Part shown: in pieces, positions 1-64,000 of the stretch | How the letters are laid out: each line of letters opens with the position of its first letter | How positions within the stretch are numbered: the first letter of the stretch is position 1 | Assembly: GCA_002419365.1 (NCBI GenBank) | Contig: DIGA01000067.1 | Location: forward strand, 4,586-68,585 | Origin: Mageeibacillus sp. UBA5734 | Lineage (GTDB): Bacteria > Bacillota > Clostridia > Saccharofermentanales > UBA5734 | DNA: 64,000 bases | Reading direction: 5' to 3' | Translations under genes and position numbers: made by a program | The notes under the pieces: model-generated | Told to the model about the DNA's origin: nothing | Seen by the model: only the letters and a program-made list of their open reading frames with translations | Database searches by the model: none

Positions 1-174
1 CAGTTTTTTCAAAGCCTCGATGGCTGCTGTCAGTTCCATCCGGTTATTGGTGGTGGCCGCTTCCCCCCCGGATATTTCCTTTTCGACTCCCCCGGCGATC
101 AGGATCGCTGCCCAGCCGCCGGGTCCAGGATTGCCGGAGCAGGCACCATCGGTGTAGATCTCAACCTGCGGCAT
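1..174 (-). CDS. rnhA: Ribonuclease HI, N-terminal 58 codons (gene runs off the left edge)
   Basis: Own translation from ATG at 174-172 gives [58 protein letters not shown]. This is the RNase HI N-terminal signature (EIxTDGxCxGNPGPGG ... TTNNRMEL). It is absent from the ORF track because it is truncated. Confidence 0.85.
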
Positions 175-176
175 GC

Positions 177-986
177 TCAAGCTTTCGGTCCCCGGCCCAG
201 TTCACGTGAACGCTCGGTCGCGGCGGTGACCGCCTCGATCAGACTCGAACGCAGGCCGTTTTTCTCCAGGGTCGCAACCGCTTCGATCGTGGTACCACCC
301 GGAGAACAGACCTGGTCCTTGAGCACCCCTGGATGCTTGCCCGTAGCCAGCACCAGCTTGGCTGAGCCATAGACCGTCTGGGCAGCCATTTGCAGGGCCA
401 TGTCGCGCGGCAAACCCATGCGCACACCACCATCGGCCAGCGCTTCGATCATCAGCATGACGTAGGCGGGTCCGCTGCCAGACAGGCCTGTCACCGCGTC
501 CATCGCTGTTTCCGGCACTTTGAAGACGAGACCACTGGATTCTAAAAGATTCATGGTCCAGGCTTGCAGTTCTTCACTGGCCTGGTCGAAACAGGCTGCG
601 CTGACGCCGCTGTGGACCATGGCCGGCGTATTCGGCATAACCCTGGCCAGGGCGACGGATGGGCCAGCCCAGCTGCGCAGCTGAGTCAGTGTGACGCCGG
701 CAGCGATCGATATGAGGAGTGCGTCTGCCCTCAAGTCCCCAGCCAGATCCTCCAGAACGATTTTCATGACTTGTGGTTTGACAGCCAGAAGCACCGCATC
801 TGCGGCGTTTACGGCTTCCCGGCCGGAAAGAGCCACCTCACAGCCAAATGTCTCAGCCAATGCCTGGGCCTTTTCGGCCTGGGCATCATACAAAACAACC
901 GAATCGGCAGGAATGGCCGCCTGGCTGATCATGGCATGGACCAAGGCCTGGCCCATCTGTCCGGTACCGATGACTGCTAATTTCAT
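177..986 (-). CDS. proC: Pyrroline-5-carboxylate reductase
   Basis: 269-aa ORF with an N-terminal Rossmann motif ([11 protein letters not shown]) and the C-terminal P5CR motif ([12 protein letters not shown]). SD AGGAGG lies upstream of the ATG at 986. Confidence 0.93.
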
Positions 987-1048
987 AGGAGATCCTCCTG
1001 TTTTTTGACATCACATCAAGACCCGCTTTTGTGAGCGGTAACAGCCAA

Positions 1049-1078
1049 ATGATACCATTCATCCACATGGAGTGGCAA
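1049..1078 (-). promoter_or_regulatory. Candidate sigma-70 promoter for proC
   Basis: On the minus strand: TTGCCA (1078-1073), 18 nt spacer, TATCAT (1054-1049). It sits about 60 nt upstream of the proC ATG. Confidence 0.3.
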
Positions 1079-1268
1079 TAAAGACCCTATGCCATCGAAC
1101 GGGCAGCGACCCGCAAAATTGTGCATCTCGGAGTCCCTGAATTGGCTCTTGATCTAATTCCGTGAAAAGTGGTGCAGAAATATGGTATGTGACCACCCTT
1201 CGCGCGACCCACTTGTTTTTTAATAAACATTTCACGGTAATAAGCAAAGAACTCCTGATTTTTCCAGA

Positions 1269-1297
1269 TTGACAGCATCCGGCGGCAATGCTATGAT
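1269..1297 (+). promoter_or_regulatory. Sigma-70 promoter for tRNA-Trp
   Basis: TTGACA (1269-1274), 17 nt spacer, TATGAT (1292-1297). It ends 13 nt before the tRNA 5' end. Confidence 0.5.
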
Positions 1298-1310
1298 TGT
1301 CTTCGCGCTT

Positions 1311-1385
1311 AGGGGAGTGGCTCAACGGTAGAGCAGCGGTCTCCAAAACCGCGGGTTGCGTGTTCGAATCGCGTCTCCCCTGCCA
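1311..1385 (+). tRNA. tRNA-Trp (anticodon CCA), encoded CCA end
   Basis: Hand-folded cloverleaf. Acceptor AGGGGAG/CTCCCCT, D arm GCTC..GAGC, anticodon stem GCGGT/ACCGC with loop CTCCAAA, T loop TTCGAAT, discriminator G followed by CCA. Confidence 0.9.
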
Positions 1386-1388
1386 AGT
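1341..1388 (+). repeat. Direct repeat copy 1 (attL-like): 3' part of tRNA-Trp from the anticodon loop through CCA plus 3 nt
   Basis: The 48 bp CTCCAAAACCGCGGGTTGCGTGTTCGAATCGCGTCTCCCCTGCCAAGT are identical to 8560-8607. Imperfect similarity continues about 10 nt further. Confidence 0.9.
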
Positions 1389-1393
1389 ATAAA

Positions 1394-1442
1394 ACCCGGA
1401 AATGCCTGCGGCTGTAGGCTCTCCGGGTTTTTATTTTAATCA
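1394..1442 (+). terminator. Intrinsic terminator after tRNA-Trp
   Basis: Stem ACCCGGA (1394-1400) pairs with TCCGGGT (1432-1438), followed by a T-run. Confidence 0.55.
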
Positions 1443-1473
1443 TATATCTATTAATCGGTATATCAATATGCAC

Positions 1474-1498
1474 TTTAGTGGCCATTTGGTGGCCATTT
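1474..1498 (+). repeat. Island-arm repeat, left copy (tandem GTGGCCATTT units)
   Basis: TTTAGTGGCCATTTGGTGGCCATTT closely matches 8421-8444 (TTTAGTGGCCATTTAGTGGCCATT) in the same orientation. It is followed by ATTACAACAGAGCA (1502-1515), which matches ATTACAGCAGAGCA at 8502-8515. Confidence 0.8.
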
Positions 1499-1734
1499 AC
1501 TATTACAACAGAGCATGATAGATGAAGTCATCCTGCGGTTTTGATCATAATGGAGCAATACGAAATATATCACTACGAATGCTCCTGTTTCTTAATATTA
1601 CCGGCATTGAATCCTCCATCCGTTGCGGCGGAAACTGTTTCGACGGTTTGAAAAGAGCTGGTTTAGTTATTTACGATCGTGGCTAATCGCATGATGCAAG
1701 CAATGCACCAGAATGCAGCTTATCGATATTTGAA

Positions 1735-4719
1735 TCAACCGTACTGATTATTTTGATTAAACGTCCGATATACCTCCATCGCCAGCAGATCAATTATCTT
1801 ACTGCGGAAGTCGTCCTCGGTCAGGATCCGGGTGTAAAACGCCTGGTTCTTGTCAAATTCCTTGATCACATTTTCCGTGAAGGCGGGTTCGAAGGCCAGC
1901 CGGAAGGTCTCGAGCGGATTGGCGCGTGCTTTCACTTCGAGGCTCTTATCCAGTTTGAGGCTGGTGACGATCTGCTCGACGGCCAGCCGTTCGGTGTCGG
2001 CAAACTCGGTGCCGTACCGTTGATTGAGCCGGTCGATAATCACACTCAGGGGATCTTTCTCCGGCTGCTGCGGGGGTCCTCCCTCAGCGATATTGATGAC
2101 GACACCCTCGGATGCTCCATACTCGCCAGACCGCAATGAGTCCTTATCCAGCTTGTAATACTGCAGGACAACCTTGTCGGTCAGATCAATCGGTTTGGGA
2201 TCCTCAACTTCGAGCTTTTTCAGCAGGAAGCGTAGGAAGATCTGCAGGCGATGCAGCTCGGTATCGACAAACGGCGCGACCTGGATGATCAGGTTGTAGA
2301 AATTGATGAAGTGATTGATCAGGCTTCTGAATTCGATCAGCTCATCACGGGTGAAGTCCTTGGTCCGTTTGACGGCGTTATCGACGCAGTTGTTCATGAT
2401 GCTCTGGTCCTGAGTCGTCGGCTGGACCTTGTAAAAGAGATTGGAGAACAGCATGACATCCGCCGGATCGACCACATGCTTGTCGCCGATCACTGCCTGT
2501 AGCTTGTAAATGTCGTTCGGCGAGATGTCCTTGGTCAGCATCGTGGTCCGGTAGAACGGCGCGAAGGATTCCTGGATGTCCTCGATCGTGTTGACGAAAT
2601 CAAGGACGAAGGTGTCTTCCTTGCCGGGCATGGTCCGGTTGAGCCGGGACAAGGTCTGAACCGCCTTCACACCGGACAACTTCTTATCCACGTACATGGT
2701 ATGGAGTTTCGGCTGGTCAAAACCGGTCTGGTATTTGTTGGCTACGATCAGGATACGATGGTCATCCTTGTCGAATTCCGCAGGTAGCTGAGTCTCGGCC
2801 ACACCTTTGTTCATCGATGACTCGCGGTATTCCTTGTCCGTCTCCTTGTCCTTCAAAGAGCCGGAGAAGGCGACCAATGTTTTCAGGTCGGTGTATCCAT
2901 GTTCCTTGATGTAGGCATCGAAGGCCAGCTTGTAGCGCACGGCATGCAAACGCGAGGTCGTAATCAGCATCGCCTTAGCCTGGCCACCGATCTTCTTCAT
3001 CGTGTGACGCCGGAAATGCTCGATGATAATCTCCGTCTTCTGGGCGATGTTGTGCGGATGCAGGCTGACGAAGCGGACGATCGACCGGGTGGCCTTAGTC
3101 TTGTCAAACTCGGGGTCGTCCTCGATTTTCTTGTTGACGTTGTAATACATTTTATAAGTCAGGTACTGTTTCAGGACATCGAGGATGAAGCCTTCCTCGA
3201 TCGCCTGGCGCATGCTGTAGACATGGAAAGGCCAATACTGACCGGATTCATCCGGTCGGCCAAACAAGCGCAAAGTCGTGCCCTTGGGCGTGGCAGTGAA
3301 GGCGAAAAAGCTTAGCTGGCTGGTGTCGGTGAATTGCTGCAGTTCTTCGTTGATCTTGTCTTCAACGTCCTGCTCCCTGGCCTCTTCCTGGCTGGCGATC
3401 TCGGCTGCTTCATCGAGGGTCAGTGACTCGCGCAGGGCAACCATGCTTTGGCCGGAAGTCGAGGAGTGCGCCTCATCAATGACAATGGCATAGCGCTTGC
3501 CCTTGGTCGCGGACAGGAGCGATAGGATGTAGCGGAACTTCTGGATCGTGCTGATGATGATCTTGGTGCCCTTTTCGATTTCGGCAGCCAATTGAGCTGA
3601 ATCGGTGTCGATCTTGGCAACAACACCAACCTTGTGCTCAATCTGGTAGATGGCAGTTTGCAGTTGCTGGTCAAGGACTTTGCGGTCAGTGACGACAATG
3701 ACGCCGTTGAAGATGACCTGGTCGGATGCATCATGGAGTGAGGCCAGGCGATGGGTCAGCCAGGTGATCGTATTTGTCTTCCCGGAACCTGCAGAATGCT
3801 GGATCAGGTAGCGCTGGCCGCAGCCTTCCTGGCGAGTGGCTTGCAGGACGGTGCGTACGGCATCGAGCTGGTGGTAGCGCGGGAAGATGATGCGCTCCTT
3901 CTTGCGGATCTCGCCATTGGCATTAGTTTCCTCTTTTTGTTCGACATAGGTGAAGTTCTGCAGGATTTCCAACAGCAGATCCTTGGCCAGTACTTGTTCC
4001 CAAATGTAGTGAGTCTTCAGCTTGCCGGGCACATCTGGATTGCCAGCGCTGTCGCCGTTGCCGCGGTTGAATGGCAGGAACGTAGTCTGCGGCCCGCTCA
4101 ACCGAGTGGTCATATACGCTTCATCGGTGTCCATCGCGAAGTTGACGACCACACGCTGCTTGAACATGAAGAGTTTCTCATTGCCGCTGCGTTCGTTCTT
4201 GTATTGGGCGATCGCGTTGCGCCAAGTTTGGCCGGTGAAGGCATTTTTCAGCTCAAAGGTGATGACTGGCAGGCCATTGAGGAAAATGACCAGGTCGATT
4301 CGCTTCTCATCGGAGTAATTGAGTTCCTCGGTGACTGAGAGGATGTTCTGGCTGTAGAGCAATGCCTGGTCGGGATTCATGCCGGATGCCGGTTTGAAGT
4401 AGGCCAGGTCGAGCTTGATGCCGTAGTCCTTGATACCGTGTTTCAAGACATCGAGGGTACCCCGGCTTCGTAGGTTGATGTCGAGGTTGGCCTGGACTTT
4501 GCTGCGGTAATTGTCCTTATAGATATCTTTCAGCCGGGCTGTTGATTTGCTCTGGGTGGTTTCCAGGAAATCGAACAGGCAGTCGACATTGAGCGCCAGT
4601 TCCTTATGATAGGAATGATTGGTCGATGCGCGGTAGCCATGCTGCTCAACCAGGTAGGATTTGATCAGGCTCTGGAAGGATCGTTCCTTCAGGATATCCG
4701 GGGTGATGGACGTGATCAT
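1735..4719 (-). CDS. hsdR: Type I restriction enzyme, R subunit
   Basis: 994 aa with a PD-(D/E)xK-like nuclease motif (DLVIFLNGLPVITFELK), Walker A (SAGSGKTNT) and a DEAH box (VIDEAHSS). SD GGGAGG is present. The ATGA start overlaps the hsdS stop. Confidence 0.92.
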   Translation of the reverse strand: MITSITPDILKERSFQSLIKSYLVEQHGYRASTNHSYHKELALNVDCLFDFLETTQSKSTARLKDIYKDNYRSKVQANLDINLRSRGTLDVLKHGIKDYGIKLDLAYFKPASGMNPDQALLYSQNILSVTEELNYSDEKRIDLVIFLNGLPVITFELKNAFTGQTWRNAIAQYKNERSGNEKLFMFKQRVVVNFAMDTDEAYMTTRLSGPQTTFLPFNRGNGDSAGNPDVPGKLKTHYIWEQVLAKDLLLEILQNFTYVEQKEETNANGEIRKKERIIFPRYHQLDAVRTVLQATRQEGCGQRYLIQHSAGSGKTNTITWLTHRLASLHDASDQVIFNGVIVVTDRKVLDQQLQTAIYQIEHKVGVVAKIDTDSAQLAAEIEKGTKIIISTIQKFRYILSLLSATKGKRYAIVIDEAHSSTSGQSMVALRESLTLDEAAEIASQEEAREQDVEDKINEELQQFTDTSQLSFFAFTATPKGTTLRLFGRPDESGQYWPFHVYSMRQAIEEGFILDVLKQYLTYKMYYNVNKKIEDDPEFDKTKATRSIVRFVSLHPHNIAQKTEIIIEHFRRHTMKKIGGQAKAMLITTSRLHAVRYKLAFDAYIKEHGYTDLKTLVAFSGSLKDKETDKEYRESSMNKGVAETQLPAEFDKDDHRILIVANKYQTGFDQPKLHTMYVDKKLSGVKAVQTLSRLNRTMPGKEDTFVLDFVNTIEDIQESFAPFYRTTMLTKDISPNDIYKLQAVIGDKHVVDPADVMLFSNLFYKVQPTTQDQSIMNNCVDNAVKRTKDFTRDELIEFRSLINHFINFYNLIIQVAPFVDTELHRLQIFLRFLLKKLEVEDPKPIDLTDKVVLQYYKLDKDSLRSGEYGASEGVVINIAEGGPPQQPEKDPLSVIIDRLNQRYGTEFADTERLAVEQIVTSLKLDKSLEVKARANPLETFRLAFEPAFTENVIKEFDKNQAFYTRILTEDDFRSKIIDLLAMEVYRTFNQNNQYG

Positions 4720-6107
4720 GAGGCACCTCCCTGCTCGATGATCTCCCAGTCGCGCAGGTCGATCTTGCCTGTTACTGCTTCGGTGATGAGGGATTGCTTG
4801 GCGGATTTGAGGAGAGAGATTTGGTAAAGATTTCTGTTGATTTGATTGTTGATTATTCCCAATTTGCGATCACTTATTTCAACAATTTCAAATTGTTCAA
4901 TGATTGGTGGTGCGCACATTTTTAGCTCATTCAGTGATCCGAGTGTTAATGCTGGTTGTGCAGAGCCATTCACTATGAAATGGATAGCACCTTGAAAACG
5001 AAGAGCTAATAGTGAGTATTGAATATATTTATTACTATATTGCTCCGCGACAGATAATTTCAGTGAGTTGCCTGAAACTACTGATGGTTTATCAAGTTTT
5101 GGCAAAATACCTGACATACCGAAATTTGCCCCGATTTTTGCAATTACTATGTCGCCTTCTGTGCAAGAACTCCTTTTAATTGTATTGAAATGGCTATTTG
5201 TAATTGTTTTAAAATCTTTATTCAAGAATTCACCAGTTGAAATAAAGCCGCTCTCAACAATATAAACATCACCGTCATCAACATAGTGTTCAGATTTAAG
5301 ATTTGACCCGAATGGTCCATCAACAAATGAATTTCGTTTCGAAGATTTTATATACTTTATCTTTTTCGCATTCCACTCCTTCGGAATCATTCCCAGCCAC
5401 TCAACGCCGCTGTTCTTCATCTCTTCCGGCTGGCGCGGCACAAGCTGACCATCGACGATCTTGACCTTGCCGGTCACGACCTCGGAGATCAGGGATTTCT
5501 TGGCCTCCTCAAGCTTGGCGATCAGCTGTTCTTTCTTGGCGATGATCGAGTCGAACTGGGCACACTTGATGTTGAGGAAATTGGCGATTTTTCGCTGTTC
5601 CAATATCGTTGGATAGGTTAGTATAGTATCTCCAAATTCTGCGTACCTAAAATCAGTTGATCTTTCGCGAATCCCCTTAGCTAAACTCAAAATGTAGTTC
5701 TTCTGCGCCATATCTTTCAGAAGATAACCATAATATGCTTGTTCTACTGGTTTAAATGGACTGCATACGGAATATACTGGAGAACATTTCCCTGTGCTCT
5801 CAGAGATACCCATGGCACCTGCAAATGCATCCATGGCACTAATTACAAGGTCACCTTTTAAAACCCTCTGGTAGCCAATTTCTTTAATTGCAAACGTAAA
5901 TCCTTCAGTACGTCTATTTTCTCTAAGTGTAACTTGACCATCACGAAATGCTGTAACTACCATATCATCTGGTTGAACGGGTCGATTTTCTTTCTTCCAA
6001 ATGTACTTAGCCCGATAGACTTTCCAATCTAGCGGAACAAGTCTTCCCAGCCACTGGATCCCACTGTCCTTCATTTCATCGGCAGAGCGATACTTGATCC
6101 CGTCCAT
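4716..6107 (-). CDS. hsdS: Type I R-M specificity subunit with two target-recognition domains
   Basis: 463 aa with two variable halves. Each is followed by a conserved coiled region (..AKKSLISEVVTGKVKI.. and ..AKQSLITEAVTGKIDL..). It overlaps hsdM (TGATG) and hsdR (ATGA). Confidence 0.9.
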   Translation of the reverse strand: MDGIKYRSADEMKDSGIQWLGRLVPLDWKVYRAKYIWKKENRPVQPDDMVVTAFRDGQVTLRENRRTEGFTFAIKEIGYQRVLKGDLVISAMDAFAGAMGISESTGKCSPVYSVCSPFKPVEQAYYGYLLKDMAQKNYILSLAKGIRERSTDFRYAEFGDTILTYPTILEQRKIANFLNIKCAQFDSIIAKKEQLIAKLEEAKKSLISEVVTGKVKIVDGQLVPRQPEEMKNSGVEWLGMIPKEWNAKKIKYIKSSKRNSFVDGPFGSNLKSEHYVDDGDVYIVESGFISTGEFLNKDFKTITNSHFNTIKRSSCTEGDIVIAKIGANFGMSGILPKLDKPSVVSGNSLKLSVAEQYSNKYIQYSLLALRFQGAIHFIVNGSAQPALTLGSLNELKMCAPPIIEQFEIVEISDRKLGIINNQINRNLYQISLLKSAKQSLITEAVTGKIDLRDWEIIEQGGAS

Positions 6108-8194
6108 CAGCCGATCACCTGCCTGATCTCAGCCTGGATCTCTTTCTCCAATGCTTCAATTTCCTGCATGATCTCGGCAAATGGGCGCAACGGTTCATAC
6201 TTATAGAAATACCGGGTGAATGGGATCTCATAGCCGATCTTGGTCTTGTCGGGGTCGATCCAGAACTCCGGCACATGTGGCTGGACCTCGCGCTCGACAT
6301 AGGCCAGGATGTTGTCATTCTCCTTACGGATGTGTTGGACGGGATCGACTTCGAAGGTCGTGACATCCAATGAAAGCGGAATGGTCTCCGTATCGCGCAG
6401 GGATGTATCCGGTTCTCTATTTTTTCCTTTGAGGCAGTAATCAGCCGTTTCATCCCGTTCAGACAGGGCATTCATCATAACCTTGATCAGGTTGGCTGGC
6501 AGGTTCATGTCCTTGACCTGAGCCTTGAGATGTTTCTCAAAGGTTTCGCGGTTCTTAAAGACCCGGTTGTCTGCCAAGCGCTGCAACCGGTTGATGATCG
6601 CTTCCTGGGTGATCTTGCCAGCGTAGTAGTTCTCTAGCTGCTGCAAATCCTTCTTCTTCAGCGTCCCCTTCTCTTTCTCCAGCTCGAGCTCTGCGACCTT
6701 CTCCTCATCATAGAGGTTGGCAAAGGTCGATTCGGCATAGAGGTTCTCGATCCGCTCCGGGCTGATCTGGAAATTCAGGCGCAGCGGACGCTCGATCGTC
6801 ACCTTCAGGTAGCCGAATTCCTTGTTGTCAAAGATCTTGCAGAACTCACCTTCCTGGAATGAACCATAGATGCGGGAGATCTCGGCGATGTCCTGCTCAC
6901 CGATCTCATTGCGTTTGGACCCCAGGGACTTTCTCATTTTGTGATAGAAGCTGGTGGCATCGACCAACTGGACCTTGCCGGTGCGGATCGGTCCATTGAG
7001 GATGTTCTCATTCTTGCGGTTGGTCAGGATCCAGACATAGGTTGCAATCCCGGTGTTGTAAAACAGATCGGTCGGCAAGGCGACGATCCCCTCGAGGTAG
7101 TCGTTCTCGATGATCCAGCGCCGGATCTCGGACTCGCCGGAACCGGCATCACCAGTGAAGAGAGGCGAACCATTGAAGATGATTGCCATCCGCGAGCCTT
7201 TGGGATCCTGCATCATCTTCGAAAGCATGTGCTGCAGGAACAACAAGGAACCGTCCGAAGTGCGCGGCGTACCGGCACCAAAACGGCCATCGAAGCCGAG
7301 TTCACTGACCTCGCGGTCGATGAAGTCCTTGTCCTTCTTCCAATCAACACCGAACGGTGGATTCATCAGAGCAAAGCGGACGCGTTGACCTTTGTGTCCA
7401 TCCTGAGTGAAGGAGTTGCCGAACGCAATGTTCTTCTCCTGCTGGCCTTTGATCAGAATGTCGGATTTACAGATCGCATACGATTGGGGATTCAGTTCCT
7501 GACCGAACACTTCCACCTGTGCATCTGGGTTCATTTCCTGGATATAATTGGTCGCCACGGACAGCATGCCGCCCGTCCCGCAGGCAAAATCCCCAACAGT
7601 GAAGATGGCCCCCGGGATGAGTAGTTCGTCGTCCAGCCCATTGAAGATCAAGTTGACCATCAGGCGGATGACTTCACGCGGCGTATAGTGATCGCCGGCT
7701 TCGGCATTTTCAGAAAAGCGCCGGATCAGCTCTTCGAAGATGTAACCCATCTCCTGGTTGCTGACCACATCCGGGTGCAGATCGAGGGCAGCGAAGTCCT
7801 TGGTCACCAGGAACAGAAGATTGTTCTCATCGAGCTTTTTCAGCTGAGCATCAAACTCGAAGTATTCGATGATCTCCCGGATGTTGGCCGAGAATCCCTG
7901 GATGTAGTTGATGAAGTTGGCTTTGATGTGGTCCGGGTCATCTAAAAGTTTATTGAAGTCAAAGCGGGATTTATTGGAGAAGCTGTAGCCAGCGACGCTG
8001 TTGAGGATTGCTTCTATGTCGGTGGCCTTGGCCTTGTCGAGGACGGCCTGCTTGGTATTGGAAAGAACACAGTCGAAGCGGCGCAGGACCGCCATGGGCA
8101 GGATGACGTCACCATATTTTTCCGGCCGGTAGGGACCGCGGAGCAGTTCGGCGATTTTCCAGATGAAATTGACTTTGGAACTGAAGTTGTTCAT
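6107..8194 (-). CDS. hsdM: Type I R-M N6-adenine DNA methyltransferase subunit with a long C-terminal extension
   Basis: SAM motif DFACGTGGML and catalytic LMNPPFG are present. I prefer the ATG at 8194 (MNNFSSKVNFIW..). The ORF-track start at 8233 is a TTG. Confidence 0.9.
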   Translation of the reverse strand: MNNFSSKVNFIWKIAELLRGPYRPEKYGDVILPMAVLRRFDCVLSNTKQAVLDKAKATDIEAILNSVAGYSFSNKSRFDFNKLLDDPDHIKANFINYIQGFSANIREIIEYFEFDAQLKKLDENNLLFLVTKDFAALDLHPDVVSNQEMGYIFEELIRRFSENAEAGDHYTPREVIRLMVNLIFNGLDDELLIPGAIFTVGDFACGTGGMLSVATNYIQEMNPDAQVEVFGQELNPQSYAICKSDILIKGQQEKNIAFGNSFTQDGHKGQRVRFALMNPPFGVDWKKDKDFIDREVSELGFDGRFGAGTPRTSDGSLLFLQHMLSKMMQDPKGSRMAIIFNGSPLFTGDAGSGESEIRRWIIENDYLEGIVALPTDLFYNTGIATYVWILTNRKNENILNGPIRTGKVQLVDATSFYHKMRKSLGSKRNEIGEQDIAEISRIYGSFQEGEFCKIFDNKEFGYLKVTIERPLRLNFQISPERIENLYAESTFANLYDEEKVAELELEKEKGTLKKKDLQQLENYYAGKITQEAIINRLQRLADNRVFKNRETFEKHLKAQVKDMNLPANLIKVMMNALSERDETADYCLKGKNREPDTSLRDTETIPLSLDVTTFEVDPVQHIRKENDNILAYVEREVQPHVPEFWIDPDKTKIGYEIPFTRYFYKYEPLRPFAEIMQEIEALEKEIQAEIRQVIG

Positions 8195-8420
8195 GATGAC
8201 ACTCGCTTTCCAAATGATGTTAGACAAAATCAAACATAAATAGTATAACCATCATTTGCCGCGAATTGAACCTGTTTCTGTTTTTGCGTCTTCAAACTTG
8301 AAGAATCAGTATTATCAAGATGTATCATACGTATTTCAGTACACTTTTGGTACCATTCATGCGAGAACTTCAGAATTCATCTATAATGCAAGTGAATATT
8401 CTTTTATGGTTAGGAGCCAT

Positions 8421-8444
8421 TTTAGTGGCCATTTAGTGGCCATT
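8421..8444 (+). repeat. Island-arm repeat, right copy (tandem GTGGCCATTT units)
   Basis: TTTAGTGGCCATTTAGTGGCCATT is the counterpart of 1474-1498. A tandem GAGCACATTA/GAGCACATTG lies at 8511-8530. Confidence 0.8.
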
Positions 8445-8559
8445 CGCCAGAAAAAACGGCGACACAATAGAGAATATTAAGAAAGTTAAGCAAGGTCATA
8501 CATTACAGCAGAGCACATTAGAGCACATTGGATATAAATATATTAAATCGCCCCGCAAA

Positions 8560-8607
8560 CTCCAAAACCGCGGGTTGCGTGTTCGAATCGCGTCTCCCCT
8601 GCCAAGT
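8560..8607 (+). repeat. Direct repeat copy 2 (attR-like): orphan 3' half of tRNA-Trp
   Basis: These 48 bp are identical to 1341-1388. There is no 5' half of a tRNA upstream, so this is not a functional tRNA. Confidence 0.9.
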
Positions 8608-8613
8608 GTAAAA

Positions 8614-8646
8614 TCCTGGGACTTCATGGAAGCCCCAGGATTTTTA
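8614..8646. terminator. Bidirectional intrinsic terminator (ancestral tRNA-Trp terminator and metY terminator)
   Basis: Stem TCCTGGG (8614-8620) pairs with CCCAGGA (8634-8640). It is flanked by an A-run on one side and a T-run on the other. Confidence 0.55.
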
Positions 8647-8668
8647 TTTATCTTGGCAGTTTTTTGGC

Positions 8669-9946
8669 TCAGATCTTTTTAAAGGCCTGCTCCAAGTCCT
8701 CGATGATATCTGCCACATTTTCAATGCCGACTGACAGGCGGATCAGGTCAGGTGCGATGCCGGCGGCCTGCAATTGTTCGTCGGACAACTGCCGGTGGGT
8801 GTGGCTGGCCGGATGGAGCAGACAGGTCTTACTATCGGCGACATGGGTGACAATCGAAGCCAGCTGCAAACTATCCATGAACCGGTTGGCCTGTTCGCGG
8901 CTGCCTTTGATCCCGAATGCCAGGACGCCGCAAGAGCCATTGGGCAGGTATTTTTGTGCCAAGGCATAGGATGGGCTGGTCGGCAGATCCGGATAATTGA
9001 CCCAGGCGATTTTATCATGGCTGGCCAGGTATTGGGCGACGGCCAGGGCGTTGGCACAGTGCTGTTTCATGCGCAGATGCAGGGTTTCCAGGCCAAAATT
9101 CAGGTAGAAGGCATTTTGCGGTGACTGGATAGCCCCGATGTCGCGCATCAGCTGGGCAGTGGCTTTGGTGATGTAGGCGCCCGGACCGAAGCGTTCGGCG
9201 TAGACAATGCCATGATAGGAGTCATCCGGCGTGGTCAGGCCGGGGAATTTTTCGGCCTGGGCCAGCCAGTCGAACTTGCCGCTATCGACGATGCATCCAC
9301 CCACTCCAGCCGCATGCCCGTCCATGTACTTGGTCGTCGAATGGGTGACGATGTCGGCGCCCCATTCAAAGGGGCGGCAGTTGATCGGTGTCGCGAAGGT
9401 ATTGTCGACGATCAGCGGCACCCCATGGCGATGGGCCAAGCGGGCGAATTTTTCGATGTCAAACACGGCGACGGTCGGGTTGGTGATGGTCTCGCCAAAG
9501 ACGGCCTTGGTGTTCGTCTGGAAATACTGGTCCAGCTCACTTTCTGGCAAATCCTGATTGACAAAGGTGCATTCAATGCCCATTTTTTTCAGCGTGACAC
9601 CAAACAGGTTGTACGTCCCGCCATAGATCGAAGAAGTGGCGATAAAATGGTCACCAGCTTCACAAATGTTGAAAATGGCATAGAAATTGGCGGCCTGGCC
9701 AGATGCGGTCAACATGGCGGCCGCACCACCCTCGAGGGCCCGGATCTTGTCAGCAACAGCATCATTGGTTGGGTTTTGCAGGCGGGTGTAAAAATAACCC
9801 GCTTCCTCGAGATCGAACAGCCGGCCCATCTCGTCACTGGTATCGTATTTGAACGTGGTGCTTTGATAGATGGGCAGCTGCCTGGGTTCGCCTTTGGCCG
9901 GCTGATAACCCGCATGGATACACTGGGTTTCGATTCTGTTTGACAT
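8669..9946 (-). CDS. metY: O-acetylhomoserine sulfhydrylase (PLP-dependent Cys/Met metabolism family)
   Basis: 425 aa beginning TQCIHAGYQP...YTRLQNPT, with the HSTTKYMDGH PLP-lysine motif. SD AGGAGG is present. Confidence 0.88.
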   Translation of the reverse strand: MSNRIETQCIHAGYQPAKGEPRQLPIYQSTTFKYDTSDEMGRLFDLEEAGYFYTRLQNPTNDAVADKIRALEGGAAAMLTASGQAANFYAIFNICEAGDHFIATSSIYGGTYNLFGVTLKKMGIECTFVNQDLPESELDQYFQTNTKAVFGETITNPTVAVFDIEKFARLAHRHGVPLIVDNTFATPINCRPFEWGADIVTHSTTKYMDGHAAGVGGCIVDSGKFDWLAQAEKFPGLTTPDDSYHGIVYAERFGPGAYITKATAQLMRDIGAIQSPQNAFYLNFGLETLHLRMKQHCANALAVAQYLASHDKIAWVNYPDLPTSPSYALAQKYLPNGSCGVLAFGIKGSREQANRFMDSLQLASIVTHVADSKTCLLHPASHTHRQLSDEQLQAAGIAPDLIRLSVGIENVADIIEDLEQAFKKI

Positions 9947-9987
9947 ATTCCATCCTCCTGATGATGTAATGATCTATTTCCTGTCTG

Positions 9988-12900
9988 TTAGAGTCCCGTC
10001 ACCGGCGTCAGCGCAACGATAAACTCAGCTGTGTTCTGTGTTCCAGCAAAATCTTCGCGAGTGATCTTCTGGCCAGGCTGGCCACCGGATGGCTTGTAAT
10101 GCCAGTCGATTTTCCAGTCGATCAAGTTCTGGCAGGCCACTCGCGATTCATGGCTTTGCTGCAATCCACAATCGGACAGACGGTCACTGGCGCAAAAGCT
10201 GAAGGGCTGGTTGCTTTCAAACAGCAAGCCGCTGCCGCTGGCATCCGCCACAGCCACCCATCGTGTCTGGGCATGTGGCAATTCCTGCTGGAAGGATTCG
10301 CGAGCATCCGGCATGATGTGGGTCAGAGGTTGCTCGAATTGTCCGTCAAAAGCCATCCCGCGCAGTCCAGGCCAGGATGGTCCCGGACCCTGGCCTGACC
10401 AGATGATCCGTTCATACTGGCGGCGTAGCAAGAAGCGCAGGCCAACCCGGGGTAATTCCGCCAGCAAATCCTGGTTTTTACAGGGCAGGCTGACCTGGAC
10501 CTCAATCTTGCCACTCTCGTGAATCGTGTACAACAGACGGGCCGCCAGCCAGGTTTTGGCACCGGCTGACCCAAAACGGCAGTGCGCTACGATGGAGGCT
10601 GTCGCCCCATCACAGTCCGATTCAATCCGGTCAACCACTTGCTCCAGCCCAGAAAGGCCAAGCTGGTCCCAATCATGAGCCCATGCCTCGTCCTGGCTCA
10701 GCAATGGCCGCCAGAAGACAAGCGCTGATGGTGCCAGCAGACCATTCATCTGGACAAAGGCCAGGTACTCATGATCCTTGCAGCGCCAGCTTTCGATCTG
10801 GGCGGTAATCCGGTTGAACACGAGCCAGAACCGGTGGCCAGAAACAACCAGCAAATGGCGGTCTTGTTCCAGGCGAAGTCGATTCCTGCCTGAAACGATG
10901 ACGGGAACCAGCTGCTTGAGGAAAGGGTCCCGGGCATCTGCCAGAAGATCCAATTCAAAGCTCTCAGTGGACACAATCCAGTCAGCCGGACTCCACAGAG
11001 TGGCTTCGATCTGGTGAACGGTGAGGTGCAACAGGCAAGGAAGGTCATGGGGGCGCTCGACCTCATGATACGGGATGGACAAATCAATGGACTGGCCAGG
11101 CAGAACGGGCGGCAAATCGATTTCGCCTGCCAAGACCAGACGGCCACTGGCCACGATTTGCCAATGCAGGCGGTACAGATCCAGGCTCTGGATCCGCGTC
11201 CGGTTGGTCACTCTGAAATGGCCGGTTTGAAGATCAATCGGCCTGATGTCAGCAGGGCGCCTGGCTTGGCGGATCGCAGCCAGGGCAACGGACTGGGAGC
11301 GTCCCTGAGGGCTCTGGATCTGGTCGTGGACCTCCTGCCAGGTGCCAAGAAGCACGCCTGAAAAATGAGAACGGACTGCCTCATCCGTCAAAAAATGCAG
11401 GAAGGGATGGGTTCCACCCCCCTGAAGGCTGAAGCCTGGAGCTAGAATCTGGATGACGGGGCCTGGGCTGGGGTCGACAACAGGACTCTTGGAATTTTTT
11501 CCGCCGAACCTGGTGAATTGGACCAGAGGGCGGGATGGATCCAGCTCTCTGACCAGCATAGACGGCCGAGGATCCTCTGCAAATAGTTGGCTGGATGTTA
11601 ACCAGGCCAGGATACAGGGCTGATTCCTAAGCAAGTTTACCTGACTGTGCAAACGATCTTCTTGAACAGTCAGCCATGGTTCACTTTGCCAGGGCTTCTC
11701 TCCCCGCTTTTCTTCAGACGTTTGCCATTCCAGAACCGGCTCAGCAGCTGGACCGACCAGGACAAGCAGTCCCAGGTGGTTGCACAGTTCATAGAAAATT
11801 GGATCCACAGGACCTCCGAGCAGCCGGATCGCATTGACATGCTGACGGATGAGGCGCAAGTCGCGAGCCACACGAGCCAGCGGTTTGAGAAGACTGGTCT
11901 GGCGATCCACTGGATCGTAATCAGCCAAGTGGAGCTGCAGAGGTTGTTGATTGAGATAGAGCAGACCATCGCGTACCGACCGCTCACAAAAGCCGACCGA
12001 CTGGTGGACAGTACTGGATTCCCTGCCACTGGCATCGAGGCAGGTGACAAACAGGTCATACAATTCGGGTTGTTCATCTGACCAGGGTTGGATATCCGGG
12101 CAAGCCACATGCAGTCTGGCCAGGCCAGCCTGCTGGACTTTCGTATCAAATCCAGCTGGATCCAGCTGGATTTTTTCCGGTTTGACCACCTGTTGTAAAA
12201 TGACCTGACCTTCTTTTTGCAAAGTGAAACGGACCTGCGGCAGATCCTGGGTCACTTTAAAAGACAGGGCCGTCGCCTGAGCGGCCAATTCCCACAGATC
12301 CGCATGAGGATCCTGGCGGGTATGCACGGATAAATCAAAAACCGATAACGCAGGGGTTGCTTCCAGATAGATGTCACCGGCCAGTCCGGTCTGGCCGGTG
12401 AGGGAGTGGCCGTCGAGGTAACTGGCTGCATGATAGGGATAGACCAGGATAAACAGCTCATTGCTACCGTCATGGAGACGAGAAGTCACATCGAATTCAT
12501 TCAACTGACGACCATTCTGGACATAGCCGACGAGTTTACCGTTCAGAACGACATGACAGGCCTCCAGGACCCCCAGGAGCACCAGTTTTTTACGCAAGGC
12601 GCTCCAGTTTTTCGGCAGTTCCAGGCTGCGATGGTAGACCGCGACCGGCAGGGTCTGCGGCACATGGGGTGGGTCCAGGACAAAGGGCCACGCTTGGATC
12701 CTGTCCTGTGCCTGAGCCAGTGCGGGCCGGGAACCTGGCACCGTCATCCGGTCAAAGCCGCTGCGATAAGAGAAAATATTCTCAGGTAGTTGCAGGATGG
12801 AACCAAACCATTTGTAGTCCCAGGGACCAGTCAGCATCTGGACATAAGGTGACAAATATCGCCGGTTATCCTCCAGCGCCTGTTCACAGGTCTCCTGGTC

Positions 12901-13008
12901 CGGAAACTGGACCAGATAGGAATGCCCCGGATAACGGTTACGTTCCAGGCATTCGATTCTGTTCCAATCCGGCTTTTCTGGACGTCCGGGGAAAATCCGC
13001 GATGGCAT
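9988..13008 (-). CDS. Glycoside hydrolase family 2 (LacZ-like) homologue with a degenerate active site
   Basis: 1006 aa, collinear with E. coli LacZ from memory. Anchors include ELDPSRPLVQF versus SVDPSRPVQYE and NAIRLLGGP versus NAVRCSHYP. The catalytic positions are substituted (see findings). SD AAGGGAG is present. Confidence 0.7.
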   Translation of the reverse strand: MPSRIFPGRPEKPDWNRIECLERNRYPGHSYLVQFPDQETCEQALEDNRRYLSPYVQMLTGPWDYKWFGSILQLPENIFSYRSGFDRMTVPGSRPALAQAQDRIQAWPFVLDPPHVPQTLPVAVYHRSLELPKNWSALRKKLVLLGVLEACHVVLNGKLVGYVQNGRQLNEFDVTSRLHDGSNELFILVYPYHAASYLDGHSLTGQTGLAGDIYLEATPALSVFDLSVHTRQDPHADLWELAAQATALSFKVTQDLPQVRFTLQKEGQVILQQVVKPEKIQLDPAGFDTKVQQAGLARLHVACPDIQPWSDEQPELYDLFVTCLDASGRESSTVHQSVGFCERSVRDGLLYLNQQPLQLHLADYDPVDRQTSLLKPLARVARDLRLIRQHVNAIRLLGGPVDPIFYELCNHLGLLVLVGPAAEPVLEWQTSEEKRGEKPWQSEPWLTVQEDRLHSQVNLLRNQPCILAWLTSSQLFAEDPRPSMLVRELDPSRPLVQFTRFGGKNSKSPVVDPSPGPVIQILAPGFSLQGGGTHPFLHFLTDEAVRSHFSGVLLGTWQEVHDQIQSPQGRSQSVALAAIRQARRPADIRPIDLQTGHFRVTNRTRIQSLDLYRLHWQIVASGRLVLAGEIDLPPVLPGQSIDLSIPYHEVERPHDLPCLLHLTVHQIEATLWSPADWIVSTESFELDLLADARDPFLKQLVPVIVSGRNRLRLEQDRHLLVVSGHRFWLVFNRITAQIESWRCKDHEYLAFVQMNGLLAPSALVFWRPLLSQDEAWAHDWDQLGLSGLEQVVDRIESDCDGATASIVAHCRFGSAGAKTWLAARLLYTIHESGKIEVQVSLPCKNQDLLAELPRVGLRFLLRRQYERIIWSGQGPGPSWPGLRGMAFDGQFEQPLTHIMPDARESFQQELPHAQTRWVAVADASGSGLLFESNQPFSFCASDRLSDCGLQQSHESRVACQNLIDWKIDWHYKPSGGQPGQKITREDFAGTQNTAEFIVALTPVTGL

Positions 13009-13095
13009 GTAGCTTGCTCCCTTTTAATTGTCAAAATGGTCAATCCTAATTGTAACCAAAATGCCCCGGGCTGGCAAAGCGCCATGCGTGGTGTA

Positions 13096-13130
13096 CAAAA
13101 AGACCGCCGAAACGTACGTTTCAGCGGTCT
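13096..13130 (-). terminator. Intrinsic terminator downstream of tRNA-Pro
   Basis: The minus strand reads AGACCGCTGAAACGTACGTTTCGGCGGTCT followed by TTTTT. Confidence 0.6.
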
Positions 13131-13138
13131 TCTATCTG

Positions 13139-13216
13139 TGGTCGGAGTGACCTGACTCGAACAGGCGACCTCTTGCACCCCAAGCAAGCACTCTAGCCAA
13201 ACTGAGCTACACCCCG
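13139..13216 (-). tRNA. tRNA-Pro (anticodon GGG), encoded CCA
   Basis: Hand-folded cloverleaf. Acceptor CGGGGTG/CACTCCG, anticodon stem CTTGC/GCAAG with loop TTGGGGT (G37), T loop TTCGAGT. Confidence 0.88.
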
Positions 13217-13298
13217 GCGACTTGTTGATTTTACTGGTATTCCCAGCTGGTGTCAAGTCACCGGAAGAGGTCTTTGCCCTAGATTTTCAGGACGTTTT

Positions 13299-15641
13299 TT
13301 AGAATTCGATTTCGCGGCGTTTCTCTGGTTTGCCGGTATTGTCCTGACGTTCCTGGAAGCGCTGCGGGCGCTCGGAATGGCCCTGGCTGGGGCCCTGGGG
13401 ACGAGGACGACGGTCGCCCCGGTCACCGCGGTCGCCTCTGTCACCGCCACGGGGGCCGCGGTCGCCGGAATCACGCGGGCCACGATGATCGCCCCGGTCA
13501 CGCATCGGACCACGGCGTTCGCCGCTGTCAGACTCGACAAAATCAGCCGGCTTCTCCATGCAATCGCGCATGGAAAGGTTGATGCGGCCCTGGCCGTCGA
13601 TCTCCATAACCTTGACCTGAACCAGGTCACCTTCACTGACGACGTCTTCGACTTTCTCGACGCGTTTCCAGGCGAGTTTGCTGATATGGACGAGGCCTTC
13701 CTTGCCCGGCAGGAATTCGACGAAGGCGCCGAAGTTCATCAGGCGGGTGACGCGGCCTTCAAAGACCTGGCCCGGTTCGGGATCGTTGGCAATGCCCTGG
13801 ATGATGGCAATCGCCTTGTCGGCAGCTTCGCTATTAGGTGAGGAGACAAAGACGCGGCCGTCATCCTCGATGTCGATTTCGACGCCGGTTTCTTCGATGA
13901 TGCGGTTGATGACCTTGCCGCCGGAACCGATGACTTCACGGATCTTGTCGACCGGGATGATGATCTGGACGATCTTGGGTGCGTACTTGGACAGCTCGCT
14001 GCGCGGGGCGCTGATGACCGGCATCATGACCTCATTGATGATCTGCAGGCGACCCTTCTGGGTCATCGCGAAGGCGTCACGGATGATGTCATAGGACAGG
14101 CCGTCGACTTTGATGTCGACCTGGATCGAGGTGATGCCATCGACGGTGCCGGCGACCTTGAAGTCCATGTCGCCAAAGAAGTCTTCGATGCCCTGGATGT
14201 CCATGAAGACGAGATAGTCCTTTTCGTTCTCTTCATTGACGATCAGGCCGGAGGAAATGCCGGCGACGGGCTTTTTGATCGGGACGCCAGCGTCCATCAG
14301 GGCCAGGGTGCTGGCGCAGACGGAACCCTGGGAGGTCGAGCCGTTGGACATCAGGATTTCCGAGACGCAGCGGATGGCATAGGGGAACTCGGTTTCGCTG
14401 GGCAGGACCGGGATCAGGGAACGCTCAGCCAGGGCACCATGGCCGATTTCGCGGCGGCCGGGGGAACGGTTGGCCTTGGCTTCACCGACGCTGTACGGCG
14501 GGAAATTGTAGTGGTGGATGTAGCGCTTGGTTTCCTCATTGTCGAGGCCATCCAGCATCTGGACTTTGGACAGAGGGGCCAGGGTACAGGCGGTCAGGAC
14601 CTGGGTCTGGCCACGCTGGAACAGCCCGGTGCCATGGACGCGCGGCAGAATGCCGACATCGGCCGACAGGGCACGGATCTGGTCAAGGCCACGACCATCG
14701 ACCCGGATGTGTTCCTTGAACAGGTATTCGCGGACGACTTTCTTTTCCAGCTTGTACATGGCATCGCCAACATAGACAACCCAGTCAGGGTTGAGAGCTG
14801 TGATATGCTCAGTGGTCTGAGCCTTGAGCTGGCTGACTTTACCGTCGCGGACGGACTTATCATCAGACAAGACAGCCATGCGCATGCCACTGTAGGCGAA
14901 TTCCTTGACCGCAGCGAAAACTTCTTCCGGCAGGTCGGAAGAGACATAGCTGAACTTGGGTTTGCCGATCTCGGCGACAATACCCTTGATGAAGCGGCAG
15001 AGTTCCTGGATGACCTTGTGGCCTTCGATGATCGCATTGAGCATGACATCATCCGGCACTTCGTTGGCACCGGCTTCGATCATGCAGATCTTGTCTTCCG
15101 TACCGGCGAGGGTGACGTGCATCTGGCTCTCGGCGCGTTGCTTTTCAGTGGGGTTGATGATCACCTGGCCATCGATCAGGCCGACATGGACGCCGGCGAT
15201 CGGGCCGTTCCACGGGATGTCGGAGATCGAAATGGCGATGGACGTGCCGAGCATGGCGGCTACTTCCGGTGCATTGTCCTGGTCGACCGACATGACCATG
15301 TTGCTGACGGCGCAGTCATTTCGCAGGTCTTTCGGGAACAGCGGGCGGATCGGGCGGTCGATGACGCGGGATGTCAGGATGGCCTTCTCGGTCGGTCGGC
15401 CTTCGCGCTTGATGAAACCGCCGGGGAATTTGCCAACGCTGTACATTTTTTCTTCGTAATCAACGCTGAGCGGGAAAAAGTCGATGCCGGGGCGGGGTGT
15501 GGCGGATGCGGTCACGCTGGACATGATGACCGTGTCACCGTAGCGGACCAGGCAGGAGCCATTGGCAAACTGGGCCAGATGGCCGGTTTCGATGACCAGT
15601 TGACGGCCAGCGAGGACGGTTTCGAATGTACGTGCACTCAT
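13299..15641 (-). CDS. pnp: Polynucleotide phosphorylase with an Arg/Gly/Asp-rich C-terminal tail
   Basis: 780 aa with two RNase PH-like halves plus KH and S1 domains (GRVTRLMNFGAFVEF). An additional tail of about 80 aa follows (..DRGDHRGPRDSGDRGPRGGDRGDRGDRGDRRPRP..). Confidence 0.95.
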   Translation of the reverse strand: MSARTFETVLAGRQLVIETGHLAQFANGSCLVRYGDTVIMSSVTASATPRPGIDFFPLSVDYEEKMYSVGKFPGGFIKREGRPTEKAILTSRVIDRPIRPLFPKDLRNDCAVSNMVMSVDQDNAPEVAAMLGTSIAISISDIPWNGPIAGVHVGLIDGQVIINPTEKQRAESQMHVTLAGTEDKICMIEAGANEVPDDVMLNAIIEGHKVIQELCRFIKGIVAEIGKPKFSYVSSDLPEEVFAAVKEFAYSGMRMAVLSDDKSVRDGKVSQLKAQTTEHITALNPDWVVYVGDAMYKLEKKVVREYLFKEHIRVDGRGLDQIRALSADVGILPRVHGTGLFQRGQTQVLTACTLAPLSKVQMLDGLDNEETKRYIHHYNFPPYSVGEAKANRSPGRREIGHGALAERSLIPVLPSETEFPYAIRCVSEILMSNGSTSQGSVCASTLALMDAGVPIKKPVAGISSGLIVNEENEKDYLVFMDIQGIEDFFGDMDFKVAGTVDGITSIQVDIKVDGLSYDIIRDAFAMTQKGRLQIINEVMMPVISAPRSELSKYAPKIVQIIIPVDKIREVIGSGGKVINRIIEETGVEIDIEDDGRVFVSSPNSEAADKAIAIIQGIANDPEPGQVFEGRVTRLMNFGAFVEFLPGKEGLVHISKLAWKRVEKVEDVVSEGDLVQVKVMEIDGQGRINLSMRDCMEKPADFVESDSGERRGPMRDRGDHRGPRDSGDRGPRGGDRGDRGDRGDRRPRPQGPSQGHSERPQRFQERQDNTGKPEKRREIEF

Positions 15642-15680
15642 GTGGATACCTCCAATGATTGGACCTTTGACCCGTGCACG

Positions 15681-15755
15681 GCGGTAGTTTGTAGATTCCG
15701 CTTCTGAAACCCTCCATCTGGGGCATCCAGAGGTGCAATCTACCCTCTACAGCGG
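15681..15755 (-). promoter_or_regulatory. Long imperfect hairpin in the rpsO-pnp intergenic leader (candidate RNase III or autoregulation stem)
   Basis: GTAGATT (15691-15697) pairs with AATCTAC (15737-15743). The stem is extended by GTAG/CTAC and GC/GC pairs across a 3x3 internal loop. Confidence 0.35.
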
Positions 15756-15805
15756 CGCACAGGCTCAAATCGTCCGGTTAAAATGGGATGAAACGGTGGA
15801 TGAAT

Positions 15806-15838
15806 GAAAAATTGGCGAACGGTCGACCCGTCCGCCAA
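15806..15838 (-). terminator. rpsO intrinsic terminator or attenuator
   Basis: The minus strand reads TTGGCGGACGG-GTCGA-CCGTTCGCCAA (11 bp including one G-U pair), followed by TTTTT. Confidence 0.65.
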
Positions 15839-15860
15839 CATTCATTTGTCTGATCGAGCC

Positions 15861-16124
15861 TTACTTTCTGATGTTCAGCTTGGCGATGATCGTACGGTAA
15901 CGTTCGATATCGATGCTGGTCAGATAGTCGAGAAGGCCACGGCGGCGACCAACCATCATCAGCAGGCCACGACGGGAGTGATGATCACCCTTGTGGGTCT
16001 TGAGATGTTCAGTCAGGTGGTTGATGCGTTCGGTCAAAAGGGCAATCTGGACTTCCGGTGAACCGGTGTCGCCTTCCTTGAGACCGTACTCTTTGATGAT
16101 TTCTGCTTTGCGGGTCTTGTCCAT
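15861..16124 (-). CDS. rpsO: 30S ribosomal protein S15
   Basis: [55 protein letters not shown].. SD AAGGAG precedes the ATG at 16124. The ORF-track start at 16193 is an upstream extension. Confidence 0.95.
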
Positions 16125-16203
16125 GTTTTTTCTCCTTAAAATTCGCCTCTGGCAACGTTGGGGTCGGACGTTCCACGAACCTTGCCATGGCATATTCCGT
16201 AAT

Positions 16204-16232
16204 AGTTTAGCACCAGGCTATGGATTTGTCAA
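16204..16232 (-). promoter_or_regulatory. Candidate sigma-70 promoter for rpsO-pnp
   Basis: On the minus strand: TTGACA (16232-16227), 17 nt spacer, TAAACT (16209-16204). Confidence 0.4.
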
Positions 16233-16234
16233 AA

Positions 16235-17407
16235 TTACCAGGTAAAGGTCTGGCCGCGGTCCTGGATGACGACCTCGTTCTCTCCCGCTGAAGTGCTGGC
16301 TTCTGTCCGGCCGACAATCCGGGCCGGTAATTCGTAGCGGGCGCAGATCTCCAGAATACCTGCAGCGGTCGTTTCATCGCAGTAGATCTCCAGGCGGTGG
16401 CCCATGTTGAAAATCTGGTACATCTCGGCCGCACCGACCTCACCAGACTCAAGAATGGCTGCAAAAATCGGCGGGGTCGGGAACAGGTTGTCCTTGACAT
16501 AGCGCACGCCGCTGCCAAAGTCCTTGCACTTGACCTGGCCACCCCCGGTGCAGTGGATGATCCCGGCGATCGAATTTCTGTACTGGGCAAAGACCTCTTT
16601 CATGACTGGCAGGTAGGTCCGGGTCGGTGACAGGATGGCCTCCCCTGCCGTCAGGGTTGAATCCGGGAGTGGGTCTGACAAGTGATAACGGCCACAATAG
16701 GCCTTGTCTGCAGGCAGGGTATCCGAGCACGATTCCGGATACTTGGCCAGGTAATCCTTGTGCAGGAGCAAGTGGCGGGCCCCGGTCAGGCCATTGGAGC
16801 CGATACCACTGTTTTCCCTGGTCTCATAGGTGGTCTGGCCAAACGAGGCCAGGCCGACAATGACAAGACCAGGCCGGATGTTGGCCGCATGGATGACCTC
16901 TTCCCTTTTCAGACGGACAACAACGGTTGAATCACAGATCACGGTCCGGACCAGGTCACCGACATCGGCGGTTTCACCGCCGGTCATCTCAACCGTCACA
17001 CCTTGTGCTGCCAGGGCATCGATGACTTCATCGTAGCCCGTGATGATCGCCGCCAGCGCAGCTGCATCAACCCGGTGGGCGTTGCGGCCGATGGTATTGG
17101 AGACTTTGAAATCGTCAATGGCCCCGATGCAGAGCAGGTCATCGGTATTCATGACTAGGGAATCCTGGGCGATGCCGCGGTACCAGGCAGGATCTTTGGT
17201 CTCCTGGGCCATCAGGTAGGCCACGGACGATTTCGTCCCGGCTCCATCGGCATGGACGGCACAGCAGTACTCCGGATCACCGGCCAGATCGGGAATGATC
17301 TTGCAGAAGGATCCTGGGAAAAGGCCTTTGGACTGACGGGCTACGGCCTTTTTGACATCGTCTTTGGTCGGCGAGACGCCGCGTGAAAGATAGCTTTCAG
17401 CTTTCAT
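16235..17407 (-). CDS. AIR-synthase-related (PurM/ThiL/HypE superfamily) protein, specific function unknown
   Basis: PurM-type motif VHADGAGTKS is present. I prefer the start MKAESYLSRGVSP.. at 17407, which has SD GGAGGAA. It is not next to any pur gene. Confidence 0.75.
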   Translation of the reverse strand: MKAESYLSRGVSPTKDDVKKAVARQSKGLFPGSFCKIIPDLAGDPEYCCAVHADGAGTKSSVAYLMAQETKDPAWYRGIAQDSLVMNTDDLLCIGAIDDFKVSNTIGRNAHRVDAAALAAIITGYDEVIDALAAQGVTVEMTGGETADVGDLVRTVICDSTVVVRLKREEVIHAANIRPGLVIVGLASFGQTTYETRENSGIGSNGLTGARHLLLHKDYLAKYPESCSDTLPADKAYCGRYHLSDPLPDSTLTAGEAILSPTRTYLPVMKEVFAQYRNSIAGIIHCTGGGQVKCKDFGSGVRYVKDNLFPTPPIFAAILESGEVGAAEMYQIFNMGHRLEIYCDETTAAGILEICARYELPARIVGRTEASTSAGENEVVIQDRGQTFTW

Positions 17408-17444
17408 GTGTTCCTCCGCGCCGGGGCGCCATTTCAGATAATCA

Positions 17445-17804
17445 GGTGACTTCCTGAGCAAGCCTGTAAGCCGGGTTCTGTCGTGGACAACCATCTATCC
17501 AGGCCGATCATTTCTGAACGGCTCCAGCCACCTCCCCGGGACGTGCGGGCCACACAATGTCCCTCCACGGTGTTGCTCCAGGTGGGGTTTACAGAGCCAG
17601 CCTGTCGCCAGGCTGCTGGTGAGCTCTTACCTCACCTTTCCATCCTTGCCGGCCAGGGCCGGCGGTCTATTTCTGTTGCACTGTCCTTGAAGTCGCCTTC
17701 ACCGGGAATTACCCGGCACCCTTGCCCTGTGGAGCCCGGACTTTCCTCACGCGCGGCCTTTCGGCACTGCGCCCGCGGTTGTCCAGCTTGCTCAGAAAGT
17801 CACC
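17445..17804 (-). ncRNA. rnpB: RNase P RNA, bacterial type A
   Basis: The minus strand contains GAGGAAAGTCCGGGCTCCACAGGGCA (CR-I) and ACAGAACCCGGCTTA (CR-V). The P1 ends pair (GGTGACTTTCTGAGCAAGC with GCTTGCTCAGGAAGTCACC). End coordinates are approximate, within about 10 nt. Confidence 0.9.
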
Positions 17805-18673
17805 TTATTATAATCGAAGCCGTAGTCGACGGCAAAGGTCAATTCCGGCGCCAGCTGGGAGAGGCGATGCGCCAGATTGGGCAGGACGACCCGTTCGGTC
17901 ACATCATGGCCGGCATCCAGGGCGACGATTCCGCGCAGCGCCAGTTTCAGGCCGACATGGTGTTTGAGCTCGCCGGTGACAATGGCATCCACTTCCAGGT
18001 CCTGAAGTCGCTCCACCCAGCTTTCATCAAAGGAACCTGGGAACACCGCCAGGCGGTGCACCAGGGCAATCGCATCCGAGTTCTGGCGGACACCACTGCT
18101 TTCCAGACTGGTCCGGACACGGTCTTTGAGTTCACGGCTGTCCAGTGGCTCAAGAAGATCCAGTACGCGGCCGTGTCCTGTCTCGGTCTGGTCTGAGCTC
18201 AGAGGCTGTGCCACCAGGGTATTCTCCACCATGACCGGGAAAAAGACCACGCGGTCTTGTTCGGGCAGGTCGAGCGCATCGGCCAGGCAATCGGCTGTTC
18301 CTCCCGCTGCAGCGTCGAGATTGGTATGCAAAGCCAGCACGGCGATGTCTTTCTGGATCAAGGTCCGGATCAGGGACTGTTCTGCAATGTCTTCGCGCAG
18401 CGTCGACAAAGGAGAAAAAATCAGCGGGTGGTGGGCGATGATCAGATTGGCCTCGTTCATTTCACACAGCTCGATCGTCCGGTCCGTGATATCAAGAGTC
18501 ACGACGACCCCGGTGACCAGAGCATCCGGATCGCCGAGTAAAAGACCCACTTTGTCCCAGGATTCAGCCAGGGCAAAAGGGATCGCCTGGTCGATCTGTT
18601 CCACCAGGTCACCGAGGCGGATGTCAGGGCGTTGGCTGGAGTGTGCGTGTTCTGTGCCGTAATCTGGATTCAT
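17792..18673 (-). CDS. Nif3-like dinuclear metal centre protein (YqfO/YbgI family)
   Basis: ..WDKVGLLLGDP...LIIAHHPLIF...ALHTNLD.. I prefer the ATG at 18673 (MNPDYG..), which has SD GAGGGAGG. The ORF-track start is a GTG inside that SD. The last ~13 nt of the gene (including the stop codon) overlap the rnpB 5' end. Confidence 0.85.
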   Translation of the reverse strand: MNPDYGTEHAHSSQRPDIRLGDLVEQIDQAIPFALAESWDKVGLLLGDPDALVTGVVVTLDITDRTIELCEMNEANLIIAHHPLIFSPLSTLREDIAEQSLIRTLIQKDIAVLALHTNLDAAAGGTADCLADALDLPEQDRVVFFPVMVENTLVAQPLSSDQTETGHGRVLDLLEPLDSRELKDRVRTSLESSGVRQNSDAIALVHRLAVFPGSFDESWVERLQDLEVDAIVTGELKHHVGLKLALRGIVALDAGHDVTERVVLPNLAHRLSQLAPELTFAVDYGFDYNKVTF

Positions 18674-18690
18674 GGTTTGCCTCCCTCTTT

Positions 18691-19392
18691 TCACTCTGTT
18701 TCAGGGGTTCGATCGAGCCATTCATGAATAACAGCCATCACGTCAGTTAGTTCCGGCATCCTGCGGCTGGCTGACTGGACATGGCGGGCAACTTGCTTCA
18801 GATAGGGACCGAACAAGGGTGGTTTCTCCCGGAGCAGGACAGGACCCAGGACTGCCTCGGCCAGACTCATATCTGGGCGATCAATCGTATTGGATGGATC
18901 TGCCTTTCCTGGTACCGCCCGGATGATGACATAGATCCGTTCCCGGTCCTGGACCAGATCCTCCCAGTCGATCCGGTATTGATTGGCCACCAGCCACAGC
19001 CTCAGCTCCATGGCAGATTTTTGGGGTTGCAGGATGACCTGGCTGCAGGGCTCAGGCAATACAGCCAGGATATCGATCATTTCCAGTCCACCGAGGCCAG
19101 ACAGGGCCACGGCATCGTCCGGACCAATCTCATGACCTTGCAGGCCAGAAGTCACGGCCGTTTCGATCCGGTCAGACAGGCCGGCCCGGAGGATGTTGCG
19201 CCGGGCCACGGCGATCGGGCCTGGTCGGATGTCCGAAGCCACTGCCGACTGGCAGATGCCACGCCGGACCAGCTCAATCGGCAGAAAGGCATGGTCCGTG
19301 CCAATATCAAACACCCTCGCACACGGCGCAACAAGACTGGCGACCGCCTCGAGACGGGCAGACAGGACAGGGAGTCGCGGCTGTTTGTGCAT
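18691..19392 (-). CDS. trmK: tRNA (adenine22-N1)-methyltransferase
   Basis: 233 aa with the TrmK/YqfN motif VFDIGTDHAFLPIEL. It sits in the Firmicute sigA-trmK-nif3 synteny. Confidence 0.85.
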   Translation of the reverse strand: MHKQPRLPVLSARLEAVASLVAPCARVFDIGTDHAFLPIELVRRGICQSAVASDIRPGPIAVARRNILRAGLSDRIETAVTSGLQGHEIGPDDAVALSGLGGLEMIDILAVLPEPCSQVILQPQKSAMELRLWLVANQYRIDWEDLVQDRERIYVIIRAVPGKADPSNTIDRPDMSLAEAVLGPVLLREKPPLFGPYLKQVARHVQSASRRMPELTDVMAVIHEWLDRTPETE

Positions 19393-19413
19393 ACAGTACC
19401 GTAATGGACTGGA

Positions 19414-20481
19414 TCAGTCCAGATAGTCCTTGAGCTTTTTGCTCCGGCTGGGGTGGCGCATTTTACGCAAGGCTTTGGCCTCAATCTGGCGGATGCGTTC
19501 GCGCGTGACGTTGAATTCCTTGCCAACCTCTTCCAGAGTCCGGGTCCGGCCATCATCGAGACCGAAACGCAGGCGCAGGACCTTTTCTTCCCTCGGCGTC
19601 AGGCCCTTCAAGACTTCGAGCAGCTGTTCTTTGAGCAGGGTGAAAGCCGCCTGGTCGGCTGGTGATGGCGCATCGTCGTCGGGGATGAAATCACCCAGAT
19701 GGCTGTCCTCTTCTTCGCCGATCGGTTTTTCCAGGGATACCGGTTCCTGGGAAATCTTCATGATCTCACGCACTTTCTCCACCGTCATGCCCATTTCCTG
19801 GGCCAGTTCCTCAGCCTCGGGCTCACGGCCGAGCTCCTGGATCAGCTGGCGCTGGATACGGATCAGCTTGTTGATCGTCTCCACCATATGCACCGGAATG
19901 CGGATCGTGCGGGCCTGGTCGGCGATGGCACGGGTGATGGCCTGGCGGATCCACCAGGTGGCATAAGTGCTGAACTTGAAGCCTTTTTCATAATCGAACT
20001 TATCGACTGCCTTGATCAGGCCCAGGTTACCTTCCTGGATCAGATCGAGAAACTGCATGCCGCGGCCGACGTAACGCTTGGCAATGCTGACAACGAGGCG
20101 CAAGTTAGCGTTGCACAGGCGTTCCTTGGCATCCATGTCACCTTCCAGCATGGCCTGGGCCAGTTCTTTTTCTTCATCGGCCGTCAGCAGGGGCACCTTG
20201 CCGATTTCCTTGAGGTACATGCGGACTGGATCATCAACCCCAACACCCTCGATCGTGCTGATATCAAGGTCATTGTCCGACGCGGTGTCATCTTCGACGA
20301 CGGTGTCGGCAACGACTTCGACACCCATGGCTTCGAGACGGTCGAGGACCTTCTCGGCCTGGTCCAGATCAATGTCTGATGATTCGATCGCGCTCATGAC
20401 ATCCTTGTAGGAAATCTGGTTGTTCGAGGCGTGGGCTTTGTTGAGTAGCTCTGTGAGCAATCCTTGCTTTTTCTCTGCCAT
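19414..20481 (-). CDS. rpoD: Primary RNA polymerase sigma factor
   Basis: 355 aa with region 2 ([27 protein letters not shown]) and region 4.2 ([27 protein letters not shown]). Confidence 0.96.
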
Positions 20482-20571
20482 GGTTGTGTGAGTCCTCCAA
20501 TAATTCTAAATAAATTGATCTGCTAGTGAATGATGGGTTTAGGTCTGTCTGGACTGGAAAATCCGGTGGTT

Positions 20572-22434
20572 TCAGCGTGTGCGCAGTTTCTGGATCTGCT
20601 GGTTGATGTCAAGAAGCTTTTTCCTGGCTTCGGCTGCTTCCGCCGGCTGATCTGGATCCTGGGCCAGGGCAGCCGTTTCCCTGAGCTGGCGGCGCAAGTT
20701 TTCCAGACGAATCGTGCGTACCAGTTCATGGATGGTCTTCAGGGGGTCCTGGCCAGCAAAGGTCTCATCCAGCTTCATGCTGGCTTTGGCCAGCAGATCG
20801 GTCAACAGCCGGCCGTGCACGACGAGGGCCTCCGACCAGAGCATCAGGCCACCACTGTCCACAGGCTTTCCGGAGTCCAGGTACTCAAGCAGCCGGCTGG
20901 CTACTGCCTGCATCACCCCGGCTGAGAAATCTGCTGCGACAGGCTTAGGCTCCAGACGTGTCCAGAGCGTGGGATGCTCGGCCAGAAAGCACAGCAAGTA
21001 GATCTCCTCGCGGGTGGCTTGCTGGCCAGAGGGCTGGGCCAGATCAGCAACCGGTGCAGCGTCTGGCTTTTTGCGGGCTGCCAGCTGCTGGTGCAACAAA
21101 TCTCCGGCCAGACTGGCTTCGCTACCTTCGCGGCGCCGTTCAATCTCGCGTACGACACTGTCGGCCGAAGCATGGAGCCATTCACTGACCTTGCCAGCGT
21201 ACAATTCCCGCACAATGGCATTGTCTTCCCTGGCCAGGATCGAGCATGCCTGGTCCTGGAATGCAAGGACATCGAGCTCGCCATGCACTGCGCAGGAACG
21301 GCGGGCCACATCGAGCTTGAAATCCAGAAGCGGCAATGCCTGGTCGACCAGGACCTTGAAACGTTCCGGACCGTGTTTGCGGATGAATTCATCCGGATCT
21401 TTGCCGTCTGGCACCCGCAGAACTGTAACTTTAAGCCCACGTGATGTCAGGATGTCCAGGCTGCGCAAAGCGGCGTTCTGGCCCGCTGCGTCGGCATCAA
21501 AACCGACAATCACCTGGTCGGTATACTTGCGGATCAGGTTGGCCTGGGCTTCGGTCATCGCTGTGCCGAGGGCAGCCACGGCATTGTCGATTCCAGCCTG
21601 GTGCATAGCCAGGGCATCCATGTAGCCTTCGACCAGGACCAGGCGCTTGTCGCTGCTGGACTTGGCCAGGTTCAGGCCATAGAGGTGGCGGCCTTTGGTA
21701 TAGAGCGGCGTCTCGGGCGAGTTCAGGTATTTGGGCTGCGAATCGTCAAGGACGCGCCCGCCAAAAGCGATGATCTTGCCCATAACGTCAAAGATCGGGA
21801 ACATCAGGCGGTTACGGAACAAGTCATAGTAGCCATCCGACTTGCCACGCTTGAACAGGCCGGACTGGCTGATCAACTGGGGATCATCGAGGCCCTGCCG
21901 GCGCAGATGCATCAGCAGGCCGTCCCATTCGTCGGGTGCAAAACCAAGGCCGAATTTCCGGGCGGTGCTGTCAGCGATGGCGCGGTCCTTCAGGTAGCGG
22001 CGAGCGACAGCGCCGGCAGGACTTTGCAGACTGTGATAATAGAAGCGGGCTGCCTCCAGGTAGATTTTCTGCAGAGTGGCGTTACGTTCGAGGCGTTCGC
22101 GATAGGCTGCGTCATCGGGTTCCGGCAGCTGAATCCCTACACGGTCGGCCAGGATTTTCAAGGCCTGGGGCCAGGTGCATTTTTCAATCTCGCGGATGAA
22201 TGTGATGACATTGCCGCCCTTGTGGCAGCCAAAGCAGTAAAAAATCTGCTTGCTGGGCGATACACTGAAAGAAGGTGTGTCCTCATTGTGAAAGGGACAC
22301 AGCCCGAACAGATTGGCACTGCTGCGCTTGTCAAGACGGACGTACTGCCCGACGACCGAGACAATATCGTTTCTGGACTTGACTTCTTCAACCAGTTCAT
22401 CTGGAATGGTGCGGTTTATACCAGAATTGCTCAC
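20572..22434 (-). CDS. dnaG: DNA primase
   Basis: 620 aa with a zinc ribbon (CPFHNEDTPSFSVSPSKQIFYCFGCHKGG) and a TOPRIM motif (LVEGYMDA). The GTG start overlaps the upstream stop (GTGA). Confidence 0.95.
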   Translation of the reverse strand: MSNSGINRTIPDELVEEVKSRNDIVSVVGQYVRLDKRSSANLFGLCPFHNEDTPSFSVSPSKQIFYCFGCHKGGNVITFIREIEKCTWPQALKILADRVGIQLPEPDDAAYRERLERNATLQKIYLEAARFYYHSLQSPAGAVARRYLKDRAIADSTARKFGLGFAPDEWDGLLMHLRRQGLDDPQLISQSGLFKRGKSDGYYDLFRNRLMFPIFDVMGKIIAFGGRVLDDSQPKYLNSPETPLYTKGRHLYGLNLAKSSSDKRLVLVEGYMDALAMHQAGIDNAVAALGTAMTEAQANLIRKYTDQVIVGFDADAAGQNAALRSLDILTSRGLKVTVLRVPDGKDPDEFIRKHGPERFKVLVDQALPLLDFKLDVARRSCAVHGELDVLAFQDQACSILAREDNAIVRELYAGKVSEWLHASADSVVREIERRREGSEASLAGDLLHQQLAARKKPDAAPVADLAQPSGQQATREEIYLLCFLAEHPTLWTRLEPKPVAADFSAGVMQAVASRLLEYLDSGKPVDSGGLMLWSEALVVHGRLLTDLLAKASMKLDETFAGQDPLKTIHELVRTIRLENLRRQLRETAALAQDPDQPAEAAEARKKLLDINQQIQKLRTR

Positions 22435-22997
22435 AGTCTATTATTCGACACGTCTGGTTCGTTTTCCTGCCCGGACTCTTCGTTTTTTTGTTCACTGGAC
22501 TGGTAGTGCGCCTGATGTTGCAAGTGGTGATGAACCGTCTGGCGGTTTTGCTCGATCCGGCCGGGATCGAGCCTTTTCCAGAAGGTTGCCGGAATGCCGG
22601 CGTACAGAGTCCTCGCTTCGACGATGGTACCCCCGGCTACCAGGGCACCGGCAGCGACCATGGCTCCGCGCTGGATGACAGCACCATCCAGGACGACAGC
22701 ACTCATGCCGACCAGGGCGTCGTCTTCAATGGTGCAGCCGTGCAGGATCACCCCGTGGCCGATGCTCACCCGGTCGCCGATCACCACTTTGTCATGGACG
22801 ACTGTCTGGTCCTGGATATTGCTCTGGGCTCCGATCACGATTGGCTGGACATCGCCACGCAAGATGGCGCCATACCAGATCGAACTCTGTGGACCGATGG
22901 TCACATCGCCGATCAGGGTGGCTGTTTCCGCAATGAAAGCAGATGGATCCACCAGCGGTTTCTTGCCCTGGTAGGCACGAATCAAAGGCTTATGCAT
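22431..22997 (-). CDS. Gamma-carbonic-anhydrase-like / hexapeptide-repeat protein (YrdA/PaaY family)
   Basis: 188 aa with left-handed beta-helix hexapeptide repeats (IGDVTIGPQSSIWYGAILRGD..) and a short polar C-terminal tail. Confidence 0.8.
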   Translation of the reverse strand: MHKPLIRAYQGKKPLVDPSAFIAETATLIGDVTIGPQSSIWYGAILRGDVQPIVIGAQSNIQDQTVVHDKVVIGDRVSIGHGVILHGCTIEDDALVGMSAVVLDGAVIQRGAMVAAGALVAGGTIVEARTLYAGIPATFWKRLDPGRIEQNRQTVHHHLQHQAHYQSSEQKNEESGQENEPDVSNNRL

Positions 22998-23037
22998 GGC
23001 AGCTCTCCTTTAAGGAATCGATGAACGGTTGAACTGT

Positions 23038-24390
23038 TCAGGTCTTTAGCCAGAGGGCGCATTCGAGACGCTTTTTCTGCAGCTGGCAGCTGATCGGATC
23101 TACCCCATTGACATGGCCATTGACATGCAGGCTGTTGGCTGCACAACCGCCGCTGCAGAAGTACTTGGCCCAGCACTGGCTGCATTCGGCTTTGTCCGGA
23201 ACCAGCAGCGAGTAAAATGGTAGCTGGACTACAGGATCGATCTGGACTGGTTGATTGTGAACATTGCCCATGCGGTATTCAGGTTCGCCGACAAACTGAT
23301 GGCAGGGATAGATGTCACCTTCCGGGGTCACAGCGATGTATTCAATCCCGACACCGCAGCCCTTGATCCGCTTGAAGGCACACGGGCCATGGGACAGGTC
23401 GAGCATGAAATGGAAAAAATTGAACGGCTCGCCTTTGGCTTTGGCCTGGCGGATCTCCATCGCCAGCTTCTCGTATTCGGCTTCGATGGCCGGCAGGTCT
23501 TCCGGCCGGATTTCGTAACCCACCCCTGCCGGGGCCACAACAGGTTCCATCGACAGCTGCTTGCCCAAGGACGCCAGATGCAGGACGTCCCCGGTGAAAT
23601 CGAGGTTGTGGCGGGTAAATGTACCACGCAGATAATAGTCCCTGTCGCCGCGCATTGCGATGAAATCCTTGAAATGCGGGGCGATGCGCTGATAGGAGCC
23701 TTTGCCACCCGCATCCGGCCTCATCCGGTCATGGACATCGGGGCGGCCATCCAGGCTGAGGACAACATTTTTGAAATGCTGGTTGATGAACCGGGATTTT
23801 TCCTCATCGAGCAGGACACCGTTCGTGGTCATGGTCAGACGCAGGATCTTGCCGGTTTCTGCCCCCCTTTTCTCGCAATAGTCGACCAGATCGACTACGA
23901 CAGGCCAGTTCAGGAGCGGTTCACCGCCAAAAAAATCGATGTCAAGGTTTCTGCGCGGGCCGGATGCCTCGATCAGAAAATCGATCGCTTTGTAGCCGGT
24001 TTCTGCATCCAGCATGGTGCGGTGGCCGGTACCGAAATCTCCGGTACTGGCAAAACAATACTCACAGCGCAGATTGCAGTCGTGGCAAATATGCAGACAC
24101 ATGGATTTGATGCGGGGCTGATCGGGATACAGCTGGTCCGGGGTGATGGATTTGGCTGCAGCAAACAAATCACCCCGGGCGATCAGTTCGTCGATGTCGT
24201 TGCAGCATTCCCGGACATCCGGGCCCAGACTGGCCTCGAGCTGTTGGATCTCGGTCTCTCCGGGGTGCTGTCCCTCATGCTCGATGTAGGACTCGATGAC
24301 AGCAGCGGAAAGGGCATCCAGCTTGTGCAGGGCGCCGCTTTCCGAATCGAAGGCGAGGGTGTCATTCTGGAATTTGAAAAGATGGACCAA
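23038..24390 (-). CDS. scfB: Radical SAM/SPASM thioether-forming SCIFF peptide maturase
   Basis: 450 aa with a CxxxCxxC cluster (CNLRCEYC) and C-terminal SPASM cysteines (CGVG..PCHQF; CSQCWAKYFCSGGCAAN). The TTG start at 24390 lies 6 nt after SD AAGGAG. It is directly downstream of the SCIFF precursor. Confidence 0.88.
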   Translation of the reverse strand: MVHLFKFQNDTLAFDSESGALHKLDALSAAVIESYIEHEGQHPGETEIQQLEASLGPDVRECCNDIDELIARGDLFAAAKSITPDQLYPDQPRIKSMCLHICHDCNLRCEYCFASTGDFGTGHRTMLDAETGYKAIDFLIEASGPRRNLDIDFFGGEPLLNWPVVVDLVDYCEKRGAETGKILRLTMTTNGVLLDEEKSRFINQHFKNVVLSLDGRPDVHDRMRPDAGGKGSYQRIAPHFKDFIAMRGDRDYYLRGTFTRHNLDFTGDVLHLASLGKQLSMEPVVAPAGVGYEIRPEDLPAIEAEYEKLAMEIRQAKAKGEPFNFFHFMLDLSHGPCAFKRIKGCGVGIEYIAVTPEGDIYPCHQFVGEPEYRMGNVHNQPVQIDPVVQLPFYSLLVPDKAECSQCWAKYFCSGGCAANSLHVNGHVNGVDPISCQLQKKRLECALWLKT

Positions 24391-24410
24391 GAGGATCTCC
24401 TTTGTACAAT

Positions 24411-24448
24411 GAAAAAGATAGTGGAAAGCCAGCGGCTATCCACTATCT
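24411..24448 (-). terminator. Hairpin plus U-tract between scfA and scfB (attenuator or partial terminator)
   Basis: On the minus strand AGATAGTGG (24448-24440) pairs with CCACTATCT (24424-24416). The loop contains an inner AGCC/GGCT stem. TTTTT follows. Confidence 0.55.
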
Positions 24449-24528
24449 CGCTGATTCAAATCAGACGGCAGGCAATAGGAACTCGGGAGCCGGGCAGATA
24501 TCCTGACAGCTGGCCAGGGTAGCTTTGC

Positions 24529-24675
24529 TCAGCGCTCGAAGGATTCGCAAGCCTGGTTGGCAACGGTGCAGCTCGTCTTGCAGGCGGACTGGCAAGATGT
24601 CTGGCATTCACCGCAGGCACTCTGGCCAGCAGAGACATGGATACAAGCTTCACTGATGGTCTGGATGTGTTTCAT
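24529..24675 (-). CDS. scfA: SCIFF ranthipeptide precursor (six cysteines in forty-five residues family), 48 aa
   Basis: Own codon-by-codon translation gives MKHIQTISEACIHVSAGQSACGECQTSCQSACKTSCTVANQACESFER*. It contains the hallmark CGECQTSCQSACKTSCTV core. SD AGGGGA lies upstream. It is not in the ORF track because it is under 60 aa; the listed 24456..24653 ORF is in the wrong frame. Confidence 0.9.
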   Translation of the reverse strand: MKHIQTISEACIHVSAGQSACGECQTSCQSACKTSCTVANQACESFER

Positions 24676-24731
24676 ACGTTGATTTCCCCTTCCTATATGA
24701 TCAAACGATATCGGATGTTGCGATCAAATGA

Positions 24732-25052
24732 TTATTCACTGACTGGCTTGATGACCGTGCTGACGGAAGCTTTCTTGAACGTGATCAGTGTATTGGCAAC
24801 GCTGGTCGAGATGGTGACTTCATCATCCTTGAGGTTGACGACCTTGCCGACAATACCACCAGCAGTGACCACTTTGTCACCGACGGCCATGGCATTGATC
24901 TGCTCACGCAGTTTCTTCTCCTTGGTCCGCTGGGGACGGATCAAAAGCAGGTACATCAGGCCAAACATCAAAACCAGTGGCAGCAAGGTGCCCAGCATGC
25001 CTGTCCAGCTGCCGGCGGCCGCATCGGTCATCGCGAATTTCACTAAATTCAT
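24732..25052 (-). CDS. yajC: Preprotein translocase subunit YajC
   Basis: ..LLPLVLMFGLMYLLLIRPQRTKEKKLREQINAMAVGDKVVTAGGIVGKV.. The ATG at 25052 is preceded by SD GGAGGAG. The ORF-track start is a TTG inside that SD. Confidence 0.9.
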   Translation of the reverse strand: MNLVKFAMTDAAAGSWTGMLGTLLPLVLMFGLMYLLLIRPQRTKEKKLREQINAMAVGDKVVTAGGIVGKVVNLKDDEVTISTSVANTLITFKKASVSTVIKPVSE

Positions 25053-25148
25053 GGTTATCTCCTCCAAAATCTGTCAAGGTCCAGCCAAATGGCCGGATTC
25101 CTGATGAGCTAAAACAGTTTAGCACGAGCGTTCGCTGCTGCGCAAGGA

Positions 25149-27390
<2,242 letters not shown>

Positions 27391-27411
27391 AGCTTGGCAT
27401 TATAGCGAGAA

Positions 27412-27441
27412 TTGACGGTAAAGTATAGCCGATGGTATCAT
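27412..27441 (+). promoter_or_regulatory. Candidate sigma-70 promoter for dapA-dapB
   Basis: TTGACG (27412-27417), 18 nt spacer, TATCAT (27436-27441). Confidence 0.4.
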
Positions 27442-27541
27442 GACACAAGGCTTTCCAGCCTTGGCCCATTGTTTGCCGCAGCATTTTTGCAAGAATACCA
27501 TCTGCTTCTTTCAAAATAAATCCTTCCTGGAGGACCACCTT

Positions 27542-28420
27542 ATGAAAAAGCCCTTGTTCCAAGGATCTGGTGTCGCCATTGTCACACCGTTTACCGAATC
27601 GGGTGTCCATTTTGATGCCATGTCTGAACTGTGTGAATTCCACATCCAGCATGGAACCGACGCCATCGTCGTCGCAGGTACCACCGGTGAAGCATCCACC
27701 ATGCCAGACGAAGAACATCTGGCGATCATCGCCCATGTGGTCCAGACTGTGCGCGGACGTGTCCCGGTCATCGCCGGCACCGGCAGCAATGATACCCATC
27801 ATGCCGTCGAACTCAGCCGCAAGGCCGCTGCCCTGGGCGTCGATGGCCTGCTGTGTGTGTCACCCTACTATAACAAAGCTTCCCAGGAAGGCCTGTATCG
27901 CCATTTCAAGGCCGTGGCCGAGGCAGTTGACTGCCCGATCATCCTGTATAACGTTCCCAGTCGCACCGGTATGAACATCAACCCGGAAACAGTCGCCCGC
28001 CTGGCAGAGTTGCCCAATGTCAACGGCCTTAAGGAATGCAAGCTGGAGCAAGTTCCAGAGATTGCCAGCCTGTGTGGTGACAAGATCAACCTTTACAGCG
28101 GCGAGGACACATTCGTCCTGCCGATGATGTCCTACGGTGGCAAGGGCGTTATCTCTGTTGTTGCCAACATTGTCCCCCAGCTGTGCCATGACATGGTCGC
28201 AGCCTATCTGTCCGGTGATGCCCCGGAAGCAACCCGGATCCAGACTCACCTGATCCCGCTGATCAAAGCCATGTTCTGTGATGTCAATCCCATCCCGGTC
28301 AAGCATGCCCTGTCGTTGATGGGCTACGCTGTGGGTGAATGCCGCATGCCTCTCTGCGAACCGAGTCCGGCAGCTTCTGCCATCATTCGCCAGGCCCTGG
28401 CTGACTACCAGCTGATCTGA
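27542..28420 (+). CDS. dapA: 4-hydroxy-tetrahydrodipicolinate synthase
   Basis: GSGVAIVTPFTESG...VVAGTTGEASTM...YNVPSRTG. The ATG at 27542 follows SD GGAGGA. The ORF-track start at 27440 is an extension. Confidence 0.93.
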   Translation: MKKPLFQGSGVAIVTPFTESGVHFDAMSELCEFHIQHGTDAIVVAGTTGEASTMPDEEHLAIIAHVVQTVRGRVPVIAGTGSNDTHHAVELSRKAAALGVDGLLCVSPYYNKASQEGLYRHFKAVAEAVDCPIILYNVPSRTGMNINPETVARLAELPNVNGLKECKLEQVPEIASLCGDKINLYSGEDTFVLPMMSYGGKGVISVVANIVPQLCHDMVAAYLSGDAPEATRIQTHLIPLIKAMFCDVNPIPVKHALSLMGYAVGECRMPLCEPSPAASAIIRQALADYQLI

Positions 28421-28476
28421 ACAGGCACAGCAACATTGGTGTCTTCACCGAAACCCTGCTAATTGAGGAGTCTATC

Positions 28477-29232
28477 ATGGCAATCCGTGTTTTTCTGAAC
28501 GGCTGCAACGGCCGCATGGGGCAAGTCATTTCCGGCCTGGCCAAAGAGAGCCAGGACCTGGAGATCGTCGCTGGCAGTGATCTGAACCAGTCGGTAACCC
28601 AGTCCTTCCCTGTTTTTGCCCAGGCCCAGGACTGCACGGTCGATTTCGATGTCATCATCGATTTTTCCAACCCAGCCGCCTTGCCGAACCTGTTTGAACT
28701 GATCCGCCGCACCCAAAAGCCGGCTGTGATCTGCACCACCGGACTGGAAGAATCCCAGAAAAAAGAGCTTGATGGACTGGCCCAGGCAAGTGCCATCTTT
28801 GTCTCAGCCAACATGTCACTGGGTGTCAACATCCTGATCAGCCTGGCCCAGAAGGCAGCAGCCATCCTCTACCCGGATTTCGACATCGAAATCATCGAAG
28901 CTCATCACCGTCAGAAAGTCGATGCACCCTCAGGCACTGCCCTGATGATTGCCGACGCAATCAACGAGACACTCGACAACCAGCTTGAATATACCTACGA
29001 TCGCTCCCAAGTCCGGCAGAAACGCGGTGACCGGGAGCTGGGCCTGCATGCCATCCGCGGCGGCACCATCGTCGGCGAGCACACAGTGCTTTTTGCCGGG
29101 GGCGAAGAAACCATCAGCATCCACCACAGCGCCCAGTCGCGCAATGTCTTTGCCCGTGGCGCCCTGGCTGCTGCCAGATTTTTAGCTGGTAAACCAGCTG
29201 GCCGGTACGAAATGAAAGACCTGATCGGCTAA
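28477..29232 (+). CDS. dapB: 4-hydroxy-tetrahydrodipicolinate reductase
   Basis: 251 aa: VFLNGCNGRMGQ...EAHHRQKVDAPSGTA... Confidence 0.92.
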   Translation: MAIRVFLNGCNGRMGQVISGLAKESQDLEIVAGSDLNQSVTQSFPVFAQAQDCTVDFDVIIDFSNPAALPNLFELIRRTQKPAVICTTGLEESQKKELDGLAQASAIFVSANMSLGVNILISLAQKAAAILYPDFDIEIIEAHHRQKVDAPSGTALMIADAINETLDNQLEYTYDRSQVRQKRGDRELGLHAIRGGTIVGEHTVLFAGGEETISIHHSAQSRNVFARGALAAARFLAGKPAGRYEMKDLIG

Positions 29233-29259
29233 GATTTCCAATCGTTCAATCAAACCATC

Positions 29260-29299
29260 CGAGGGGCTGATTCTAACAGAATCTGCCCCTCGTTATTTT
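29260..29299 (+). terminator. Intrinsic terminator after dapB (stem also usable from the convergent gene)
   Basis: CGAGGGGCTGATTCT-AAC-AGAATCTGCCCCTCG (15-bp stem with 1 mismatch), followed by TTATTTT. Confidence 0.65.
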
Positions 29300-29330
29300 C
29301 ACAAGATGTACCCGGATGGAACCAGTTGAT

Positions 29331-30431
29331 TCAAATTTCGGCGAGTGAATCAATGATCCGGTTCTTTCCGGTTTTCTTGGCCTGATACAATTTTGAATCG
29401 GTCTGGCGAATCAATTCATCGATAGATTCCAATTGGAACTGGCTGATACCGCCGCTGATGGTTACCTTGAACGAGTGATCAAAATCGGCTCGTTCAAGCG
29501 CTTGCCGGATGCGTGCAGCCACAACCGAGGCAGCGGCCAGATCTGTGTCCGGCATGATGACAATGAATTCTTCTCTACCATAGCGTCCGACCTGATCCGT
29601 GATGCGGACCGTCTGCCGGATGATGTCCGCAGTTTGCCGGATGACATGATCCCCAACCAGATGACCATACGTGTCATTGATGGTCTTGAAATCATCAAGA
29701 TCCATGATCAGGATGCTCAGAGGAATATTCATGCGTCTGGAACGCCTGATTTCTTCAGTCAAAGCAGCAAAAGAAGCTTCGTGATTGAGTAATTGGGTCA
29801 TAGGATCAAGGCGAACCAGTTCCTTGAGCTGAGTATTTTGCTTTTCAATATTGAGTTGGTCCAAATAGCTGCGTTTTCTCATCTGGTACAACTCGATTGA
29901 CAAGGATTGAATGATCATCATGAATACAGTTGTGTTGATTCGAGTGGCCAGGACTGCATCTGGATTTGACATGAAGATTGGCAGTGGCAGGACGAAACTG
30001 ACAAACGACACACCATGGATGATGAAACTTTCCCTGGGATGCATGACGATTAAAACCACAAGTCCTGCAATCACCATGAAAAACATATGGGTCATGTCTG
30101 CCTGGCGCGCTGACCAGAACGACAAGCTACAACCATACGCGATGGTGACGCAACTATACAGGTATTGGACAGCCTTGATCCGCCACACGGGCCAACGCTC
30201 AAACTGGATTCGCATCAACCAGATCAATGGCGTCAACAGGATGCTCACCGCCACAAACGCCAGGATCAGCGGTCCGGTATTGAATAGGCGATGCTGGATA
30301 AAATAGAGCGGAAAGACAAGACCAATCAATGCGAGACTGGCAATAGAAAGTCGCCGTGTGTTCTCAAAAAGAATCACACGCTCCAAGGTGGCATCAGCCG
30401 CAGCTTTCAGTTCAGGCTGGATTTTCGTCAT
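29331..30431 (-). CDS. Membrane-anchored GGDEF-domain protein with a variant active-site motif (GREEF)
   Basis: 366 aa with about 6 N-terminal TM helices followed by a GGDEF domain (..DDFKTINDTYGHLVGD..RITDQVGRYGREEFIVIMP..). The gene looks more AT-rich than its neighbours. Confidence 0.8.
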   Translation of the reverse strand: MTKIQPELKAAADATLERVILFENTRRLSIASLALIGLVFPLYFIQHRLFNTGPLILAFVAVSILLTPLIWLMRIQFERWPVWRIKAVQYLYSCVTIAYGCSLSFWSARQADMTHMFFMVIAGLVVLIVMHPRESFIIHGVSFVSFVLPLPIFMSNPDAVLATRINTTVFMMIIQSLSIELYQMRKRSYLDQLNIEKQNTQLKELVRLDPMTQLLNHEASFAALTEEIRRSRRMNIPLSILIMDLDDFKTINDTYGHLVGDHVIRQTADIIRQTVRITDQVGRYGREEFIVIMPDTDLAAASVVAARIRQALERADFDHSFKVTISGGISQFQLESIDELIRQTDSKLYQAKKTGKNRIIDSLAEI

Positions 30432-31353
30432 GATCCTTGATCATGAATCGGCGGATGCCGCGCCAGGTGATGGCCATGGCAAAAAACTGGCTCATGGCCA
30501 GGGCCAGGGTCAGGTACCAGACAGCTGCGATCAGAACCGTGGCGACTGAGCCGTTCAGCAGCAAGGCACCAGGAACAACCAGCAGCAAGACTGCCGAGAT
30601 CAGCAGGTAAAGCAGATTATAAGGCAGACGCAGAATCACAAACAGCAGGCTGTTGCGATAGATCTGTCCCAGGGACAGTTTAAAGGTCACAATCATCGGA
30701 TAGACATAAGCTTGCATCATCAGCCAGACCAGTGCAGCCGCTGACAAGAGAATCTGGATCGCCAGGCGGACGGAACCAGGCAAAAAATCGGCCGTCCGGT
30801 AAAAGGTCAGGTTGATGACCAGGACAACCCATGCCGCTCCGCTGATCAGGCTCGCCAGCAAGGACTGGCGCCAGTTGTCCTTCGTGTGCTCCCAAAAGTC
30901 AGACCAGGTGAAAACATGCTCGTCCCGGATGTAATTGCGCAAGATAAATGAAAATCCAGCCTGGAAAGGTCCTGCCACCACCAATTGCAGGCCCGTCAGC
31001 GCCAGCGCGGTGATCAGGTAGAACAAGGTCAATTGCGATACAGCTGCAGCTTCCAACGACTGGTCGGCCGTCCCCTCCAGTCCGAGAGCCTGGAACGACT
31101 CGATCAGGGTCGCGACCGACAGTCCTGGGAAAAGGGCTGCCAGCAAGTAGATCGAAAGGAAAAAGGCCAGAATCAGGGCTGGCAAATGGAACACGATCAT
31201 CATGAAGTTGAGTTTGATCAGTTCCCAGAAGCGCCGGGTCAGAATCTCCAGCGTGCCAAGCACGGGGCCCTTGTCCGGTTCATCCTTGCGAACGCCTGGC
31301 CCTTCCTTGGTAAAATCAAACAAACCGAAAAATCCTGCCATGGCATCAACCAT
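30412..31353 (-). CDS. Polytopic membrane protein, YesL/DUF624-like
   Basis: 313 aa. The N-terminus (FFGLFDFTKEGPGV...LGTLEILTRRFWELIKLNFMMIVF) resembles YesL-family proteins. The family call is by recollection only. Confidence 0.6.
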   Translation of the reverse strand: MVDAMAGFFGLFDFTKEGPGVRKDEPDKGPVLGTLEILTRRFWELIKLNFMMIVFHLPALILAFFLSIYLLAALFPGLSVATLIESFQALGLEGTADQSLEAAAVSQLTLFYLITALALTGLQLVVAGPFQAGFSFILRNYIRDEHVFTWSDFWEHTKDNWRQSLLASLISGAAWVVLVINLTFYRTADFLPGSVRLAIQILLSAAALVWLMMQAYVYPMIVTFKLSLGQIYRNSLLFVILRLPYNLLYLLISAVLLLVVPGALLLNGSVATVLIAAVWYLTLALAMSQFFAMAITWRGIRRFMIKDHDENPA

Positions 31354-31389
31354 CCTGTCTAAAATGAAAATCAGTCTAATAAAATAATC

Positions 31390-32745
31390 TTATCGTTTCA
31401 GGGTAGCCGGAGCAAGGTTCAAACGCTCAGCCAGCTGGTCGATCTCGGTGAGCGCCCGGTTGACCAGCGCTTGCTGGCGGGCTGGTTTACCTTTGAATTT
31501 CCCTTCCAGGGGGGCAATCAGGCCGAAATTGGCGTTCATCGGCTGGAAATGCCTGGCATTGGCCTGGGCAATGTAATGGGCCAGCGAGCCGATGACCGTT
31601 CCTGGTCCGGGCAGATAGAACTTGCGGTCGCCCTCGTCCATCCCGGAAAACTCCAGCGCGGCCTGGATTCCAGCCACTAATCCGGACGAAGCGGATTCGA
31701 CATAGCCTTCGACACCGGTCATCTGGCCGGCAAAATAGAGTGGTTGCGGTCGTCGGACGCGGTAGTCGGGGTTGAGGATTTCGGGCGATGGCAGAAAGGT
31801 GTTGCGATGCATCACCCCATAACGGACAAATTCTGCCTGCCCGAGTCCGGGAATCAGGCGAAACACGCGCTGCTGCTCCCCTTGTCTGAGCCGAGTCTGG
31901 AAGCCGACCAGGTTGTAGAGGCTGGCGGCCTGGTTGTCCTGGCGCAGCTGGACGCAGGCATAGGGTTCCCTGCCGGTGCGCGGGTCGACAAGGCCAACCG
32001 GTTTCAACGGGCCGAACCGGATCGTGTCCGGGCCACGCTTGGCCATGGATTCGATCGGCATACAGCCTTCGAAGACAATTTCGCGGTCAAAATCCTTGAC
32101 TTCGGCCAGTTCGGCCGCGATGAGCTCGCGATAAAAATTTTCGTAAGTGTCCCGGTCCATGGGACAGTTGATGTAGTCATCACCGCCACGGCCATAGCGG
32201 GACTGGCGGAAGGCGATCGACAAATCGATCGATTCATACGTGACGATCGGGGCGGCGGCATCAAAAAAATGCAGCGTAGACAATCCCAGCTGGTCGCGGA
32301 TGGCATCGAACAAGCCACCCTCGGTCAGCGGTCCGGTCGCGATGATGACAGGGCCATCCGCTGAGTCCGGCAGGGTATCGATCCGCTCCGAAGCAATTTC
32401 GATCATCGGGTGCTGCTCGATCGCTCGGGTTACAGCCGCTGCGAAGAGATCCCGGTCCACCGCGAGGGCACCTCCGGCCGGCAGTGCGGTCTGGTCCGCC
32501 GCAGCAAGGATCAGGGAGCCGAGACGGCGCATTTCTTCCTTGAGCAAGCCAACCGCATTTTCCAGCCGGCTGGCCCGGAGGGAATTGCTGCAGACCAGCT
32601 CCGCAAATTGGCTGCTGTGGTGGGCTTCGGTCATCTGGTGTGGCTTCATGTCGATCAGCCGCACAGGGATGCCGCGGCTGGCGACCTGCCAGGCTGCTTC
32701 ACAGCCTGCCAGACCGGCACCGACAATGGTGACTTTACGCGCCAT
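31390..32745 (-). CDS. trmFO: Methylenetetrahydrofolate-tRNA-(uracil54-C5)-methyltransferase
   Basis: MARKVTIVGAGLAGCEAAWQVA.. FAD motif. The ATG at 32745 overlaps the topA 3' end by 11 nt. The 570-aa ORF-track version is an out-of-context 5' extension into topA. Confidence 0.92.
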   Translation of the reverse strand: MARKVTIVGAGLAGCEAAWQVASRGIPVRLIDMKPHQMTEAHHSSQFAELVCSNSLRASRLENAVGLLKEEMRRLGSLILAAADQTALPAGGALAVDRDLFAAAVTRAIEQHPMIEIASERIDTLPDSADGPVIIATGPLTEGGLFDAIRDQLGLSTLHFFDAAAPIVTYESIDLSIAFRQSRYGRGGDDYINCPMDRDTYENFYRELIAAELAEVKDFDREIVFEGCMPIESMAKRGPDTIRFGPLKPVGLVDPRTGREPYACVQLRQDNQAASLYNLVGFQTRLRQGEQQRVFRLIPGLGQAEFVRYGVMHRNTFLPSPEILNPDYRVRRPQPLYFAGQMTGVEGYVESASSGLVAGIQAALEFSGMDEGDRKFYLPGPGTVIGSLAHYIAQANARHFQPMNANFGLIAPLEGKFKGKPARQQALVNRALTEIDQLAERLNLAPATLKR

Positions 32746-34933
32746 GATTCTCCCCTGCCGCCTGGTCCTCTGATGTTTTGTCCTCGGTTGCAGCCGGTTT
32801 TTCCTTTTTCTGGTTAGTCGGGCATTCCCGGTTGCCGCATTTGGGGTACGAACGGCCCTTGAAGTGCTTGAGCACCATATAGGTACCACAGACCTCACAG
32901 GTCCGGCCATCGATCGGCAGATCCCAGGAAATGAAATCACAATTGGGGTCGCTGCCCTTCTTGTCACAGGTGTAGAAACGGCTGCCCTTGAATTTCTTGG
33001 AGACGCGCTGGACCAGGCCGGAGCCACATTTGGGGCAATGGGCTTTGATTTCCTGCTCGAGGTTCTTGGTGTACTTGCAGGTCGGATAATTGGAGCAGGC
33101 AATGAACTTGCCGTATCGGCCTTCCTTGATCACCAGGTCTCCTTCCTGGCAATCCGGACATTTGTCGCCGGTCGGCACATCGGCAATCTTGACGCGCTCG
33201 ATGCCATCCGTGGCCTTGACGATTTTGTCATGGAAGGGCGGATAAAAACGGTCCAGGATTTCGACCCAGTTGTTTTCGCCTGATTCCACCGTATCGAGCT
33301 CTTTTTCCATGTCGGCGGTGAATTCAACATCGACGATGGATTCGAAATTTTTCTCCAGCAGCTCCGTCACAGCCTTGCCCAGCTCTGTCGGCAGGAGGTA
33401 TTTCTTGTCTTTTTCGACATATTTGCGGTCGAGGATGGTCGAGATCGTGGGAGCATAGGTGGATGGGCGTCCGATCCCCTTCTCTTCCATCGCCTTGATC
33501 AGGCTGGCCTCCGTGTAGCGCGCCGGTGGCTGGGTGAATTTCTGCTCGGGTGTGATCTTGTCGAGCAGCAGCGTTTCACCCTCTGTCAACTCGGGCAGTT
33601 TCTCCCGAGTCTCTTCTTCCGATTCCTTTTCCGGTTCGCTGTCGACCAGGGCGACGCCGTACTGGGCCAGGTAGCCGGGGAAGCGGATGGTTTCACCACT
33701 GACCCGGAACAGGTGGGTTTGCCCACTGACCAGGTCGGCTACAACGGTGTCGATCTGGGCGGCAGCCATCTGGGAGGCCATGAACTTGTCCCAGATCAAC
33801 TGGTAGAGTCTGAACTGGTCATGGGAGATCTGGGCTTTGATCTGCTGCGGTGGCAAATCAAAATGCGCTGGCCGGATCGCTTCGTGGGCATCCTGGGCTT
33901 TGTTGCGGTTTTTGAACTGGCGCGGTGTCTTGGGCAGATATTCCGCACCGAATTTGTCCTTTATATAAGTACGAGCTTCCTGTTCCGCTTCTTCCGAGAT
34001 GCGGACCGAGTCAGTACGGATATACGTCACCAGAGCCGTTGCACCGAGGCCTTCGATTTCCACACCTTCGTACAGCTGCTGGGCGACACTCATCGTTTTC
34101 TTGGCGGTGTAGCCCAGGTAGCGCGATGCTTCCTGCTGCAGGGTACTGGTGGTGAACGGCGCATTCGGCTGCTTTTGCTTGCTGCCTTTCTTGAGCTTGA
34201 CCACAGTGAAGGGCTGGTTTTGCACGGCTGCCAGGATGGCTTCGGTATCAATCTGGTTCGTCAGTTTGACTTTTTCGACTTTGCCTTCGACCCATTCACC
34301 GTGATAGCGGGCTTTGAAAACGGGATCCTTGGCTGTCTTATGCAAGAACGCCGTCAACAGCCAGTATTCCTCCGGCTTGAACCGGACAATTTCCCGCTCG
34401 CGGTCGACCACCAGGCGGGTGGCTACAGACTGGACACGACCGGCAGACAGGCCCTTGCGGACTTTTTTCCAGAGCAGGGGGCTGAGTTCATATCCAACCA
34501 GCCGGTCCAGAACCCGCCGGGCTTGCTGGGAATTGACCCGGTTCATGTCGATCGGCCGGGGCTGGTCGACTGCTTTGACCACAGCCGGCTCGGTGATTTC
34601 ATTGAAGGTGATGCGGCAGGGACTGGTCTCGTCAATCTTGAGAACCTGTGCGATGTGCCAGGCAATGGCTTCTCCTTCACGGTCAGGGTCGGTTGCGATC
34701 AGGATCCGGTCGGACGTGGCAGCCATTTCCTTCAGTTCGGTGATCACCTTGTCTTTGCCCTTCATGGTTGTGTACTGGGGTTTGTAGGCATGTTCGACAT
34801 CAACGCCCAGCTTGGAGGCTGGCAGGTCGCGGATATGGCCGACTGATGCGGTGATCCGGTAATTCTTGCCGAGATATCGGCCGATGGTTTTCGCCTTGGC
34901 CGGTGATTCTACGATAACTAAATTTTTTCCCAT
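32735..34933 (-). CDS. topA: DNA topoisomerase I
   Basis: 732 aa with TOPRIM (LVIVESPAKAKTIGRYL) and three C-terminal zinc ribbons (CPDC..C..C, CPKC.., CEVC..). Confidence 0.96.
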   Translation of the reverse strand: MGKNLVIVESPAKAKTIGRYLGKNYRITASVGHIRDLPASKLGVDVEHAYKPQYTTMKGKDKVITELKEMAATSDRILIATDPDREGEAIAWHIAQVLKIDETSPCRITFNEITEPAVVKAVDQPRPIDMNRVNSQQARRVLDRLVGYELSPLLWKKVRKGLSAGRVQSVATRLVVDREREIVRFKPEEYWLLTAFLHKTAKDPVFKARYHGEWVEGKVEKVKLTNQIDTEAILAAVQNQPFTVVKLKKGSKQKQPNAPFTTSTLQQEASRYLGYTAKKTMSVAQQLYEGVEIEGLGATALVTYIRTDSVRISEEAEQEARTYIKDKFGAEYLPKTPRQFKNRNKAQDAHEAIRPAHFDLPPQQIKAQISHDQFRLYQLIWDKFMASQMAAAQIDTVVADLVSGQTHLFRVSGETIRFPGYLAQYGVALVDSEPEKESEEETREKLPELTEGETLLLDKITPEQKFTQPPARYTEASLIKAMEEKGIGRPSTYAPTISTILDRKYVEKDKKYLLPTELGKAVTELLEKNFESIVDVEFTADMEKELDTVESGENNWVEILDRFYPPFHDKIVKATDGIERVKIADVPTGDKCPDCQEGDLVIKEGRYGKFIACSNYPTCKYTKNLEQEIKAHCPKCGSGLVQRVSKKFKGSRFYTCDKKGSDPNCDFISWDLPIDGRTCEVCGTYMVLKHFKGRSYPKCGNRECPTNQKKEKPAATEDKTSEDQAAGENHGA

Positions 34934-34992
34934 GAAGTCCTATCCTTGTTTTTTTACAGCCAATCAGGCCGGATGCAAGCGCTATTCGTCCA

Positions 34993-36195
34993 TTATATAC
35001 TTGAATCTCCAAGCTCTGTCAAAGCATACCGGCCTCGATTGAGCACCAGATAGCCCTGAAGCTCCAGCAAAGCAACCCGGGCCATGGTCTCCTGTGCCAG
35101 ATCTGGAATCTCTGAAAGGATCTCGTCCATGGTCAGGCTGTGGATGCGCAAGGTCTGCAGAATTCTGCAAACAGCATCATCCTGGACGCCCGTTTCTCTC
35201 TGCTGCAAGGGATCAAGCCAGGAAAGCTGGCGTTCCAGCCCGCAAATCTGGAAAATGTCATCCGCAGACTCCAGGACATGCGCGCCATCCCGGATCAGCT
35301 GATGGCATCCTGCACTGGCCTGGTCGAGGATGCTACCCGGCACGGCAAATACGTCGCGGTTCTGGTCGGCAGCATAGGTGGTGGTAATCAGTGTGCCGCT
35401 TTTCTGCGCAGCTTCCATGACCGCCACCGCCTTTGACAAGCCGCTCAAGAGCCGGTTCCGGGCCGGGAAATTCTGGCGCACGGGCGGCACACCCGGTGGA
35501 TGTTCGGATAGAATCACCCCCCTTTCAGCCATCTCGGCAATCAAACCGGCATTTTCCGGCGGATAGTCGTAGTCATGGCCAGAGGCGATCACTCCGATTG
35601 TGAATCCCTGGTTTTTCAATGCAGTCTGGTGCGCCAGCGTGTCGATCCCCCGGGCGAGGCCACTGACGATCACGGCACCACCCTGGCACAGACCGCGTGT
35701 GATCTTGCGCGTCACTTTCTGGCCATAGACGGTCGGTCGCCTGGTCCCGATCACCGTGACCCAGGGGAAACAGCGAAGCATGTCCGGCAGCAGGTTGCCA
35801 CGGACATAGATCAAGGCCGGACACGTGTTGAGGTCATGCAACGCCTTGGGATACTGTGGATCTCCGCTCAAAACGGGTTTGATCGCCAGATGGGCACACT
35901 GCCGGGCCAGGGCGATGGCTGACCGCTGGCTGCTTGTGTCCTGCAGGGCTTGATGGAGGGTGAGCGCCTGGGACTCGATGCGCCCACGGTCATTGGCCAA
36001 GGTGTCTTCCCGGTTGTCATCCTTTGCTGTCAGCAAGCCAATGAGGCCCTCCAGGTCCAGCTGTATCAGCTGCGCCAGATCGGGACATGGATCCGTCAAC
36101 TTGCGCAGCTCGGCGTGCTTCAAGTTCAAGGTGCGCTGGCACTGGGTCAGATGGATGGCCATGGCCAGGTTCATGGTGTCAGAAGGTTGGTCCAT
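34993..36195 (-). CDS. dprA: DNA processing protein A
   Basis: 400 aa: ..VIGTRRPTVYG...VSGLARGIDTLAHQ.. A one-base TAATG overlap joins it to the upstream gene. Confidence 0.9.
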   Translation of the reverse strand: MDQPSDTMNLAMAIHLTQCQRTLNLKHAELRKLTDPCPDLAQLIQLDLEGLIGLLTAKDDNREDTLANDRGRIESQALTLHQALQDTSSQRSAIALARQCAHLAIKPVLSGDPQYPKALHDLNTCPALIYVRGNLLPDMLRCFPWVTVIGTRRPTVYGQKVTRKITRGLCQGGAVIVSGLARGIDTLAHQTALKNQGFTIGVIASGHDYDYPPENAGLIAEMAERGVILSEHPPGVPPVRQNFPARNRLLSGLSKAVAVMEAAQKSGTLITTTYAADQNRDVFAVPGSILDQASAGCHQLIRDGAHVLESADDIFQICGLERQLSWLDPLQQRETGVQDDAVCRILQTLRIHSLTMDEILSEIPDLAQETMARVALLELQGYLVLNRGRYALTELGDSSI

Positions 36196-37781
36196 TACAA
36201 TTCACCCTCCGGAAACAGGTTGATCCGGTAGCCAAGTGCCTCGGCCAGGTGTCCTGGTGTGACCGTTCCGGACAGATCGAGATCAGCGATGGTCCGGGTC
36301 ACCCGGAGCAGTTTCTGGTAGGACCGCACGCTCAGATGATAGCGTTCAGCGGCCTGGCCAGCGAGTCTCAGGACGGCAGGTGGAATGGCCAGAACGCCAG
36401 CCAGATCAGGGTCTTCAAACCGGCCATTGAGCACAGGCTCCTTGCCCAGGGCCCGGCAACGATCCGTCTGGATTTGCCAGGCTGCAGCAATTTTTTGCCG
36501 CAACAGGGGTGAAGACATCGTTGCCTGATCTGCCGATTGCGGCTGGACCGTCTTGATCAGGTCATCTGGCGCCGGGCGGCGAATGTCGATCGCGAGGTCC
36601 AGGCGATCCAGCAGGGGGCCACTGATTTTGCCCAGATGGCGCGCCACCGCATCCGGCGTGCAATGGCAGCGCTGCCCTGGTTCGAAATATTCACCACAAC
36701 GGCAGGGGTTGGCGGCTGCAACGAGGAGAAAATCTGCCGGCAGCACCAGATTGTAGCGCAGGCGGGAGAGATGGATCTCTCGGTCTTCCAGAGGCTGGCG
36801 CAGCATGTCAACGACGGAACTGTCCATCTGTGTCAGTTCATCCAGGAACAGCACCCCCAGGTGCGACAGGCTGAACAATCCGGGCACAGGCGGACTGCCG
36901 CCACCGGTGAGGGCATGGCGGGTGACTCCGGAATGAGGGGCCAGGAACGGTCGTTCTGTAACCAGACCCGGCTGGCCCACCATCCGGTTGGCGGCACTGT
37001 GGATCTTGGTGACCATCCTGGCTTCATCCGGATCCAGCGGCGGCAAAATCCCCGGCAACGTGGAAGCCAGGACAGTCTTGCCACTGCCGGGCGAACCAAG
37101 CATCAGCAGGGGATGCCAGCCAGCCGCGGCCAGGGTCAGGGCCCGGATGGCCTTGGCCTGGCCTTGGATCATCCGGATATCCGGCGCCCTGGCAGCCAGA
37201 CCTGGACGAACTGGCTGGGGTATTCCCTCCCCTGACTCCTCGGGCATGCCCTGGGACAAAATCCGGGCACTGTCGGCCAATGTCCATGCACCTGCGATCA
37301 CAAGGCCCGCTGAAGCTGAGGTCCTGGCTTCCGCCACATTGTCTGCAGGCACCAGCAGATGGCGCAATTCGGCCTGATGGATGGCCGCGGTCCGGTTGAA
37401 AACACCTGGAATCGGCCGGATCGTGCCATCCAGTCCCAATTCTCCGAAAGCACCTGGTAGCTGGTTGTTAAAGGATGGATGCAGCTGCACCTGGCTAGAT
37501 GCGACCAGGATCGACAGCGCCAGGGGCAGGTCAAAGGCACTGCCTTCCTTGCGCATCCAGGCTGGCGCCAGACTGGCGGTCACACGGCTGGACGGAAAAG
37601 CAAAGCCGCTGTTCTTGATCGCAGCCTTGATCCGGTTTCTTGATTCGCGGATCGCCGAGTCACCCAGTCCGACAATTTCAAAAGACGGCAGACCTGGCAG
37701 CAAGGCGACTTCAATTTCAATCAGGACACCTTCGATCCCGTGGATGGCAGCAGAGCAGAACCGGCCGTATTTAAGGTGCAT
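36195..37781 (-). CDS. YifB/ComM family Mg-chelatase-like AAA+ ATPase
   Basis: Lon-protease-like N-domain, Walker A GSPGSGKT, and the zinc-finger-like segment CRCGEYFEPGQRCHC. I prefer the ATG at 37781, which follows SD AAGGGGGA. Confidence 0.88.
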   Translation of the reverse strand: MHLKYGRFCSAAIHGIEGVLIEIEVALLPGLPSFEIVGLGDSAIRESRNRIKAAIKNSGFAFPSSRVTASLAPAWMRKEGSAFDLPLALSILVASSQVQLHPSFNNQLPGAFGELGLDGTIRPIPGVFNRTAAIHQAELRHLLVPADNVAEARTSASAGLVIAGAWTLADSARILSQGMPEESGEGIPQPVRPGLAARAPDIRMIQGQAKAIRALTLAAAGWHPLLMLGSPGSGKTVLASTLPGILPPLDPDEARMVTKIHSAANRMVGQPGLVTERPFLAPHSGVTRHALTGGGSPPVPGLFSLSHLGVLFLDELTQMDSSVVDMLRQPLEDREIHLSRLRYNLVLPADFLLVAAANPCRCGEYFEPGQRCHCTPDAVARHLGKISGPLLDRLDLAIDIRRPAPDDLIKTVQPQSADQATMSSPLLRQKIAAAWQIQTDRCRALGKEPVLNGRFEDPDLAGVLAIPPAVLRLAGQAAERYHLSVRSYQKLLRVTRTIADLDLSGTVTPGHLAEALGYRINLFPEGEL

Positions 37782-37967
37782 GCGAAGTCCCCCTTTTCGT
37801 TCTGACTTCCAGCCTAGCAAAACACCTCGTGGCCAGACAGATTGAATCGTGCGACAAAAGTCGCCAGAATTCGACAGGGCCTTTCAGGTAACAAGCTGCC
37901 AGATGCACTGTTTTCAGGGGGGCTGCGGCCGGATGACAAGACCTGGCAGTCGACAAAGCGCCTTTAG

Positions 37968-37996
37968 TTGAACGGATGCCGAGAATCTGCCATAAT
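37968..37996 (+). promoter_or_regulatory. Candidate sigma-70 promoter for ychF
   Basis: TTGAAC (37968-37973), 17 nt spacer, CATAAT (37991-37996). Confidence 0.4.
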
Positions 37997-38025
37997 ACCT
38001 CTGTTTATTGATGAGGAGGACCTTC

Positions 38026-39117
38026 ATGCGTCTGGGAATTGTCGGTTTGCCCAATGTCGGCAAAAGCACGTTGTTTAATGCCATCACCAAGGCGGGGGCT
38101 GCTGTCGCCAATTATGCCTTTTGTACCATCGATCCGAATGTCGGGGTTGTCGCCGTGCCGGATCCCCGGCTCGACAAACTGGCCGAGATGTACCATCCGG
38201 AAAAATACACCCCGGCCACGATCGAATTTGTCGACATCGCCGGCCTGGTGCGCGGCGCCAGCAAAGGTGAAGGCCTTGGCAACAAGTTCCTGGCCAACAT
38301 CCGCGAAGTCGATGCCATCGTCCATGTGGTGCGCTGTTTTGATGACTCCGATGTCATGCATGTCGACGGCCAGACCGACCCGGCCCGCGACATCGAAACC
38401 ATCAATCTTGAACTGATCTTGAGTGACATGGAATACATGGAGCGCCGGATCGACAAGACGAAAAAGATGCTCAAGGGCGGCGACAAGAAATTCCAGGCCG
38501 AGCTGGAGGTGCAGGAAAAAATCCTCGCCTGCCTCGAATCAGGTAAATCCGCCCGTACCCTCACGTGGGAAGAAGATGAAAAACCGTACCTGCGCGACCT
38601 GTTCCTGCTGACGATCAAGCCGGTGCTCTATGTGGCCAACATCGCCGAAGATGCCCTGGCCGGACCCGAGCCGGACTATGTCGCCACCGTGCGGGCCATT
38701 GCGGCTACGGAAGATGCCGAAGTCGTCACCATCAGTGCCAAGATCGAAGAAGAGATCTCGGTTCTGGAAGATGAAGAACGCGCCCTGTTCCTCCAGGACC
38801 TGGGGCTTGAGGAATCAGGTCTCGACAAGATCATCAAGGCCGGCTATCACCTGCTGGGCCTGATGTCCTTCTTGACCGCCGGGCCGACCGAAGTGAGAGC
38901 ATGGACGATCAAGCGCGGCACTAAGGCGCCCCAGGCGGCTGGCAAGATCCATTCCGACTTTGAACGCGGTTTCATCCGGGCCGAGGTCGTCAATTTCCAT
39001 GACCTGATGGCCAGCGGCACCTATGCAGCCGCCCGGGAAAAGGGTCAGGTCCGCTCCGAAGGCAAGGAATATGTGATGCAGGATGGCGACGTCGTCCTGT
39101 TCCGCTTCAACGTCTGA
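38026..39117 (+). CDS. ychF: Ribosome-binding ATPase YchF
   Basis: MRLGIVGLPNVGKSTLFNAIT... with a C-terminal TGS-like region (..DGDVVLFRFNV). The ATG at 38026 follows SD GAGGAGGA. Confidence 0.94.
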   Translation: MRLGIVGLPNVGKSTLFNAITKAGAAVANYAFCTIDPNVGVVAVPDPRLDKLAEMYHPEKYTPATIEFVDIAGLVRGASKGEGLGNKFLANIREVDAIVHVVRCFDDSDVMHVDGQTDPARDIETINLELILSDMEYMERRIDKTKKMLKGGDKKFQAELEVQEKILACLESGKSARTLTWEEDEKPYLRDLFLLTIKPVLYVANIAEDALAGPEPDYVATVRAIAATEDAEVVTISAKIEEEISVLEDEERALFLQDLGLEESGLDKIIKAGYHLLGLMSFLTAGPTEVRAWTIKRGTKAPQAAGKIHSDFERGFIRAEVVNFHDLMASGTYAAAREKGQVRSEGKEYVMQDGDVVLFRFNV

Positions 39118-39200
39118 TTCTTCCATCCGTACGCTTTTAAAGGGCTTCCCAATGCAGGTTGGGAGGTCCTTTGTGCTTCATTATTTCCGAATGACCTGGA

Positions 39201-39689
39201 TCAGCCTTGCAGTTTTTTCGCCAGATACACATCCAGCCAGACAATCAGACCGACCGGAAGCAAACCCATGACAAGCACAGCAAAAAGAAAGGCCAGATAG
39301 TGTGGTACTTGCAACGAACCAGATTGTGGGCCCAGGATCAGAAGGGGGATCGCAGCACTATGAAAAATCAGCCAGGCGATCAGGCTCTGTGGTCGCACGA
39401 GCGCCTGACGAATCGACAAGCGCTGCAGACCATTGGAACCGGCTCGCCCTGTGGAGGATCTCGGAACAATCAAGCTCAGCCAGGCCAGGTCGACCAGGAG
39501 CAGGCCTCCGGTAAAAAACAGGCCCGCCTGTGCCAATGGATGATTAGACAAGCCAGCGCCAAAACGGATCCATATGAACATCGCAGTCCCTGTGGATGTC
39601 ATCAGGTTTAAGACTGAAAGGCCCGGACTGACGCGATGGCGTTTCGCACCTTGATCCATGCGGTCAGACTGGATCCTAGTCACGGTCAT
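39201..39689 (-). CDS. Small polytopic membrane protein, unknown function (start uncertain)
   Basis: About four hydrophobic segments, with no motif I recognise. Candidate starts are 39689 (MTVT.., SD too close) and 39659 (MDQG.., weak SD). The 194-aa ORF-track version overlaps coaE. Confidence 0.45.
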   Translation of the reverse strand: MTVTRIQSDRMDQGAKRHRVSPGLSVLNLMTSTGTAMFIWIRFGAGLSNHPLAQAGLFFTGGLLLVDLAWLSLIVPRSSTGRAGSNGLQRLSIRQALVRPQSLIAWLIFHSAAIPLLILGPQSGSLQVPHYLAFLFAVLVMGLLPVGLIVWLDVYLAKKLQG

Positions 39690-40323
39690 CTCCTGCAGCG
39701 TCTTTGGCCAGGGATTGGTACCGGATGCCCCGGCTGGCCAGTTCGTCCTTGAACAATGCTTCAACAGCCTGCACCAGCGCGCCATAGTCCCCGCTGTTAT
39801 CGATCAGGTGGTCGGCGATCGCCTGGTATTCATCCCGGGTCATTTGCATCGCAATCCGGCGCCGGGCGTCGTCTTCGGCCATTCCCCGGCTGAGAAGGCG
39901 GCTGATGCGCACCTCGTCTTGTGCCCAGACAACCCAGACTTGGTTGACAGAATCCAGAAAGCCTTGCTTGACCGGTATTGGCACATCCAGTACGGCAGCC
40001 TTGACCTTCTTATCCTTGAGTTTCTCAATCTGGCGCTGCATTTCCGCGATCACTTCACGATGGACGATCTGGCTGAGCTGATCGAGAGATTTACGGTCAG
40101 TAAAAACCTGGTGGGCCATTTTGGCACGGTCCAGGCCGCCTTTGGCGTCGAGCACGGAGCGGCCAAAAGCAGCCACAATGGGCTCGATGGCCAGACCATC
40201 CGGTGCGGTCGCCTGACGCGAGATTTCATCGGCGTCGATGACAGCAAGTCCAGCCTGACGGCACAAATTGGCTACCGTTGTCTTGCCGCAGCCAATGCCG
40301 CCGGTGATTCCAATGATGAACAT
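39676..40323 (-). CDS. coaE: Dephospho-CoA kinase
   Basis: MFIIGITGGIGCGKTTV.. P-loop; 215 aa. Confidence 0.92.
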   Translation of the reverse strand: MFIIGITGGIGCGKTTVANLCRQAGLAVIDADEISRQATAPDGLAIEPIVAAFGRSVLDAKGGLDRAKMAHQVFTDRKSLDQLSQIVHREVIAEMQRQIEKLKDKKVKAAVLDVPIPVKQGFLDSVNQVWVVWAQDEVRISRLLSRGMAEDDARRRIAMQMTRDEYQAIADHLIDNSGDYGALVQAVEALFKDELASRGIRYQSLAKDAAGDDRD

Positions 40324-40390
40324 CGTTTGATTTTCTCCTTAGTCCTAACATAAAGATCCAGTCTCCAGGCCAGCCTCGAAGGGGTGGCTC

Positions 40391-43123
40391 TCAATCCTTG
40401 CACTCACTCCAGCGCTGGCCCTGCTTGACTTCGGCAATCAGCGGCACAGAGAGCTCGAGGGCATCTTCCATCGCCTGCTTGAGCAAGGCTGCTGCAGTGG
40501 TTGCTTCGGCCAGAGGGGCTTCGACGATCAGTTCGTCGTGGACCTGCAGGACGAGACGCGCCTTGAGTCCCTCCTGGATAAACAAATTGCGCGCCCGGAC
40601 CATGGCCATCTTGATCAAGTCGGCGGCTGTGCCCTGGATCGGTGTATTCATCGCCGCCCGCTCACCGAACTGGCGCAGGTTGCGGTTGGCCGACTGCAGT
40701 TCCGGCAGATAGCGGCGCCGGCCGAACAAGGTCTCGACATAGCCTTGTTCATAAGCCTGCCTGACGAGCCGGTCGAGATAGGCCCGGACCTGGGGATACT
40801 GGCTGTTGTAGCCGGCGATGTACTGGTGGGCTTGCTTGACCGTGACGCCGAGGTCGCGGGCCAGGCCGAAATCGCTGATGCCATAGACGATGCTGAAGTT
40901 GACGGTCTTGGCTACCGCCCGCTGGGCAGAGGTTACTTCACGATCCGAAACGCCGAAAATGTGGCAGGCCGTATTGGTGTGGATGTCTTCGTTTTCATTG
41001 AAAGCCTGTTGCATTGCCGGATCTTCGGCCAGATGGGCCAGAAGGCGCAGCTCGATCTGCGAATAGTCGGCATCGAGCAGGACATGGCCGGGCGAAGCGA
41101 TGAACGCGGCCCGGATCCGGTTGCCTTGTTCGCTGCGGATCGGGATGTTCTGCAAATTGGGCTCAGTGCTGCTCAGACGACCGGTGGCAGTCAGGACTTG
41201 GTTGAAGGTCGTATGGACGCGGCCATCGGCCGGATCAATCGCCTTGCGCAAGCCTTCGACAAAGGTCGAACGCAATTTGGCCAGCAGACGATGCTCGATG
41301 ATCGGGGCGATCACCGGGTGCTGGTCGATCAGGCGTTCCAATTCCTCCGAATCTGTCGAATAATTGCCACCGCTGCGCTTCTTGCCAGTGGCCAGGCCAA
41401 GATGGTCAAACAGAACTGCGCCCAGCTGTTTCGGGGACATCAAGTTGAAGGTCTTGCCACTCAAGGCGAAAATCTGCTCCTGCAGGGCATCGATCCGCGC
41501 CTGCATATCCTGTGACAAGTCAGCAAGAATTGCCTGGTCGATGGCAAACCCGGCCAGTTCCATTTCGGCCAGGACACCCGCCAGGGGCAGTTCCACCTGG
41601 TATGCCAAGTGCTCGATCCCCCGTTCGGCAATGGCTTGCTTCTGGGCCTGCCAGAGATCGGACAGGGCAGCGACAGCCAGCGGTGACTGTTCGAGGTTCC
41701 AGGATTCCCAGGTTTGCTGGGAGTCGTTAACGGGGGCAACGGTTTCCAGTGCAGCAAACAGGTCCTGCTGCCGGCTGGCTCCTGTAGAGGGGGCAGTGTC
41801 AGACCCGGCACGAACATTCTCCGGGCCCTGGAAAGGCCAATGATGACCGGTCACCCGGCTGTACAGACGGGTGAAGTCCGGCTTGCCATCGAGCTGGTTC
41901 AACAGATACGCAGCAACCAGGACATCGCGGACCGGTCCCGGCAAAGCAGGCAAGCGGAATGCACGCAAGATCTTCTTGTAATCGTAGGTCAATGCCGGTA
42001 CCGTTTCCTGGCCCAGAAGGGACCAGGCCCGGGCCAGATCCTGGGCCGGAAGACCCTGGATCCGACAGGGATCGGTGGCGGGCACCGACCAGAGCAACTG
42101 GCCCTCCGGTCCCAGGACAAACGCCAGGCAGCCGTCGGGCTGGTTTTTGACGGTCTGGATGGCGGACTTGAAATCAGTGATCGAGCCTGTTGTGTACGCA
42201 ACTGTTGTGTTCTGTGCCATCGCCACTGGCAGGGGCTCGGTATCAAGTCCAAGCTTGGCAACCAGGCTGCGGAAATCGAGCCGGGCCAGCATTTCCAGCA
42301 AAGCCGGTCGGTCCGGCTGGAGGGACTTGAGCTCAGCCAGCGAAACCGGCAAAGGCACCTCACAATCGATCTGCGACAGCTGGCGTGACAGATAGGCCAT
42401 CTCGCGGTTTTCCGCCAGTTTGGCAGCCAGATTGGGCTTGATGTCAGCGAGATGCTCATAGATCTGGTCCAGGCTGCCAAAGCGGGAGACCAGGTCGAGT
42501 GCGCCTTTTTCTCCAATGCCTTTGACTCCGGGAATGTTATCGGATGGATCGCCCATGATCGCCTTGAGGTCGACGAATTGCTCGGGTCCAATGGTGTAGC
42601 GCTCTCGGACAGATTCCGGGGTGTAGATCTGAACCTCCGTCTTGCCGGTCGTCGTGACGGGGTGCCAGATCGAGATATGATCATCGACCAGCTGGAAGCT
42701 GTCTTTGTCTCCGGTCAGAATCGCCACGTCCGAGCCTTCAGACTCTGCCTTGCGTGCCAGCGTACCCAGGATGTCGTCGGCCTCATAACCAGGCACCTCC
42801 ACCCGACCCACGCCCATCAGGTCGAGAAGCTCCTTGAGGATGGGCAGCTGGACAGCCAGATCATCCGGCATCCCTTTGCGGGTCGCCTTGTAGCCGTCAA
42901 ACATCTGGTGGCGGAAAGTCGGTTCCTTGCGGTCAAAGGCGGCCACGATCTGATCTGGCCCATAGTCGGCTTTGAACCGCAGGAACATGTTCAGGAAGGC
43001 ATAGAGGGCACCGGTCGGGGTGCCATCCGGCGCCGTGAGGCGGTTTCTTCCGGCCAGACCGAAAAAGGCCCGGTTGATCAGGCTGTTGCCATCGATCAGC
43101 ATTAATTTTTCAGGCAAAATCAA
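40391..43123 (-). CDS. polA: DNA polymerase I
   Basis: About 905 aa with a 5'-nuclease N-terminus (LIDGNSLINRAFF), pol motif A (DYSQIELR) and motif C (QVHDELIVE). The start is ambiguous among TTG 43123, TTG 43117 and ATG 43102. Confidence 0.95.
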   Translation of the reverse strand: MILPEKLMLIDGNSLINRAFFGLAGRNRLTAPDGTPTGALYAFLNMFLRFKADYGPDQIVAAFDRKEPTFRHQMFDGYKATRKGMPDDLAVQLPILKELLDLMGVGRVEVPGYEADDILGTLARKAESEGSDVAILTGDKDSFQLVDDHISIWHPVTTTGKTEVQIYTPESVRERYTIGPEQFVDLKAIMGDPSDNIPGVKGIGEKGALDLVSRFGSLDQIYEHLADIKPNLAAKLAENREMAYLSRQLSQIDCEVPLPVSLAELKSLQPDRPALLEMLARLDFRSLVAKLGLDTEPLPVAMAQNTTVAYTTGSITDFKSAIQTVKNQPDGCLAFVLGPEGQLLWSVPATDPCRIQGLPAQDLARAWSLLGQETVPALTYDYKKILRAFRLPALPGPVRDVLVAAYLLNQLDGKPDFTRLYSRVTGHHWPFQGPENVRAGSDTAPSTGASRQQDLFAALETVAPVNDSQQTWESWNLEQSPLAVAALSDLWQAQKQAIAERGIEHLAYQVELPLAGVLAEMELAGFAIDQAILADLSQDMQARIDALQEQIFALSGKTFNLMSPKQLGAVLFDHLGLATGKKRSGGNYSTDSEELERLIDQHPVIAPIIEHRLLAKLRSTFVEGLRKAIDPADGRVHTTFNQVLTATGRLSSTEPNLQNIPIRSEQGNRIRAAFIASPGHVLLDADYSQIELRLLAHLAEDPAMQQAFNENEDIHTNTACHIFGVSDREVTSAQRAVAKTVNFSIVYGISDFGLARDLGVTVKQAHQYIAGYNSQYPQVRAYLDRLVRQAYEQGYVETLFGRRRYLPELQSANRNLRQFGERAAMNTPIQGTAADLIKMAMVRARNLFIQEGLKARLVLQVHDELIVEAPLAEATTAAALLKQAMEDALELSVPLIAEVKQGQRWSECKD

Positions 43124-44061
43124 GTTCCTCCAAATTCAAGGATCAGGTATTGGCAATCAGGCTGTTGCAATGCCTGCCAGGCAGCGGTTGCTTCGGTGGC
43201 GAGCCAGTCGGTGAGCAGCCGTTCTGCTTCATCTGCGGAGGCTGCGGTCAGGCTGACCGCTGGCGTGAGGTCTGCCATTGCATCCGCGACCACCTCTGCC
43301 GTGTTCTTTCCGGCTGCCACGGGCCAGGCTGTGATCAGCCGGTTGGGCTCGATCCAGATGGCAGAGCTTGCCCCGGCCAGGATTTCCCCGGCCAGGACTG
43401 GCACACCGGGGGCAGACTGGCGATCGACCGGCAGGACAAAATCTTCGCGGATGGCGTACCAGGAATGGACTGCAGCCGTGAAGAGCCTGGCCTCGGCGAC
43501 TGGAGCTGATTCTGTCTCCGGTTGCGGTTCGAAAAGTCCTTTTCCACTGCCCGAGCCGCCCGCGGCAGTGACATCAGGTGCCCCGGCGGCTTCTGGTACA
43601 GCCATGTCCACAGACTGGTCAAGCATCGCCGCTGCTGTTGTTTCTGGCAGCGATGCCGTGGAACGGGCTGGCTGATTGGCCAAAGTGTAAAGAGACCACA
43701 AGCCAGCCAACACGACAAGGGTAGCTGCAGCCAGGCCGAAGCGGCGCAGCTGGACAGGCCTGGGTAAAAGGGTTCGGGTACGCACAGCCTGTTGCGAGGC
43801 CTGTTCCGTCTCGTGCCGGACCGACTCGAGCAAACGGGCCGAAAATTCTGGTGTCGGAGCTGAAGCAGGGATCTGACGCTGGGCCAGCGTCCGATAGGGC
43901 AGCCAGCGGCGCACGTGTTCCAGCTCTTTGCGGCAAGATGCACAATGGGCCAGGATGTGTTCCAGCTCGGCCTTCTCCTTACCCTGGATGGTGTTCTCCA
44001 GATAGCGGATCATCTGGTCCTCACTGAGGCGCGCTGGCTTGTGTCGTCTGAAATGGATCAT
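43120..44061 (-). CDS. Membrane-spanning anti-sigma factor (zf-HC2-like N-terminus)
   Basis: 313 aa. The N-terminal His/Cys motif (HILAHCASCRKELEH) is followed by one TM helix (LAAATLVVLAGLWSLY) and a C-terminal extracytoplasmic domain I cannot assign. An ATGA overlap joins it to the ECF sigma gene. Confidence 0.75.
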   Translation of the reverse strand: MIHFRRHKPARLSEDQMIRYLENTIQGKEKAELEHILAHCASCRKELEHVRRWLPYRTLAQRQIPASAPTPEFSARLLESVRHETEQASQQAVRTRTLLPRPVQLRRFGLAAATLVVLAGLWSLYTLANQPARSTASLPETTAAAMLDQSVDMAVPEAAGAPDVTAAGGSGSGKGLFEPQPETESAPVAEARLFTAAVHSWYAIREDFVLPVDRQSAPGVPVLAGEILAGASSAIWIEPNRLITAWPVAAGKNTAEVVADAMADLTPAVSLTAASADEAERLLTDWLATEATAAWQALQQPDCQYLILEFGGT

Positions 44062-44696
44062 CCCTGCACCTCCCTTCCGCGCTTTGGACGGGTAAGAGTG
44101 TGGATTTGTTCCGGTTGGCCAAACGAAGACCCCGGATGATCCTCCAGACTGGCCATGACCTGGTTTCTGGCCCGGAACAGGCGCGATTTCACCGTACCCT
44201 CGGATAGACCCAGCCGGGCGGCGATTTCTTCGTAGGACAAGCCCTGGAGGTCGCGCAGGATCAGGACCTCGCGCATCGCTGGCTTGAGCTGGCTGATCTG
44301 GTACAAAAGCGTGCGCCCGAGCTCGTGGTTGATCGCCTGCTCATCGGGCAGCGGACTTTTATCCGGCAGCTGGATGAAACAGTCCCCGTCTTCGTTTTCC
44401 TGGTCGATCGAGGTGGTCGGATGGCTTTTTTTACTGCGTTGCAGATCATGGCAGACATTGACCGCGATCCGGTAGATCCAGGTGTAGAACGAAGACCGGC
44501 CCTGGTATAGGGACAGGGAGCGATAGGCCTTGAGGAACGTCTCCTGGGTGCAATCCTCGGCATCGTCGCGGTTGCCGAGCAAGCCGAGGCAGACATTGAA
44601 AATACGCGCCATGTGGCTTTGCACCAGCAGGCCAAACGCTTCCCCGTCACCTTTCATCGCTTGTTCGATCCATTCTTTTTCATTGTTGGCAAACAT
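44058..44696 (-). CDS. ECF-type RNA polymerase sigma factor
   Basis: 212 aa with region 2 (SFYTWIYRIAVNVCHDLQR) and region 4.2 (LSYEEIAARLGLSEGTVKSRLFRAR). Confidence 0.9.
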   Translation of the reverse strand: MFANNEKEWIEQAMKGDGEAFGLLVQSHMARIFNVCLGLLGNRDDAEDCTQETFLKAYRSLSLYQGRSSFYTWIYRIAVNVCHDLQRSKKSHPTTSIDQENEDGDCFIQLPDKSPLPDEQAINHELGRTLLYQISQLKPAMREVLILRDLQGLSYEEIAARLGLSEGTVKSRLFRARNQVMASLEDHPGSSFGQPEQIHTLTRPKRGREVQG

Positions 44697-44702
44697 ACCG
44701 CC

Positions 44703-44711
44703 ATTATATCA
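44703..44711 (-). promoter_or_regulatory. Extended -10 element (TGATATAAT) 6 nt upstream of the ECF sigma ATG
   Basis: The minus strand reads TGATATAAT-GGCGGT-ATG, with no SD. This suggests a leaderless transcript. Confidence 0.35.
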
Positions 44712-44750
44712 TTACATCCAGCCGGGAGGCGATTTCTTTACGTCTCTGGG

Positions 44751-44759
44751 TGGTATAAT
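44751..44759 (+). promoter_or_regulatory. Extended -10 element (TGGTATAAT) for the divergent MFS gene
   Basis: TGGTATAAT lies 21 nt upstream of the ATG at 44781, with SD GGGAGG in between. Confidence 0.35.
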
Positions 44760-44780
44760 AGGCCTGCCGGGAGGTCCGTT

Positions 44781-46280
44781 ATGCTTAAACGATTTTCTAT
44801 TTCCCGTGAAGAAATCCTGCCCAAGTACGGTATGCCGCTGGATGCGGCAACCCAGCGGGATCTGGGAGCAGCTATCTATTCGATTGTCTTCGGCATGGCT
44901 TATTTCATCATCACCGGCTACCCGGGCGCATCCCCCCTTTTTACGTCTTTTCTCAAGGATTACCTCGGGGTCAGTGACAGTGCCTATGGCCTGATCCTGA
45001 CCTTGCCCTTCATCACGGTCCTGATCCAGGTGCCTTTCACGGTCTATGTTGCGCGTCATGGCCGGATCAAACAATCCTTCCTGGTGGCTGGATCCCTGGC
45101 CAAGGTCACCTTCCTGACACTGGCCTTCCTGCCCATCCTGGGGGATCGGCTCAACAGCCAGGCCGCCTTCCTTGTTGTGGTGGTGACGATCCTCCTGACC
45201 TCCACCTTCAACTGGATCGCCGATTCGGCAATCAACACCTGGTTTGGCTCCCTGATCCCAACCGAGATCAAGGGCCGCTATTTCTCCACGCGCCAGATGA
45301 TCTTCACCATCGCCATGCTGTTCTACGCCCTGACCATGTCCCAGCTGCTCCAGCTGCTGCGCGACTGGCGCTGGAAATACACGTTGTTCTTTGGCTTGGC
45401 CGTCCTGTTCGGATTGATCGACATCCTGTTCTATACCAAGGTCCGCCCTCCGGAAAAGGCCTATTTGCCCTGGTTTCACACCAGTCCAGAGCAAAAGGTC
45501 CAGACCTTCACCATGCACCAGTTCCTGATGCCACTGCGCGACAGCCGCTATCGTGCCTATCTCCTGTTTACGATCAGCTGGAGTTTCTCGATGCAGATTT
45601 CCGGTCCTTACTACAACGTCTACATGTTCAATGACCTGAAATTCTCCCTTGGCCAGATGACACTTCTGAGCCAGATCATCCCAGCCATTGCCACGATCCT
45701 GTTCCTGCGCCGGATCGGGCGGGCCTTTGACCACTACGGCTTCAAGCCGATCCTGATCCTGTCCTGCGGCGTCTCCCTGGTCCTGCCAGTCTCCTGGATG
45801 TTCGCCACGGTTGATTCCAACTGGTTTGTCTACCTGTCCAATGTCCTGTCCGGCATTTTCAACATCGGAATCGAACTGGCGATCATGAGCCTGGCCATTT
45901 TTCTCGCACCCCATGCCGAGCGCAGCGCTTACCTGGCCATGAAAAGCATCGCCATGGCCCTTCTGGGCTTTGTACCGGCGATTATGATCGGCGGCTTCCT
46001 GTCGGATCTGCTGCGGCCGGTCCTGCTCGCAGCCCAGCTGCCGTTTTTCCGTGGCCAGGTGATGAATCCGTTCCATGTCCTGTTGATCCTGACCTTCTCG
46101 CTGCGCCTCATGACGCTGCTCGTCTTCGCCAGGCGGCTCCATGAACCGACTGCCATGTCATTCTCTGATTTTGTCGCCCATGCCAATGCCACCCATCTGG
46201 CCCAGCTGCGGCGCCAGCGTGTCCTGTTGCGTGAAAAAAGGCGCCGTCTCAGACAGCGCCTCAATCCCCGGAAAAAATAA
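44781..46280 (+). CDS. MFS-type transporter
   Basis: About 499 aa with roughly 12 hydrophobic segments. I prefer the start MLKRFSISRE.., which follows SD GGGAGG. The ORF-track start at 44613 overlaps the sigma gene. Confidence 0.8.
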   Translation: MLKRFSISREEILPKYGMPLDAATQRDLGAAIYSIVFGMAYFIITGYPGASPLFTSFLKDYLGVSDSAYGLILTLPFITVLIQVPFTVYVARHGRIKQSFLVAGSLAKVTFLTLAFLPILGDRLNSQAAFLVVVVTILLTSTFNWIADSAINTWFGSLIPTEIKGRYFSTRQMIFTIAMLFYALTMSQLLQLLRDWRWKYTLFFGLAVLFGLIDILFYTKVRPPEKAYLPWFHTSPEQKVQTFTMHQFLMPLRDSRYRAYLLFTISWSFSMQISGPYYNVYMFNDLKFSLGQMTLLSQIIPAIATILFLRRIGRAFDHYGFKPILILSCGVSLVLPVSWMFATVDSNWFVYLSNVLSGIFNIGIELAIMSLAIFLAPHAERSAYLAMKSIAMALLGFVPAIMIGGFLSDLLRPVLLAAQLPFFRGQVMNPFHVLLILTFSLRLMTLLVFARRLHEPTAMSFSDFVAHANATHLAQLRRQRVLLREKRRRLRQRLNPRKK

Positions 46281-46292
46281 GCGATTCGAGCG

Positions 46293-46322
46293 GTCCATCT
46301 GGCACAGCAGATGGACTTTTTC
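46293..46322 (+). terminator. Intrinsic terminator after the MFS gene
   Basis: GTCCATCTG-GCACAG-CAGATGGAC followed by TTTTTC. Confidence 0.7.
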
Positions 46323-46344
46323 TTTCAGGACAGACTGGATTTCA

Positions 46345-46719
46345 TCAGATCTCAGCCACCAGCTCGATTTCGATCCGGGCTGATTTGGGCAGGGCTGCCA
46401 CCTGGACCGTGGAGCGCGCTGGTTTGTGGTCCGCGAAAAATTCGCCATACAGGCCATTGACGACGGCAAAATCGGCCAGATCGGCCAGGAAAATGGTCGT
46501 CTTGACGACTTTTTGCGGACTGGAACCGGCCTGTTCGAGTACAGCGGCCAGATTGGCGAGCACCTGGCGGGTCTGGGTTTCAATATCCGCGCCTGCCATC
46601 TCATTGCTGACCGGATCGAGGGCGATCTGGCCGGAGGTGAACAGCAAACCATTGCTGACAACCGCCTGGGCATAGGGTCCGATGGGTTTGGGCGCATTGA
46701 GGGTGTAGATCGTTTTCAT
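46345..46719 (-). CDS. RidA/YjgF/TdcF family enamine/imine deaminase
   Basis: MKTIYTLNAPKPIGPYAQAV...ARIEIE.. The preferred ATG at 46719 lies 9 nt after SD GGAGGA and forms a TGATG overlap with the upstream stop. The ORF-track start is 46725. Confidence 0.88.
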   Translation of the reverse strand: MKTIYTLNAPKPIGPYAQAVVSNGLLFTSGQIALDPVSNEMAGADIETQTRQVLANLAAVLEQAGSSPQKVVKTTIFLADLADFAVVNGLYGEFFADHKPARSTVQVAALPKSARIEIELVAEI

Positions 46720-49700
46720 CAGCATTGATCCTCCGCGAGTTTCTGGGGTTGTATTTTCCGGCTGGATGGATCGGTGATATGAACTTCCACCGGCAGCCGG
46801 TGCTGGTGAAAAGCGGTCGAGATCATCAGTTTGATCCGGTTCAGCTGGTTGACCTCGCTCGCTCCAGGATCGTAGTCGATCGCGACAATATTGGCATCCT
46901 TGAACTGGCGGCGCAATTCCTTGATCATGCCTTTGCCGGTCACATGGTTGGGCAGGCAGGCAAACGGCTGGGCACAGATGACATTGGGTGCGCCGCTTTC
47001 GATCAGTTCGATCATTTCAGCGGTCAAAAACCAGCCCTCGCCGGAACTGTTGCCAAGCGACAGGACCTGTCTGGCCTTTTCGCCCAGTTCATGAATCGTG
47101 ACAGGCGGATTGAATTTGCCGCTGGTTTTCTGGAGAGCCTTGACCATCGGCCGGCGGTACAATTCCAGCACACGGACCAATGTGTCACCCACCAGAGCCG
47201 ACTTGGCACTCGTGCCAAGTTGCTCGTGATTCCAGCGCGCATTGGAGAAAGAATACAGGAAAAAGTCCAAAAGACCTGGCAGGACAGCTTCGCAGCCTTC
47301 GGATTCCACTACGCCGATGACGTTGTTGTTGGCGTCGGGATGGAACTTGACCAGGATTTCGCCGACAATGCCCACGCGTGGTTTGTCGCGATCCGGCCGG
47401 ATCGGCAAGGCGTCGAATGCCTGGACGATCGCCTCCACCAGGCTCTTGAAAGCTATTTTTTTCTCCAGCAAGGGCGAATAGCCATCATTCAGGAACCATT
47501 CACGCGTCACCTGGTCCCAGTACTGGTACAAGGCATTGGCACTGTGTGGTTTGGTTTCATACGGACGGACCCGCAGCAGGACAGTCTGCAGCAGATCGCC
47601 CAGCACCAGTGCCTGGGCCGCCTGGTGGAGAAGTTTCGGTGAAAGGGTGAAACCGGGGTTCTTCTCGATGCCACCCGCACTCAGAGCGATGACTGGGACT
47701 TGGGGGAAACCGGCCTCGCGCAGGGCCTTGCGCAGGAAAGCGACATAGTTGGTCGCGCGGCAGCCACCACCGGTCTGGGTGATCAGGACTGAACAATTGT
47801 CCGGATCATATTCACCCGCCAGCAGGGCATTGACCAGCTGGCCGACTACGAGGATCGATGGGTAGCAGGCATCGTTGTTGACAAACTTCAAGCCCGTTTC
47901 GATATCCTCGCTCGTGGCATTTTCGAGAATGCGGGTGCGGTAGCCGCTGCGGTTGAAGACAGCCTCGATCATGCGGAAGTGGATCGGTGACAACTGCGGG
48001 GCGAGGATGGTGTGGTTCTTCTTCATCTCGCGGGTAAAAGGAATCCGCTCGATCACATGCGAGGCCAGGCTCACTTTGCGCGGGCCGTTCTTTTCCCGTT
48101 CGTCCATCGCCGCTTTGAGCGAACGCAGGCGGATCCTGGCTGCACCGAGATTACTGACCTCGTCGATCTTGAGCAAGGTATAGGTCTTGCCTTTGGCAGC
48201 GAGAATTTCCTGGACCTGGTCAGACGTGACCGCATCGAGGCCGCAGCCAAAGGACGTCAGCTGGACCAGCTCGAGGCGGGACTGGCTGGCCACAAACGCG
48301 GCGGCCTCGTAGAGGCGTGAATGGTAAGCCCACTGGTCAACCACCCGCAAGGGCCGCTCGAGATCGCCCAGACCAGCCACACTGTCCTCCGTCAGGACAG
48401 CCAGGCCCAGCGTATTGATCATTTGCGGGATGCCATGGTGAATCTCCGGATCCACGTGATAAGGACGTCCTGACAGGACGATGCCTTTGCAATCATGATC
48501 AACCAGAAATTGCAGGGCTTCCTGGCCTTTGGCGCGGATGTCGGCCTTGACCTGGTCCAGTTCGGCAAACCCCTTGGCGAGGGCGGTTTTGACTTCCTGG
48601 CTGGTGACTTTCCATTCTGCAAAGACATCGACCAGGCGTTGGGCGAGTTTGTCCCTGTTGTGCAGTGACAAGAATGGATTGATCAGCCGGACACTGCTTT
48701 CGGCGATTTTCTCGACATTGGTCCGGATGACTTCCGGATAGCTGACGACAATCGGACAATTGTAGTGATTGTTGGCCTCGGTGTACTCCTGCTGTTCGTA
48801 GGTGATGTCTGGATAGAAGATCTGGCGGATCCCCTTTTCGATCAGGTCCGTCACGTGGCCATGCGCCAGCTTGGCCGGATAGCAGACACTTTCCGAAGGG
48901 ATGGAATCCATGCCCTTTTCAAACAGCTTGTGGTTGGATCGTCCGGACAGGACAACTCTGAATCCAAGTTCGGTCAGGAACGTGTGCCAGAGCGGGTAAT
49001 TTTCGAATAAATTGAGTGTGCGGGGGATGCCAATCACACCACGCGGTGCCTTTTCAAGTGGCAGGGGCGCATAGCCGAACAGGCGCTTGTACTTGTAGTC
49101 AAACAGATTCGGCAGCGTGACCTTGTGGATCTCCTCTCCTGCCCCGCGTTCGCAGCGGTTACCGGAGACATAGCGCTCGCCATTGGAGAAACGCGAAATC
49201 GTCAGCTGGCACTGGTTGGTGCACAGTTCACAGTGGGTCAACTCGGTCTGGACCTCGAAAGCCGCCAGCTCCCTGGCTGCCATCAGGCTGGTGGCCTGGC
49301 CGGCATAGCGCTCACGGGCAATCAGGGCGGCGCCATAGGCACCCATCAGACCGGCAATATTGGGCCGGATCACTTCACGGCCGGCAACCTGTTCGAAGCA
49401 GCGCAAAATGGCATCGTTGAGGAAGGTTCCGCCCTGGACGACCACTTTCTGGCCGAGCTGGGACGGATCCTTGATCTTGATGACCTTGTACAGGGCGTTG
49501 CGCACGACCGAGTAGGACAGGCCGGCCGAGATGTCGCCGACGCTGGCACCCTCTTTCTGGGCCTGCTTGACGCGCGAATTCATGAATACCGTGCAGCGCG
49601 TGCCCAGGTCTACGGGATTTTGTGCCTCGAGCGCTTCGAGCGAGAAGGTGTGGGCATCCATGTGCAGCGTTTCGGCAAAGGTCTGGACAAAGGAACCACA

Positions 49701-51041
49701 CCCGGATGAGCAGGCCTCGTTGACCATGATGCTGTCAATGACGCCATCGCGGACCTGCATGCATTTCATGTCCTGGCCGCCGATGTCGATGATGAAATCG
49801 ACGCCGGGCAGGAAATGCTCAGCCGAGCGATAGTGGGCCATGGTTTCAATTTCGCCCTCGTCGACACCGAGGGCGGCCTTGATCAGGTTCTCGCCATAGC
49901 CAGTGACACAGGAACGGGCAATCCGCGCCGTCCTGGGCAACTGCTGGTAGAGCTTTTGCAGGATCGTGATCGCGCTTTTGACCGGATCTCCTTTGTTGCT
50001 CGCATAGTACGTGAAGATCAGCTCGCCCTGGCCATCGATCAGGACGGCCTTGGTTGTCGTGCTGCCAGCGTCCAGACCAAAGAAGCAGTCTCCCGTCGCC
50101 TGGGCGATATCCTTGAGCTCGACGGAGGCCTGCTCATGCCGCTTCTGGAAGGCCTGTTTCTCTTCCGGGCTGGCAAAAAGCGGTTTCATGCGGGAAATTT
50201 CAGGTTCGAGGCGGCTGGCGGTGGCAAAGCGGTCCCGGATGGCCTGGATCGGCTCGGGCGAGCCTTTGGCCAGAAGTGCTGCGCCCATGGCCACGTAGAG
50301 CTGGGCTTTGTCCGGGATGGTGAATTTCGCCACCTCTCTGTGCAGGGAACGTTCGAAAGCTTTGCGCAGCTCAGGCAGGAAGTGCAACGGACCACCGAGG
50401 AAAACGACGTGGCCGCGGATGGGTCGCCCGCAGGCCAGGCCGGCGATGGTCTGGTTGACAACCGCCTGGAGGACGGAGGCGGCCAGGTCTTCCTTGGCGG
50501 CGCCATCATTGATCAGGGGCTGCAAATCGCTCTTGGCAAACACCCCGCAGCGCGAAGCGATCGGGTACAGTTGCTGGTAATTGGCTGCCAGCTGGTTCAG
50601 TCCGGTGGCATCCGTCTGTAAGAGGGTGGCCATCTGGTCAATGAAAGCCCCGGTACCGCCGGCACAAGATCCGTTCATCCGCTGCTCAGGACTCGGCTTG
50701 AGGTAGGTGATCTTGGCATCCTCCCCACCGAGCTCGATGATGACATCAGCCGAAGGATCGAAAACCCGGATGGTTTCGGTCTCGGCGATGACCTCCTGGA
50801 CAAAGGGCAGGCCGAGCCATTTGGCCACACTGACGCCACCGGAGCCGGTCACGCTGACCTGGACCTGGGCACCTGGATGGGCATCGGTCAGCTCGGCAAA
50901 AACACGCTCCAGTTCTCCGGCGATGTCCGCGTGATGGCGCCTGTAGCGCGAAAAAACCGTCCGGTAGCCATCGAGCAGAACCACCTTGAGGGTTGTTGAA
51001 CCTATATCGATCCCAAGTTTCAATTGCTGGCTGAAATTCAT
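46719..51041 (-). CDS. Fused double BcrAD/BadFG-type activase ATPase plus 2-hydroxyacyl-CoA-dehydratase-like (HgdB/DUF2229-like) protein
   Basis: About 1440 aa with two actin-fold ATPase starts (LGIDIGSTTLKVVLLDG; FFGLDAGSTTTKAVLIDG). These are followed by about 800 aa of dehydratase-component-like sequence. The start is either ATG 51041 or TTG 51107. Confidence 0.8.
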   Translation of the reverse strand: MNFSQQLKLGIDIGSTTLKVVLLDGYRTVFSRYRRHHADIAGELERVFAELTDAHPGAQVQVSVTGSGGVSVAKWLGLPFVQEVIAETETIRVFDPSADVIIELGGEDAKITYLKPSPEQRMNGSCAGGTGAFIDQMATLLQTDATGLNQLAANYQQLYPIASRCGVFAKSDLQPLINDGAAKEDLAASVLQAVVNQTIAGLACGRPIRGHVVFLGGPLHFLPELRKAFERSLHREVAKFTIPDKAQLYVAMGAALLAKGSPEPIQAIRDRFATASRLEPEISRMKPLFASPEEKQAFQKRHEQASVELKDIAQATGDCFFGLDAGSTTTKAVLIDGQGELIFTYYASNKGDPVKSAITILQKLYQQLPRTARIARSCVTGYGENLIKAALGVDEGEIETMAHYRSAEHFLPGVDFIIDIGGQDMKCMQVRDGVIDSIMVNEACSSGCGSFVQTFAETLHMDAHTFSLEALEAQNPVDLGTRCTVFMNSRVKQAQKEGASVGDISAGLSYSVVRNALYKVIKIKDPSQLGQKVVVQGGTFLNDAILRCFEQVAGREVIRPNIAGLMGAYGAALIARERYAGQATSLMAARELAAFEVQTELTHCELCTNQCQLTISRFSNGERYVSGNRCERGAGEEIHKVTLPNLFDYKYKRLFGYAPLPLEKAPRGVIGIPRTLNLFENYPLWHTFLTELGFRVVLSGRSNHKLFEKGMDSIPSESVCYPAKLAHGHVTDLIEKGIRQIFYPDITYEQQEYTEANNHYNCPIVVSYPEVIRTNVEKIAESSVRLINPFLSLHNRDKLAQRLVDVFAEWKVTSQEVKTALAKGFAELDQVKADIRAKGQEALQFLVDHDCKGIVLSGRPYHVDPEIHHGIPQMINTLGLAVLTEDSVAGLGDLERPLRVVDQWAYHSRLYEAAAFVASQSRLELVQLTSFGCGLDAVTSDQVQEILAAKGKTYTLLKIDEVSNLGAARIRLRSLKAAMDEREKNGPRKVSLASHVIERIPFTREMKKNHTILAPQLSPIHFRMIEAVFNRSGYRTRILENATSEDIETGLKFVNNDACYPSILVVGQLVNALLAGEYDPDNCSVLITQTGGGCRATNYVAFLRKALREAGFPQVPVIALSAGGIEKNPGFTLSPKLLHQAAQALVLGDLLQTVLLRVRPYETKPHSANALYQYWDQVTREWFLNDGYSPLLEKKIAFKSLVEAIVQAFDALPIRPDRDKPRVGIVGEILVKFHPDANNNVIGVVESEGCEAVLPGLLDFFLYSFSNARWNHEQLGTSAKSALVGDTLVRVLELYRRPMVKALQKTSGKFNPPVTIHELGEKARQVLSLGNSSGEGWFLTAEMIELIESGAPNVICAQPFACLPNHVTGKGMIKELRRQFKDANIVAIDYDPGASEVNQLNRIKLMISTAFHQHRLPVEVHITDPSSRKIQPQKLAEDQC

Positions 51042-51172
51042 CTGTGTACCTGTCCAAACAGTGCGGTCATCGACCAAGTTGACATGATATGAAATTTCCA
51101 AATTCAAATTTTAGCATAAAATCCATAGCCCGGCCATACGTCTGGCTACCAAACGATGCTGGAACCTGCTGC

Positions 51173-51709
51173 TCATTTCTTAATCAAGGGGTAGTTCAGG
51201 ACGGTCTGGAAGGGGCAGCACGTGATCACTTCCAGGCTGGCAAGTCGGGTCGTGAATGGCTTGAAAGAGTCGATCAGGGCATCATAGGCGCGGGGCAGCT
51301 CGAGCGGATCCATTTCGAGAACCAGCGTGCAGTGTGGTGTCCATTCCGGCTCCAGATAGAGCGGGGAAAAATCCTGGCACAGCGGGTCCAGGATTTGGTG
51401 GATCTGGCGGTGGAGCGATAAAAGGTCGCCGTTGGCAGCCGGGACCAGATGCAGCACACCCTGCAACCCTGGGAAAATTCCCAGGCTGGAGAACCGGACC
51501 TCGATTTCGGACATGTTTTGCGCCAGCAGATGCAGTGCTGACTCAACCTGGACAAAATCTTCGGTTGAAAACTCCGATAAAGTGATGTGCGGCGCAAAAC
51601 CGAAGCTTTCGTACAGGTCATTGACCCCATGGTCGGCCAGCCTGCGCATCCAGTGCCGGACCATGAAGTCCCCTGTGGGTTCAAATCCTGCGATCAAAGC
51701 ATAATCCAT
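51173..51709 (-). CDS. 2H phosphoesterase superfamily protein (LigT / 2'-5' RNA ligase-like)
   Basis: 178 aa with two HxT motifs (FAPHITLSEF and WTPHCTLVLE). TATGAT lies 6 nt upstream of the ATG and there is no SD, so the transcript may be leaderless. Confidence 0.75.
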   Translation of the reverse strand: MDYALIAGFEPTGDFMVRHWMRRLADHGVNDLYESFGFAPHITLSEFSTEDFVQVESALHLLAQNMSEIEVRFSSLGIFPGLQGVLHLVPAANGDLLSLHRQIHQILDPLCQDFSPLYLEPEWTPHCTLVLEMDPLELPRAYDALIDSFKPFTTRLASLEVITCCPFQTVLNYPLIKK

Positions 51710-51764
51710 CGTTCCATCATAGCAAAGAGATGGCTATTGGTCACCCTGCTCCGGTAAATTCCAT

Positions 51765-51793
51765 GAAAAAACCTGGCTGACGGATCAGCCAGG
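51765..51793 (-). terminator. Intrinsic terminator after the 85-aa gene
   Basis: The minus strand reads CCTGGCTGA-TCCG-TCAGCCAGG followed by TTTTTT. Confidence 0.75.
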
Positions 51794-51827
51794 CATTCTG
51801 GTTCATTCTCCCGATGACCTGAACGGA

Positions 51828-52085
51828 TTACTCTTCAGTGACTTCGCCGAACAGGTTGAGGCGGAAGAGATAGGACTCGTCTTCCTGGTCGTCACAATAG
51901 ATCTTGGCGTCGACGACGCGGCCGCCCTCGATCAGGTTGATGATACCGGCAAGCTGGCTCAGCTTGCTCTTGAGGTTGAAACGGTCGTTCTCGGCGGTGA
52001 CCAGCATGACATTGCCTTTGCAATTGTCGAGGGCCTGCAGGAATTTCTTGACGTCGATGTTGTTCATGCTAAATGAACGTCCCAT
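51828..52085 (-). CDS. Hypothetical small acidic protein (85 aa)
   Basis: A strong SD AAGGAGGA lies 8 nt upstream of the ATG. The gene has its own promoter (TTGATT, 16 nt spacer, TATAAT at 52202-52175) and its own terminator. I recognise no motif. Confidence 0.65.
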   Translation of the reverse strand: MGRSFSMNNIDVKKFLQALDNCKGNVMLVTAENDRFNLKSKLSQLAGIINLIEGGRVVDAKIYCDDQEDESYLFRLNLFGEVTEE

Positions 52086-52262
52086 GGTTGTATCCTCCTT
52101 ATGATGGACATAGGTTAATTTTCAGATAAGTGCGAATGGTTGTGGGCAATAAATTGAAACCATTCACGAGTTTCATTATAAACCGTTGGTGTTTGGAATC
52201 AATTGACGAATCCATCAAATTAATGAGCACATTTCCGTGATTTCATGCGAATGTGCCCATTT

Positions 52263-52484
52263 TCAGGGCTCGATCTGGCCGAGAAAATCGTATCCGGCTT
52301 CGGCAATGGCTTCGGCTGCCTCGTCCATGTTGAAATAGGCTTCCTCGATTTCCAAGGTGGCCCGGCCGCTGGCGAGGTCTACGGAGACTGAAATGACACC
52401 GGGTAATTCCTGCAAAGCCTGGGTGACATGAGCAACACAATGCTGGCAGCTCATACCGCCGATTTTCAAAAGCAGTGGATTCAT
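52263..52484 (-). CDS. Heavy-metal-associated (CopZ-like) metallochaperone
   Basis: MNPLLLKIGGMSCQHCVAHVTQAL.. with the MxCxxC motif. The ATG at 52484 follows SD GGGAGGA. No cognate P-type ATPase is nearby. Confidence 0.85.
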   Translation of the reverse strand: MNPLLLKIGGMSCQHCVAHVTQALQELPGVISVSVDLASGRATLEIEEAYFNMDEAAEAIAEAGYDFLGQIEP

Positions 52485-52562
52485 GATACGTTCCTCCCTG
52501 TCAGTCTGCATGAGACTATGGACATCATTTTCCATTAGATTAGCAGATCCGGAGCGCAAGAA

Positions 52563-52590
52563 AAAGGACCGTCGTTACGACAGTCCTTTC
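52563..52590 (-). terminator. Intrinsic terminator after tRNA-Thr
   Basis: The minus strand reads AAAGGACTGTCGTAACGACGGTCCTTTTT (stem GGACTGTCG with CGACGGTCC, including a G-U pair). Confidence 0.65.
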
Positions 52591-52597
52591 ACCTTGC

Positions 52598-52672
52598 TGG
52601 AGCCGCTGGTGGGAATCGGACCCACGACCTATTCATTACGAGTGAATTGCTCTACCCCTGAGCCACAGCGGC
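52598..52672 (-). tRNA. tRNA-Thr (anticodon CGT), encoded CCA
   Basis: Hand-folded cloverleaf. Acceptor GCCGCTG/CAGCGGC, D arm GCTC..GAGC, anticodon stem ATTCA/TGAAT with loop CTCGTAA, T arm GTGGG/CCCAC. Confidence 0.88.
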
Positions 52673-52685
52673 AATTGCCTTGTCT

Positions 52686-52713
52686 ATTTTAACATGAAAC
52701 ACTTTTCTGTCAA
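52686..52713 (-). promoter_or_regulatory. Sigma-70 promoter for tRNA-Thr
   Basis: On the minus strand: TTGACA (52713-52708), 16 nt spacer, TAAAAT (52691-52686). It ends 13 nt before the tRNA 5' end. Confidence 0.5.
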
Positions 52714-52770
52714 GCAAGTGCTCGGCTGGTTGTTGTTGATCAGAGCAAGCTGATGATCCTGCTGATGGGC

Positions 52771-54105
52771 TCAGGTCATGCTGTTCAGGCGGGTGGCACT
52801 GCGCAAGGCGTCGTGCTTGATCTTTTCTTCGTCCAAAGTCTGGAGTCCATGCTTGTACATCAGCCACTGGCCATCGACCATCAGGGATTCCACTGCGGAT
52901 CCTTCACTTGAATAGACGAGGGCGGCGTTCGGCTCACCGAGAGGCCACAGGCTGGGCCGGTCCGCATCGAGGATCTGCAGATCGGCCTGGTAGCCGGGCG
53001 CGATGCAGCCCGAGCGGGCAAAGCCAAGGCCCTGCTGGGCAGTGAGTGTGGCCATGCGGATGAGGTCATCTGCCGGGAGTACGGATGCATCGCCGGTAGT
53101 GCCTTTTGCCAGCAGGGATGCCAGTTTCATTTCCTGGTACAGGTTCAGGTTATTGTTGCTCGCAGCTCCATCCGTTCCCAGACCGACCTTGACACCGGCA
53201 GCCAGCATGGACCTGACATCGGCCATCCCGCTGCCCAGCTTGAGATTGCTGGTTGGACAATGGGCGACCAGAATGTTGGCACCAGCCAGGATGGATCGTT
53301 CCTGGTCATCGAGGTGGACACAGTGGGCCGCCACGGTCGGCGTCTGGAAAAAGCCGAACTCAGCCAGTTGCACAGCCGGACGCTGGCCATAGGTGGCCAG
53401 ACACTCGTTGACCTCCCGGGAAGTCTCTCCGATATGGACTTGGACGAAGCACTGCTGCTCGACAGCCACCTGGGCCAGTTCCCGGTACAGATACGGTTCG
53501 TAGAGGTAGATCGAATGGACCAGCAACGCTGGCTCAATCCTGCCCGCGCCCTGAGACCGGCACAGGTGGATGAAGCGCTCGATGTCGCCGGGCTGGACAT
53601 GGGTCTTGCCATCGGGACCCTCAGCCTTGCCATCAAAACAGACATTCAAGCGCATGCCGGATGCCACGGCCGCCTCCACCACCGCTTCACTGTAGTAATA
53701 CATGTCCGCGGCTGTCCCCGTTCCGGCCCGGATCATTTCAGCCATGCCGAGCAGGGTGCCATTTTTGACATGCTCGGGGGTGAGGTGTTTTTCGCGCGGG
53801 AAAATCAGATCAAAGAGCCAGGTGTGGAGATTGGCATCATCAGCCTGGTTGCGCATCAGGGTCATCGGGATATGGCCATGGGCATTGGCCATCGCCGGCC
53901 AGAGGATCTTGCGCCGGCCGTCATAGCTGTCGTAGCGGTTGCCGACGGTTTCATTCAGGCGCTGGCGGGCAGCCTCTTCATACGGCCCGGCATAGAGGAT
54001 CTGGCCATTGGCCACCGCAACAAAAGCATTGGATAAAGACAGGACCGGACCTTCTGGCAAAGGGGTGACAAGCTGGATATGGGAAAAAAGCACAGCTGAT
54101 TGCAT
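52771..54105 (-). CDS. mtaD: Amidohydrolase of the 5-methylthioadenosine / S-adenosylhomocysteine deaminase family
   Basis: About 444 aa with the metal motif NAHGHIPMT and downstream HxxE / TDG.. motifs (GLGTDGAASNN). The ATG at 54105 follows SD AAGGAG. Confidence 0.82.
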   Translation of the reverse strand: MQSAVLFSHIQLVTPLPEGPVLSLSNAFVAVANGQILYAGPYEEAARQRLNETVGNRYDSYDGRRKILWPAMANAHGHIPMTLMRNQADDANLHTWLFDLIFPREKHLTPEHVKNGTLLGMAEMIRAGTGTAADMYYYSEAVVEAAVASGMRLNVCFDGKAEGPDGKTHVQPGDIERFIHLCRSQGAGRIEPALLVHSIYLYEPYLYRELAQVAVEQQCFVQVHIGETSREVNECLATYGQRPAVQLAEFGFFQTPTVAAHCVHLDDQERSILAGANILVAHCPTSNLKLGSGMADVRSMLAAGVKVGLGTDGAASNNNLNLYQEMKLASLLAKGTTGDASVLPADDLIRMATLTAQQGLGFARSGCIAPGYQADLQILDADRPSLWPLGEPNAALVYSSEGSAVESLMVDGQWLMYKHGLQTLDEEKIKHDALRSATRLNSMT

Positions 54106-54169
54106 GGGAACACTCCTTAAACAAAGGCTCGGTTCTGCCATGAGGGCAGAACCAGCAGATTGCATCCGG

Positions 54170-55429
54170 TCATTCGGCTTCCGTGAGGTCCCAGTTGGCC
54201 AGATAATGAGCCTGCTCAGGCGTCAGGACATCAATCGATCGCTTTTTGTGTTCAAGCAGCAGGGCTGCCACCCGGTCATCGATGGCCGCCGGCAGATGGT
54301 AGACGCCAGGCTTGAGATCTCTGCCGTGTTCAGCCAGGTAGAGGACCGACAAGGCCTGGAGGGCAAAACTCATGTCCATGATCTCTGCCGGATGACCATC
54401 GCCGCCAGCCAGATTGACCAGGCGACCTTCAGCCAGGACATTCAGGCGGCGACCGTCGGGCTGCACATAGGCCTTGACACCGGGGCGGGCCTGTTCCACC
54501 GCTGTGGACAGGGCCCTGAGCTGGCCCAGATTGATTTCAACATCAAAATGGCCGGCATTGCACAGGATGGCGCCGTTTTTCATCTGCGGGAAATGGCGTT
54601 CGGTGATGACATCGCGGCAGCCGGTGACGGTGCAGAAGACATCGCCCACGGGAGCGGCTTCGTCCATGCTCATGACATCATAGCCTTCCATCAGGGCTTC
54701 GCAAGCCTTGACGGGATCGATCTCGGTCACGACGACCCGGGCACCAAGCCCGGCGGCCCGCTGGGCCACGCCTTTGCCACACATGCCAAAGCCATTGACC
54801 ACCACAGTCTTGCCGGCTACAACCAGATTGGTCAAGCTCATGATCGCGGTCCAGACCGACTGGCCGGTGCCATAACGGTTGTCGAACAAATGTTTGCAGC
54901 GGGCATCGTTGACTGCGATGGACGGATAGAGCAGCTTGCCTTCCTTTTCCAGGATCCGCAGGCGTTTGACCCCGGTTGTCGTCTCTTCACTGCCGCCGAT
55001 CAGGTCCTTGGTGAGGTGTTTTTCCGTCGTGTGCAGCAGGTGGGCAAAATCGCCGCCATCGTCAATCACCAGATGGGGCTTGATCGACAAGGCCTGGCGC
55101 AGATTCCGGGTATAGGTTTCATGATCGGCGCCATGGATGCAATAAACCGCCATGCCTTCCTCGGCCAGCGCTGCGGCGACATCGTCCTGGGTTGACAGCG
55201 GATTACAGCCGGTCAGGCTGACCTCTGCCCCACCCTTTGCCAGGGTTTTGGCCAGCCAGGCGGTCTTGGCTTCGACGTGGACACTGACGGCTATGCGCAA
55301 GCCGGACAAGGGCCTGGTCCGGGCGAATTCAACGCCGATGCTGCCAAGCACCGGCATATTGGCTGCGGCCCAGGCGATCTTCTGGTGGCCTGAAGGGGCC
55401 AGGTTGATATCTTTGATTTCGTAAGGCAT
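54170..55429 (-). CDS. ahcY: Adenosylhomocysteinase-family hydrolase (short form, 419 aa)
   Basis: MPYEIKDINLAPSGHQKIAWA...SEETTTGV...NGFGMCGKGVA (NAD site). The ATG at 55429 follows SD AGGAG. The 523-aa ORF-track version is a 5' extension. Confidence 0.92.
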   Translation of the reverse strand: MPYEIKDINLAPSGHQKIAWAAANMPVLGSIGVEFARTRPLSGLRIAVSVHVEAKTAWLAKTLAKGGAEVSLTGCNPLSTQDDVAAALAEEGMAVYCIHGADHETYTRNLRQALSIKPHLVIDDGGDFAHLLHTTEKHLTKDLIGGSEETTTGVKRLRILEKEGKLLYPSIAVNDARCKHLFDNRYGTGQSVWTAIMSLTNLVVAGKTVVVNGFGMCGKGVAQRAAGLGARVVVTEIDPVKACEALMEGYDVMSMDEAAPVGDVFCTVTGCRDVITERHFPQMKNGAILCNAGHFDVEINLGQLRALSTAVEQARPGVKAYVQPDGRRLNVLAEGRLVNLAGGDGHPAEIMDMSFALQALSVLYLAEHGRDLKPGVYHLPAAIDDRVAALLLEHKKRSIDVLTPEQAHYLANWDLTEAE

Positions 55430-55473
55430 GCGTGGCTCCTGTTTGAAATGGGGTGAGTTGGGTTGCCAGCTGG

Positions 55474-56316
55474 TTACAGGCGGTTGAGAATTGCCGAGAG
55501 CAGGTCGATCATGCGGCCACTGGCCATCCGTCCGACCTCGAGAACCTCGCTGTGGCTGAGTGGCTGGCCGGAAAGCCCGGCCGCCAGATTGGTGATGCAG
55601 GACAGGCCCAGGACATTCATCGCGCAGTGGCGGGCCACGATGGCTTCCGGTACGGTCGACATGCCGGCGGCCGCTGCACCCAGCTGGCGCAGGAGGCGGA
55701 TTTCGGCTGGTGTTTCGAACTGCGGCCCTTTGCAGAAACAATAGACGCCCTGGTGCAAGGTCTGGCCCAGGTCCCTGGCTGCCGCCTGAGTCAGGCTGAT
55801 CAAGTTCTTGCTGTAGACCTCGGTCTGGTCAATGAAGCGCTCACCGAAAGGATCGAGATTCATGCCCCGCAGCGGCGATTCCATGAACAGGCTGATGTGG
55901 TCCGTGATCTGCATCAGGTCACCGGGTGCCATTCCCTCCCCCATGCCTCCGGCGGCATTGGTCAGGATCACGGTCTTGACGCCGAGTGTCGCCATGACGC
56001 GGATCGGAAAGGTCACTTCACTCATGGCATGGCCTTCGTAATAATGGAAACGGCCCTGCATGACGGCAATGCGCCGGCTCCCCCACTGGCCAAGGTGCAG
56101 TTTGCCGGCATGTCCCGGTACCGTCGCCTGGGGAAAACCGGGAATCGTTTCATAGTCGATCACGGTAGCGGCGGCGACACGGTCAGCCAGGGCACCGAGA
56201 CCGGAGCCCAGGATGAGAAGGCAGTCAATGGGACCCGGCGCTGATGCCGAAATGAAGGTTGCCGCTTGCTGGATCCGGGCCAGGTAGTCATCGCGCGTAT
56301 TCTGTAATGCAGACAT
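55474..56316 (-). CDS. punA: Purine nucleoside phosphorylase (PNP/PunA type)
   Basis: About 280 aa: ..LLILGSGLG...HAGKLHLG...GRFHYYEG...GPQFETPAE...GMSTVPE.. The ATG at 56316 follows SD GGAGGAG. Confidence 0.88.
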   Translation of the reverse strand: MSALQNTRDDYLARIQQAATFISASAPGPIDCLLILGSGLGALADRVAAATVIDYETIPGFPQATVPGHAGKLHLGQWGSRRIAVMQGRFHYYEGHAMSEVTFPIRVMATLGVKTVILTNAAGGMGEGMAPGDLMQITDHISLFMESPLRGMNLDPFGERFIDQTEVYSKNLISLTQAAARDLGQTLHQGVYCFCKGPQFETPAEIRLLRQLGAAAAGMSTVPEAIVARHCAMNVLGLSCITNLAAGLSGQPLSHSEVLEVGRMASGRMIDLLSAILNRL

Positions 56317-56374
56317 ATCGGTCTTCTCCTCCATTTGATCTGGCTTTGATCGGCTGCCTATGCCATCAGCCTGG

Positions 56375-59242
<2,868 letters not shown>

Positions 59243-59245
59243 GGA

Positions 59246-59554
59246 TCAGGTTCCTTTCACATCGGTGTCTGTTTCGAGCCGGTCCAGGACCAGCTTGTAG
59301 CCATCGGCGCCATATTCCAGGCAGCGGTTGACCCGGCTGATCGTGGCCGTGCTGACACCAGTCGTATCACAGATCTCGGTGTATGTTTTCCTGTGGCGCA
59401 GCATGCGCGCGACCTGGAGACGCTGGGCCAGCGATTTGATCTCCGAAATGGTGCAGATATCCTCGAAAAAACGGTCGCACTCTGATTCATCCTCCAAGCT
59501 CAGGATGGCTTGATACAGGAAGTGTGTGTCCGAATCCTTGAATTTTTGCTTCAT
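59246..59554 (-). CDS. YerC/YecD (TrpR-like) family DNA-binding protein
   Basis: About 102 aa: ..CDRFFEDICTISEIKSLAQRLQVARML...TGVSTATISRVNRCL.. The ATG at 59554 follows SD GAGAGGTGG. A candidate promoter TTGTAT, 17 nt spacer, TATCAT lies upstream. Confidence 0.8.
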   Translation of the reverse strand: MKQKFKDSDTHFLYQAILSLEDESECDRFFEDICTISEIKSLAQRLQVARMLRHRKTYTEICDTTGVSTATISRVNRCLEYGADGYKLVLDRLETDTDVKGT

Positions 59555-59650
59555 CTGGACCACCTCTCGGCTGGTTTGCTGCTCTGTTTCTTGAAGTACG
59601 TTCAAATGATACCGCAACCCTTTTGAAGATACAAGGCAACCATCCGGAAG

Positions 59651-60670
59651 CTAACGTGTGTCCGGCTGGCTGTCTTTAACGGCTGAAGACTGGCTGATTC
59701 CATACCGTTTGACCTCGAGGGAAACCCCCAGGCTGCGGGCTTTCTGGCCCAGATCTGACAAGGCCTCGTCCAGCCAAGTCTGGCTGCTATTCTCTGGAAT
59801 GACGAGCAGAAGTCGGCGGGAATGGATCTCTGCGCCGGAGATGGCCAAACTGGTTTCACCTCGTTTATAGTCGGCGCCGGAAAAGGAGGCCAGCAGATTC
59901 AGGCGCCTGACCACCGCCTGTGTCACTTCACGCCTGTCCTGATAAGTCGACGCTTCCAGATCGATGCTGTGGATGGCTGTGGCCTCACTGTTGTGCCAGA
60001 TCGCGATCACAGGAAAATCTTCCGGCAGATTGGCCTGGAACAACGCCCGGATGGCTTTGCCACGGGTAAAATTGTCCAGTGCCCAGATCGATGCGCCAGG
60101 CTCGTCTGGCTTGCTGTTTCCGGCGGTTTTGCTGCGACCAGGCCACACAGGGATCACGGAGCGGATGGTCATCCGAAAGGGATAGCCAGACCACGAGCTT
60201 TGCTGTGACACCAGGAGCCAGGCCCGATGCTTGTCGGATTCCCAAATGATGTCGACGTGTGATGCATCGGCCAGTCCAGACCGTGTACCGTCCTGTTGCA
60301 GCCAATACTGGATCCGGGAGCGGGCAAAAACCTGCAAACCAGCCGTTTCTACCGCCCCCACCCATTCTGAGATCTCCTCCTCAACATCAGATTCGAGCGA
60401 AGGGATCCATGAGCCTAAGTCCGTTTTGTCCAGAATGAACGCTGCAAGGCTCGACTCCAGCCAACCCTGTCCGTGATGGAGCATCGGCAGGACCAGTGCA
60501 ATTTCAGCGGCGGCCCGATCGACGGCACGGGTCAAATCGAGCTTGTCTTGTTCATGGACCAGACCATGGAGAAAGAGGGCGATTAAAAACAGGACCGGTG
60601 GTACGGCCAGGGCAGCCTCGAGGGCAATGCTTCCCTTTCTTGTCCTGGACGAACGTCTATTGCAGCGCAT
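59651..60670 (-). CDS. Hypothetical protein with a TadE-like N-terminal signal-anchor (module gene 3)
   Basis: I prefer the start MRCNRRSSRTRKGSIALEAALAVPPVLFLIALF.. (GGAG 7 nt upstream), which overlaps the gene 2 stop by 14 nt. I cannot assign the remaining ~300 aa to any family. Confidence 0.6.
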   Translation of the reverse strand: MRCNRRSSRTRKGSIALEAALAVPPVLFLIALFLHGLVHEQDKLDLTRAVDRAAAEIALVLPMLHHGQGWLESSLAAFILDKTDLGSWIPSLESDVEEEISEWVGAVETAGLQVFARSRIQYWLQQDGTRSGLADASHVDIIWESDKHRAWLLVSQQSSWSGYPFRMTIRSVIPVWPGRSKTAGNSKPDEPGASIWALDNFTRGKAIRALFQANLPEDFPVIAIWHNSEATAIHSIDLEASTYQDRREVTQAVVRRLNLLASFSGADYKRGETSLAISGAEIHSRRLLLVIPENSSQTWLDEALSDLGQKARSLGVSLEVKRYGISQSSAVKDSQPDTR

Positions 60671-62042
60671 AGGACAGCTCCATGACCATTCGAGACTGGT
60701 TGGCGAGGGACGATCTGGCGGGAGGTTGGACATAAAACTGGATACCGGCAGCATAATCCTGGGGGAATGTGCGCCGGATGCACCTGCTGATCCGCTCCAA
60801 CAGCGTGTCAGAAGGCAGGATCCACAGCATCAGGCGCAGATGGTCGGCATAGGAAACCACCAGTGGCTGATCCAGCAAAGACGGTGGAATCAAACGGATC
60901 GACTGGCCTGCGAGCAGCGCCGTCACGTCCTCATTGCCGCGGGCGATTGCCTGGACCAAGGCCAGGACATACGTGATGCTCTCCGGCTCGAGCACGACGC
61001 CGGTAGCCCCAGCCAGAATGGCCGCCAGTGTGACAGCCTGGGCACGCAGCAGGGCCATTTCATCTCCATCTGCCAGAAGGGCTGCCAGTTGGATGATGCT
61101 GCGGGCAGCGACCAGGCTTGTCTGAACCTTGCGCCGGGCAGTATCCGGATCCTCTGTGCCCATGATGATTTGTTCGATTTCAGCCGGACGGGCCTGGGCC
61201 AGGTCCGTTAGATCCAGGCCACTGATGGTCGAGAGCGGTTCACGCTTGCCATCCTCCTGGCGCACCGTAACAGCAGAAGTCAGATAGGCCAGGCAATACT
61301 CAGCCAGGCCTGCCTTCTGCACCAGAGGCGCCTCGGGACCGGCTGCCAGAGCGTCCATCCAGCCCGTCAGGCCAGAGAGCCAGCGGGATCCATCGGGCAA
61401 TGCCGCCAGAACGGAGCGCTGTCCTGCCAGTTCGCCGAGCCAGCCCAGTGTCTCTTCCAGAATCTCCAGCTTGTCTTGCTCCGTGACCTGGTCCAGGCTG
61501 TCCCGGACCAGGTCCGACAGTTGTCCAGCCAGATCCTCGTCCGGCAGGACCGAATCGCCAGAAGCCGCGCCCCCTTCCTGCGTCCAGGCGTCGGTGATAT
61601 CCCCCAGATCTGCCTGGGCCAGCCAACCCGATCCATCCGGCAATCCTGTCAACCGGTAAACCTGGTCCAGCCAGAGGACAGGCAGGCGGAGCTTCATGGT
61701 ACGCGCAATCTGGCTTTCCAGAACGGCCTGGTCGAGCAAATCCGCAGCCACCAACAGCCCTGCCGTCGAATCGGCAAACCGGTCCGGGACCAGGGTGCGA
61801 AAGACAGATATCTCAAAACTTTCTACGGGCACTCCAAACACACCAAATTGCTGGTAAAGGTCTGGATCGTAAGCGGCCAGGCTGGCTGACAACTGCTGCC
61901 GCATCGCCCGGACCAGTCCTGCCTCATCGTTGAAACGACGGGCAATCGCCAGACCTGTGGCAAAAACCAGTAAAAGAGGCAGGATGATGACAATCAGAAG
62001 CAGGCTGAGCGCACCGCGCCGGCACCGTACCGAAACGAGCAT
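60657..62042 (-). CDS. Hypothetical protein with a TadG-like N-terminal anchor (module gene 2)
   Basis: 461 aa. The N-terminus is MLVSVRCRRGALSLLLIVIILPLLLVFATGLAI. A strong SD GAGGAGGG lies 5 nt upstream of the ATG. The rest is Ala/Leu-rich and unassigned. Confidence 0.65.
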   Translation of the reverse strand: MLVSVRCRRGALSLLLIVIILPLLLVFATGLAIARRFNDEAGLVRAMRQQLSASLAAYDPDLYQQFGVFGVPVESFEISVFRTLVPDRFADSTAGLLVAADLLDQAVLESQIARTMKLRLPVLWLDQVYRLTGLPDGSGWLAQADLGDITDAWTQEGGAASGDSVLPDEDLAGQLSDLVRDSLDQVTEQDKLEILEETLGWLGELAGQRSVLAALPDGSRWLSGLTGWMDALAAGPEAPLVQKAGLAEYCLAYLTSAVTVRQEDGKREPLSTISGLDLTDLAQARPAEIEQIIMGTEDPDTARRKVQTSLVAARSIIQLAALLADGDEMALLRAQAVTLAAILAGATGVVLEPESITYVLALVQAIARGNEDVTALLAGQSIRLIPPSLLDQPLVVSYADHLRLMLWILPSDTLLERISRCIRRTFPQDYAAGIQFYVQPPARSSLANQSRMVMELSYALQ

Positions 62043-62054
62043 GACACCCTCCTC

Positions 62055-62315
62055 TCACCGTTCAACCAGGCCGATGATGTCTTCGGCCAGGGCCAGCCAG
62101 GCTACCACCAGTTGCGGGCTGGTCAGCAGGGCCGTGCGTTCATCCGCGGGGATCTGGTAAAGGGCCTCCAATGTCAGCTGGTCGTGCTGCTCAATCACAT
62201 ACTGCCTGGATGCCTGCTCATGTGCTTTCACAACGGGCAAGACCAGGCCCGTCGTCCCGGCCAGAGCCGAAAGTACGACGGGTACTACCAGTGCGGCCTG
62301 TAAACTCTGTGCCAT
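62055..62315 (-). CDS. Hypothetical small protein with a TadE-like hydrophobic N-terminus (module gene 1)
   Basis: 86 aa: MAQSLQAALVVPVVLSALAGTTGLVLPVV.. Its TGA stop lies within the SD region of gene 2. Its own SD lies inside a terminator stem. Confidence 0.5.
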   Translation of the reverse strand: MAQSLQAALVVPVVLSALAGTTGLVLPVVKAHEQASRQYVIEQHDQLTLEALYQIPADERTALLTSPQLVVAWLALAEDIIGLVER

Positions 62316-62353
62316 AGCAAAACACCCCCTGGTGACAAGCGTACCAGAGGGTG
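62316..62353 (-). terminator. Intrinsic terminator of the ABC transporter operon whose 3' arm contains the SD of the next gene
   Basis: The minus strand reads CACCCUCUGGU-ACGCUUGUC-ACCAGGGGGUG (11 bp with one G-U pair), then UUUUGCU, then the ATG at 62315. Confidence 0.6.
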
Positions 62354-62459
62354 TGAGATGAAATGGATAGAGTCATGCGACAAAACGCGACCAAATCCGA
62401 CAAGGGCTGAAATCGCGCTGAGCTCTCAACAGGCTCGGCCAAAGGGTTTCAGGCGCGTT

Positions 62460-63188
62460 TCAGTGGGTGAGCACCTTCGACAAAAACTCTTTTGTCCGCG
62501 GATTCTGCGGATTTTCGAAGATATCTTTCGGGGTGCCTTCCTCAGCAATCCGGCCTTCATCCATGAAAAACACCCGGCTCGCGACCCGGCGGGCAAAGCC
62601 CATCTCGTGAGTCACAACCACCATGGTCATGCCTTCCTCGGCCAACTCCTGCATGACATCGAGCACTTCACCAATCATTTCCGGATCGAGCGCTGATGTC
62701 GGTTCGTCAAAGAGCATGATCTCCGGATTCATGGCCAGGGCACGGGCAATGGCGATGCGTTGCTTCTGGCCGCCGGACAATTTGATCGGGTAGACATCGG
62801 CCTTTTCCCTGAGACCAACCCGGTCGAGCAGGGCATAGGCCTTTTCCTTCGCCTGCTCAGCGGTCATCAGGCCGAGCGTCGTTGGCGCCAAGGTGATGTT
62901 TTCCAGCACGGTCAGATGCGGGAACAGATTGAAATGCTGGAAGACCATGCCCATTTTGGCCCTGACTTTGTTCAGGTCCACACCGGGGGCTGTGATTTCC
63001 TCGCCATCGACAATGATCGTGCCGGCAGTCGGCAAGTCAAGCATGTTCAGGCAGCGCAGGAAGGTGCTTTTACCCGAGCCTGAAGGGCCAATCACGGCGA
63101 TCTTCTCGCCCTCATTGATGGTGGCATTGATGTCTTTGAGGACTTTGACCTCAGCAAAATCCTTGTAGAGATTCTTAACGGTTATCAC
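62460..63188 (-). CDS. Polar amino-acid ABC transporter, ATP-binding protein
   Basis: 242 aa with Walker A (GPSGSGKST), signature (LSGGQKQR) and Walker B ([11 protein letters not shown]). It starts at a GTG. Confidence 0.93.
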
Positions 63189-63993
63189 TGCGGCGAAGTC
63201 TCCTTTCCAGACGGCCCACCAGATTCGTCAGACCGACGACCAGGGCCAGGTAAATCAGGGCAACAGCCAGGAGCGGCAGGAACGGATCGTACGTCTTGGC
63301 ACGGATCATGTCGCCGGAACGCGTCAAATCAGCGACCGCAATGAAGGCGGCAACGGAGGTCTCCTTCAGGAGGGTGATCAGTTCGTTGAACAACGCCGGC
63401 AAAATGTTCTTGAAGGCCTGGGGCAAAATGATCTTTTTCATCGTCGTGGCATAGGGCAGGCCCAGGGTCCGGCCCGCTTCCATCTGGCCGCGATCGACCG
63501 CCAGGATACCTGCACGGATGATTTCAGCCACATAGGCGCCGCTGTTGATCGAAAAGGCCAGGATCGCGACAAAAATCTTGTCAATGTTGACTGAGGCGAA
63601 GATCCCGTAATAGATGATCATCAGCTGGACAACCACAGGGGTGCCACGGATCACGGTCAGGTAGATGTTGGTGAAGCGGGTCAGGAAGAAAATGTACTTG
63701 CCATTGCCTTCCAACACTTTGACCAGGGCCAGGAAAAGGCCAATAAACGTGCCAGCGATGACGGAAAACACTGTGATCTGGAGTGTGACCAGAAGGCCGT
63801 TGACCAGGAGCAGGTAGCGGTCGGCCTTGATGAAATCATTATAGAAGTTGGTCTGCAGCGTCTCCAGTACCGGAATCTGGAAACCCAGCCGGTCCTGGAA
63901 GGCGACCAGCAGGGAGATGGCCGCTACCAGAGCGAGGCCTGCGAGGGTCATGATGGCGCCCCAGCGTTTGTACTTGATCTGGTCCGATGGCAT
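63175..63993 (-). CDS. Polar amino-acid ABC transporter permease (His/Glu/Gln/Arg/opine family)
   Basis: 272 aa with the EAA-loop region ..[23 protein letters not shown].. It overlaps the ATPase gene by 14 nt. Confidence 0.9.
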
Positions 63994-64000
63994 GGTACAC

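Follow-up and report, generated by a model that had tools for sequence, protein, structure and literature searches.

A 7,219-bp island in a Clostridia tRNA-Trp gene with a type I restriction-modification operon as sole cargo, best read as the remnant of a tRNA-integrating element

The tRNA-Trp gene of a Clostridia genome harbours a 7,219-bp genomic island whose only cargo is a type I restriction-modification (R-M) system, and we lean, with modest confidence, towards reading it as the remnant of an element that integrated into the tRNA gene. As a clean natural case of a defence island that lacks an integrase but has kept both attachment sites intact, it allows its history to be traced in the sequence: first insertion at a specific site in a tRNA gene, with an integrase that was lost or absent, and then persistence as a presence/absence polymorphism moved by homologous recombination. 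Such a history bears on the upkeep of R-M polymorphism in uncultured anaerobes and on the build-up of cargo-only modules at tRNA-adjacent "hotspots".

The island, its ends and its operon

The island lies in a stretch of 64 kb that was analysed as a whole (the window). Its features and those of its surroundings are as follows (positions in the window, strand in brackets where applicable; L numbers are our handles for public loci).

1269-1297 (+): promoter-like site of tRNA-Trp (TTGACA, 17 nt, TG-TATGAT; 11/12 matches), in host DNA outside the island
1311-1385 (+): complete tRNA-Trp (CCA), found with ARAGORN; the attL core is formed by its part from the anticodon loop to the 3' end
1341-1388 (+): attL copy of a 48-nt direct repeat, anticodon loop to CCA, plus AGT
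1389-1734: left (P') arm, 346 nt, AT-rich, non-coding, GC ~0.40-0.43
1391-1436 (+): hairpin and T-run ending the rebuilt tRNA, supplied by the island; folding (1391-1431) gives -24.8 kcal/mol, z -5.2
1474-1498 (+): tandem arm-type motif TTTAGTGGCCATTTGGTGGCCATT, two GTGGCCATT units with an 11-bp period
1502-1515 (+): second shared motif ATTACAACAGAGCA, weakly significant (p ~0.03)
1735-4719 (-): hsdR, 994 aa, intact (Pfam HSDR_N/ResIII/SWI2_SNF2/T1R_D3; PADLOC REase_I)
4716-6107 (-): hsdS, 463 aa, two target-recognition domains (PADLOC Specificity_I over the full length, E 4e-80)
6107-8194 (-): hsdM, 695 aa, intact (Pfam HsdM_N and N6_Mtase; PADLOC MTase_I, 908 bits, full length)
8195-8559: right (P) arm, 365 nt, AT-rich, non-coding, GC ~0.35
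8421-8444 (+): tandem arm-type motif TTTAGTGGCCATTTAGTGGCCATT, oriented as the left copy, with 115 nt between its end and the core
8502-8527 (+): ATTACAGCAGAGCA, then tandem AGAGCACATT AGAGCACATT, the tandem part conserved in L093 and L094
8560-8607 (+): attR copy of the 48-nt repeat, the displaced tRNA-Trp 3' half, 48/48 against 1341-1388
8606-8650 (+): host tRNA terminator, allele T_y (upper stem ACTTC/GAAGC); folding (8606-8647) gives -19.9 kcal/mol, z -4.9
8683-8915: flank tract at the metY 3' end, 24 SNPs in 233 nt (~10%) against the island-free L001

The first base of the repeat is the start of the anticodon loop and its last bases lie just past CCA. A preceding sequence-only reading of this DNA had described a perfect copy of the tRNA-Trp 3' half with decaying similarity beyond it, which was borne out (48/48; 55/57 when the alignment is lengthened), as were the two AT-rich non-coding arms and the hairpin with T-run placed after each copy. 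For the hairpins folding was applied, because a simple terminator scanner overlooked both. The terminator at 1391-1436 is missing at the empty sites L001 and L097 and has a 96% match in the island variant L103.

Between the arms only hsdR, hsdS and hsdM are found, an intact operon whose stop and start codons overlap as ATGA and TGATG when read in the sequence, just as had been proposed. HsdR, HsdM and HsdS in one operon, with the NPPF, Walker A, DEAH and PD-ExK motifs (Pfam, NCBIfam, PADLOC), predict a type I R-M system. In HsdR the motifs are GSGKT at 311, DEAH at 415 and D142-E155-x-K157; hsdM starts with ATG at 8194, as called in relatives, and has NPPF at 278. The GC content of hsdS is low (0.35-0.41), and sister lineage L094 has a 433-aa HsdS in its stead, of which only the central region 5369-5600 can be aligned. 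The promoter and 5' UTR of the operon probably lie in the hsdM-proximal half of the right arm, where 8197-8400 is ~97% conserved in L094, against ~87% in the att-proximal part.

The closest operons (L091 and L092, 83-84% HsdM protein identity) stand in varied contexts, a defence island and a relaxase-associated element, respectively. DNA homology to them does not reach beyond the start of hsdM or the stop of hsdR, ending at 1760-1768 on the hsdR side, and the arms are thus separate from the R-M module. The R-M genes did not lead to the parent element, since the surroundings of L091 and L092 are unrelated and contain neither a tRNA nor the motif nor an integrase.

The island contains no integrase, excisionase or transposase, in agreement with the sequence-only reading, and no integrase was found in the 64-kb window (best E-value with the local integrase HMM, 0.25) or in 385 kb of relatives' loci; within the source genome, the search for a helper integrase covered the 64 kb plus ~10 kb beyond. 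A tblastn search of the arms for an integrase remnant returned nothing but matches judged to be due to chance: "MATKWPL" hits, which are the translated arm motif, and an 11/31 match at 8239-8331 (E ~0.02-0.04 in the 805-nt database). The small ORFs of the arms matched neither Pfam nor PHROGs. Neither remnants of conjugation or mobilisation functions nor a tandem arrangement with an integrase-bearing element were seen at the island site. All 6 contigs with exact HsdR/HsdS were chromosomal integrated forms, none with a circular or attP junction. IMG/VR gave no hint of a phage or prophage origin, with 0 matches to the arm motif and 0 to the tRNA-Trp core, and a literature search with the motif string returned primers and siRNAs only.

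An arm-type motif shared with integrase-bearing elements

The same-oriented tandem motifs that had been claimed for both arms are there. The left one (TTTAGTGGCCATTTGGTGGCCATT) begins 92 nt past the tRNA end and 89 nt past the 48-nt repeat. In the 64 kb, AGTGGCCATTTRGTGGCCATT occurs at 1477-1497 and 8424-8444 only (chance expectation 0), and the 9-mer GTGGCCATT only at the four places in the island arms. An objection that the sequence-only reading had raised against itself, that the motif might be a genome-wide repeat, does not apply, the motif being restricted to the ends of the island. The further motif that it had noted, ATTACA(A/G)CAGAGCA, is likewise present at 1502 and 8502 and is weakly significant, 6 of 200 shuffles having yielded a 14-mer that matches as well from arm to arm. 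As in attP sites of the lambda/L5 type, arm-type repeats flank the core and are distinct from it, and the position of GTGGCCATT suggests that it is the binding site of an integrase arm domain.

The motif GTGGCCATTTNGTGGCCATT was found at 74 loci of public genomes and metagenomes from many phyla. In 16 of the 74 it lies 48-150 nt 3' of a complete tRNA and on the same strand as the tRNA, and in 13 a tyrosine integrase is encoded within ~250 nt. Altogether the 20-bp arm motif marks tRNA-integrating elements in at least six phyla and at ten tRNA species. The 6.1-kb element L035 sits at tRNA-Arg; both of its arms contain motif clusters, its 45-nt repeat starts at the anticodon loop, and its integrase has Arm-DNA-bind_4 (26 bits, cut-off 22.3), Phage_int_SAM_3 and Phage_integrase domains. 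Other motif-associated integrases have a weak Arm-DNA-bind_4 (L019) or an Arm-DNA-bind_2 domain (L022). A Coriobacteriia element at tRNA-Lys has its architecture displayed in three contig pairs (L019/L032, L080/L074 and L058/L065), and L066 contains an attP-like or tandem junction of it.

Both L035 and the Coriobacteriia element share with the island tandem GTGGCCATT in both arms, in equal orientation and at comparable spacings (from motif to core at attR 119 nt in L035, 94 nt in the Coriobacteriia element and 115 nt in the island), a repeat that starts in the anticodon loop and, behind the rebuilt tRNA, a terminator supplied by the element. Unlike the island, they carry the integrase gene directly by one arm motif, by attL in the Coriobacteriia element and by attR, the place of hsdM here, in L035; the left arm of the island thus occupies one of the two spots where the integrase sits in relatives. 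They differ further in tRNA cores and phyla, the arms cannot be aligned outside the motif, and the cargo of L035 is a DUF3987 gene rather than an R-M system. Judged by these comparisons, the island ends are genuine attL and attR sites with the integrase missing, because the integrase-bearing L035 and Coriobacteriia element have the same layout. The premise of the sequence-only reading, a scar of tyrosine integrase insertion with arm-type sites, gains support from the same elements, whose motif, orientation, spacing and crossover in the anticodon loop all agree with it. As a by-product of this work, the motif may outweigh the island itself in importance: if arm domains bind the 20-bp motif, it would rank as a recombination signal of unusual conservation and could serve in practice to delimit islands, integrase-less ones included.

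Empty sites, variants and flank haplotypes

The empty site that had been predicted was found in L001, a 99%-identical strain with flanks 99.8% and 98.9% identical to those of the window, and further in L097, L119 and L116, and the plus/minus polymorphism is exact in two lineages ~10% apart. As in islands of the Islander type (PMC4383910), an intact tRNA is thus accompanied by a displaced fragment in direct orientation and by an empty-site allele bounded at the repeat (L001, of the same species, L097, L119 and L116); the tyrosine integrase that such islands encode was found here neither with the integrase HMM nor with tblastn, Pfam or PHROGs.

Carriers and non-carriers differ next to the island. 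Compared with L001, background divergence of the window is ~0.5%, and the higher divergence of 8683-8915 decays to this background, which points to a footprint of homologous recombination. Between L093 and L097, 9 of the 11 differences fall within 70 nt of the repeat. The empty sites L001, L097 and L119 have terminator allele T_x (GCATCT/AGATGC), and the terminator allele of lineages A and B tracks island state rather than lineage; a strict linkage had to be softened, as L116 has T_y without the island, directly after an intact tRNA. The difference between the flank haplotypes of carriers and non-carriers (a metY tract of ~250 bp in the window's lineage, and the terminator) points to allele exchange by homologous recombination and not to a recent clean excision.

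The variants L093-96 are 92.7% identical to the island in hsdM and the right arm and have a different HsdS; in L093 and L094 the right-arm motif is down to one unit and CCA of the attR core has become CAA. Variant L103 possesses two additional ORFs and the left-arm repeat GTCATTATT x2; its hsdR is 94% identical to that of the window, and its flank is sister-like (97% to L097, 90% to L001). The phylogenies of island and flank disagree, and vertical co-divergence of the island with its host was rejected because the hsdR of L103 is nearer to that of the window than to that of L094 despite a B-like flank. The attL of sister lineage B was sought via L098, in which the DNA upstream of proC proved to be rearranged and unalignable. 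GTCATTATT x2 was also met in three viral contigs, where it resembles operator repeats in divergent promoter regions rather than att arms.

The gap between tRNA-Trp and metY in relatives contains a HicAB module, a second repeat-flanked, integrase-less module besides the R-M island. In L116 it is bounded by a ~83-nt repeat composed of the tRNA 3' part and the terminator. Every combination of HicAB and R-M module states was seen at this gap but "neither". The HicAB module lacks GTGGCCATT and has repeat limits unlike those of the R-M island, and therefore it probably arrived by a separate route.

Origin and possible mobility of the island

Of the readings weighed, we incline, by no means firmly, to an integrase-less island of the CIME type (cis-mobilizable elements, known from Streptococcus and other Bacillota and defined as relics of ICEs or IMEs; PMC5704250) that persists as a presence/absence polymorphism. 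In the ancestral attP, a 48-bp duplicate of the 3' half of tRNA-Trp would have been flanked by a P arm and a P' arm, each bearing a GTGGCCATT pair and the latter also a terminator. Crossover in the anticodon loop, catalysed by a tyrosine integrase whose N-terminal domain binds arm sites, would have joined this attP to the tRNA-Trp gene, so that the element's 3' half and terminator complete the tRNA at attL and the host's 3' half and terminator are displaced to attR. The integrase would once have been present and gone missing from the island later. The plus/minus polymorphism appears to be old and maintained across related Clostridia lineages, with gain and loss chiefly by homologous recombination via the conserved tRNA and metY flanks, as is moderately supported by the data; frequency-dependent benefits of variable R-M presumably aid its maintenance. 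As the att sites are pristine in this strain, an integrase of the same family could mobilise the island in trans.

In accordance with the definition of CIMEs (PMC5704250), attL and attR are retained, as judged by sequence, orientation and spacing against integrase-bearing relatives, and recombination genes are missing. Shared with CIMEs are also the conserved gene or tRNA 3' end, the adaptive cargo and a site of multi-element accretion. In contrast to them, the island has no conjugation or mobilisation remnant, so it may descend from something small and satellite-like, such as L035 with its DUF3987 gene; furthermore, CIMEs are mobilised in cis by accretion, of which nothing was seen for the island, and its host belongs to an uncultured Clostridia lineage, unlike CIME hosts. 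The H47 island of E. coli, which encodes microcin H47, is integrase-less and mobilised in trans, its excision and integration having been demonstrated experimentally (PMC3191183). Like our island it is small, has direct repeats as att sites and no recombinase genes of its own, and mobility would come from other functions of the genome. However, its long repeats are imperfect and offer several segments for crossover, as against one perfect 48-bp tRNA core plus arm-type repeats, its cargo is a microcin system rather than R-M, and the mobility of our island is hypothetical. In the intY islands 3' of tmRNA with R-M (PMC12595487) and in Islander islands (PMC4383910), too, a tRNA-type gene is regenerated, a displaced fragment marks the far end and the cargo is dominated by phage defence without transfer genes, but these islands encode an integrase. 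The island is an element of an already known kind, and the statement that such cassettes are poorly described has to be withdrawn, as far as the concept goes, in view of CIMEs and H47.

Several observations count against a relic. The 48/48 core and four perfect 9-mers, together ~84 nt, are unchanged while coding sequences of variants differ by 6-8%, which is unexpected under neutral decay (rough P 0.01-0.03) and may reflect functional selection or, for the core, gene conversion. There is no integrase pseudogene or fragment, an absence that a simple deletion history neither requires nor predicts. The exact, repeat-bounded presence/absence in two lineages could reflect site-specific events instead, and the arrangement of L116, T_y after the tRNA, would be the expected look of an excision product or of the original attB.

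The same observations favour a functional minimal defence cassette, deliberately integrase-less, with attL and attR served in trans by a GTGGCCATT-arm integrase that another element in the cell encodes, or in cis, as with CIMEs, when such an element integrates alongside and both excise together, a possibility that we hold only tentatively. The island amounts to attP plus one operon and is free of debris, its phylogeny conflicts with that of the flank (L103), and the two left-arm units of L103 have changed in concert, as might be expected if they co-evolve with a binding protein; H47 (PMC3191183) and CIMEs (PMC5704250) are precedents. Against it, a helper integrase is absent from the window and the flanking loci, the contigs with exact HsdR/HsdS lack a circular or attP junction, and the viral contigs lack the exact arm motif. 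The minus allele of the same species is no excision product, given its other terminator allele and 10%-divergent flank tract, and the arms are eroded or mismatched in sister variants. Of the two options left by the sequence-only reading, a decayed island or one mobilised in trans, the evidence leans to the decayed one because of the haplotype-linked flank divergence and the eroded or replaced arms. We regard it as rather unlikely that there is a whole class of minimal integrase-less defence cassettes with att sites under selection, shuttled in trans by integrases sharing an arm code across phyla. Were this so, the arm code (tandem GTGGCCATT, 11-bp period) would be common and the tRNA core specificity would differ by integrase, and one resident integrase could serve several cargo-only cassettes at tRNA genes in an integron-like manner.

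Less probable still is that the integrase was never adjacent and that the island is a module of a larger composite or tandem tRNA-Trp array including HicAB, the integrase-bearing member of which was excised or lost; a leftover internal att site would then bound the present island. Two independent integrase-less, repeat-flanked modules in the same gap, the combinations of their states, tandem accretion as the documented route of CIMEs (PMC5704250) and the junction in L066 of the related Coriobacteriia element agree with such an array. However, no integrase-bearing array was present in ~12 independent contigs spanning the site, and HicAB has neither GTGGCCATT nor the same repeat limits. Finally, in a non-integrative origin the R-M operon would have been gained by homologous recombination, and the 48-nt repeat and the similar arms would be the product of illegitimate recombination or a local duplication around it. 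The mobility of the operon family among contexts (L091, L092) and the recombination footprints in the flanks might speak for such an origin, but it is very improbable and appears effectively refuted by the comparators already: the repeat is bounded exactly by the anticodon loop and just past CCA, the island brought its own terminator, and the arm motif, a pair of which has a chance expectation of 0 in the window, recurs with like orientation and spacing in integrase-bearing elements at nine other tRNA species.

The island and its candidate attachment sites

The sequence-only reading had described a duplicated tRNA-Trp 3' half, a separate hairpin and T-run after each copy, and coupled hsdR-hsdS-hsdM genes between the copies, and all of these held up. 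A repeat finder aligned 1341-1397 with 8560-8616 at 55 of 57 positions, the initial 48 nt (from the first base of the anticodon loop to 3 nt beyond CCA) being identical; both hairpins are strong. The three genes were recognized by Pfam, NCBIfam and PADLOC, are coupled by ATGA and TGATG overlaps and have intact catalytic motifs (NPPF, GSGKT, DEAH, D-x13-ExK). The ORFs of the arms, i.e. the non-coding island ends, had no Pfam or PHROGs match. T_y and T_x are the two alleles of the host tRNA terminator beyond attR; lineage A is that of the window, lineage B its sister.

Features of the island (window coordinates) and its expected junctions
1311-1385, tRNA-Trp (CCA), found by ARAGORN
1389-1734, left arm, AT-rich
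1391-1431, hairpin and T-run after the tRNA-side copy (-24.8 kcal/mol, z -5.2)
1477-1497 and 8424-8444, AGTGGCCATTTRGTGGCCATT
1478-1497 and 8425-8444, 20-bp tandem motif GTGGCCATTTNGTGGCCATT
1735-4719, minus strand, hsdR
4716-6107, minus strand, hsdS
6107-8194, minus strand, hsdM
8195-8559, right arm, AT-rich
8606-8647, hairpin and T-run after the far copy (-19.9 kcal/mol, z -4.9)
attP junction expected for the excised island: ...ATTAAATCGCCCCGCAAA, 48-nt core, ATAAAACCCGGAAATGCC...
Lineage-A attB with terminator T_y, as expected after excision: ...GAGCAGCGGT, core, GTAAAATCCTGGGACTTCATGGAAGCC

Two same-oriented motifs had been noted in both arms. The main one, AGTGGCCATTTRGTGGCCATT, occurs in the 64 kb solely at its two arm sites (0 occurrences expected by chance) and is thus not the common intergenic repeat that had been considered as an alternative; in the left arm the motif starts 92 nt past the end of tRNA-Trp. 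The second, ATTACA(A/G)CAGAGCA, is real but weak, as an equally good match was obtained in 6 of 200 shuffles.

An arm motif shared across phyla

Public collections were scanned for GTGGCCATTTNGTGGCCATT, which was found at 22 loci in a set of one genome per species, at 52 loci in metagenome contigs and at none in viral contigs. The taxa include Chloroflexota, Coriobacteriia, Pseudomonadota, Gemmatimonadota, Bacteroidota, Cyanobacteriota and others. At 16 of the 74 loci a complete tRNA (Glu, Lys, Gly, Gln, Met, Arg, Ser) precedes the motif by 48-150 nt on the same strand, and further loci have a tRNA-like sequence near it (T-loop pattern check). In 13 loci a tyrosine integrase (verified with Pfam for six seeds, with a local HMM for the extension) is no more than ~250 nt from the motif, its stop codon often being just 7-13 nt away; this position suggests that the arm domain of the integrase binds the motif.

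Taken over loci L012-L085 and the window, GTGGCCATTTNGTGGCCATT is kept across at least six phyla, beside tRNAs for Glu, Lys, Gly, Gln, Met, Arg, Ser, Val and Trp, and at tRNA-adjacent loci always in the orientation of the tRNA. The N-terminal domains of the associated integrases differ in family (Arm-DNA-bind_4, Arm-DNA-bind_2). It is unusual for an arm-type signal to be so conserved, and we found no account of this in the literature. For the gammaproteobacterial members (L022 6566-7999, L068 10071-11861, L070 358-1908), the integrase frame is open through the arm motif (translated MATKWPL), and in L068 through the tRNA-Gln gene too; therefore, integration may change the integrase C-terminus, as in elements with attP inside int.

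Integrase-bearing relatives have the design of the island. L035 is a 6.1-kb element in tRNA-Arg(CCG), in which the tRNA is followed on the attL side by 67 nt and a cluster of GTGGCC units, and on the attR side a second same-oriented cluster is followed by 119 nt and a 45-nt repeat beginning at the anticodon loop. Directly inside attR lies the integrase gene (domains Arm-DNA-bind_4, Phage_int_SAM_3 and Phage_integrase). A Coriobacteriia element, found as three contig pairs, has the attL order tRNA-Lys, terminator, 68 nt, motif, integrase, and the attR order motif, 94 nt, tRNA-Lys fragment from the anticodon loop, own terminator. An attP-like junction of this tRNA-Lys element is seen mid-contig in L066 (4793-5040; contig of 8.3 kb), where an arm motif is followed by 95 nt, a 47-nt core, the element terminator, a second arm motif and the integrase; it represents either a tandem array or an excised circle that was assembled. 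The window island is like these in every respect except for the missing integrase, and from this match we conclude that 1341-1734 and 8195-8607 are genuine attL and attR sites. The main remaining interest is the cross-phylum arm motif, together with a possible servicing of cargo-only cassettes in trans.

Empty sites, island variants and spread

By the names given to near-identical ProC proteins, the host belongs among uncultured Clostridia/Eubacteriales. Relatives' loci were taken as contigs with the exact flanking proteins, and no integrase is present in any of them (385 kb total). Island copies identical to that of the window are found in five loci (L002, L003, L010, L088, L089) from hydrocarbon-degrading culture metagenomes. 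The predicted empty site exists as well: in L001, from the same species and with flanks 99.8% and 98.9% identical to those of the window, tRNA-Trp runs straight into a terminator of the type at 8608, and L097, L119 and L116 are empty too. The sister lineage (~10% diverged) has both states; its L093-96 island has a different HsdS, one arm unit lost (11 bp) and, in the attR fragment, CAA in place of CCA, and L097 is island-free although 98.3-98.9% identical to L093. A third variant, L103, has an attL terminator 96% identical to that of the window, a left-arm repeat reading TTTAGTCATTATTTGGTCATTATTT and two extra ORFs of no known function after hsdR.

We lean towards the island being a relic that spreads by homologous recombination. 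The upper stem of the terminator is different in L001, with compensatory changes, and the first ~250 nt of metY beside the site differ by ~10% between window and L001 (24 SNPs in 8683-8915), falling to ~0.5%; these two features rule out that L001 arose by excision from a window-type allele. Of the 11 differences between L093 and L097 over 1,036 nt, 9 are no more than 70 nt away from the repeat; T_y goes with the island, and T_x with its absence, in both lineages; island alleles are at odds with the flank phylogeny; and arm sites are eroded or replaced in two of the three variants.

Rather less probable, in our view, is a cassette that an integrase of the family could move or does move, for which the integrase-less H47 island, mobilized by host-supplied functions, is an experimental precedent (PMC3191183). 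The 48-nt core and all four 9-mers of the window are perfect, for which P would be roughly 0.01-0.03 under neutrality, as island alleles differ by 6-8%. No integrase debris is left, and L116, from a more distant lineage (~84% identity), has T_y right after an intact tRNA, as expected of an attB that the island has not yet entered or has left by excision. Against this reading stand the L001 terminator and metY divergence and the damaged arm sites of the sister variants. Descent from a lost tandem array at a tRNA-Trp hotspot seems improbable.

The observation of the sequence-only reading is confirmed and its interpretation, a decayed island or a cassette mobilized in trans, is supported; the balance is towards decay, with present-day spread by homologous recombination. 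Lacking an integrase, the island differs from self-mobile tRNA islands, whose small integrase-plus-defence representatives at tRNA-type genes (PMC12595487, PMC4383910) are its integrase-bearing counterpart; structurally it qualifies as a cis-mobilizable element (CIME) as defined in PMC5704250, and it is another example of an already known type of element.

Several minor features concern these loci. At 16 of the 24 SNP positions (233 nt, 3' end of the metY-like gene) the window agrees with L097 and L001 is odd, so the imported tract may be that of L001, from a third lineage. L119 (GCA_009930065.1) has its empty tRNA-Trp site on a 41-kb contig, and a 1.8-kb contig of the same MAG encodes an HsdR fragment (NCC77474.1) at least 90% identical to that of the window, which suggests that carriers and non-carriers co-occur in the sample. 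L116 has a HicA/HicB module (reverse strand, ~10990-11950) between tRNA-Trp and metY, inside a ~83-nt direct repeat of the last 38 nt of the tRNA plus terminator, without an integrase or a GTGGCCATT motif; HicAB is absent from the window, whose sequence after the attR terminator (8651-8668) matches that after the distal L116 repeat, and relatives have R-M only, HicAB only or both. In L103 (3340-3400, reverse strand) both repeat units read GTCATTATT, not GTGGCCATT, a concerted 4-nt change with the TTTRGT scaffold conserved. The tandem GTCATTATT string is also present in three IMG/VR viral contigs (L113 3758, L114 8254, L115 4161), 3-4 times in their divergent-promoter regions, where it looks like operator repeats. 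The proC/tRNA-Trp spacer of L103, upstream of tRNA-Trp (3650-4200, reverse strand), has several ~50-nt GC-rich repeats, GGGCCACCC.TCGCGC..CCCTGGCCCCGATCCGTGCAATTTCCGC, which look REP- or MITE-like and are absent from the window.

The restriction-modification cargo

Operons of this R-M family occur widely in Clostridia. Outside the clade, the best HsdM homologues (83-84% identity) are in unrelated contexts: a defence island with AIPR and McrBC (L091), and a locus adjoining a relaxase, with AbiJ and SIR2 (L092). DNA similarity to both begins at the hsdM ATG (8194-8199) and stops at the hsdR stop codon (1760-1768); therefore, the island is essentially attP plus one operon.

HsdS differs by lineage (window 4716-6107, 463 aa; L094 5328-6629, 433 aa) and aligns only in the central conserved region (window 5369-5600, 92%). 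Both target-recognition domains are swapped, while hsdM and hsdR are still 90-93% identical; the GC content of hsdS (0.35-0.41) is far below that of its neighbours. At 695 aa, HsdM (6107-8194) is unusually long; Pfam leaves a C-terminal extension of ~220 aa uncovered. Its family is tightly conserved, many Clostridia having homologues of 69-78% identity and Methanococcus voltae one of 71%, which implies frequent inter-domain transfer of this R-M type.

Follow-up and report, generated by a model that had tools for sequence, protein, structure and literature searches.

A SCIFF ranthipeptide precursor and maturase gene pair with a conserved terminator-type hairpin in its spacer, downstream of queA-tgt-yajC

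The window, that is, the whole 64,000-nucleotide stretch of DNA analysed here, carries on its minus strand the gene pair scfA and scfB, which encodes a SCIFF ranthipeptide precursor and its radical-SAM/SPASM maturase, with an intrinsic-terminator-type stem-loop in the spacer between the two genes (Table 1). The initial annotation described the pair as embedded in queA-tgt-yajC; it actually lies downstream of these genes, before a gamma-carbonic-anhydrase-like gene, dnaG and rpoD. The pair is a genuine, standard copy of the SCIFF precursor-maturase system. No second SCIFF-like peptide or ScfB paralogue was found in the window.

Table 1. Features of the scfA-scfB locus, in window coordinates
Feature	Position	Strand	Remarks
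queA	26326..27390	(-)	First gene of an apparent queA-tgt-yajC-scfA unit; PF02547, 473.5 bits
tgt (queuine tRNA-ribosyltransferase)	25149..26408	(-)	PF01702, 560.9 bits, match from residue 61
yajC	24732..25067	(-)	Directly upstream of scfA, 56-nt gap; TIGR00739, 78.1 bits; PF02699, 92.8 bits
Shine-Dalgarno-like AGGAAGGGGA	24685..24694	(-)	Upstream of the scfA ATG; read from sequence
scfA	24529..24675	(-)	48-aa SCIFF ranthipeptide precursor; stop codon included; ATG start; TIGR03973 and PF13165 matches
scfA leader	residues 1-20		Core from Cys21
Intrinsic-terminator-type stem-loop	24415..24449	(-)	11 bp, U.U mismatch, 4 bp, 3-nt loop
U5 tract	24412..24416	(-)	After the stem and partly overlapping it; read from sequence
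Shine-Dalgarno AAAGGAG	24397..24403	(-)	6 nt upstream of the scfB TTG; read from sequence
scfB	23038..24390	(-)	Radical-SAM/SPASM SCIFF maturase, 450 aa, TTG start; TIGR03974
ScfB RRE domain	about residues 1-88		N-terminal; alignments to CteB 5WGG and TIGR03974 begin at residues 1-2
ScfB radical-SAM motif	24078-24055		C105-x3-C109-x2-C112; sequence motif CNLRCEYC
ScfB SPASM domain	about residues 331-450		
Hexapeptide-repeat gene, gamma-carbonic-anhydrase-like	22431..22997	(-)	40 nt downstream of scfB

The scfA reading frame was missing from the ORF list because of an ORF-length threshold, an artefact of the ORF tool default of 60 aa, and it was listed only once the threshold was lowered. It encodes exactly the seven-Cys peptide that the initial annotation had quoted for these positions. 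One metagenome gene call (contig L081) also missed the gene, and NCBI annotates scfA in relatives. The locus is thus an example of how a small gene can slip past length cut-offs and some gene callers. Public collections contain the exact peptide sequence, and its 90% cluster there includes entries annotated as SCIFF.

Family membership was assessed with the SCIFF models, which had been set beforehand as the refutation test, and precursor and maturase both scored above the cut-offs. The scfA peptide reached 68.3 bits on TIGR03973 (cut-off 50), matching model positions 1-43 of 43, and 69.8 bits on PF13165 (cut-off 27). Its seven Cys occupy positions 11, 21, 24, 28, 32, 36 and 43; the six from position 21 onwards are the core Cys, and the extra Cys at position 11, as had been claimed, belongs to the leader. 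At every residue the core CGECQTSCQSACKTSCTV matches the consensus derived from 128 distinct homologues, and the peptide shows the pattern CGECQTSCQSACKTSCTV..NQ.CE expected of a SCIFF peptide of roughly 45 aa. Thioether donor Cys32 and both candidate acceptors, Thr34 and Thr37, are present. In relatives, a purine-rich GGAGG-like motif precedes scfA at the same place.

That scfB is an orphan maturase and the 48-codon ORF arose by chance or through decay could be argued from the gene callers that skip scfA and from the existence of an NCBI model for ScfB-related orphan maturases. This reading is refuted by the precursor HMM scores together with the codon pattern, in which synonymous substitutions leave Cys11, Ile12 and Ala20 intact. 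The family-consensus core argues against it as well, as does the score of the scfB product on the 'not_ScfB' orphan exception model NF040492 (428.6, far under the 855 cut-off), and we leave it virtually no chance.

Directly downstream of scfA, on the same strand and after a 138-nt spacer, scfB encodes a protein scoring 552.9 bits on TIGR03974 (equivalog cut-off 425). The description of a 450-aa CxxxCxxC/SPASM protein starting at a TTG held, with the CNLRCEYC motif and the SPASM domain both seen. The TTG is the first start codon in frame, and it is kept in 12 of the 13 lineage loci listed (8/9 distinct spacers); all nine distinct lineage spacers have a motif of the GGAG type (AAGGAG, GGAGG or GGGAGG) ahead of the scfB start. 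An antisense 423-aa ORF (23251-24522, plus strand) and an overlapping 86-aa ORF gave no Pfam match and were set aside as shadow ORFs.

ScfB aligned end to end with CteB (PDB 5WGG) over residues 1-449 (E = 2.7e-140), and all ten Fe-S Cys ligands are retained in this alignment. With the CteB ligand list given in PMC10177961, the radical-SAM cluster ligands C105/C109/C112 correspond to CteB C104/C108/C111. All seven SPASM Cys for the two auxiliary 4Fe-4S clusters are present: C345/C363/C416 correspond to C344/C362/C413 at AC1, which has one open site, and C403/C406/C412/C435 to C400/C403/C409/C432 at AC2. The RRE is the most divergent part of ScfB, with about 23% identity to GG-type enzymes vs about 53% in the core.

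The pair was compared with CteA-CteB of Clostridium thermocellum (thermocellin) and Tte1186a-Tte1186 of Caldanaerobacter subterraneus. Both precursors share with window scfA the core CGECQTSCQSACKTSCTV, Cys at 21, 24, 28, 32, 36 and 43, Thr at 34 and 37, and a 20-residue leader starting MKHI, and their genes lie immediately upstream of the maturase gene. The CteB/Tte1186 type likewise resembles ScfB in its RRE, CxxxCxxC motif, seven SPASM Cys and full-length alignment. In the published accounts drawn on here, the characterised homologues Tte1186 and CteB form a thioether from Cys32 to a Thr at its non-alpha carbon. CteA and Tte1186a are the only peptides for which this chemistry is known; no true SCIFF has been shown to carry more than a single cross-link, and whether the acceptor is Thr34 or Thr37 is disputed. 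The freyrasin enzyme PapB (PapA-PapB) and QhpD are homologous radical-SAM/SPASM thioether enzymes, but ScfB scored below the family cut-offs on both (240 and 209 bits, respectively), and its substrate differs from PapA in having no repeated CxxxD motifs.

Closer relatives were gathered through exact-protein look-ups. The pairs NCA99035.1/NCA99036.1 and MDD2456896.1/MDD2456897.1, from MAGs of uncultured Clostridia/Eubacteriales, belong to the same 90% clusters as the window pair, and NCBI annotates such cluster members as SCIFF and SCIFF maturase. They share the leader type, the hairpin sequence and the synteny dapA(-) | queA-tgt-yajC-scfA-scfB-hexapeptide gene-dnaG, and differ by one or two peptide residues (96% identity to P0001) and, in locus L164, by an extra 58 nt between hairpin and scfB. 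Public genomes already contain annotated copies that are nearly identical, which makes the locus largely ordinary.

The genes upstream of scfA were read as one unit. The gene order queA-tgt-yajC-scfA recurs in every lineage locus. The true start of yajC is probably the ATG at 25052 (106 aa), the length called in the identical contig L081, and that of tgt is probably Met25 (nt 26336), with tgt called at 395 aa in L081. The final cistron of this queA-tgt-yajC-scfA transcription unit appears to be scfA; neither a terminator nor a conserved promoter was found in the yajC-scfA gap of only 56 nt. Across the lineage the gap measures 30-94 nt and nothing in it is conserved except the ribosome-binding site. 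Counting against the operon model, a consensus promoter scan of the upstream unit returned weak candidates only. The order yajC-scfA-scfB is common among SCIFF loci, where scfA often stands right after yajC or after one TIGR04086 membrane-protein gene; the window lacks such a gene between yajC and scfA. On the other side of the pair, the hexapeptide gene overlaps dnaG by 4 nt and recurs downstream of scfB in related loci. It scored 158.9 bits on NF050158, under the cut-off of 250, and has Hexapep Pfam domain matches.

The scfA-scfB spacer contains a hairpin that begins 79 nt past the scfA stop codon, not about 100 nt as first described. Its existence had been correctly noted, but its outer stem has 11 bp rather than 9, with 4 inner bp, and the hairpin extends over 24449-24415, where 24448-24411 had been given for stem and U-run together; the UUUUU run was also correct and lies at 24416-24412, two extra stem pairs reaching into it. 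The predicted folding energy is -22.3 kcal/mol vs -8.6 +/- 2.3 in 200 dinucleotide shuffles (z = -5.9), none of which was as good (0/200). In form, the hairpin plus U5 resembles the clean terminators that follow dapB and the tRNA genes in the window. The tract of only five U residues, the first two of which pair with the stem base, counts against termination. The internal mismatch kept a consensus terminator scanner from picking up the hairpin; therefore, a purpose-written scan for a hairpin plus T-tail was used, with dinucleotide shuffles as control.

No known RNA family was found in the spacer by Rfam searches, run permissively over 20000-29000 and at gathering thresholds over the whole window. 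The sole nearby Rfam match was a sub-threshold snoRNA within tgt. A regulated terminator/antiterminator switch was considered and rejected: the fold loses 15 kcal/mol when the 3' arm is blocked, and no good alternative partner was found for the 5' arm. The 79 nt upstream of the hairpin are unconserved beyond the closest relative.

Conservation of the hairpin was analysed within the lineage and across the family. Among eight lineage members, 96% of the stem cells are paired vs 45-55% when the partners are slid. Three stem pairs show compensatory change, G.U pairs are tolerated and the loop is free to vary between 3 and 6 nt. The stem is well conserved where ScfB is only 61-66% identical to that of the window and the flanking spacer is unalignable. 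Such unusual conservation of the stem sequence is what a DNA operator would show, and the inverted repeat ATAGTGGA-AGCC/GGCT-TCCACTAT could in principle bind a dimeric regulator of scfB. The varying loop, however, changes the distance between the half-sites, and the substitutions compensate for RNA pairing. Other SCIFF lineages carry unrelated hairpin sequences at the same spacer position and no regulator gene lies nearby, which makes an operator very unlikely.

In the wider family, 89% of 73 GTDB genome loci have a T-tailed hairpin of at most -12 kcal/mol between scfA and scfB, vs 4% of dinucleotide shuffles. An independent metagenome set, made up of generic SCIFF loci of 71% identity or less among the at least 600 matches listed, gave 75% of 59 spacers vs 4% of shuffles. 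The terminator hairpin is thus shared by most SCIFF loci and does not set the window apart. Hairpin and scfB are separated by a median of 44 nt, and by 60 nt or less in 69% of cases, so that there is mostly too little room for a promoter plus 5' UTR; in sum, most of the 132 SCIFF spacers have a hairpin, and it usually lies too near scfB for that gene to have a promoter of its own.

The main function of the stem-loop might instead lie in RNA stability or processing: once an endonuclease has cut a polycistronic transcript, it would guard the scfA mRNA from 3' exonucleases and would not serve to halt RNA polymerase. Selection on the structure and not on the loop sequence is what this role would leave, its outcome would be the same excess of precursor mRNA over enzyme mRNA, and it agrees with every comparative result. 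A stability element needs no T-rich tail, though, and the tail belonged to the criterion that separated 89% from 4%. The two roles can also coexist. As the main function, stability has a small but real chance of being correct.

We consider it very probable that this is a canonical SCIFF locus in which scfA closes the queA-tgt-yajC-scfA unit and an unregulated, leaky terminator lowers the transcripts of the enzyme. The 48-aa precursor with its invariant core would be the substrate of ScfB, a predicted three-cluster radical-SAM/SPASM enzyme whose N-terminal RRE would bind the leader. The hairpin plus U5 would serve as a constitutive, leaky intrinsic terminator at which most transcripts stop, and it may double as the protective 3' end of the scfA mRNA. 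ScfB would then be made from the read-through fraction, as suggested by its start 24 nt beyond the hairpin and by its weak TTG codon. With termination before scfB, substrate would outnumber enzyme. The attenuator proposed in the initial annotation gains comparative support from the hairpin in most SCIFF loci and from the compensatory changes; co-transcription with yajC, partial read-through and the resulting stoichiometry are what we infer.

If the hairpin were a complete terminator, scfB, the hexapeptide gene, dnaG and rpoD would be transcribed from a promoter of their own. The hairpin is as strong as the end-of-operon terminators of the window, and dnaG and rpoD, which are essential genes, must have their own promoters somewhere. 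In loci L164 (82 nt after the hairpin) and L165/L166 (a different hairpin in a 274-nt spacer), scfB begins at least 82 nt past the hairpin and a promoter would fit, so that some relatives may transcribe scfB from one of its own. In the window, only 24 nt separate the U-tract from the TTG, 7 of them taken by the ribosome-binding site, and the consensus promoter scan found no promoter-like site on this strand. A promoter upstream of the hairpin would still need read-through. The median distance in the family is 44 nt. Complete termination is accordingly an unlikely explanation.

Leaky termination at this position has parallels. Leaky terminators, termed 'attenuators', follow the precursor gene in RiPP operons such as those of lantibiotics, microcin and bottromycin, as covered in PMC7113386. 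Like the window hairpin, they consist of a stable hairpin and a U-run between precursor and enzyme genes, and are presumed to give an mRNA excess of the substrate. In those dedicated, regulated operons the precursor gene stands first, whereas the window precursor apparently closes a housekeeping unit, queA-tgt-yajC, and no regulator, protease or exporter gene adjoins the pair. The hairpin and the yajC linkage point to constitutive, housekeeping-linked expression with a built-in substrate excess, and the hairpin offers a handle for altering the peptide-to-enzyme ratio. In the open-access literature searched, no paper brings up SCIFF in connection with a terminator or with yajC. The physiological role of SCIFF, given as still unknown in the initial annotation, has been tied to quorum sensing and sporulation genes in solventogenic clostridia by a 2020 study, as relayed in PMC8326336 and PMC8102284.

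The scfA leader departs from the usual type. Directly before Cys21 it has Ser19-Ala20, not 'SAG' as first read, where the CteA/Tte1186a type has Gly-Gly; Cys11-Ile12 stands where ATL or ANL is usual in SCIFF; and the net charge is 0 vs a family median of +4. Gly-Gly precedes the first core Cys in 89% of 128 peptides and is typical, not defining. SCIFF hits make up about 5,800 clusters in all; the homologue samples used here follow a ranking by likeness to the query, so that the frequency of Cys11 and non-GG leaders is overestimated. The 'xA' dipeptide is common to the whole lineage, which still passes the SCIFF models. The leader is therefore atypical, as claimed, but not unique, since its lineage is already annotated as SCIFF in NCBI. 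The leader type is characteristic of a lineage of uncultured Clostridia in which the ScfB proteins make up a separate clade. Compensation of the neutral leader by the charge of the RRE was also considered; the RRE has a charge of about -12 with both leader types, and no compensation was found.

It is doubtful that the window lineage represents a functionally distinct SCIFF variant, a reading suggested by Cys11-Ile12, 'xA' in place of Gly-Gly, the near-neutral leader, the diverged RRE and the lack of a TIGR04086 neighbour. The Cys11 codon switches between TGT and TGC while residues 8-10 and 13-19 vary freely. Kept amid variable residues, Cys11 could thus be an extra cross-link donor, a ligand to the open iron of AC1 during leader docking, or a disulfide partner. 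If the variant reading were true, the loss of Gly-Gly would mean that the leader is removed in another way or stays on the peptide, as would suit a role inside the cell in connection with the yajC operon. This natural non-GG, non-basic leader with its conserved extra Cys provides material for asking which leader features ScfB reads.

The main comparative finding is that the hairpin between scfA and scfB is not special to the window locus. In spacers from 80 SCIFF loci of species-representative genomes, the scan sought one hairpin whose end lies no more than 2 nt from a T-rich tail. Hairpins at or below −12 kcal/mol were present in 89% of the GTDB genome spacers (n = 73) compared to 4% of their dinucleotide-preserving shuffles (n = 140), with median ΔG values of −15.1 and −3.4, respectively. 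An independent set, the 59 distinct metagenome spacers among the matches listed, gave 75%. In the genome spacers, the hairpin usually started about 22 nt past the scfA stop and the median distance from its end to scfB was 44 nt (60 nt or less in 69%), so a promoter plus leader would usually not fit. The hairpin sequence varies between lineages; family-wide, its presence is conserved rather than its sequence.

In the window, the hairpin and U-run reported after scfA by the initial annotation are present at 24449-24412. The ΔG of the stem-loop was −22.3 kcal/mol compared to −8.6 ± 2.3 in shuffles (z = −5.9), and the entire spacer was less unusual (z = −2.1). When hairpin-plus-T-tail candidates from both strands of the 64-kb window were ranked, this hairpin came about 10th of 105, and it resembles the clean terminators that follow dapB and lie next to two tRNA genes. 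Blocking the 3' arm cost 15 kcal/mol, nothing convincing then paired with the 5' arm, and an Rfam search returned no family matching the hairpin. A regulated switch was therefore rejected, and the hairpin is read as a constitutive element.

Closer relatives of the window locus were compared. Among 185,579 species genomes, peptide identity reached only 73% in the best match, and 5.8 billion proteins contained ScfA relatives of 96%, 90%, and 79-83% identity. All retrieved relative contigs share the window's gene order, dapA(-) followed by queA-tgt-yajC-scfA-scfB-(hexapeptide gene)-dnaG, and close relatives share the distinctive leader MKHIxTI-xx-[AV]-C-[IV]...x-A-CGEC. ScfB identity to the window's was 60-91% within this lineage, and no ScfB of GG-type loci (Gly-Gly before core Cys21) exceeded 51%. 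Divergence was greatest in the leader-binding RRE domain (39-88% identity within the lineage vs about 23% outside). The stem ATAGTGGAAAGCC/GGCTTTTCACTAT was kept in eight distinct lineage members, whose spacers are unalignable outside the stem and whose loops span 3 to 6 nt. Among these, 96% of stem cells were paired vs 45-55% with the partners slid, and three stem pairs showed both-sided changes. Because loop length varies and G.U pairs are tolerated, these alignments argue for an RNA structure rather than a protein operator. In one lineage member (L165/L166), with a 274-nt spacer (3148-3421), a different, longer hairpin GAAAACCTCGTACGAT...ATCGTACGAGGTTTT replaces the conserved one, which shows element turnover with position kept.

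In the proposed mechanism, scfA would be translated from the 3' end of a queA-tgt-yajC-scfA message. The majority of polymerases would terminate at the hairpin/U5, which would additionally cap the message, and scfB would be supplied by the read-through minority, with its conserved TTG start lowering ScfB synthesis further. By analogy with the maturases Tte1186 and CteB, the RRE domain would dock the leader, a core cysteine would bind the open iron of auxiliary cluster 1, and 5'-deoxyadenosyl radical chemistry would join Cys32 to a Thr side-chain carbon. Placing a leaky terminator after the precursor gene is an established strategy of RiPP clusters (PMC7113386); our literature search found no paper tying it to SCIFF or to yajC. 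The family-wide terminator and the leader variant are modest additions to the known SCIFF family.

The HMM searches suggested by the initial annotation placed both the proposed precursor and its maturase above the family cut-offs. The scfA peptide matched the full length of TIGR03973 (68.3 bits, cut-off 50) and PF13165 (69.8 bits, cut-off 27). The scfB enzyme scored 552.9 bits with TIGR03974 (cut-off 425) and 428.6 bits with NF040492 ('ScfB-related orphan'), far under the cut-off of 855. ScfB residues 1 to 449 align with CteB (PDB 5WGG, E = 2.7e-140), and projecting the CteB cluster-ligand list (PMC10177961) through this alignment found 10 of 10 cluster-binding cysteines: C105, C109, and C112 for the radical-SAM cluster, C345, C363, and C416 for auxiliary cluster 1, and C403, C406, C412, and C435 for auxiliary cluster 2. 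The 64-kb window holds no second copy of scfA or scfB. Public collections already contain the exact ScfA and ScfB sequences, and 90%-identity cluster members, from uncultured Clostridia/Eubacteriales MAGs, are labelled 'six-cysteine ranthipeptide SCIFF' and 'thioether cross-link-forming SCIFF peptide maturase' at NCBI; one RpoD cluster-mate is labelled Saccharofermentanales. The window locus is an ordinary, already-annotated member of the well-known SCIFF family; the initial finding was real and its interpretation essentially right.

The scfA ORF, noted earlier as absent from the ORF track, was confirmed, and it is listed only with a minimum length under the 60-aa default. Its unlisted status is thus a length-threshold effect, not biology. 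It is also missing from one public gene call, that of the identical contig L081. The TTG start of scfB was kept in 12 of the 13 lineage loci listed. In public gene calls of close relatives (L164-L173), scfB is given 450 to 482 aa, with the start pushed upstream through the terminator by some callers; the consistent start is a TTG/GTG aligned with CteB Met1.

Coordinates of features in the window and of two comparison loci
Feature	Position	Strand	Details
scfA	24675-24529	minus	ATG start, 48 codons, product MKHIQTISEACIHVSAGQSACGECQTSCQSACKTSCTVANQACESFER; 56 nt after yajC stop
Ribosome-binding-type motif 5' of scfA	24694-24685	minus	AGGAAGGGGA
scfA-scfB stem-loop	24449-24415	minus	11 bp, U.U mismatch, 4 bp, 3-nt loop; in 138-nt spacer
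U5 after stem	24416-24412	minus	
scfB	24390-23038	minus	450 aa; TTG earliest possible start codon; AAAGGAG 6 nt 5' of TTG
ORF antisense to scfB	23251-24522	plus	423 aa; no Pfam match; most likely shadow ORF of GC-rich coding DNA
tgt, mechanical ORF	25149-26408	minus	419 aa; 83-nt overlap with queA
Hexapeptide-repeat gene	22431-22997	minus	gamma-carbonic anhydrase-like; 40 nt after scfB, no terminator between
dnaG	20572-22434	minus	4-nt overlap with hexapeptide-repeat gene; then rpoD
RNase P RNA, bacterial class A	17451-17794	minus	286 bits
tRNA gene	1311-1382	plus	
tRNA gene	13142-13216	minus	
tRNA gene	52601-52672	minus	
tRNA terminator	1391-1431		bidirectional
tRNA terminator	13130-13101		
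dapB terminator	29260-29292	plus	−22.8 kcal/mol; 28 nt past dapB stop
TIGR04086-family gene	L001:5510-5932		
TIGR04086-family gene	L013:5485-5895		

The leader had been called atypical, which held qualitatively against 128 distinct peptides; the detail of SAG before the core gave way to Ser-Ala before Cys21. In this sample, drawn from 160 loci and biased toward the query, Gly-Gly preceded Cys21 in 89%, 13% had a leader Cys, and the median leader net charge was +4. The window leader has Cys11 and a net charge of 0, a tie for the lowest charge in the sample. Cys11 is not confined to the lineage, being present also in the GG-type leaders of L007, L045, and L064. Within the lineage, the codons of Cys11, Ile12, and Ala20 change synonymously but the residues stay, in contrast to the variable residues 8-10 and 13-19; this suggests selection on the three kept residues. 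The RRE charge is about −12 in the lineage and equally acidic in GG-type enzymes; thus, no RRE charge compensation for the neutral leader was found.

Of 135 loci, at least 60 have a same-strand yajC no more than 1.2 kb upstream of scfA, a lower bound from tblastn with a short query. Of 149 SCIFF loci, 62 have a TIGR04086-family membrane-protein gene separating yajC from scfA; this gene is absent from the interval in the window's lineage (window 24676-24731), and the whole 64-kb window yielded no homologue. Since the lineage gap is short (30-94 nt) and only the ribosome-binding site is conserved there, co-transcription of scfA with yajC would be the simplest reading. The Pfam match of tgt begins at residue 61 and relatives' calls are 395 aa, so the real start is probably Met25 (nt 26336), with an 11-nt queA overlap. 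The hexapeptide-repeat gene adjoins scfB without a terminator. It also lies 3' of scfB in 7 of 80 unrelated SCIFF loci, and scfB may therefore head a unit running into the dnaG-rpoD operon. The RNase P RNA gene lies a few kb downstream of rpoD. Very clean hairpin-plus-T-tract terminators come after two of the three tRNA genes, and the strong, clean dapB terminator demonstrates that canonical intrinsic terminators are in use in this organism.
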